Virus record (IMG/VR): IMGVR_UViG_2563366840_000003
Strand: one strand, 5' to 3'
DNA: 23,883 nt
Origin: a virus
Lineage: Duplodnaviria > Heunggongvirae > Uroviricota > Caudoviricetes
In this document: positions 1-23,883 of the stretch, piece after piece
How positions within the stretch are numbered: position 1 is the first letter of the stretch
Layout of the letters: the number at the start of each line of letters is the position of its first letter
Made by a program: the position numbers and the translations under genes
The notes under the pieces: generated by a model
What the model was told of the DNA's origin: nothing
What the model saw: the letters and a program-made list of their open reading frames with translations, nothing else
The model's database searches: none

Positions 1-7998: not shown

Positions 7999-8787
7999 AT
8001 GCTGGAAAAAGACTACCAGTTATCCGCATATAAAAAATTGGCCGCCGCCGGTGGGATGAAAACACCTGGTGCCATAACATCGGCACGAAACAGTGCTAAC
8101 ACAGCAAAACTGCTTGCAGAAGAATTGACCGGATTAATTCTGGATACAATTGTCTATCCCGACACTATTACCAGCTATGTTTCAACGATCAGAACAACCG
8201 CAACCGGTTTAACGAATATTGGAGGGCTGGCAACTCAGCACGCGGACCTGTTGGCTGGTTATGCTGATCTGTCAATGCTCCTTCAACTCGATATTGGTTG
8301 GGATGTTTACTGTCGTGCTAATGAGCGAGAAGTTTCAGAACTGCCGATCTCTATTGCCATTGGTGACGCGACTACAACGAAATCGCTTGAGGACGCTGTA
8401 AATGCGCTTAATACGTCGAGTTTAGTCGCTGCTATGGAGGACATTAACCAGACCCTTAACACAGGCTCAGGAAGCTCGTCAGGCTCTGATTCAGGTGGCG
8501 GCGCAGTCACTCCCCCACCAGCACTGACAGAACAACAAGTTGAAGCACTGAAGGAAGCTACTGAACAATTTGGTGCTTTTTTCGACCAGACAACAGTACC
8601 GGTAGCAGCATTGCAACAGCAGTATGAACGAGCGAAGGAAAGCGCCAGCGTAGCCATAACTGCTTATAACCATGCTATCGGTACCGCGCTTGCGGAAGCA
8701 TCAGCAAATAAGGCCAGCACAGCCAGCGCAGTTGCCGCTTTGGTTCCTGATTCTGTTCTTGATGAATTAAACAAAGCGGCACAGTAA
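7999..8787 (+). CDS. hypothetical Ala-rich helical protein with an internal Gly/Ser linker
   Basis: AGGAG 5 nt upstream of the ATG at 7999 (ORF track starts further upstream at 7942); 262 aa with GSGSSSGSDSGGG linker; no motif I can assign. Confidence 0.5.
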   Translation: MLEKDYQLSAYKKLAAAGGMKTPGAITSARNSANTAKLLAEELTGLILDTIVYPDTITSYVSTIRTTATGLTNIGGLATQHADLLAGYADLSMLLQLDIGWDVYCRANEREVSELPISIAIGDATTTKSLEDAVNALNTSSLVAAMEDINQTLNTGSGSSSGSDSGGGAVTPPPALTEQQVEALKEATEQFGAFFDQTTVPVAALQQQYERAKESASVAITAYNHAIGTALAEASANKASTASAVAALVPDSVLDELNKAAQ

Positions 8788-8826
8788 CAAAGGACTTCAT
8801 TGATAATTTTTCTTCAGGAGGAAGAC

Positions 8827-9249
8827 ATGTCATTCTTTTCTACGTTAAAAACAGCTTTGTCTTTGAAGGAGAAACTTGCTGCTACTGGTGTTCTTGTTCT
8901 GATTTGCGCACTTGTTGGTGCTGGGTTTGCATGGGAACGTCATCAGCTAAAGCAAGCCATAGAGAAAATTGGCAGTCTTGATCAGGCTGTTAAGGAGCGT
9001 GATAAGTCAATAATGGATCTTAACCAGACCATTGAGACGATGAACAAAGCAGAGCAACATTTTCACAGCCAGGAAGTGAAAAATGAATCAGAACAAGCCA
9101 AGTATGCTGACAGGCAAATGGAACGAAAAGCTGAAGTTCAGAAACAACTGGTTGCGGCGGGTAATGTTCGCCAGCGTATTCCTGCTGACACTCAGCGGTT
9201 GCTCCGGGAGTCGATCAGCGAATTTAACGCCGACGCCGACAAAGGTTAA
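8827..9249 (+). CDS. type II membrane protein with periplasmic coiled coil, i-spanin-like (Rz-like)
   Basis: AGGAGGAAGAC then ATG at 8827; N-terminal TM helix (ATGVLVLICALVGAGFAW) followed by a charged, heptad-rich domain of ~110 aa; the next gene starts inside it in another frame. Confidence 0.45.
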   Translation: MSFFSTLKTALSLKEKLAATGVLVLICALVGAGFAWERHQLKQAIEKIGSLDQAVKERDKSIMDLNQTIETMNKAEQHFHSQEVKNESEQAKYADRQMERKAEVQKQLVAAGNVRQRIPADTQRLLRESISEFNADADKG

Positions 9250-9415
9250 CCACCCTGCCCCCAAAAGTGCATTTATGTGCAGGATGCCAGAGTTTAGCAG
9301 TGAATATTTTGATGATCTGCCAGCGTATATCCTCGATACAGAAACGATGCTGATGGGGATTAACAGGAAGAATCGCAACGTTAATGATTACAACCGAGCT
9401 ATTAGCGGTAACTAA
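9164..9415 (+). CDS. small lipoprotein, o-spanin-like (Rz1-like); start overlaps the preceding gene
   Basis: From the ATG at 9164: MFASVFLLTLSGC has the lipobox L-S-G-C; the mature ~70-aa part is Pro/Thr-rich (TPTPTKVNHPAP) with a further Cys. The ORF-track version begins at 9083. Confidence 0.45.
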   Translation: MFASVFLLTLSGCSGSRSANLTPTPTKVNHPAPKSAFMCRMPEFSSEYFDDLPAYILDTETMLMGINRKNRNVNDYNRAISGN

Positions 9416-9426
9416 AAGGGATTTTT

Positions 9427-9819
9427 ATGTCTGATAAAGTAACAGTAAAGCAAACTATCAACAAAGCGACTTCAATCTACAAAATTGAGCAAATCACTGT
9501 TGGCAAGCCAGGATCTGAACAATACCGTCGTGCTTTCGAGCTTGCCGATCAGCTTGGTTTAAAACACCCGGATTGCATTGAGCATGTATTTCCGACCTAT
9601 GCTGATGAGCAATGTACTCATGTTCTTACCGAAGAGGATTTTTTCAGCACTGAAGAACGAGAAGGCGTTGATCGCTGCATTGGTGTGATTTGTTCTTCGG
9701 TAAGTGATGAGTTATTCCCTAATGTGCCTGAATATGGTGGTATTGGATACCAATTCCTGTACGAGGGCGATGAGCTTAAATGCTATGAACATGGTCTTCT
9801 CATCGAAAGCGTAGAATAA
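9427..9819 (+). CDS. hypothetical protein (130 aa)
   Basis: Clean ORF with GGGA-rich RBS region, followed by an intrinsic terminator; no recognisable motif. Confidence 0.5.
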   Translation: MSDKVTVKQTINKATSIYKIEQITVGKPGSEQYRRAFELADQLGLKHPDCIEHVFPTYADEQCTHVLTEEDFFSTEEREGVDRCIGVICSSVSDELFPNVPEYGGIGYQFLYEGDELKCYEHGLLIESVE

Positions 9820-9833
9820 TACGACTCCCTTCC

Positions 9834-9857
9834 AACCGGCTACGTTGGCCGGTTTTT
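9834..9857 (+). terminator. intrinsic terminator
   Basis: AACCGGC-TACGTT-GGCCGGTT hairpin followed by TTTTT, directly after the stop at 9819. Confidence 0.6.
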
Positions 9858-9860
9858 CAC

Positions 9861-10081
9861 TTATCCACATTATCCACTGGATAGATCCAATAATCAGGTC
9901 CATACAGATCCCAATTAGATCCATATAGATCCCTGATCGTTGCAGGCCGCGCCACGTCTGGCTTAGAAGTGTATCGCGATGTGTGCTGGAGGGAAAACGA
10001 TGTGTGCTGGAGGGATAAAAATGTGTGCTGACGGGTTGCTAATGTGTGCTGGCGGGATATAGGATGTGTGCTGACGGGAAA
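9861..10081. promoter_or_regulatory. plasmid origin oriR: two tandem DnaA boxes, five-GATC cluster, five incC iterons
   Basis: TTATCCACA at 9861-9869 and TTATCCACT at 9870-9878; GATC at 9884, 9907, 9918, 9928 and 9935 (five in 55 bp); five direct repeats of (G/A)ATGTGTGCTG(G/A)(A/C)GGGA starting at 9978, 9999, 10020, 10041 and 10063 at 21-22 bp spacing; another DnaA-like box at 10121-10130 just upstream of repA. Confidence 0.8.
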
Positions 10082-10137
10082 GCCTGGGTAGTTATCACCA
10101 CTTATAAAAACTATCCACACAATTCGGAAAAAGTAAT

Positions 10138-10998
10138 ATGAATCAATCATTTATCTCCGATATTCTTTACGCAGACATTGAAAGTAAGGCAAAAGAACTA
10201 ACAGTTAATTCAAACAACACTGTGCAGCCTGTAGCGTTGATGCGCTTGGGGGTATTCGTGCCGAAGCCATCAAAGAGCAAAGGAGAAAGTAAAGAGATTG
10301 ATGCCACCAAAGCATTTTCCCAGCTGGAGATAGCTAAAGCCGAGGGTTACGATGATATTAAAATCACCGGTCCTCGACTCGATATGGATACTGATTTCAA
10401 AACGTGGATCGGTGTCATCTACGCGTTCAGCAAATACGGCTTGTCCTCAAACACCATCCAGTTATCGTTTCAGGAATTCGCTAAAGCCTGTGGTTTCCCC
10501 TCAAAACGTCTGGATGCGAAACTGCGTTTAACCATTCATGAATCACTTGGACGCTTACGTAACAAGGGTATCGCTTTTAAGCGCGGAAAAGATGCTAAAG
10601 GCGGCTATCAGACTGGTCTGCTAAAGGTCGGTCGTTTTGATGCTGACCTTGATCTGATAGAGCTGGAGGCTGATTCGAAGCTGTGGGAGCTGTTCCAGCT
10701 TGATTATCGCGTTCTGTTGCAACACCACGCCTTGCGTGCCCTTCCGAAGAAAGAAGCTGCACAAGCCATTTACACTTTCATCGAAAGCCTTCCGCAGAAT
10801 CCGTTGCCGCTATCTTTCGCCCGAATCCGTGAGCGCCTGGCTTTGCAGTCAGCTGTTGGCGAGCAAAACCGTATCATTAAGAAAGCGATAGAACAGCTTA
10901 AAACAATCGGCTATCTCGACTGTTCAATTGAGAAGAAAGGCCGGGAAAGTTTTGTAATCGTCCATTCTCGCAATCCAAAGCTGAAACTCCCAGAATAA
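10138..10998 (+). CDS. repA: iteron-binding replication initiator RepA (P1 plasmid-replicon type)
   Basis: 286-aa ORF flanked upstream by five and downstream by nine copies of the same iteron; I recognise the sequence as P1-type RepA but cannot verify identity without a search. Confidence 0.85.
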   Translation: MNQSFISDILYADIESKAKELTVNSNNTVQPVALMRLGVFVPKPSKSKGESKEIDATKAFSQLEIAKAEGYDDIKITGPRLDMDTDFKTWIGVIYAFSKYGLSSNTIQLSFQEFAKACGFPSKRLDAKLRLTIHESLGRLRNKGIAFKRGKDAKGGYQTGLLKVGRFDADLDLIELEADSKLWELFQLDYRVLLQHHALRALPKKEAAQAIYTFIESLPQNPLPLSFARIRERLALQSAVGEQNRIIKKAIEQLKTIGYLDCSIEKKGRESFVIVHSRNPKLKLPE

Positions 10999-11283
10999 GT
11001 GTGTGCTGGAGGGAAGCTGCATTAAAAAAATGTGTGCTGCCGGGAAGGCTTGTCTAATTTCCTGTTTTTGATGTGCGCTGGAGGGGGACGCCCCGCAGTT
11101 TGCCCAGACTTTCCCTCCAGCACACATCTGTCCATCCGTTTTTCCCTCCAGTGCACATGTAATTCTCTGCCTTTCCCTCCAGCACACATATTTGATACCA
11201 GCGATCCCTCCACAGCACATAATTTAATGCGACTTCCCTCTATCGCACATTCTGGTCCTGCATCATCCCTCCAGCACACATCT
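10998..11283. repeat. incA copy-control iteron array (nine iterons: three direct, six inverted)
   Basis: ATGTGTGCTGGAGGGAA-type repeats at ~11000, 11030 and 11062 on the plus strand and TTCCCTCCAGCACACAT-type at ~11112, 11143, 11175, 11206, 11236 and 11266 on the minus strand; the ORF-track ORFs here are repeat artefacts. Confidence 0.8.
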
Positions 11284-11391
11284 AATAGCCACATCGCCAT
11301 TTCTTTACGTGCAATAATTGACGCACGAATCAAAAAAAGTTGCACGTAGCAGAATCAAACGTACAATTCACTCATACGAAATGATAAGGAG

Positions 11392-12603
11392 ATGATGATG
11401 AAACGCGATTACGGCGGTGTCGGCACCATAGCTCTTCGTGCAAGCGCATTACTTAAGGCCATGAGTCAGGATATTGAAGATCAGCGCAAAGAGTTCAATC
11501 AGACCGAGTATTATCAGACGTTCACTCGTAACGCTGTGGCAAAGTTGCCGAAGCTGAGCCGCCGTATTGTGGAGCAGGCCATCAAAGAGATGGAAGATGA
11601 TGGGTACCAGTTCAACAAGAAACAGGTCGGTAACGTTGAACAGTACGCGCTGACCATCCAGAACGTCATTGATATCTATGCCCACCGTAAGATCCCCAAA
11701 TATCGCGACATTCACAAATCGCCTTACGTTATTTTTGTCGTAAACCTGAAGGGTGGCGTATCCAAAACGGTTTCCACAGTCACGTTGGCGCACGCTCTGC
11801 GTGTGCATCAGGATTTACTGCGTCACGATCTGCGCATTCTGGTAATTGACCTTGACCCTCAGGCATCCAGCACAATGTTCCTCGACCATACTCACAGTAT
11901 TGGTTCCATCCTGGAAACCGCCGCGCAGGCGATGCTGAACGACCTGGACGCGGAGACGCTACGCAAAGAGGTGATTCGTCCGACCATCGTTCCTGGCGTA
12001 GACGTGATTCCAGCCTCTATCGACGATGGCTTTGTTGCCAGCCAATGGAAAGAGCTGGTTGAAGAGCATCTTCCCGGACAAAATCAGTACGAAATCCTTC
12101 GACGCAATATCATTGATCGTGTTGCGGATGATTATGACTTTATCTTTATTGATACCGGTCCACACCTGGATCCGTTCCTGCTCAACGGTCTGGCGGCCAG
12201 CGATTTGCTGCTTACCCCTACCCCACCAGCCCAGGTTGACTTCCACTCAACACTGAAATATCTCACCCGTCTGCCAGAAATGCTGGAGCAACTGGAGGAG
12301 GAAGGCGTAGAACCGCGTTTGAGCGCCAGCATTGGTTTTATGTCGAAGATGACCGGCAAGCGCGATCACGAGACATCACACAGCCTTGCGCGTGAGGTTT
12401 ACGCCAGCAACATTCTGGACTCTTCTCTGCCTCGTCTGGATGGCTTTGAGCGATGCGGCGAGTCTTTCGACACCGTAATCAGTGCCAACCCGCAATCGTA
12501 TCCAGGCAGTGCAGAGGCGCTGAAGAAGGCACGAACCGAGGCCGAGCGTTTCACTAAGGCTGTGTTTGATCGAATTGAGTTTGTTAGGGGTGAGGCGGCA
12601 TGA
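11392..12603 (+). CDS. parA: type Ia partition ATPase ParA (P1/P7 family, divergent)
   Basis: Deviant Walker A NLKGGVSKTVSTV, DLRILVIDLDPQ, and C-terminal LPRLDGFERCGESFDTVISANP shared with P1 ParA as recalled; the N-terminal HTH region differs; AAGGAG before three consecutive ATGs. Confidence 0.9.
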   Translation: MMMKRDYGGVGTIALRASALLKAMSQDIEDQRKEFNQTEYYQTFTRNAVAKLPKLSRRIVEQAIKEMEDDGYQFNKKQVGNVEQYALTIQNVIDIYAHRKIPKYRDIHKSPYVIFVVNLKGGVSKTVSTVTLAHALRVHQDLLRHDLRILVIDLDPQASSTMFLDHTHSIGSILETAAQAMLNDLDAETLRKEVIRPTIVPGVDVIPASIDDGFVASQWKELVEEHLPGQNQYEILRRNIIDRVADDYDFIFIDTGPHLDPFLLNGLAASDLLLTPTPPAQVDFHSTLKYLTRLPEMLEQLEEEGVEPRLSASIGFMSKMTGKRDHETSHSLAREVYASNILDSSLPRLDGFERCGESFDTVISANPQSYPGSAEALKKARTEAERFTKAVFDRIEFVRGEAA

Positions 12604-13565
12604 AAAAAATAGTTTCCCGTGGACGAGTGCTGGGCAAGAATAGCTCCGAGTTTGCTCGCATGCTTGAAGGCAGTGAAGGCACCAAAACCTTTACCCTAAA
12701 ATCTGGCCGCCAGGCTAAATTCTTGCTTACCGTCGTGCTGAGTGGTGAGATTGAGTCGCGCACGTTCGTTGACCCGGCAGTTAACGGCCGCGATCAGTCT
12801 CTGCTCACCCCTGAGTCGGTAAGCGATATTTCCCGCACCATTAAATTGCAACAGTTCTTCCCGGCTATCGGTCGTATGGTTGGGGAGCGCATTGAGGTAT
12901 TGGACGGATCGCGTCGCCGCGCTGCGTGTATCTTCAATGAAACGAAATTTGAGATTCTGGTGACGAAAGATGAGATCAGCCTGGCGGATGCCCGCCAGCT
13001 GGCCATTGATATCCAGACAGCCCGCGAACACACTCTGCGCGAGCTGGGTAAACGCTTCGAGGTTATGTACGGTAAGAATATGACCAAAGAAGAGATCGCC
13101 CGAGCTGAGAACATCTCAAAGGCAAAAGTGACGCGAGCTTTCCAGGCTGCCGCGGTGCCGGATGAGATGATTGCTGTCTTCCCCGTAGCCAGCGATCTCG
13201 CCCTTCCAGATTACCAGTTACTGCTCCAGATCGCCGAGGATGCTAACGCTAAAAGCGTGCCGATTGAAGAGCTGGTTGATACGGTGCGCGAACGAATTGC
13301 AGAGACTGAGGGCGCGAAAGAGGATAAAGCGAAGATACTGGCTATCTTCAAAGCGGAAAGCAAAAGCCTGAAGCCCGCGCCGGTTAAATCTGTGGTGGTT
13401 GAGAAGCTGCGAGACTTCTCTGACCGTCGCCAATATGCCCGAAAGAAGTCCGATCCGAAAAAACGGGTTGTCGCCTACGAGTTCTCCAGACTCCCGTCTG
13501 AAGTGCAAACTGAAATTGACGAAGCAATAAAAAAAATCATTGGGAAAATGTCTGCTGGGGAATAA
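12600..13565 (+). CDS. parB: centromere-binding protein ParB (P1/P7 family, divergent)
   Basis: ATGA overlap with parA; shares FYPAIG, ILDGSRRRA and AKVTRA-type blocks with P1 ParB as recalled, but is divergent elsewhere. Confidence 0.85.
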   Translation: MKKIVSRGRVLGKNSSEFARMLEGSEGTKTFTLKSGRQAKFLLTVVLSGEIESRTFVDPAVNGRDQSLLTPESVSDISRTIKLQQFFPAIGRMVGERIEVLDGSRRRAACIFNETKFEILVTKDEISLADARQLAIDIQTAREHTLRELGKRFEVMYGKNMTKEEIARAENISKAKVTRAFQAAAVPDEMIAVFPVASDLALPDYQLLLQIAEDANAKSVPIEELVDTVRERIAETEGAKEDKAKILAIFKAESKSLKPAPVKSVVVEKLRDFSDRRQYARKKSDPKKRVVAYEFSRLPSEVQTEIDEAIKKIIGKMSAGE

Positions 13566-13619
13566 TCCCGCTGGTGGGAGGCGGCTTTAGCCCCCTCCCC
13601 TGTCTAAAATGTCCCGCGC

Positions 13620-13695
13620 CTATTTCATGTATAAATATATGATATATATAGATATTAATGGAAAATTTCAGACTGAAATTCCCACGATTTCACGC
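13620..13695. promoter_or_regulatory. candidate parS centromere
   Basis: ParB box-A-like heptamers ATTTCAT (13623), ATTTCAG (13665), inverted TGAAAT (13674) and ATTTCAC (13688), a box-B-like hexamer TCCCAC (13680), and an AT-rich putative IHF region between; flanked by C-rich runs CCCCCTCCCC (13591-13600) and CCCCCCTCCCCC (13709-13720). Confidence 0.5.
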
Positions 13696-13752
13696 CTGTT
13701 TTACTTGCCCCCCTCCCCCGCACAAAAAATTTAAAAAATTACTTTTAGCGAG

Positions 13753-13780
13753 AAAGTCAACAAGTGACTTTCAATAAAAT
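13753..13780 (+). promoter_or_regulatory. candidate late-type promoter upstream of the morphogenesis block
   Basis: Inverted repeat AAAGTCA-ACAA-GTGACTTT centred about 22 bp upstream of a TAAAAT -10-like hexamer, with no -35; placement fits activator-dependent late promoters. Confidence 0.25.
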
Positions 13781-13810
13781 CTCTTCCGAAAAGGGATTCA
13801 CACAAGTGCC

Positions 13811-15538
13811 TTGTGTTTAAGGAAGAGTAAATTGAGTAACTTACGCGAATACCAGAATCGTATTGCAGATATCGCAAAACGCTCTAAAGCTGTGCTTGGC
13901 TGGGCAAGCACTGCGCAGTTCGGTACTGATAACCAATTCATTAAAGATGATGCCGCGCGTGCCGCATCTATCCTTGAAGCTGCACGTAAAGACCCGGTTT
14001 TTGCGGGTATCTCTGATAATGCCACCGCTCAAATCGCTACAGCGTGGGCAAGTGCACTGGCTGACTACGCCGCAGCACATAAATCTATGCCGCGTCCGGA
14101 AATTCTGGCCTCCTGCCACCAGACGCTGGAAAACTGCCTGATTGAGTCCACCCGCAATAGCATGGATGCCACTAATAAAGCGATGCTGGAATCCGTCGCA
14201 GCAGAGATGATGAGCGTTTCTGACGGTGTTATGCGTCTGCCTTTATTCCTCGCGATGATCCTGCCTGTTCAGTTGGGGGCAGCTACCGCTGATGCGTGTA
14301 CCTTCATTCCGGTTACGCGTGACCAGTCCGACATCTATGAAGTCTTTAACGTGGCAGGTTCCTCTTTTGGTTCTTATGCTGCTGGTGATGTTCTGGACAT
14401 GCAATCCGTCGGTGTGTACAGCCAGTTACGCCGCCGCTATGTGCTGGTGGCAAGCTCCGATGGCACCAGCAAAACCGCAACCTTCAAGATGGAAGACTTC
14501 GAAGGCCAGAATGTACCAATCCGAAAAGGTCGCACTAATATCTACGTTAACCGTATTAAGTCTGTTGTTGATAACGGTTCCGGCAGCCTACTTCACTCGT
14601 TTACTAATGCTGCTGGTGAGCAAATCACTGTTACCTGCTCTCTGAACTACAACATTGGTCAGATTGCCCTGTCGTTCTCCAAAGCGCCGGATAAAGGCAC
14701 TGAGATCGCAATTGAGACGGAAATCAATATTGAAGCCGCTCCTGAGCTGATCCCGCTGATCAACCACGAAATGAAGAAATACACCCTGTTCCCAAGCCAG
14801 TTCGTTATCGCGGCTGAGCACACGGTACAGGCGGCGTATGAAGCACAGCGTGAATTTGGTCTGGACCTGGGTTCCCTACAGTTCCGCACCCTGAAGGAAT
14901 ACCTGTCTCATGAACAGGATATGCTGCGTCTTCGCATCATGATCTGGCGTACTCTTGCGACCGACACCTTTGACATCGCTCTGCCGGTTAACCAGTCCTT
15001 TGATGTATGGGCAACCATCATTCGTGGCAAATTCCAGACTGTATATCGCGACATTATTGAGCGCGTTAAATCTTCTGGTGCGATGGGGATGTTTGCTGGT
15101 GCTGATGCAGCATCTTTCTTCAAACAGTTGCCGAAGGATTTCTTCCAGCCAGCCGAAGACTATATCCAGACTCCGTATGTTCACTACATCGGTACCCTGT
15201 TCGGTAACGTGAAAGTGTACGAAGTACCTGCTGGTATTTGTAAGAACTTAACGACAGAGAACATTCAGTTCAGCTCGATGGATGTGCTGTGCTACGTCCG
15301 TGATGAAAATCCGGGTAAAGCAGGCTTCGTGACTGGTGATGCTGTCCCGGCCATCCCGTTCCAGCATCCGACCACTCCGGCGCTGGTCAACCGTACCACG
15401 CTGTGGGGTTCGGCTATCAACGATATGCACCCACGCAACGGCGCTGATTACTTCACTCGTGTAACGCTGACAATGGCCAAAAAAGGCGGGCTTAACTTCA
15501 TTAGCGGCGACACGATTGATGCCGGTGACTCTGAGTAA
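13811..15538 (+). CDS. large structural protein, candidate major head protein (P1 gene 23 position)
   Basis: First and largest gene after parS, strong codon bias; assignment is by size and position only. A TTG at 13832 preceded by AAGGAAGAG may be the true start. Confidence 0.4.
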   Translation: MCLRKSKLSNLREYQNRIADIAKRSKAVLGWASTAQFGTDNQFIKDDAARAASILEAARKDPVFAGISDNATAQIATAWASALADYAAAHKSMPRPEILASCHQTLENCLIESTRNSMDATNKAMLESVAAEMMSVSDGVMRLPLFLAMILPVQLGAATADACTFIPVTRDQSDIYEVFNVAGSSFGSYAAGDVLDMQSVGVYSQLRRRYVLVASSDGTSKTATFKMEDFEGQNVPIRKGRTNIYVNRIKSVVDNGSGSLLHSFTNAAGEQITVTCSLNYNIGQIALSFSKAPDKGTEIAIETEINIEAAPELIPLINHEMKKYTLFPSQFVIAAEHTVQAAYEAQREFGLDLGSLQFRTLKEYLSHEQDMLRLRIMIWRTLATDTFDIALPVNQSFDVWATIIRGKFQTVYRDIIERVKSSGAMGMFAGADAASFFKQLPKDFFQPAEDYIQTPYVHYIGTLFGNVKVYEVPAGICKNLTTENIQFSSMDVLCYVRDENPGKAGFVTGDAVPAIPFQHPTTPALVNRTTLWGSAINDMHPRNGADYFTRVTLTMAKKGGLNFISGDTIDAGDSE

Positions 15539-15598
15539 TCAGGGGTAGTTCTCCGTTTAACATAGCGCCCCCGTGCGGGGCGCATAACAGGGAAAGTT

Positions 15599-17188
15599 AT
15601 GTCTCAATATTCAATTCAACAGTCATTAGGTAATGCATCCGGCGTCGCGGTTAGCCCGATCAATGCCGATGCGACGTTATCTACCGGTGTTGCATTAAAT
15701 AGCAGCTTATGGGCTGGTATTGGCGTATTTGCGCGTGGCAAGCCGTTTACTGTTCTTGCGGTTACTGAGTCCAATTACGAAGATGTTCTCGGCGAACCGC
15801 TGAAGCCGTCTTCCGGCTCACAGTTCGAACCAATTCGCCATGTATACGAAGCTATTCAGCAAACGTCTGGTTATGTTGTTCGCGCTGTTCCGGATGATGC
15901 GAAGTTCCCGATTATTATGTTCGATGAATCAGGCGAACCGGCTTACAGTGCGTTGCCATACGGTTCTGAAATTGAACTTGATAGTGGCGAAGCCTTTGCT
16001 ATCTACGTTGATGATGGTGATCCGTGTATTTCACCTACCCGTGAGTTAACCATCGAAACGGCAACAGCGGACAGCGCGGGTAATGAACGCTTCCTCTTAA
16101 AACTGACCCAGACGACTTCGCTCGGCGTGGTAACGACCCTGGAGACACACACTGTGTCTTTGGCGGAAGAAGCGAAAGATGACATGGGCCGCTTGTGTTA
16201 TCTGCCTACGGCTCTGGAAGCCCGTTCTAAATATCTGCGCGCGGTTGTTAATGAAGAGCTGATTTCGACAGCGAAAGTAACAAACAAAAAATCGTTGGCG
16301 TTCACTGGCGGTACCAACGGCGATCAGTCGAAAATCTCAACCGCTGCGTACCTGCGTGCGGTTAAAGTGCTGAATAATGCGCCGTACATGTACACCGCTG
16401 TTCTTGGCCTGGGCTGCTATGACAATGCGGCTATCACCGCATTAGGTAAAATCTGTGCAGATCGCCTGATTGATGGCTTCTTTGATGTCAAACCGACATT
16501 GACGTACACGGAAGCGATCTCTGCTGTTGAAGATACCGGTTTACTTGGTACCGATTATGTAAGCTGTGCTGTCTATCACTACCCGTTCTCCTGCAAAGAC
16601 AAATGGACCCAATCCCGTGTGGTCTTTGGTCTGTCTGGCGTGGCGTATGCGGCGAAAGCTCGTGGCGTCAAGAAAAACTCTGATGTCGGCGGTTGGCATT
16701 ACTCACCGGCTGGTGAAGAACGTGCCGTCATTGCTCGTGCGTCAATTCAACCGCTGTATCCGGAAGATACCCCGGACGAAGAAGCAATGGTCAAGGGCCG
16801 TCTCAATAAAGTATCTGTTGGCACCTCTGGCCAGATGATCATCGACGATGCTTTAACTTGCTGCACGCAGGATAACTATCTGCACTTCCAGCACGTCCCA
16901 TCCCTGATGAATGCAATCAGCCGTTTCTTTGTCCAGTTAGCCCGACAGATGAAGCATAGCCCGGACGGTATTACTGCGGCTGGCCTGACTAAAGGGATGA
17001 CCAAACTTTTAGATCGCTTTGTCGCCTCCGGCGCTCTGGTGGCTCCTCGTGATCCTGATGCTGACGGTACAGAACCGTATGTGCTGAAAGTTACGCAGGC
17101 GGAATTCGATAAATGGGAAGTAGTCTGGGCCTGCTGCCCGACTGGCGTAGCCCGTCGTATCCAGGGCGTACCGCTGCTTATTAAGTAA
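15599..17188 (+). CDS. structural protein, candidate tail sheath (P1 gene 22 position)
   Basis: 529-aa ORF with RBS AGGGAAAG; assignment by size and synteny only. Confidence 0.35.
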   Translation: MSQYSIQQSLGNASGVAVSPINADATLSTGVALNSSLWAGIGVFARGKPFTVLAVTESNYEDVLGEPLKPSSGSQFEPIRHVYEAIQQTSGYVVRAVPDDAKFPIIMFDESGEPAYSALPYGSEIELDSGEAFAIYVDDGDPCISPTRELTIETATADSAGNERFLLKLTQTTSLGVVTTLETHTVSLAEEAKDDMGRLCYLPTALEARSKYLRAVVNEELISTAKVTNKKSLAFTGGTNGDQSKISTAAYLRAVKVLNNAPYMYTAVLGLGCYDNAAITALGKICADRLIDGFFDVKPTLTYTEAISAVEDTGLLGTDYVSCAVYHYPFSCKDKWTQSRVVFGLSGVAYAAKARGVKKNSDVGGWHYSPAGEERAVIARASIQPLYPEDTPDEEAMVKGRLNKVSVGTSGQMIIDDALTCCTQDNYLHFQHVPSLMNAISRFFVQLARQMKHSPDGITAAGLTKGMTKLLDRFVASGALVAPRDPDADGTEPYVLKVTQAEFDKWEVVWACCPTGVARRIQGVPLLIK

Positions 17189-17197
17189 GGGAATACA

Positions 17198-18013
17198 ATG
17201 AGCAAAAACTTTTTTCAATCCGGGGCATTTTTGGGGAATGGACTGTCTCGTTTCGCTTTGAACTCTGATCCTGTGCAGCTGATGGAGTCTGCCCGAGCAA
17301 GCGCTGAACCGCCAACAGATCCGGTTATTAATAATAATCCGGAACCGGCGGCACAGACTAACGATAACGTTCCATCTGCCCAGGCTCCTGAGCAAATCCT
17401 GGAAGGGAAAGACGGTAAAGAATGGACCGTCGAACAGGCGCACCAGATGATTCTGGAAGCTGCAAATCGAAGTGCTATGCAAAATGCGTTGAGTGATGCG
17501 GCCGACGCCGTTTTCGCCTGGGCTGATAGCGGTGATCTGACTTTCGACTCCCTTGATGGTTTCGTTCAGGCTATCGCTGGTATCTCTGATGACGACGACT
17601 CCGAAGTTACAGAAGAACAGGACGATGCCTATAACGAAGCATGGGCAAATGTTGCTGACTTCCTCGCAGCATGCGGTGTAGATGATGACCTGATCGAAGC
17701 ACTGGCTGACGATGAAGACGACGACGCAGCTGCTGATGTTGGTGCCTCTATCGCTGGTTTAGATAGCGACGACCGCGACGAACTGGAAGCGGCGTTTGTT
17801 GTTGCTGGCACTTCTGATGAAATGCTGACTGAAGCATTTAAGAAGGTTGTTCGTAACGGTGAGATCAAACTCATCCGTAAACGCCTGCGTAAAAAACGTC
17901 TGACTGCGGCTCAAAAATCGGCGCTGAAAAAAGCGCGTCGAAAAGCCCAGACCGGCGCGGCAAAACTTGCCCGCAAAAAGTCAATGAAACTGCGCCGTAA
18001 GCGCCTTGGCTAA
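17198..18013 (+). CDS. acidic protein with a polybasic C-terminal tail
   Basis: Residues ~100-200 are D/E-rich (DDDDSEVTEEQDD, DDEDDDAAAD); the last ~50 aa are K/R-rich (KLIRKRLRKKRL...ARKKSMKLRRKRLG). Confidence 0.5.
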   Translation: MSKNFFQSGAFLGNGLSRFALNSDPVQLMESARASAEPPTDPVINNNPEPAAQTNDNVPSAQAPEQILEGKDGKEWTVEQAHQMILEAANRSAMQNALSDAADAVFAWADSGDLTFDSLDGFVQAIAGISDDDDSEVTEEQDDAYNEAWANVADFLAACGVDDDLIEALADDEDDDAAADVGASIAGLDSDDRDELEAAFVVAGTSDEMLTEAFKKVVRNGEIKLIRKRLRKKRLTAAQKSALKKARRKAQTGAAKLARKKSMKLRRKRLG

Positions 18014-18048
18014 AGGAGGAGGCCGGAGAACTCCGGCCTTTAACTTGA

Positions 18049-18630
18049 ATGGCACCTATTCCTTATGGGGTTTACAGCCAGGCTGACGGTGTATCGCCAT
18101 ATCTGAAAGTTACTTTAACGAACTCTCAGTACCAGGTTACCGGATATATCAGCCAGGGAGCGGCAATGAACATGGCCCAGAATTGGGAAGCGCCGTTTAC
18201 CGGTATGTCCATGGGATCTGTTGCTGGTGCCTTCAGTGGTTTTGCGCAGGTTGGTACTGAAACAACGTCGGTTGCCCGTTGGAACAGCTTAATGGTTTGG
18301 GAAGGGGGAACACCGCCGACTTTCACGCTGCCAGTAACTTTCATCGCTTTGTTTGACCCATTCACGGAGGTTTCAGGAGCTATCGCCGCATTGTCAGCGA
18401 TGATTAGCCCGGAACTTAAAGATGCCAGTATTGGTGGTCGAATCCCGGAGCGTGTGACGCTAAACATTGGTCGCCGGATCAACATCATTGATGTCGCTAT
18501 CCAGGACATAAGTTTCGATCTCGATGCGCCCAGGGACAGCAATGGACATTTCCTGAAAAACACCGTCAACCTCCAGTTGACCGGTTCTTCGATATATAAC
18601 AGCTCCGATATTGTTCGGGCGTTCCAGTAA
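18049..18630 (+). CDS. hypothetical structural/morphogenesis protein (193 aa)
   Basis: Co-oriented and tightly packed in the morphogenesis block; the AGGAGGAGG RBS-like element is separated from the ATG by an 18-nt hairpin (18018-18035). Confidence 0.45.
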   Translation: MAPIPYGVYSQADGVSPYLKVTLTNSQYQVTGYISQGAAMNMAQNWEAPFTGMSMGSVAGAFSGFAQVGTETTSVARWNSLMVWEGGTPPTFTLPVTFIALFDPFTEVSGAIAALSAMISPELKDASIGGRIPERVTLNIGRRINIIDVAIQDISFDLDAPRDSNGHFLKNTVNLQLTGSSIYNSSDIVRAFQ

Positions 18631-18641
18631 AAGGATTTTAT

Positions 18642-19151
18642 ATGGGGCACAATAACACTAAGGGAAACCGTAAATTTATTAAGGGCCGCTATACTGCCAA
18701 CGCGGCCAAAGGCGAACGACTGGTATCTTCTGAATTCCAGCTCACTTTTGCAGGCCATGAAGATATCAGCGTACTGGTTCGCACGTCGCAAATTCCTGAA
18801 ATGACCCGCGAGGATGTGGAGGACTATGGTCCGAATGGTGTGAAGTTCAACCAGCACGGTCCAATTCGAAACTCTGGGGAAATCCAGGTCCAGTGCGTGG
18901 AGACTATCGAAGGCGATATTCTTCAGTTCATTAAAGATCGCATTGCGGCGAAGGACTATGTTGATATCACGATGGCTGCTACCCCTGAATCCAAATCTTC
19001 CGGGGTTAACGCTGTGACAAAAGCTGCTACAACAATTGAAATGTTGGACTGCAAAATCTACAGTGATGCAATCGACTTTAGTACCGAAGATGTGACTGCC
19101 GCTGTGCGCCCGTCACTTCGTATCGTCTACAACTGGATTGAGTGGGATTAA
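18642..19151 (+). CDS. hypothetical structural/morphogenesis protein (169 aa), possibly tube or baseplate component
   Basis: AAGGA RBS, last gene before a strong terminator; size and beta-rich composition are compatible with a tail-tube-like protein but not diagnostic. Confidence 0.4.
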   Translation: MGHNNTKGNRKFIKGRYTANAAKGERLVSSEFQLTFAGHEDISVLVRTSQIPEMTREDVEDYGPNGVKFNQHGPIRNSGEIQVQCVETIEGDILQFIKDRIAAKDYVDITMAATPESKSSGVNAVTKAATTIEMLDCKIYSDAIDFSTEDVTAAVRPSLRIVYNWIEWD

Positions 19152-19170
19152 GAGTCATCCCTTGTATTTT

Positions 19171-19196
19171 AAAGCTCCTTCGGGAGCTTTTTTATT
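19171..19196. terminator. intrinsic terminator between convergent units
   Basis: AGCTCC-TTCG-GGAGCT hairpin followed by TTTTTTATTT on the plus strand and preceded by AAA, so it can also serve the minus-strand hok transcript. Confidence 0.7.
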
Positions 19197-19267
19197 TGGA
19201 GAGGAAAGGGTGCATTGAGGATACCTGACACACGAAGAGTGGCGAGGATCTCTCCCCGCCAGGTCTC

Positions 19268-19423
19268 TTACCTTTCAGATTCGTAGGCTGTGAAGACAGT
19301 GACCTCCGTCTGGCCGGTTCGGATTCGTACCTCGCAGAGGTCTTTCCTCGTTACCAGTGCCGTCACAATGACGGTTAAACAGATGACGATCAGAGCGATT
19401 AATATCGCTTTTTGCTGCTTCAT
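19268..19423 (-). CDS. hok: Hok/Gef-family type I toxin (51 aa)
   Basis: Codon-by-codon reading gives MKQQKAILIALIVICLTVIVTALVTRKDLCEVRIRTGQTEVTVFTAYESER, almost identical to E. coli HokD/RelF-type toxins as recalled. Below the ORF-track size cutoff. Confidence 0.85.
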   Translation of the reverse strand: MKQQKAILIALIVICLTVIVTALVTRKDLCEVRIRTGQTEVTVFTAYESER

Positions 19424-19481
19424 AGCCTGCTTCTCCTTGACCTTTTGGTCGGTAAGAGGCTAATCTACGTATGCTAAGCAT
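19275..19481 (-). CDS. mok: mok-like overlapping reading frame
   Basis: 68-aa ORF starting 58 nt upstream of hok and overlapping it out of frame, the arrangement known from hok/sok loci. Confidence 0.45.
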   Translation of the reverse strand: MLSIRRLASYRPKGQGEAGYEAAKSDINRSDRHLFNRHCDGTGNEERPLRGTNPNRPDGGHCLHSLRI

Positions 19482-19530
19482 AGATATTGCCTCAGATTAA
19501 TGTTAAGCGTCTTGCAGGACGCGTAATGTT
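19437..19530 (+). ncRNA. sok: candidate sok-like antisense RNA and promoter (boundaries approximate)
   Basis: Plus-strand TTGACC at 19437-19442 and a TAATCT-like -10 about 18 bp downstream would direct a transcript antisense to the mok start region; hairpin GCGTC-TTGCAG-GACGC at 19508-19523. Not independently verifiable here. Confidence 0.25.
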
Positions 19531-19757
19531 ATCTGGGGCTTTCTTCTATCTGCTTTTCGGGTAATGCCTGAAGCAGATAGCCTCAAGCACCCGCAATGAT
19601 TGTATCAATGTCTGGCTTTTTTTCTATAGAAATCACCGGGAAGGGTGAATATCCACATCAGAAGAAATGTTGCAGCAAACATGATCCCTAATGGCCAGAC
19701 CGCGCCAAAGAAAATCCATACTGAAAACGCCAGGTGACTCCAGATTAGAGCAATCTA

Positions 19758-20603
19758 TCACCCTCTGAATCCCGCCGGTATACCCCATTGTTCGTTATCT
19801 TTATTTTTGGCTAAAACCGCATTAAGAGCTTCGTTTACCATCATGCAATGCGGCAGATTATCGAAGTTTGATACCCCGCCAATATCAGGAGAACGCTTGT
19901 TCTTCAGGTAAGCATATTTCCGCGCTGCCGCCTCTACTTTCTGCTTGAACTCATGTTTTTGAGCGCGTTTTTTGGATAACCGCAGATTGTCAGCCTTTGC
20001 TTTTGCCTCAGCGATCCATGAAGTCAATTTTTTGAGTCTGCTCGTTCCGGCACCGCCGGAAACTGATCTTTTTGTTTTTTTAACTTGTGACTTCTTATTC
20101 TTTATTGCCACGTCATCCTGACAGGGGGAGGGGGTATCATTTTGACATGGGGGTGTGGATAAAAAATTAAATAAAGCCAATGTCTTAGCGAGAACAGCTT
20201 TAACCTTGGTTGCCGCTGAAGAGATCTTTAATTTGCTTTCAATCAGCGCATTTTTGGCTTGTTGTGCGAAGGCCAAAAAGGATGGTGTAAACCGGTACAG
20301 GTTAGCGCGACGTTCACGGTGATCGCCGATAACAATCTCTACAGACAGGATTCCTTTGTTTACAGCTTCACGGAATGCACGAACGACGGTTGATTGGCTA
20401 TAACCAGTTTCTGCCGCGATCAGGCGGTGAGGCTTGTGAATGAAGTATTCACTGGTTGTTGCCGCTAGATTTGCACATTGCGACAGGATATGCCCGGCGC
20501 TACGGGATAGACCGGAGTGTGTTACAAAGCAGGCCAATTCATAGCCAGAAAAAGTAAAATCGCTCATCGTTATACAGCTCAGGAAAGTGACTTTAGCCAG
20601 CAT
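19758..20603 (-). CDS. repL: RepL-type replication protein (P1 lytic replicon)
   Basis: 281-aa ORF immediately downstream of the kilA-like gene on the same strand with no intergenic RBS-rich spacer; recognised as P1 RepL-like from memory. The start could instead be the in-frame ATG 12 codons downstream. Confidence 0.6.
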   Translation of the reverse strand: MLAKVTFLSCITMSDFTFSGYELACFVTHSGLSRSAGHILSQCANLAATTSEYFIHKPHRLIAAETGYSQSTVVRAFREAVNKGILSVEIVIGDHRERRANLYRFTPSFLAFAQQAKNALIESKLKISSAATKVKAVLAKTLALFNFLSTPPCQNDTPSPCQDDVAIKNKKSQVKKTKRSVSGGAGTSRLKKLTSWIAEAKAKADNLRLSKKRAQKHEFKQKVEAAARKYAYLKNKRSPDIGGVSNFDNLPHCMMVNEALNAVLAKNKDNEQWGIPAGFRG

Positions 20604-20632
20604 TACAATGCTGGTGGTTCTTACTACGTCTG

Positions 20633-21433
20633 TTAGCGCGTTGCCGCGACAGGTACCAGCACACCAGCATCAAGCAATCGCTTCATCAGCCACTGCTGAC
20701 CTTTGCCGGTTATACGAGTCGTGAAAGAAATCCTGCTTCCATTGCTTGTATCGATCACGGTTTCTTTAAGGGTGAAATACCCACGGGATATGTATTCTTG
20801 TTTGGGGACGTTCCTGCGTTCACCGGTTGCGATCAGAATTCCGTTATCACGCAACCAGGTGAAGAGATAGTTTTGGCCCAGACCGAGCACTTTGGCATAG
20901 TTGCCGATTAGAACCCCGCTGGCGGTAGCAACGCGTTCGGCGAATTCGACTTTAGGTGCATCCATAAGCATTTTTTGCTCCAGCCGTTGCTTTTGCTCTG
21001 CCAGGTCGGCAGCCAAACGGAGAGCTTCAGGGAGACTCTGCGGAATAGCAGGTTGTAATCTTCCGGCTCGATAGTCGATAAATGTCTGGTTTACCTTCAG
21101 CCGAAACGCGGGAGAAATCCAGCCTGCGTACTCCACAGCGAGCAATTCATGGGCAAAAGTGCCGCCGCCACGGCCTTCGAACGAAACTATGCAATTCTGC
21201 ATAGTTTCTTTTTCAAGCTCTTCGATGAGCTGTTTGGCTGACAGCGTTCTTAGCCATTGAGCTGGCGCTTTATGGGCACCGAGTCCGCTCGCTCTGTGTA
21301 GAGCATTAAGGTTGTAACGGCCAGCGCGGTCGGTCGTAATTTCAACACCACAAATAACAGGCAGAGTGGTTGAAGGATCGACATTTTGATGAAGGTTTGA
21401 TATATTCATATCCGCATTGAATGTTTGTTGCAT
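20633..21433 (-). CDS. kilA: KilA-N domain protein with antirepressor-type C-terminal domain
   Basis: 266 aa; its C-terminal ~130 aa (IPQSLPEALRLAADLAEQK...ITGKGQQWLMKRLLDAGVL) are clearly paralogous to the C-terminus of the upstream 347-aa gene; preceded by a C1-type operator. Confidence 0.65.
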   Translation of the reverse strand: MQQTFNADMNISNLHQNVDPSTTLPVICGVEITTDRAGRYNLNALHRASGLGAHKAPAQWLRTLSAKQLIEELEKETMQNCIVSFEGRGGGTFAHELLAVEYAGWISPAFRLKVNQTFIDYRAGRLQPAIPQSLPEALRLAADLAEQKQRLEQKMLMDAPKVEFAERVATASGVLIGNYAKVLGLGQNYLFTWLRDNGILIATGERRNVPKQEYISRGYFTLKETVIDTSNGSRISFTTRITGKGQQWLMKRLLDAGVLVPVAATR

Positions 21434-21483
21434 TTTTTCTCCAAATTTGCATCAACCTTCAATCACCAGCTCGAAATGGTGAT

Positions 21484-21519
21484 TCTTTGCACTTAGAAAA
21501 CGAAATTTATTAGAGCAAA
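21484..21519 (-). promoter_or_regulatory. C1-type operator (21503-21519) overlapping the -35 of the kilA-repL promoter
   Basis: Minus strand reads TTTGCTCTAATAAATTT, 16/17 to consensus; TTGCTC as -35, 17-nt spacer, TAAGTG at the -10 position. Confidence 0.55.
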
Positions 21520-21561
21520 TTTTTCTGACTCGATCCAGATCGGGTTGGTCGATCTGCTCAG

Positions 21562-21596
21562 AAACCTGCCAGTTTGCTGGCAGGTTTTTTCTTTTG
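21562..21596 (+). terminator. hairpin with T-run just beyond the ant stop
   Basis: AAACCTGCCAG-TTTG-CTGGCAGGTTT followed by TTTTTCTTTT on the plus strand; on the minus strand the hairpin is preceded by an A-run and followed by only TTT, so its role for the ant transcript is uncertain. Confidence 0.45.
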
Positions 21597-22640
21597 TTAA
21601 CCTATTGCTACTGGTTTTAACAAACCAGCATCAAGTAGCTTGCGAGTTAACCACTGCTGGCCTTTACCCGTTAATTGGGGCGTCAGCCGTATCTGGTAGC
21701 CATTTTCATCATCCAGCACCACTTCTTTCACCGTGAAATACCCGGCGTTAATGTACTGCTGGCGCGGTACGTTTTTGCGCGCACCAAAAGCCATGAGAAT
21801 GCCGTTCTGGCGCAACCATGAGAAAAGGGCGTTTTGCTTAAGTCCAACGACCTTTGCAAAGTTCCCGATCAGGATTCCATTAGCCACTGATACCCGGTCG
21901 GCAAAATCGACTTTAGGGGCTGCGGCCACCAGCTGTTGTTCCAGCTGCAATTTCTGTTCTGCCAACTCGGCAGCCAGGCGTAGGGCTTCTGGTAATGTTT
22001 GGGGGATCGATGGGGTAGGGGAGTTTGCCTGCTGCAATTCTTCCAGTTTGTCGATCAGCGAACGGCGGACCGCTTTCGATTCGCGCGCGGCGACTCGCAG
22101 GGCTTGTTTGTAGGTCATGGTTATGACAACCATAGGCGTACCGCCACCTGGCGGCACGGTTGCACTTTTTGTGTAACCGTCCTCACCTTCTAATTCGTCG
22201 AGTATTTTTTCGATGAATTTGTTGTTCCGAACCTCTGGTTCCCCACATAACTTACGCGCTTCATTGACCATCTTTAACAGTGTCAGGCTGTCGATTGTGT
22301 CTCCGGTGGTGGGGATGACATTCACGGCTGGTGCTGGCGTTGCTGAAGCAACAGGTGCTGGTTTTTTAACATTCAAATTATTACTGGTCATTCTATGTGC
22401 CTCCTTTCTCATTTCTGCTGCCACCGTTGCGTAACGTAGACGTCCTTGTTCAATCAAATAATCCCTGATCTCGGCTATCAGTAGCCTGTTGATCACAGCC
22501 TTATCTGTTCGGGTATAAAAACGCCTGGTTATCATGAAATAGTTGGCAATTGCGCCGGGGATCTCCCGTGTCGGTATACAGGCAGTATGCAGGGCGATCG
22601 CTTCGGCTATGTCATTACGGGTGACGAGAGGTTTTTTCAT
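21597..22640 (-). CDS. ant: phage antirepressor (Ant-like) with KilA-type C-terminal domain
   Basis: 347 aa; the C-terminal domain is shared with the kilA product; the start codon overlaps the stop of a 73-codon upstream ORF (ATGA), as in icd-ant operons. Confidence 0.65.
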   Translation of the reverse strand: MKKPLVTRNDIAEAIALHTACIPTREIPGAIANYFMITRRFYTRTDKAVINRLLIAEIRDYLIEQGRLRYATVAAEMRKEAHRMTSNNLNVKKPAPVASATPAPAVNVIPTTGDTIDSLTLLKMVNEARKLCGEPEVRNNKFIEKILDELEGEDGYTKSATVPPGGGTPMVVITMTYKQALRVAARESKAVRRSLIDKLEELQQANSPTPSIPQTLPEALRLAAELAEQKLQLEQQLVAAAPKVDFADRVSVANGILIGNFAKVVGLKQNALFSWLRQNGILMAFGARKNVPRQQYINAGYFTVKEVVLDDENGYQIRLTPQLTGKGQQWLTRKLLDAGLLKPVAIG

Positions 22641-22858
22641 AAACCCCCCTGAACGTCGGCAGAGAAGGGGAGGCTCCAGTAACTAAGTGAATTGCGCGAG
22701 TTAGTTGAAAAACGGGCAGTAAAAATGCAGGGGCCATCAGGCAATTGAGAGCGTGCTTCGTCTTCAGTTGCTGCGATAACGAAGTGATAGTGGTGTTTTT
22801 TACAGGAATAGAAACGCCAGATGAATTCTGGGCGTGCGCAAGGATTGGCATTAACCAT
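22637..22858 (-). CDS. icd: Icd-like small protein (73 aa) translationally coupled to ant
   Basis: 73 codons, the length I recall for P1 Icd; TGA overlaps the ant ATG; the 22615-22851 ORF in another frame is rejected. Confidence 0.45.
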   Translation of the reverse strand: MVNANPCARPEFIWRFYSCKKHHYHFVIAATEDEARSQLPDGPCIFTARFSTNSRNSLSYWSLPFSADVQGGL

Positions 22859-23149
22859 AGTTACGGCCTCACAATCAGGTTTAACAACCTGCTACCCGCT
22901 GCTAAACAGGTGGCAGGACGTGACGGGGTTAGCAGACTGGCGATTGTGAAACCAGCAGGCCGAAGCCTCCCCATCACGCCCCACCATAATTTGGGCGTAA
23001 CGCGGTTTTACGGACACAAAAATACCGCAATATCGGATATCTGCGGCTGTCCGCACAATCATTCAGGCTGCTAAACCCGGTCGCAGAATTTGCTACGACG
23101 GCGGAACTATAAGCCTGAACGATTAAAAGGTCAATATGATGCGAAAAGA

Positions 23150-23189
23150 TAGCATTCGTGACTTAAAAATACAAATTTATTAGAGCATT
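23150..23189 (-). promoter_or_regulatory. C1-type operator (23173-23189) overlapping the -35 of the promoter for the icd-ant leader
   Basis: Minus strand reads AATGCTCTAATAAATTT, 16/17 to consensus; 17-nt spacer, TAAGTC at the -10 position. Confidence 0.5.
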
Positions 23190-23285
23190 ATCTGCCTAAT
23201 AAATACACAATTGGATCTAATAACCTCTTTTTTTTAAAGGCGAAAATATGTACCCTAAATGGGTTATAAGGCAGGTGAGGTTATA

Positions 23286-23417
23286 ATGAGAAAACTATTA
23301 CTATCGTTATTATTTATGGCTGGGACTGTTAATGCAGCATCAAGCGTAAAGGAGATTTGTACCGATTATACGAAATACCTTTGGCAAGTTTACGCCTTTG
23401 CGATCAATGACTATTAA
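23286..23417 (+). CDS. small secreted peptide (43-aa precursor)
   Basis: GGTGAGG RBS then ATG; MRKLLLSLLFMAGTVNA reads as a signal peptide ending in A-x-A, followed by a 26-aa mature part with one Cys. Below the ORF-track cutoff. Confidence 0.3.
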   Translation: MRKLLLSLLFMAGTVNAASSVKEICTDYTKYLWQVYAFAINDY

Positions 23418-23438
23418 TCCATGCGTAGGAGTGGATTT

Positions 23439-23606
23439 ATGCTGATTCGTTTGTTTTTAGTGCTTTCCTTTTTAACATTTAATGTTTTTGCTGATGAAGT
23501 TGACTTTTCGAAGGTAGATTGTAATTCAGTGGAAACAAGAAAAGCTCTTATTGAAGAATATAACGAAATATTATCGTCATATGGGGTAATGACTCCAACT
23601 TATTGA
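23439..23606 (+). pseudogene. small secreted protein gene whose 3' end is replaced by IS1 sequence
   Basis: AGGAG then ATG at 23439; MLIRLFLVLSFLTFNVFA signal peptide and a Cys-containing mature part; the last 7 codons and the stop come from the IS1 terminal repeat beginning at 23585. Confidence 0.35.
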
Positions 23607-23883
23607 TAGTGTTTTATGTTCAGATAATGCCCGATGACTTTGTCATGCTGCTCCACCGATTTTGAGAACGACAGCGACTTCCGTCCCAGCCGTGCCAGGT
23701 GCTGCCTCAGATTCAGGTTATGCCGCTCAATTCGCTGCGTATATCGCTTGCTGATTACGTGCAGCTTTCCCTTCAGGCGGGATTCATACAGCGGCCAGCC
23801 ATCCGTCATCCATATCACCACGTCAAAGGGTGACAGCAGGCTCATAAGACGCCCCAGCGTCGCCATAGTGCGTTCACCGAATA
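23585..23883 (-). mobile_element. insB: IS1 insertion sequence, right end with 3' part of insB; continues beyond the window
   Basis: GGTAATGACTCCAACTTATTGATAGTGT is the IS1 terminal inverted repeat; minus-strand translation ...[62 protein letters not shown]...HYLNIKHYQ matches the InsB C-terminus. Confidence 0.95.

Follow-up and report, generated by a model that had tools for sequence, protein, structure and literature searches.

Overlapping ppfA and mlp genes with the architecture of a two-component spanin in a P1-like phage-plasmid

The ppfA-mlp locus and its surroundings

The window, the whole 23,883-nucleotide stretch of viral DNA that was analysed (IMG/VR record IMGVR_UViG_2563366840_000003), carries two overlapping genes, ppfA and mlp, which share 167 nt, with mlp lying in the +1 frame and continuing for 166 nt beyond the ppfA stop codon (Table 1). 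A sequence-only reading had described them as a type II membrane protein with a periplasmic coiled coil, overlapped in another frame by a lipoprotein gene, in the arrangement of an i-spanin/o-spanin pair. Each of these elements was recovered, and the pair is catalogued as such in SpaninDB, RefSeq and PMC9025707.

Over the 1.1 kb around the pair, DNA identity amounts to 99.8% with Escherichia phage P1 (NC_005856, 63069-64169, reverse strand) and 99.5% with P7, and since the two phages cover 80-86% of the whole window at about 98% identity, the window is a P1-like (Punavirus) phage-plasmid. The PpfA and Mlp translations are identical to the SpaninDB sequences of P1 gp064 and gp063. In the P1 record ppfA is P1_gp064, with a "possible periplasmic function", and mlp is P1_gp063, originally named "membrane lipoprotein precursor" and presently carrying the RefSeq product "Rz-like spanin"; other P1-like records label the pair Rz/Rz1. 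As the P1 spanin, therefore, ppfA/mlp is already known: Summer et al. 2007 recognised it by its predicted features (as related in PMC9025707), and it was catalogued in 2018 and is annotated in RefSeq. In SpaninDB (Kongari 2018, supplement), P1 is entered under class "ovl", with both proteins in family "P1", the i-spanin gp064 having 140 aa, 104 of them periplasmic, and no periplasmic Cys, and the o-spanin gp063 having 110 aa, 71 of them mature, and one periplasmic Cys. Bednarek et al. 2022 (PMC9025707), where the i- and o- labels are swapped, described the two genes as partially overlapping and their operon as not linked to the remaining lysis genes of P1. What is added here is the boundary of the dual-coding region, support for a long Mlp signal peptide and the observation that no late promoter can be recognised.

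Table 1. Features of the ppfA-mlp region and selected neighbours, in window coordinates (res, residues of the protein; diversity is given for ppfA codon positions in order)
Feature	Position	Strand	Basis or remark
Shine-Dalgarno AGGAGG of ppfA	8816..8821	+	5 nt before ATG 8827; same SD in SpaninDB for P1 gp064
ppfA, putative i-spanin, 140 aa	8827..9249	+	ORF, hydropathy, AF2, heptads, phrog_89, P1 gp064 identity
PpfA cytoplasmic N-terminus	res 1-16	+	predicted
PpfA TM helix	res 17-36, nt 8875-8934	+	hydropathy
PpfA periplasmic helix alpha1	res 37-110	+	AF2
PpfA linker	res 111-119	+	AF2
PpfA helix alpha2	res 120-138	+	AF2
Shine-Dalgarno AGGAAG of mlp	9071..9076	+	6 nt before ATG 9083; inside ppfA codons Q-E-V
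mlp, putative o-spanin precursor, 110 aa as annotated	9083..9415	+	+1 frame relative to ppfA; alternative starts TTG 9152, ATG 9164
Mlp lipobox L-S-G-C	9191-9202; Cys40 codon 9200-9202	+	read from ORF
Mature Mlp, 71 aa	from Cys40	+	signal peptide res 1-39
Mlp Cys66 codon (mature residue 27)	9278..9280	+	only periplasmic Cys of the pair; candidate for o-spanin homodimer disulfide
Dual-constraint stretch	9152..9249	+	frame 0: PpfA linker, alpha2, C-terminus; +1: Mlp h-region, lipobox, 17 mature residues
Diversity 0.17/0.13/0.40	8827-9082		ppfA frame only
Diversity 0.13/0.09/0.35	9083-9151		ppfA frame only
Diversity 0.10/0.05/0.13	9152-9249		both frames constrained
Diversity 0.39/0.12/0.11	9250-9412		mlp frame only
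upfC, PAAR-like spike tip	7706-7990	+	PAAR matches; in string directly upstream, co-oriented with ppfA
upfB, tail-tip tripod	annotated 7942-8787, probable start 7999	+	immediately precedes ppfA, same orientation
upfA	9427-9819	+	ORF; phrog_1453, unknown function
Terminator-like hairpin and T-run	9834-9854	+	terminator scan; would end co-oriented string before oriR/repA
tRNA genes Met, Thr, Asn	1760-1835, 3267-3342, 3345-3420	-	

The TM segment is the sole strongly hydrophobic stretch of PpfA (Kyte-Doolittle 19-residue mean 2.35) and is kept as a single N-terminal segment across 18 homologues. It is preceded by a K-rich flank (K8, K14 and K16), which favours a predicted type II, N-in/C-out topology, and is followed by a charged sequence rich in Glu, Lys and Gln. 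The protein has a single Cys, C27, which lies inside the TM segment, and none in the periplasmic part. AlphaFold2 modelling from an 18-sequence alignment (pLDDT 69) yielded a helix over residues 13-110, the disordered linker and a second helix, so that the predicted fold appears to match the helix-linker-helix layout described for i-spanins (Kongari 2018). Residues 46-73 show a 28-residue heptad pattern that only 29 of 2000 shuffled sequences matched (p ~0.015).

In Mlp the residue following the lipobox Cys, at position +2, is Ser in every lineage aligned and never the Asp that would speak against outer-membrane sorting. SpaninDB gives the LipoP cleavage for Mlp (gp063) at 39|40 and flags it "Too long signal sequence" (Kongari 2018). 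The mature part had been called Pro-rich; it does contain six Pro among 71 residues (8%), four of them within the first 21, and the enrichment is modest. A Cys capable of forming the o-spanin disulfide, for which a search had been recommended, is present as Cys66 and is invariant across the ten aligned lineages. The structure model of Mlp is of low confidence (pLDDT 56), with a predicted C-terminal helix. In many records mlp was overlooked by gene callers or shortened to fragments of 46-65 aa.

The genes directly upstream encode tail-tip proteins whose virion roles have been described (PMC12810830, PMC9024508), and the synteny upfC-upfB-ppfA is kept in all relatives examined. The annotated upfB (7942, 281 aa) overlaps upfC by 49 nt; in the PHROG profile and in all relatives (258-260 aa, starting just after upfC) the gene begins at Met20, at 7999, and RefSeq has probably placed the start 19 codons too early. 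On the other side, the interval between mlp and repA (window 9416-10137; loci L002-L006 and L088-L093) varies among P1-like elements, being occupied in P1 by upfA and in relatives by a Gp49-family gene (PF13876), by an upfA-like gene of 129 aa, by both or by neither.

A Lpa-type late-promoter box, for which we used the consensus AAGTGAYTT-N4-TANNNT derived from LP23 and LPlyz, was not found upstream of the upfC..ppfA string (7609-7705 and 8788-8826); a candidate with three mismatches at 7655-7673 was rejected as it lacks the GTGA core. Upstream of upfC or ppfA there are only weak matches to sigma-70 promoters and no strong one, and the P1 annotation near the gene string holds only "predicted" sigma-70 promoters. 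The C1 operator Odmt (about 7608-7624) lies in the divergent intergenic region upstream of upfC, and the plus-strand upfC..upfA string may be under C1 control.

The earlier reading had seen neither holin nor endolysin nearby, and the ORFs of the whole 23.9-kb window yielded neither, the remaining ones being dmt, hrdC, uhr, a tciA-like gene, tRNAs, rep/par, head and tail genes, anti-repressors, a foreign invertase and a tail-fibre fragment. In P1, lyz-lydD-lydE occupy 20013-20882 and ppfA 63520-63942, which places lyz about 42.6 kb away, and lydA/lydB sit in the dar operon (PMC9025707). The suggestion that the lysis functions are dispersed is correct and was already documented. The pair thus lies outside a lysis cassette, which is the usual but not obligatory location of two-component spanin genes, and T4 provides a precedent for functional spanin genes that are unlinked to holin and endolysin (Kongari 2018).

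Several features elsewhere in the window were also recorded. The stretch 1-1501 is not P1-like and contains the C-terminal fragment of a tail-fibre gene (281-796, minus strand) and a DNA invertase gene (842-1426, plus strand, phrog_125); its junction with the P1-type tRNA-Met/tciA region lies at about 1501/1502. This junction was absent from all phage and plasmid records searched and may represent a rearrangement at an invertase system or an assembly chimera. A 54-aa ORF (1946-2110, minus strand), adjoining a tellurite/colicin-resistance-like gene (2110-2535), looks like a two-TM membrane protein and is annotated DUF3927 in matching plasmids; it is holin-like in size and hydrophobicity and nothing ties it to lysis. 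The ORF at 3196-3492 (minus strand) is spurious and runs across the genes of the Thr and Asn tRNAs.

Dual coding and the start of mlp

Conservation was followed at two depths: a scan of IMG/VR provided 80 near-identical P1-like loci, and divergent loci were gathered separately, protein by protein, yielding a diversity set of ten collinear loci from Salmonella, Cronobacter, Klebsiella and other P1-like plasmids in which PpfA is about 60% identical. In this set the diversity at third positions of ppfA codons falls threefold, from 0.35-0.40 to 0.13, within 9152-9249, and this is the signature of dual coding; further downstream the pattern follows the mlp frame (Table 1). The first 23 codons of the annotated mlp showed no second-frame constraint in the ten loci. 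Of the 80 near-identical loci, 78-79 carry both ORFs intact (78 for mlp), and a +1 ORF with a lipobox (L-S/N-G/A-C) is kept in 10 of the 10 divergent ones. The Mlp motifs AFMCRMPE, which holds Cys66, and INRKNRNVN, at the C-terminus, are also kept in all ten lineages aligned. An exhaustive profile search revealed two far more distant PpfA relatives (L093 and L096) which retain the overlapped +1 lipoprotein ORF, with the lipoboxes LSAC or LSSC and with the Cys motif as FMCTMP in L093 and SMCTLP in L096.

The possibility that ppfA alone is real, and that the +1 lipoprotein ORF is a chance open frame, might draw on the frequent failure of gene callers to record mlp in full and on the unconstrained first 23 codons. 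It is scarcely credible in view of the dual-coding signal, which excludes it, and it is opposed as well by the intact state of mlp in nearly all the near-identical loci and by the invariance of the lipobox, Cys66 and the C-terminal motif where PpfA itself is only about 60% identical, variants of these elements occurring in the two distant relatives. The diversity pattern, the intact ORFs and the retention in distant relatives together show that both genes are real and selected as a pair.

Public protein collections also contain entries of 193-195 aa in which the start of PpfA is fused to the end of Mlp (P0002, P0031, P0039, P0044, P0046, P0050, P0067 and P0068). A 195-aa PpfA-Mlp fusion produced by programmed frameshifting was rejected, the frame switch occurring at six different positions, and the entries appear to have arisen independently, through single-base indels or assembly errors.

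The lipoprotein gene had been read as starting at ATG 9164, and here the earlier reading has to be revised. This ATG is confined to the P1 lineage, where it is GTG in two of the 80 loci, and gives way to a Leu or Phe codon in every divergent relative; moreover, it would yield a signal peptide of 12 residues with no basic n-region, and as a conserved start it was rejected. Codon 9152, which would give a canonical 16-aa signal peptide, is TTG in P1, ATG in eight of the ten lineages and AGG in L090, it has no Shine-Dalgarno sequence, and L093 has only the upstream ATG; we retain it as an alternative only. The annotated ATG 9083 is favoured, with moderate confidence, because the upstream Shine-Dalgarno sequence and ATG are conserved in relatives. 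The Shine-Dalgarno sequence of mlp was found in 79 of the 80 P1-like loci, in the divergent relatives the ATG is displaced by one codon and AGGAGG stands 9 nt upstream of it, and L093 has AGGAAG 6 nt upstream of its sole ATG.

A start at 9083 implies a signal peptide of 39 residues, which is atypically long, and given the conservation of the upstream ATG and Shine-Dalgarno sequence, a long lipoprotein signal peptide (~38-40 aa) seems to be a trait of the P1 spanin family. Mature Mlp is identical for all candidate starts. The first ~23 residues (9083-9151) are basic in every lineage, yet carry no amino-acid constraint, and such an unconstrained basic N-extension could delay or tune export.

Family relations and the spanin interpretation

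PpfA matches phrog_89 "Rz-like spanin" (E=5e-25), and Mlp matches phrog_30284 (E=6.5e-79) and, as a second "Rz-like spanin" family, phrog_456 (E=2.7e-5); the distant relatives P0102 and P0107 also match PHROG Rz-like spanin families. Neither protein matched the Pfam families Rz (PF03245) and Rz1 (PF06085) at E<=1. The best NCBIfam matches were both below threshold, with 18.2 bits for PpfA against LysB TIGR03495 (cut-off 92.75) and 14.7 bits for Mlp against LysC NF038368 (cut-off 27). In hhalign comparisons, the PpfA profile gave no significant match to the periplasmic domain of phage 21 Rz (E=0.33) nor, beyond a short shared motif, to that of Fels-2 LysB, and the Mlp profile matched Fels-2 LysC weakly (E=2.6e-4, probability 42%); a distant common ancestry with the P2 LysB/LysC families is possible. 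A PpfA profile search of 1.84 billion representative proteins produced 33 matches and, as nearly all of these belong to the same P1-like family, the search revealed no link to other spanin families. Sequence searches of the PDB found no relevant solved structure. PpfA/Mlp thus forms a small separate family, spanin by architecture and outside the Rz and LysB sequence families; it was found in the P1-like phage-plasmids examined, and one distant relative derives from a contig too short to classify.

The pair exhibits all the sequence-level features by which two-component spanins are recognised (Summer 2007; Kongari 2018), and belongs to the overlapped class: a TM domain with predicted type II topology, a helical periplasmic domain, a lipobox followed by a residue other than Asp at +2, and overlapping genes, an arrangement kept in all relatives examined. 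At least one periplasmic Cys was present in 507 of 528 spanin systems (Kongari 2018), and in the P1 pair it is supplied by Mlp Cys66, the disulfide itself being putative. We consider that PpfA/Mlp is very probably the two-component spanin of P1-type phages and acts according to the standard spanin model. Its lysis function is proposed by analogy with spanins that have been studied directly, and its topology, complex formation, disulfide, membrane fusion and time of expression are likewise predictions.

According to this model, PpfA would be the inner-membrane subunit, consisting of a cytoplasmic N-terminus, a single TM helix and, on the periplasmic side, a mostly helical rod of ~104 residues. 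Mlp would be exported by the Sec pathway, processed by Lgt and Lsp at LSG|C and sorted by the Lol system on account of Ser at +2, so that the mature 71-residue protein would sit at the outer membrane with its anchor in the inner leaflet. If they behave like lambda Rz and Rz1, dimers of PpfA and of Mlp would join via their periplasmic C-terminal parts, threading the murein meshwork, and Cys66 would supply the disulfide of the Mlp homodimer; a single disulfide sufficed for lambda spanin function (Kongari 2018). Peptidoglycan would cage the complexes until the LydA/LydC/LydD holins triggered the SAR endolysin Lyz and this enzyme degraded the murein. Once freed, the complexes would collapse, and the ensuing fusion of the inner with the outer membrane would complete lysis.

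A non-lytic role in the envelope, with the spanin-like architecture being a resemblance only, is in our view unlikely. In one version, the plasmid prophage would express the pair as a lipoprotein system for lysogenic conversion or exclusion, comparable to lambda Bor, and in another it would act together with the neighbouring tail-tip proteins UpfC/UpfB during entry. Such roles are suggested by the position of the genes, which adjoin oriR/repA, directly downstream of the tail-tip genes and distant from all lysis genes, and by the promoter annotation, with predicted sigma-70 promoters alone and no Lpa box; against the first of these points, the T4 spanin genes are likewise unlinked to holin and endolysin (Kongari 2018). 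They also gain from a genome-wide CRISPRi screen, in which knock-down produced no plating defect, with EOP values of 1.3/1.2 for ppfA and 0.24/0.19 for mlp and both genes scored as non-essential for plating; lambda Rz was scored essential in the same study. However, spanins are dispensable in shaken laboratory cultures (PMC9025707), and a mild knock-down phenotype is therefore expected. A non-lytic role would, in addition, leave as coincidence that every architectural feature of a spanin is present, including the overlap and the conserved o-spanin Cys, and that both proteins match several independent PHROG spanin families; nor do SpaninDB and PMC9025707 record any other spanin candidate for P1. 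That the pair is not, or not only, a lysis spanin and forms an envelope bridge serving, for example, prophage-expressed exclusion or tethering seems to us very unlikely; if it were true, P1 would breach the outer membrane by other means. The lysis system of P1, a model phage, is unusually dispersed and redundant, and the role of its spanin is still an inferred one.

Comparison with known spanins

The PpfA/Mlp pair of P1 has the same sequences and the same gene order, upfC-upfB-ppfA-mlp-upfA-oriR-repA, with no difference within the pair; the window differs from P1 in its first 1.5 kb, which is foreign. Lambda Rz/Rz1 resembles it in combining a type II inner-membrane protein, carrying two periplasmic helices and a linker, with a lipoprotein of the outer membrane whose gene uses the +1 frame of the same DNA, and Rz1, like Mlp, carries a Cys suited to a homodimer disulfide. 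The lambda system differs in that Rz1 is wholly embedded in Rz, whereas mlp only overlaps ppfA and extends past its stop codon, and in that Rz has two periplasmic Cys and PpfA none (Kongari 2018). No sequence similarity was detected between the two pairs (Pfam; hhalign against phage 21 Rz). The mature Rz1 of phage 21 has 41 aa (SpaninDB), in contrast to the 71 aa with 8% Pro of mature Mlp, and lambda Rz1 is devoid of helical structure (Kongari 2018), whereas a C-terminal helix is predicted, with low confidence, for Mlp. Moreover, the lambda spanin genes lie within the lysis cassette and those of P1 outside it.

P2 LysB/LysC and their Fels-2 homologues are overlapped like ppfA/mlp. The P2 spanin genes belong to the P2 lysis cassette. 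A C-terminal i-spanin motif is common to Fels-2 LysB (PLPADIIRL) and PpfA (RIPADTQRL), whereas Fels-2 LysC has four periplasmic Cys and Mlp only one.

T4 PseT.3/PseT.2 resembles the P1 pair in the location of the spanin genes away from holin and endolysin, in an i-spanin with no periplasmic Cys, and in an o-spanin that is longer than that of lambda and has a predicted C-terminal helix (Kongari 2018). The function of the T4 proteins was demonstrated by complementation of lambda RzamRz1am (Kongari 2018), whereas that of the P1 pair is inferred; the two systems differ, further, in that the T4 genes do not overlap and that PseT.2 has two Cys (Kongari 2018).

Follow-up and report, generated by a model that had tools for sequence, protein, structure and literature searches.

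The window, that is the whole stretch of DNA analysed here (23,883 nucleotides), comes from a P1-like phage-plasmid. Its left part contains a Cin-like invertase, a TerB-like gene, three tRNA genes (1763-1835, 3270-3342 and 3348-3420, all on the minus strand), as expected of a P1-like tRNA cluster, and dmt. The invertase (842-1426, plus strand; Resolvase and HTH_7) adjoins the TerB-like gene and the tRNAs, and accompanies an HK97 stf/tfa-like tail-fibre/tail-fibre-assembly piece, 91% identical, located in positions 1-1500, where a collar-domain ORF is found at 281-796 on the minus strand. This initial portion stays outside the alignments to the best-matching P1-like plasmids, which begin at position 1502. 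The plasmid partition genes parA and parB are present; repA is unconfirmed in the window, where a 281-aa ORF at 7942-8787 has no Pfam match. The tail genes 23, 22, 21, pmgG and bplB follow on the plus strand, up to the end of bplB at 19151. The lytic replicon side, with repL, kilA and ant1, is on the minus strand and is followed by the C4 RNA; the C4 antisense RNA (22906-22991) and the a1b1 target (23060-23112), both on the minus strand, are as expected of a P1-like immunity region. A hok/sok locus sits between the terminator hairpin of bplB and the stop of repL at 19758, in the place between morphogenesis terminator and repL where an earlier reading of the sequence (the original prediction) had put it. 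Its features are collected in Table 1.

Table 1. Features of the bplB-repL interval. Positions refer to the window.
Feature	Position	Strand	Remarks
bplB tail operon terminator hairpin and T-run	19171-19196 (hairpin 19171-19190)		terminator scan
Replacement module	19194-19743		550 bp here, 693 bp in undeleted relatives; junction alignments
Predicted full-length hok mRNA	19195-19592	-	about 398 nt
fbi (fold-back inhibition) element, CCUCAAUGCACCC	19208-19220	-	pairs with 5' tac
hok toxin gene	19268-19423	-	51 aa; GGAG Shine-Dalgarno 9 nt upstream
mok reading frame	19275-19481	-	68 aa; overlapping, in a frame other than that of hok; ATG preceded at 8 nt by a GAGG Shine-Dalgarno
Predicted Sok promoter	19437-19466	+	TTGACC (19437-19442), 18 nt, TAATCT (19461-19466)
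Predicted Sok antisense RNA	19474-19543	+	about 70 nt; annotated sokW of 933W maps here
tac element, 5' end of hok mRNA, GGGUGCUUGAGG	19581-19592	-	first position of RF01794 match; conserved with R1-type GGCGCUUGAGG
Predicted hok promoter	19599-19626	-	TAGAAA, 16 nt, TG-n-TACAAT; promoter scan
Remnant of a pseudogene: last ~38 codons of an 81-aa membrane ORF with two helices	19605-19721	-	phrog_3772, E=3e-54
143-bp deletion scar, ACT microhomology	19719-19720		alignment versus most relatives
C1 operator Orlf/Op55 remnant, ATTGCTCTAATCTGGAG	19738-19754	-	right recombination junction

The 51-codon ORF is translated as MKQQKAILIALIVICLTVIVTALVTRKDLCEVRIRTGQTEVTVFTAYESER; toxins of the Hok/Gef family measure about 50 aa and have a transmembrane helix at the N-terminus and a conserved C-terminal domain, a description with which this ORF agrees. 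It matches positions 2-42 of the 42 of the Pfam profile HOK_GEF (PF01848; E=1.3e-21, 76 bits with a cut-off of 22) and phrog_251, 'MokW-like host killing' (1.9e-31), which bears out the Hok/Gef toxin gene originally proposed; with the NCBIfam Hok subfamily model it scores 50 bits, under the curated cut-off of 73. The explanation of hok as a chance ORF was ruled out by the Pfam and Rfam scores. The peptide is 94% identical (47/50) to the K-12 'toxic protein HokD', 90% to HokW of 933W and 42% to R1 Hok. By tblastn, the R1 Hok sequence used for the last comparison was found with at least 99% identity in more than 2,600 plasmids, the best matches listed being 100% identical. The Hok encoded in the window carries M7I with respect to HokD, HokW and most P1-like copies.

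The overlapping mok frame, also part of the original prediction, matches phrog_37205 (E=1.9e-20) and was confirmed in a frame other than that of hok. Both its ATG (19481-19479) and its GAGG fall within the region targeted by the predicted Sok RNA. When hok is extended upstream in its own frame a stop is met, and a 1-nt insertion (AAAGGTCAAGG) throws mok out of frame with hok. The annotated mokW of 933W, in contrast, is an in-frame, N-terminally extended Hok. The mok frame differs among loci, being in frame, as an N-terminally extended Hok, both in 933W (L004, 663-875) and in an IncFII plasmid with a Hok identical to that of R1 (L010, 344-559). In R1, mok is out of frame with hok too.

The ability of the hok transcript to fold was analyzed on the predicted 398-nt RNA, starting at the tac element. 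Its minimum free energy fold has a z-score of -8.6, and nucleotides 1-12 are paired with nucleotides 373-385, corresponding to fbi. An end-to-end closure of the same kind was obtained for the 933W hokW and for the R1-type hok mRNA, used as positive control; the paired 5' and 3' elements are about 385-391 nt apart in both the window and the R1-type mRNA. The tac/fbi pair is GGGUGC/GCACCC in the window as against GGCGC/GCGCC in the R1-type control, with matching changes on both sides. When the hok mRNA was truncated at the 3' end and folded again, a local 5' hairpin was formed, with no clear tac-ucb rearrangement.

The leader was also recognized by the Rfam model RF01794, which matches 19418-19592 on the minus strand over its full length (1-157) with 114.3 bits (gathering score 59; E=1e-26). 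This model, named 'sok antitoxin', spans the region from the tac sequence to the hok AUG, that is the hok-sense leader, the predicted Sok being on the opposite strand; as it matches the hok-sense strand, strand calls derived from RF01794 would mislead. A further match of the same model on the plus strand (19535-19683, 20.6 bits) is far under the gathering score and was rejected as due to chance, as were matches to ceN48, CRISPR-DR46 and sbrA, all far under their respective gathering scores.

At the other end of the transcript, homology to P1 ends at 19193, 15 nt from fbi, and the cassette has no terminator of its own, so that the hok mRNA must end at the reversed bplB hairpin. Read convergently, with a short U stretch after it, this hairpin is probably a weaker 3' end of the hok mRNA. 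The interval originally proposed for the locus (19268-19757) is to be corrected at both ends: the functional unit reaches left to about 19195, with fbi in the 3' untranslated region, and the right part of that interval (19605-19757) lies outside hok/sok, being taken up by a truncated neighbour ORF and a C1 operator remnant.

On the opposite strand, the sokW annotated in 933W (L004, 867-937) maps onto the window as reported in Table 1. The predicted Sok RNA is composed of a short 5' tail, a long hairpin (19489-19539) and a U-rich tail, CUUUCUUCU, and folds with -35 kcal/mol (z=-6.05). Its predicted start is 8 nt past the -10 box. The Sok promoter was not called by a generic promoter scan, its weak -10 box matching at only 3 of 6 positions; it coincides with two blocks conserved in 933W and in the R1-type IncFII locus, CAAGGAGAAG and TAGCCTCTTACC (hok sense), and was kept for this homology alone. 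The plausible antisense promoter of the original prediction is thus found at a position homologous to those of the 933W sokW and R1-type Sok promoter region. The -10 box of the hok promoter ends 6 nt ahead of the predicted +1 at 19592. With a cis-encoded antisense Sok gene recognized at this level as well, the locus is, by every criterion that can be applied to the sequence, a hok/mok/sok type I toxin-antitoxin system.

Among known systems, the closest are hokW/mokW/sokW of 933W (AF125520) and lambdoid prophage loci of the Rac/Qin hokD type, with 87-91% DNA identity limited to 19208-19595, the transcribed unit. Likeness with the 933W type includes tac, fbi and the Sok hairpin with its extended tip, and the Sok promoter blocks are at the same positions, whereas both the promoter-proximal and the terminator-proximal flanks are unrelated. 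[quoted passage not shown] With K-12 hokD (relF, Qin prophage), DNA homology runs from the hok Shine-Dalgarno through fbi; the K-12 locus lacks the whole leader (tac, mok start and sok) and has relBE instead, while the copy in the window has all of these leader elements. The experimental paradigm, parB (hok/sok) of R1/IncFII, shows the same gene order, tac, a mok ATG that falls within the target of Sok, as well as the GGTAAGAGGCTA block and the hok Shine-Dalgarno. All the regulatory blocks are conserved with the R1-type locus despite the divergence of the Hok peptide, and the window has a Sok hairpin that exceeds the R1 type by about 16-19 nt.

The interval was compared with reference P1 (NC_005856). 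Identity runs through 19193, in the bplB terminator, and is found again from 19744. Between these two points, the reference contains pmgF-rlfB-rlfA, about 1.8 kb, genes that are also present in P7, where they are named differently (rapA/rapB); no hok is found in the bplB-repL slot of either phage. The proposal that canonical P1 has other genes here is in agreement with this result, and the same locus, whose presence in reference P1 had been named as a finding that would refute the prediction, is not there, so that the proposal stands. Among the ORFs located between bplB and repL in the window, none is a homologue of RlfA (DUF3800) or RlfB. The replacement module starts with a linker of 14 nt, followed by the hok transcription unit (19208-19595) and the remains of a small ORF.

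The right junction falls within a C1 operator, which retains its 11-nt core ATTGCTCTAAT (19754-19744) and has an unrelated CTGGAG at its remaining six positions. This core occurs 3 times in the window, with 0.02 occurrences expected, and full C1 operators stand elsewhere in the window at the expected places. Since the operator is cut at the junction, the rlf-type arrangement would have come first, which suggests that it preceded the hok/sok module. The original prediction of a module acquired in this position is therefore supported as to a module of 550 bp standing in place of the P1 and P7 genes; acquisition is what we infer from the junction, and the arrangement itself turned out not to be unusual.

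Its distribution was evaluated on the plasmids collected in PLSDB, where about 296 contain 80% or more of 19152-19800 at a single site. A P1-type repL is found in about 507 plasmids and the pmgF-rlfB-rlfA set of reference P1 in 99; among PLSDB plasmids with a P1-type repL, the shares are about 58% for hok/sok and about 20% for rlfAB. Thus, hok/sok is the commonest state of the slot among P1-like plasmids in PLSDB. The module was also found in 272 of 5,426 complete E. coli genomes (RefSeq). It is about 99% conserved across the approximately 296 P1-like plasmids, five PLSDB plasmids being 100% identical to the window over the interval. The P1-like relatives NZ_CP040069, NZ_CP061756, MH422554 and phi456 are 98.6-100% identical, with the same bplB and repL junctions. 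Phage records with the same module and junctions are MH422554, MH445380/1, phi456 and Ro157c2YLVW; MH422554 and MH445380/1 are named 'Punavirus P1' or 'Escherichia phage P1'. The gene is annotated as hokD by PGAP, or as 'MokW', as in MH422554 ('Punavirus P1'), and its coding sequence is called intact by PGAP in every record listed or inspected; annotation of mok or sok was found in none of the P1-like records inspected. The locus is, in other words, a textbook system, for which hundreds of public records already have an annotation in precisely this position. The slot has been published as 'variable region 5 (rlfA, rlfB, pmgF)' of P1-like phage-plasmids (PMC9603915), and a literature search returned no paper on hok/sok specifically at the bplB-repL slot of P1.

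Other contents of the same slot were observed. RlfA and RlfB of reference P1 (L003, 3675-4843) are annotated as 'possibly associated with lytic replication'. In phage 673R5 (L009, 800-2100), the slot contains a 171-aa ORF and a copy of the small membrane ORF with a frameshift, and no Hok-like ORF among those of at least 45 aa. In RCS47 (L011, 2650-5090), a 198-aa ORF is found together with ISEc46, of the IS605 family. At least four alleles of the bplB-repL slot are therefore known.

The small ORF upstream of hok belongs to phrog_3772, a family of unknown function, and showed no significant match to Pfam, NCBIfam or PADLOC. Most P1-like relatives are without the 143-bp deletion and keep the 81-aa ORF intact; in the window, the deletion takes out the start and the first ~44 codons, and in an identical plasmid the remnant is labelled by PGAP 'membrane domain protein, missing N-terminus'. 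Exactly the same deletion is common to 5 PLSDB plasmids. The ORF was considered as a possible part of the toxin-antitoxin system and rejected: homology with hok loci not belonging to P1-like elements stops at the hok +1, and its DNA is found only in P1-like phages, including 673R5, which argues against membership.

This decay of adjacent DNA, together with M7I and the missing native terminator, would be consistent with an inactive relic, a silent or non-toxic copy hitch-hiking on the element like most of the chromosomal hok loci of E. coli K-12. We consider this very unlikely: 93 bp separate the end of the deletion from the hok -35 hexamer, on the upstream side of the latter; the two reading frames (hok and mok) are intact, as are their Shine-Dalgarno sites, the Sok hairpin and the tac and fbi elements; M7I is a conservative change in the N-terminal tail, and the module is conserved, at the level given above, over hundreds of plasmids. 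Many chromosomal hok loci are inactive, so that an intact sequence is not in itself proof of activity.

The vicinity of the lytic replicon suggests a different connection, in which C1-controlled kilA-repL transcription would read through into hok, and induction would raise hok or displace Sok transcription, contributing to host shut-down or lysis. Both genes are on one strand, with hok 165 bp downstream of repL; a weak stem of five pairs (19633-19648) is all that resembles a terminator in between, and the core of a C1 operator is kept at the junction. The argument is purely positional, however, and the operator is a half-site only; RNA folding and Sok exert post-transcriptional control over hok translation, it is not obvious that a transcript extended at its 5' end would be active, and the same cassette is autonomous in other replicons. 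Such wiring appears most improbable.

Taken with the features described, the locus is very probably a complete cassette, belonging to the hokD/hokW subgroup, that the phage-plasmid holds in its bplB-repL slot as accessory cargo and that would act by the R1-type mechanism as a second post-segregational killing system. The steps of this mechanism are those of the R1 paradigm, of which the present copy displays the sequence elements alone. A constitutive promoter (19599-19626) would give rise to a stable transcript of hok, about 400 nt long, which would be kept untranslated by pairing of its 5' tac with its 3' fbi. Slow trimming of the 3' end would take off fbi and allow the leader to refold, exposing the mok ribosome-binding site. 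The short-lived Sok RNA, made in excess from a stronger promoter, would pair over the mok start region, blocking translation of mok, and hence the coupled translation of hok, and triggering cleavage of the duplex. Upon loss of the one-copy prophage-plasmid, Sok synthesis would stop, the stored hok mRNA would be translated, and the 51-aa Hok peptide would depolarise the inner membrane, leading to cell death.

The addition of such a system to phd-doc, as originally proposed, is in line with the content of a relative. Plasmid NZ_CP040069 carries both a 100%-identical module and phd-doc, so that hok/sok would be an extra addiction system in elements of this kind; in the element analysed here, the phd-doc region is outside the window. 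In NZ_CP040069 (L013, 5113-8788), a Tn3-family transposase with a RelE/ParE-Phd pair is also found, inserted in an antirepressor gene, for three toxin-antitoxin systems in all.

The same device could also serve another purpose, since an arrest of host transcription would exhaust Sok as well, and infections by other phages could be aborted in this way. A role selected as anti-phage abortive infection, or as competition among mobile elements, rather than plasmid stabilisation, is in our judgement rather unlikely: a lytic phage would shut down host transcription, Sok would decay, and Hok would kill the cell before progeny is released. RlfA and RlfB, the alternative cargo of the slot, match the PADLOC candidate defence system PDC-M04A/PDC-M04B (E=1e-95 and 1e-51, respectively), and this type of element already has phd-doc for addiction; on the other hand, no PADLOC model matches the Hok of the window, and PDC-M04, for which a literature search by name found no paper, is merely a candidate system. 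The hok/sok system of R1 is said to exclude phage T4, as reported by Pecota and Wood in 1996. The two roles are not mutually exclusive, and the rivalry between them is over function, not over mechanism.

The match of RlfA/RlfB to PDC-M04 and the existence of at least four alleles indicate that the slot behaves like a defence/accessory hotspot. It might be pictured, in a broader reading that we regard as unlikely, as a hotspot of defence/addiction where hok/sok, present in the majority, and RlfA/RlfB are interchangeable, with hok/sok acting mainly in abortive infection or against displacement, the targets being other phages or competing P1-like elements, and possibly in response to read-through from the lytic replicon. 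Stabilisation of the prophage-plasmid by post-segregational killing is the function that we favour.

What is known of hok/sok itself is unchanged by this locus. The laboratory reference P1 is atypical of natural P1-like phage-plasmids at this slot, and the exchange, at a single locus, between hok/sok and a candidate defence pair offers a modest lead on defence hotspots. Since hok/sok is found in about 58% of the PLSDB plasmids with a P1-type repL, natural P1-like elements would usually have two addiction systems; these two types, the type I hok/sok and the type II phd-doc, bear on the persistence of such elements as carriers of resistance genes, and on their curing or displacement.

Follow-up and report, generated by a model that had tools for sequence, protein, structure and literature searches.

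A short open reading frame that overlaps the start of an antirepressor gene, preceded by a leader in which one 10-bp sequence occurs twice, raises the question of how the antirepressor is controlled. The pair lies in a Caudoviricetes record, of which a stretch of 23,883 nt (hereafter the window) was analyzed. A preliminary description had read this arrangement as a P1 c4-type switch, in which an antisense RNA gates icd-ant translation, and had left the RNA itself unmapped. The points to be settled are whether such an RNA is encoded, what the repeats do and which immunity specificity the leader carries. The c4-icd-ant switch of phages P1 and P7 has long been known and is already explained, and nothing new is likely in the window. 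It was among the first trans-acting antisense RNAs to be characterised (1990), is catalogued in Rfam and is annotated in both phage genomes.

We are nearly certain that the region corresponds to immI, the immunity operon, of a P1/P7-like plasmid prophage and that it has P7 specificity and a c4 antisense switch. The sequence anatomy, Rfam membership, fold, complementarity, identity to P7 and compensatory covariation described below are direct observations.

Coding region, operator and promoters

To delineate the operon, the window was aligned with the annotated regions of P1 (AF234172) and P7 (AF503408), and the P1 annotation was transferred. The operon genes are all encoded on the minus strand at the right end of the window:

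22637..22858, minus strand: icd, cell-division inhibitor, 73 aa (open reading frame and homology to P1 Icd)
21597..22640, minus strand: ant1, antirepressor, open reading frame of 347 aa (P1/P7 homology and a Pfam domain)
22640..22637, minus strand: ATGA, in which the icd stop and the ant1 start overlap (open reading frame calls and sequence)
22391, minus strand: predicted ant2 start, in-frame Met84 of ant1, preceded by AGGAGG (P1 annotation and sequence)

According to pairwise protein comparison, Icd is identical to P1 Icd at 71 of 73 residues (97%), and Ant1 shares 93% identity with P1 Ant1 and 91% with P7 Ant1. Ant1 also contains the ANT/KilAC domain (Pfam PF03374, E = 1.3e-30). No Pfam model matches Icd or either of the two proteins encoded upstream of the operator (SimA and a SimB fragment, see below), and all three were named by direct comparison with P1 proteins. 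The central segment of Ant1 (residues about 150-175) is unlike both P1 and P7.

The TGA of the 73-codon frame overlaps the ant1 ATG exactly as had been described, and the P1 annotation (AF234172) shows the same overlap (icd 1942-2163 and ant1 2160-3203 in the fetched P1 region). Translation of ant1 is probably coupled to that of icd through this overlap, the functional dependence being taken from the P1 annotation and literature. The Shine-Dalgarno sequence of icd, GAGG, is located at 22870..22867, and the icd ATG follows 8 nt further on, at 22858.

Upstream of the leader the alignment places an operator and two promoters:

23189..23173, minus strand: putative C1 repressor operator Op51 (Oc4), AATGCTCTAATAAATTT (column-for-column alignment with the annotated P1/P7 operator)
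23175..23146, minus strand: promoter P51a (P2c4), -35 at 23175..23169 and -10 TATCTT at 23151..23146 (P1 annotation via the alignment)
23134..23106, minus strand: promoter P51b (P1c4), TTGACC, 17-nt spacer, TATAGT (corresponds to P1c4 of the P1 annotation)

The sequences of all three are conserved with those annotated in P1 and P7. P51a, which overlaps the operator, is invariant in the window, P1 and P7 except for one spacer base (23159), which is A in the window and P7 and G in P1. P51b was found independently by a consensus promoter scan (10 of 12 matches).

Repeats in the leader

The repeated sequence, GCTGCTAAAC on the plus strand, is present in exactly two copies in the whole 23.9-kb window (22898-22907 and 23067-23076), just where the preliminary description had put them. 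Since it was noted in plus-strand orientation and the operon is on the minus strand, its RNA form reads GUUUAGCAGC. The functional core of both copies is the conserved 7-mer UUAGCAG. A second pair of repeats, with the core GAUUGUG (23060..23054 and 22876..22870), had gone unnoticed, as had the complements of both repeat pairs, which sit between the copies. The four target sites are as follows:

23074..23068, minus strand: a1 target UUAGCAG (P1 a1 homology; exact complement of a'; covaries with a' in 11 elements)
23060..23053, minus strand: b1 target GAUUGUGC (P1 b1 homology; 7 of 8 bases pair with b')
22905..22899, minus strand: a2 target UUAGCAG (P1 a2 homology; covaries with a')
22876..22869, minus strand: b2 target GAUUGUGA (P1 b2 homology; exact 8-nt complement of b')

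The two b sites differ at the 8th base (C in b1, A in b2), and b2 covers the first two bases (GA) of the icd Shine-Dalgarno sequence. The role of a1/b1 is labeled only as 'putative' in the P1 annotation (AF234172).

Short two-copy repeats often arise by chance, and the same 650 nt contain many more two-copy families of 8-11 nt, so the 10-bp repeats might be regarded as a chance duplication or a relic devoid of function. Against this, the exact 10-mer is expected only 0.01 times in the window, two or more copies were obtained in none of 100 shuffles, and the two copies fall on the sites annotated as a1 and a2 in P1. The behavior of the repeats across alleles, presented below, is the decisive evidence on this point.

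A near-copy of the a target, GGGUAGCAG, is found directly 3' of a2 (22889..22897, minus strand). It complements the a' region at 8 of 9 bases and is kept in P1, whose a2 itself differs.

C4 antisense RNA

The entire window was scanned with Rfam models at their gathering thresholds. Two of the matches fall within the leader:

22991..22906, minus strand: C4 antisense RNA, RF01695 (69.6 bits against a gathering score of 45; E = 6.4e-12; model positions 1-87 of 87)
23112..23060, minus strand: c4-a1b1 motif, RF03163 (55.5 bits against a gathering score of 46.7; E = 1e-11)

Both models belong to clan CL00128, and both match at full length and above their gathering scores, the window showing no notable difference from either family. 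As the RF01695 match lies between the two repeat copies, it locates there the RNA that had remained unmapped. The mature RNA and its two effector segments are as follows:

22985..22909, minus strand: mature C4 RNA, 77 nt (ends transferred from the c4 misc_RNA annotation of P1 and P7)
22949..22942, minus strand: b' effector UCACAAUC (C4 nt 37-44; lies in the hairpin loop of the predicted fold, 9 nt, nt 36-44)
22935..22929, minus strand: a' effector CUGCUAA (C4 nt 51-57, the whole 7-nt unpaired junction of the predicted fold)

The minimum free energy fold of the 77 nt has an energy of -44.9 kcal/mol (z = -5.73). It consists of a long closing stem and an internal hairpin, with b' exposed in the loop and a' left unpaired. 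Complementarity is exact over 7 nt between the effector a' and each of a1 and a2, and over 8 nt between b' and b2.

The preliminary description had suggested that one repeat copy is the target and the other the effector, the latter being carried by a hairpin-bounded RNA of about 75 nt. A structured RNA of nearly that size is indeed encoded in the leader. It carries neither repeat copy, however: mature C4 ends at 22909, 2 nt short of the copy that contains a2. Since a' is the exact reverse complement of both repeat cores, both copies are targets (a1 and a2), and the effector is the complementary segment between them.

Unconstrained RNAduplex calculations of whole C4 against its targets were discarded, as they opened the C4 stem and returned unrealistically long duplexes; exact loop complementarity was used instead. 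When the leader is folded unprocessed, the minimum free energy structure retains the C4 stem, and the flank of a1 is paired with the spacer separating a2 from b2. These two segments (23064..23077 and 22878..22891) are 14 nt long and 86% complementary; the spacer differs in D6-type alleles.

Direct repeats in phage immunity regions can be operators, and the C1 operator is nearby (23189..23173). It might thus be argued that the repeats are protein sites, operator or iteron-like, rather than RNA targets. Yet they do not resemble the C1 operator, and a third, inverted copy coincides with an unpaired segment of C4, a structured RNA whose score exceeds its Rfam threshold. Moreover, a change of the repeats from AG to GA is accompanied by the matching change in the complement. 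Such concerted change of repeats and complement is the signature of RNA-RNA pairing, and we rejected protein binding as a very improbable explanation of the repeats.

Covariation of targets and effectors

To see how targets and effectors vary, we aligned positions 22840-23120 of the window with ten further records, giving 11 hand-picked P1/D6-like elements. Nine of the alleles belong to phage D6 or to E. coli plasmids chosen across the identity ranking. Two types of a and four types of b occur among the 11 elements, in five combinations:

a type AG with b type P7 (the window and P7)
a type GA with b type P1
a type GA with b type D6
a type AG with b type D6
a type AG with a fourth b type, GUACAUG

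In each of the 11 genomes a1 and a2 are identical to each other and to the reverse complement of a'; b1 and b2, over their seven-base cores, stand in the same relation to b'. Pairing is found in 100% of cells in both sets, that is, for a'-a2/b'-b2 as well as for a1-a'/b1-b'. Double-sided changes affect 8 pairs in the 11 elements; for b2-b' double changes are seen in 6 of 8 pairs and for b1-b' in 6 of 7. The covariation score is 0.53-0.57 compared with 0.21-0.23 in shuffles, and was reached by none of 500 shuffles. Displacing the partners against each other by 1-3 columns lowers pairing to 24-46%. The repeats thus covary with their complement a' across alleles, which refutes the reading of them as a chance duplication or a functionless relic. 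We rejected that reading and assign it next to no probability at all.

The D6-like plasmid prophages (MF356679 and related E. coli plasmids) have the same c4 stem and the same places for a1/b1 and a2/b2 upstream of icd. They differ in their b allele (ACUUACG), in the promoter-proximal region and in having a Roi-like antirepressor gene downstream of icd.

Two wide scans were run with a degenerate c4 pattern. The scan of IMG/VR viral contigs returned 0 matches and that of one-genome-per-species contigs returned 1, and the allele survey therefore consists of the 11 hand-picked records and this one distant copy. The latter comes from a metagenome-assembled genome labeled Achromobacter (3295-3737 of the fetched region), with a' CUGCAAA and b' CUUUUAC. 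Its a and b elements are unrelated in sequence to those above, and nevertheless each is present in two matching copies, the second b lying at GGAG before an ATG. Such different and still matched elements constitute strong independent evidence for a mechanism based on RNA-RNA pairing.

All three copies of each element have changed in step, and so the pairing of a1/b1 with C4, too, would be under selection. If true, possible roles for a1/b1 would include those of a decoy acting in cis, a guide for processing and a site of autoregulation. The natural series of C4 specificity alleles further suggests that there are more immI immunity classes than those of P1 and P7. The combined proposal, namely that a and b are two independently reassorting modules, that a1/b1-C4 pairing is selected and that the immI classes outnumber the two known from P1 and P7, is a tentative one, and we would sooner doubt it than assert it.

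Immunity specificity

According to Citron and Schuster (1990), whose work is summarised in PMC12197685 and PMC8198154, ant is blocked by C4 acting as an antisense RNA, and the heteroimmunity of P1 and P7 rests on this RNA; PMC6906374 likewise summarises heteroimmunity via C4. The P1 immI region (AF234172) and the window are built alike, with the promoters, the operator, a C4 of 77 nt and translational coupling in common. The P7 immI region (c4-icd-ant1/ant2, AF503408) has the gene order and the ATGA overlap in common with it.

The specificity elements tell P1 and P7 apart. No base separates the window from P7 over the whole interval that begins with the C1 operator and reaches the icd start codon. 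They share a1/a2 TTAGCAG, a' CTGCTAA, b1 GATTGTGC, b2 GATTGTGA and b' TCACAATC. Over the same interval P1 departs from both in all six elements (a1, b1, b', a', a2 and b2) and also at seven further positions scattered outside them. Every specificity element of P1 differs from that of the window, by 2 positions per a and 2 per b, and these changes are always compensatory, so that pairing is kept. Thus, P1 has the alleles a = UUGACAG and b = GUUAGUG with matching a'/b', whereas the window has the P7 alleles UUAGCAG and GAUUGUG.

The flanks of this interval are less uniform. Megablast of positions 22560-23300 against phage records gave a P7 match of 99.2% over 628 nt, from query position 114 onward, and a P1 match of 95.7% over the full length of the 741-nt query. 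Upstream of the operator P7 has upf50.5 and upf50.0, whereas the window has a P1-type simA and an IS1-truncated simB. Ant1 is 347 aa long in the window compared with 348 aa in P7, to which it is 91% identical with a divergent central segment. A P1-type specificity, or some new one, could be argued from these features, since the SimA homolog is 92% identical to P1 SimA, the whole query aligns with P1 and only from position 114 with P7, and Ant1 is slightly nearer to P1 (93%) than to P7. However, all six specificity elements equal those of P7 and differ from those of P1, and the stretch from the operator to the icd start is the same in the window and P7. A specificity other than that of P7 was accordingly rejected as very improbable.

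Judged by its sequence, the immI allele of the element is P7-type and not P1-type. The proposed P1 c4-type switch gating icd-ant therefore stands as a c4 switch, on the strength of the Rfam matches and the identity to P7, but not in its P1 attribution. Carrying the P7 alleles, the element is expected to be heteroimmune to P1; its class predicts, at the immI level, immunity to P7-type and sensitivity to P1-type superinfecting phages. Overall, the element is a mosaic, in which a c4 leader identical to that of P7 adjoins a P1-like simA side.

Proposed mechanism

In the scheme that the layout suggests, leftward transcription of the minus strand from the tandem promoters P51a and P51b would produce an RNA that contains, in this order, a1-b1, c4, a2-b2, icd and ant1/ant2. 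By analogy with P1 and P7, the 77-nt C4 would be cut from the same operon transcript. Hartmann et al. reportedly found in 1995 that the C4 precursor of P1 and P7 is a substrate of RNase P, which makes the 5' end of C4; the precursor sequence in the window is the same as in P7. The b' segment in the hairpin loop and the a' segment in the junction of C4 would then pair in trans with b2 and a2 upstream of icd. Because b2 is located at the icd Shine-Dalgarno sequence, ribosomes would be unable to load once it is paired with C4, and icd would remain untranslated. The ant1 start lies inside the icd stop, so ant1 expression would in turn depend on icd translation. Untranslated icd RNA of P1 is said to have been found by Biere, Citron and Schuster in 1992 to be prematurely terminated, in a Rho-dependent manner, within icd. 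With the translation of icd and ant1 blocked, Ant would be absent and the C1 repressor would stay active. Active C1 would maintain both lysogeny and superinfection immunity.

RNA processing, the translational block, polarity and termination, and the function of Ant would all proceed here as in the published work on P1 and P7. As regards the dependence of ant on icd, the P1 annotation (AF234172) describes icd as 'apparently required for expression of ant', and a passage of PMC8198154 also has ant expression depending on icd translation. The sequence itself holds no argument against the c4-switch reading.

Occurrence and genomic surroundings

Plasmid records with the leader number at least 579, and in 170 of these the identity is 99% or higher. 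The E. coli plasmid NZ_CP061756.1 matches positions 22560-23883 of the window at 99.9% over 1324 nt, including the IS1 junction. Its record has icd and ant annotated and no c4 gene. For the window, the gain in annotation is the placement of the C4 RNA gene, of a kind that protein-centered pipelines omit.

Divergent from c4 is the sim superimmunity operon (23259..23883), which is interrupted by IS1:

23259..23417, plus strand: simA-like open reading frame (identity to P1 SimA as given above)
23421..23606, plus strand: simB open reading frame, whose match to P1 SimB (111 aa) is limited to residues 1-56 of that protein, followed by IS1
23600..23866, minus strand: IS1 transposase fragment (Pfam DDE_Tnp_IS1)

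The simB/IS1 junction also occurs in NZ_CP061756.1. The interruption of the sim operon by IS1 shows that the prophage has undergone rearrangement, which has left c4-icd-ant and its promoters intact.

At the opposite end, the first 1500 nt of the window (1..1500) gave no megablast match to P1 or P7, and matches begin at 1502. This segment contains an open reading frame with a phage tail collar domain (281..796, minus strand; Pfam PF07484). Three tRNA genes follow on the minus strand, as is expected in P1-like phages:

1760..1835, minus strand: tRNA-Met (CAT)
3267..3342, minus strand: tRNA-Thr (TGT)
3345..3420, minus strand: tRNA-Asn (GTT)

Finally, a toxin-antitoxin module of the hok/sok type (19268..19592, minus strand) is located just downstream of repL:

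19592..19418, minus strand: sok RNA (RF01794, 114 bits)
19423..19268, minus strand: open reading frame for a Hok-like membrane peptide of 51 aa

Follow-up and report, generated by a model that had tools for sequence, protein, structure and literature searches.

The sim region of the window

The window, the whole stretch of 23,883 nt that was analysed, belongs to a P1-like phage-plasmid. Positions 22904-23584 are 96.3% identical to P1 across c4, Op51, simA, and simB, and the rest shows a P1-like backbone with icd, a 347-aa ant, kilA, and repL on the (-) strand and parA and parB on the (+) strand. In the P1 annotation (NC_005856), the region reads, in order, c4 antisense RNA, the c4 promoters, Oc4 (formerly Op51), the predicted promoter PsimA, simA (gp043), simB (gp042), simC (gp041), LPsit, and pmgC. 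An earlier description of the window from its letters alone (the sequence-only reading) had reported two adjacent short ORFs with signal peptides. Both lie where it had put them, and their signal peptides have been judged by composition. By comparison with P1, these ORFs are simA and simB, which open the annotated simABC superimmunity (superinfection-exclusion) operon. They occupy the same position by Oc4/Op51, opposite c4-icd-ant, and the DNA is 96% identical to the P1 operon, but in the window IS1 interrupts simB after codon 49, and simC lies outside the window and is possibly absent. The GC content of the sim region is 33%, compared with 49% for the window. The features of the region are as follows.

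22906-22991, (-) strand: C4 RNA (Rfam)
23060-23112, (-) strand: a1/b1 target element of C4 (Rfam)
23106-23134: promoter-like site, at the position of the P1 c4 promoter
23173-23189, (-) strand: C1 repressor operator Oc4 (formerly Op51), AATGCTCTAATAAATTT, one mismatch to the consensus; aligns with P1 Oc4/Op51
23195-23221, (+) strand: predicted sigma-70 promoter PsimA at the homologous position; coordinates transferred from the P1 annotation
23286-23417, (+) strand: simA, from ORF and translation; 48 of 52 residues match P1 SimA
23439-23584, (+) strand: simB', the native 5' part (codons 1-49 of 105), from the ORF; intact SimB recovered from NZ_CP138405 and P1
23576-23584, no strand assigned: 9-bp target copy GTCATATGG abutting the IS1 end; present once in intact simB and twice in NZ_CP034659
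23585-23883, (-) strand: IS1 (IS1A type), first 299 of 768 bp, entered via the insB-proximal (right-hand) inverted repeat
23600-23866, (-) strand: 3' part of insB, 88 codons, with the stop codon at 23600-23602

SimA, a probable remnant

The simA ORF starts at the ATG at 23286, behind GGTGAGG, and stops at 23415-23417. Its product, MRKLLLSLLFMAGTVNA followed by ASSVKEICTDYTKYLWQVYAFAINDY, is 43 aa long (52 aa from the upstream ATG at 23259, the start used in the P1 annotation) and is made up of a signal peptide and a 26-aa tail. By composition, the signal peptide follows the pattern MRK-LLLSLLFMAGT-VNA/A, with a basic N-terminus, a hydrophobic core, and the cleavage motif VNA/A. SimA matches phrog_3933 at positions 1-41 only, of 213. 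In NZ_CP069885, the simA position is taken by a 215-aa protein whose first ~38 residues (MRKLLLPLLFMAGTVNAASSVKEICTDYTKYLGHVYGFAV...) match P1 SimA almost exactly, and in both NZ_CP069885 and NZ_CP051361 the match to the window ends at 23425, directly 3' of simA. Because SimA matches only these ~38 N-terminal residues of a much longer protein at the same locus, the P1-type simA is probably the 5' remnant of a longer, displaced secreted-protein gene, the comparison suggesting the direction of change.

SimB, a conserved family cut short in the window

The simB ORF starts at the ATG at 23439, behind AGGAG; the P1 annotation uses the in-frame ATG at 23421. The product in the window, MLIRLFLVLSFLTFNVFA followed by DEVDFSKVDCNSVETRKALIEEYNEILSSYG, has an 18-aa signal peptide (by composition, M-LIRLFLVLSFLTFN-VFA/D) and 31 mature residues beginning with DEVDF. 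Native simB ends at 23584, after which the ORF continues for six codons of IS1 (VMTPTY) and stops at 23604-23606. The sequence-only reading had stated that the second ORF enters the IS1 repeat at 23585 and loses its native C-terminus, and had proposed a comparison with relatives lacking the IS1. Both points hold, and the intact gene could be recovered from two relatives read past the junction point, NZ_CP138405 (99.8% identical to window positions 20380-23584) and P1. In these, the simB product has 105 aa (111 from the upstream ATG), and simC and pmgC come next. Between the intact SimB of the relatives and that of P1, 2 of 111 residues differ. In many other P1-like plasmids, identity to the window is 100% as far as base 23584.

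Intact SimB matches phrog_14329 over its full length (E 2.5e-70). A word-indexed protein search found only near-identical SimA and SimB sequences, and the wider SimB family is seen only with an exhaustive HMMER search. This family has ~25 representatives at 50% clustering, mostly of 100-120 aa and with 32-60% identity from end to end. A hydrophobic N-terminus is present in 18/18 aligned members, and C28, R34, C70, and S92 are invariant in the alignment. The AlphaFold model built from the family alignment has a mean pLDDT of 90.3, with low pLDDT at residues 1-20, and predicts a disordered signal region, a helix at 31-48, and a four-stranded antiparallel sheet at 52-103. A Foldseek search of the PDB with SimB gave no match at E<=0.001. 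The best matches were a designed binder, sialostatin L2, fetuin-B, and adhiron (E 0.018-0.3, TM 0.4-0.56), and a cystatin-like or NTF2-like fold may be taken as a lead only. No Pfam family was found for SimA or SimB, the only matches being sub-threshold ones to TcpS for SimB and to tRNA_anti-like for SimC.

The sequence-only reading had described two tandem small signal-peptide genes, and a tandem pair of like genes is not upheld. SimB belongs to a conserved family of ~105 aa, SimA is a probable remnant, and the two fall into different PHROGs with no detectable similarity, so that a paralogous relationship was rejected.

The SimB of the window keeps residues 1-49, with the signal peptide, the helix, C28, and R34, and loses C70, S92, and all of the strands. 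Because the whole beta-sheet and one of the two invariant cysteines are gone, the truncated protein should be inactive and probably unable to fold. Judging from the alignment and the model, simB' would be a family member by descent and not by function. This is not the only damaged copy. In another E. coli assembly, GCA_019660525.1, a second, independent IS1 insertion lies ~41 bp upstream in simB; a protein whose N-terminus is read out from the opposite end of IS1 first revealed it, and the DNA bore it out. Other SimB variants in the databases are frameshifted or recombinant. From these sequences, simB is a repeatedly damaged accessory gene; the P1 annotation gives it a "putative accessory function". 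IS1 favours AT-rich targets.

The IS1 end and the corA composite transposon

IS1 starts exactly at 23585 with GGTAATGACTCCAACTTATTGATAG, and the end of the window cuts the element after 299 bp. The terminal inverted repeat GGTAATGACTCCAACTTATTGATAGTG can be read at 23585-23611, with no difference from the ends of IS1A copies annotated elsewhere. The window copy shares with IS1 (IS1A, 768 bp) the terminal sequence and the insB 3' region, only 299 bp of the element being within the window. Many records have IS1 copies that match these last 299 bases at 99.3-100% identity. The match is 299/299 with the left arm of a composite element in pSSE-ATCC-43845 and with the copy that occupies this junction in NZ_CP061756, whose annotation calls it an IS1A transposase with programmed frameshift. 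A terminator-like hairpin at 23582-23597 was dismissed as meaningless; it is the IS1 terminal repeat, and the hairpin count is no better than in shuffled sequence.

Among the complete records searched, only NZ_CP061756 and NZ_CP034659 have the exact junction of the window. In NZ_CP034659, the junction leads into a 768-bp IS1 on the (-) strand, then a 1,706-bp segment from the E. coli chromosome, and an IS1 on the (+) strand; together the three form a unit of 3,242 bp. The cargo, which matches chromosomes at 97-99.8% identity, comprises corA, ysgD, and the 5' ~96 codons of yigE; the corA-flanking sequence joined to IS1 base 768 reads GAAAATAAAATAGAGAG... The sequence GTCATATGG stands before the first IS1 and again directly after the second, where the rest of simB, simC, and pmgC follow. 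This right junction of the composite with simB reads TTGGAGTCATTACC joined to GTCATATGGAATAACAG (right-junction sequence TTGGAGTCATTACCGTCATATGGAATAAC). In the intact simB of P1 and of NZ_CP138405, GTCATATGG occurs once, and when the unit and one repeat are removed in silico from NZ_CP034659, the resulting SimB is identical to that of NZ_CP138405. The sequence-only reading had proposed to look for an 8-9 bp duplication at the other end of the IS1, outside the window, and in NZ_CP034659 these 9 bp are present, beyond the second IS1.

The same IS1-corA-ysgD-'yigE-IS1 arrangement recurs at other sites: in pSSE-ATCC-43845 (IncHI2) the 9 bp on either side are GCCGACGGC, and in pSD134209-1 (IncHI1B) they are CAAATTTAA. 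R27 and many Salmonella plasmids of ~200-244 kb also have the corA segment with its left IS1 arm attached, and corA has been mentioned, without further treatment, as a variable gene of R27-like IncHI1 plasmids (bioRxiv 10.1101/334409). Since the 9-bp duplications differ at the three sites, the corA composite moves as a unit. By these flanking sequences, it is a genuine composite transposon which has moved at least three times; no name for the IS1-corA-IS1 unit was found. It resembles Tn9 and Tn1681 in that the DNA between two IS1 copies, a stretch of chromosome, is moved together with them, and a 9-bp duplication marks the target. Tn9 is IS1-cat-IS1 with direct arms, and Tn1681 is IS1-STa toxin-IS1 with inverted arms, as in the corA unit. 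Unlike these, the corA composite carries a 1,706-bp piece of the E. coli chromosome and no resistance or toxin gene.

The window IS1 can be compared with the arms of the composite at a single-base marker. It has a T at IS1 position 65, counted from the insB-proximal end, which would mark a sub-lineage common to the left arms in NZ_CP061756, NZ_CP034659, pSSE-ATCC-43845, and NZ_CP061751; this T is absent from every right arm examined. Based on the identical junction, the 99.98% flanking identity described below, and this one marker base, the window IS1 is a probable arm of the corA composite.

A simpler structure would be a lone 768-bp IS1 in simB, with the rest of simB and simC just beyond it, the corA composite of the relatives being separate or later. 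The window does show one IS1 end only, IS1 alone makes 9-bp duplications, as is well established, and an independent, lone-looking IS1 end lies 41 bp away in another strain. Against this, corA follows the IS1 in both complete records with the exact junction (2/2), the duplication flanks the whole 3,242-bp unit, and the position-65 marker fits the left arm of the composite. The inverted arms also matter here. A route from a lone IS1 to the observed structure, in which an IS1-corA circle integrates by homology into the IS1 already there, was considered and rejected, because such integration cannot explain a simB structure with inverted arms. We regard the lone IS1 as quite unlikely. The sequence-only reading was right that an IS1 end lies in simB, but the single IS1 insertion that it had described is an arm of the corA composite in both complete relatives that share the junction.

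It has also been considered that the junction is an assembly artefact, the contig being misjoined to, or ending in, a repeated IS1. The window and the four matching IMG/VR contigs all stop inside IS1, which is typical of short-read assemblies. However, two complete records of circular plasmids contain the identical junction, which is also seen in four independent samples, and one of the complete records has the matching 9-bp duplication at the far end. The complete plasmid records effectively refute an artefact, and we give it next to no credence.

Relatives carrying the junction and the role of IS26

The closest relative, NZ_CP061756, is 99.98% identical to the window over 11066-23883 (12.8 kb). 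In this plasmid, IS1-corA-ysgD-'yigE is followed by only 92 bp of the right IS1, which is cut by IS26, and nowhere in its 116 kb does the plasmid have the simB 3' half, simC, pmgC, or tub. Tail genes are missing too, and the loss on this side is put down to a later deletion by IS26. Further acquisitions of the plasmid are mrk fimbriae, ars, and a heat-resistance locus. The window keeps repA beside parA, which in NZ_CP061756 are split by IS26, and therefore the window is not the NZ_CP061756 plasmid. Four IMG/VR contigs (samples 3300045988, 3300029653, 3300029212, and 2660238499), 99.6-99.96% identical to the window, also end inside the same IS1. The IMG/VR scan for the right-hand junction (IS1 joined to GTCATATGGAATAAC) gave 0 matches, and a scan of one genome per species for the left junction likewise gave 0 matches.

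The junction in the window may by now be a scar, in which IS26 has deleted or inverted the right side (the right IS1 arm, the simB 3' part, simC, pmgC, tub, and the tail genes) and left a defective phage-plasmid. This account shares its origin with the composite transposition favoured here and differs on the present structure. The truncated right arm and the missing genes of NZ_CP061756 speak for it, as do the IMG/VR counts, with the left junction in four contigs and the right junction in none, which suggests that the right side has been lost or rearranged in most carriers. On the other hand, the repA/parA arrangement of the window is not that of NZ_CP061756, NZ_CP034659 retains the right junction and simC, and the absence from IMG/VR may stem from assembly breaks in repeats. 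The chances that the window now carries such a scar are about even. These observations suggest that the word "insertion" describes the origin of the simB junction and not necessarily its present structure.

As we read the shared junction, one ancestral transposition of the composite into simB would have founded a circulating lineage of which the window is a member, and in at least some members the right side would since have been deleted. The sequence-only reading had also suggested that the IS1 provides portable homology for cointegration with other replicons. This is reasonable in general, but the breakpoints seen beside the locus are those of IS26 and not of IS1 homology.

The control region and immunity

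The sim ORFs on the (+) strand run divergently from c4-icd-ant on the (-) strand, with Op51 between them. From this layout, the sim genes share a control region with the immunity promoter and not its transcript. The window has 5 matches to the C1 operator consensus with one mismatch, compared with 0.16 expected. A simple promoter scan did not independently report the PsimA position. The c4 RNA is the P7 allele (identical to P7) and not the P1 allele, and the match of P7 to the window ends at 23187, just inside the operator. By these comparisons, the window element is a mosaic of P7 immI and P1 sim.

The sequence-only reading had put the IS1 about 400 bp from the C1 operator at 23173-23189, and the distance to Op51, by which name the operator aligns with P1, is indeed 396 bp. 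The further suggestion that the IS1 affects the immunity promoter is unsupported. Such an effect would come from outgoing transcription, or from a change in local DNA structure, acting on the Op51-controlled promoters. The insAB genes lie on the same strand as c4-icd-ant and point toward c4, and IS elements in general can create outward transcription. The C1 operator, the promoter-like site at 23106-23134, the a1/b1 element, and the c4 RNA are nonetheless all intact in the window, and read-through from IS1 must traverse 400 bp of antisense simB and simA. Moreover, in the established immI model, C4 shares a transcript with its targets, so that extra read-through would raise the repressor RNA and the target together. 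An altered control of immunity is therefore very unlikely.

A variable slot for exported proteins

The DNA between Op51 and LPsit varies among relatives of the window. In P7, two different exported proteins fill the slot, upf50.5 (a lipoprotein) and upf50.0 (DUF5384), which are unrelated to the sim proteins. In NZ_CP069885, the slot holds two secreted proteins of 215 aa and 158 aa, and the SimA-like N-terminus of the 215-aa protein is its only likeness to sim. All of these cargoes (sim, P7, and NZ_CP069885) lie between Op(c4) and LPsit/pmgC and encode exported proteins. We infer that the Op51-LPsit slot holds interchangeable cassettes of envelope proteins.

SimC, in the work of Kliem and Dreiseikelmann from 1989 and of Maillou and Dreiseikelmann from 1990, is reportedly a periplasmic, processed protein that blocks DNA entry. 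A passage in PMC8546580, which cites Devlin 1982 and Kliem and Dreiseikelmann 1989, describes Sim as possibly stopping DNA injection by superinfecting phage. The simABC genes form one of eight highly variable, low-GC regions in P1-like phage-plasmids (PMC9603915), and in a genome-wide CRISPRi screen the sim genes were non-essential for P1 growth (PMC10695390).

Probable consequences of the simB::composite allele

Taken as a whole, the window very probably contains the start of simABC of a P1-like phage-plasmid in which simB has been disrupted, most likely by a single transposition of the 3,242-bp corA composite. In the proposed sequence of events, the composite, with inverted IS1 arms around corA, ysgD, and the yigE fragment, would have transposed once into the AT-rich simB, duplicating GTCATATGG and leaving an IS1 end after codon 49. 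The simA and simB' sequences are presumably still transcribed, with transcription running into IS1, and simB would be a null allele. In the P1 annotation, no promoter is shown for simC, which overlaps the end of simB. In the window lineage, simC would lie either behind a polar insert of >3 kb, away from the sim promoters, or be deleted as in NZ_CP061756. Where simC survives, its expression would come at most from weak read-through out of the right IS1 arm, an arm oriented toward the gene.

Sim-mediated exclusion is thus probably reduced or lost in the simB::composite allele. C1/C4 immunity, lytic growth, and maintenance should be unaffected by the insertion, lytic growth because the sim genes are non-essential. 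As an event, this is the usual kind of inactivation by insertion: the gene is accessory and non-essential, and the region is already known to vary. A bolder proposal is that the simB::IS1-corA allele, by combining the loss of Sim with the gain of an extra Mg/Co/Ni transporter, was an early selected step from phage-plasmid to cargo plasmid and, separately, that SimB is a periplasmic cystatin-like partner which SimC needs for exclusion; we consider this improbable. For a selected lineage of this kind, the carriers counted are two complete plasmids plus four contigs from metagenomes or isolates.

The P1 sim operon, IS1, and IS1 composite transposons are already known as kinds. What is added here is the naming of the genes, the recovery of the intact allele and the 9-bp duplication, the corA composite, and the probable status of simA as a remnant. 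Annotation pipelines call simA and simB "hypothetical" or miss them altogether, and both can now be named. The IS1 at the contig end is the probable arm of a repeatedly mobile IS1-corA-IS1 unit, which would explain why assemblies of the simB::composite lineage break at this place. The junction sequence can be used as a marker of the lineage. For the P1-like phage-plasmids, the low-GC sim slot offers one more case of a landing site for mobile DNA.

Mosaic structure of the immunity and sim regions

The P7 allele of the c4 antisense RNA is shared exactly by the window, while the P1 c4 differs at five positions. Over positions 22900-23187 the window is 100% identical to P7, and the sim module adjoining this stretch is of the P1 type. 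The P7-identical sequence with a P1-type sim alongside makes the element a P7-immI / P1-sim mosaic, with its breakpoint at the C1 operator (23187/23188). A second mosaic breakpoint in the window lies at ~23425. At the simA locus, other P1-like plasmids encode a 215-aa secreted protein (phrog_3933), of which only the first ~38 residues have a counterpart in SimA.

22909-22985, c4 RNA, P7 allele by identity
L011 (plasmid NZ_CP069885) 1975-2622, gene of the 215-aa phrog_3933 protein, same locus as simA; window counterpart 23286-23425, simA through to the second breakpoint

Including the operator at 23173-23189, five matches to the C1 operator are observed in the window against 0.16 expected by chance. 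The others are:

4075-4102, overlapping inverted pair
7608-7624, single site
21503-21519, single site that corresponds to Op53 and lies upstream of kilA

In the relative L002, the annotation places a hok-type type I toxin gene at 389-544, directly past repL. Placed by homology, its position in the window would be ~19268-19423.

Left end of the window

All the best P1-like plasmid matches to the window begin at position 1502, and therefore the arrangement of 1-1501 is not collinear with those plasmids. This segment holds a tail-fibre fragment and an invertase and adjoins the tRNA/TerB-like (tci) region at ~1502. The three tRNA genes are a P1-type tRNA cluster, with the anticodons CAT (called Met, but annotated as tRNA-Ile in a relative), TGT (Thr), and GTT (Asn).

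281-796, minus, tail-fibre fragment; contains a phage tail-collar domain
842-1426, plus, Cin-like serine invertase
1760-1835, minus, tRNA gene
3267-3342, minus, tRNA gene
3345-3420, minus, tRNA gene

Related plasmids and simB alleles

The nearest complete relative, NZ_CP061756.1, is a decayed P1-like plasmid from which simC is missing, as are pmgC and tub, the tail genes next to it. It carries a fimbrial operon, mrkABCDF, flanked by IS1, together with arsRDABC and a heat-resistance locus whose genes include clpK, hsp20-GI and yfdX. Restriction-modification genes are also present, two type I systems among them, and IS26 occurs in several copies.

The IS1-corA-ysgD-'yigE-IS1 unit occurs at three different sites, each time between 9-bp duplications, and the corA segment of the unit is widespread in IncHI plasmids (compared records: pSSE-ATCC-43845, pSD134209-1, and R27). 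No transposon name for the unit was found in the literature searched.

Some other simB alleles are also damaged or recombinant. In GCA_019660525.1 (contig JAIFPW010000026.1, 1-120), an independent IS1 has inserted in simB ~41 bp upstream of the site in the window; the other end of this IS1 faces the 3' half of simB, and the downstream simC-pmgC-tub genes are intact. The 143-aa protein P0009, from a 1,335-bp ENA metagenome contig, has the precomputed Pfam annotation TcpS (PF17456). Its residues 1-44 are SimB, comprising the signal peptide and the start of the helix, and are followed by unrelated sequence. P0009 is another recombinant at the simB locus.
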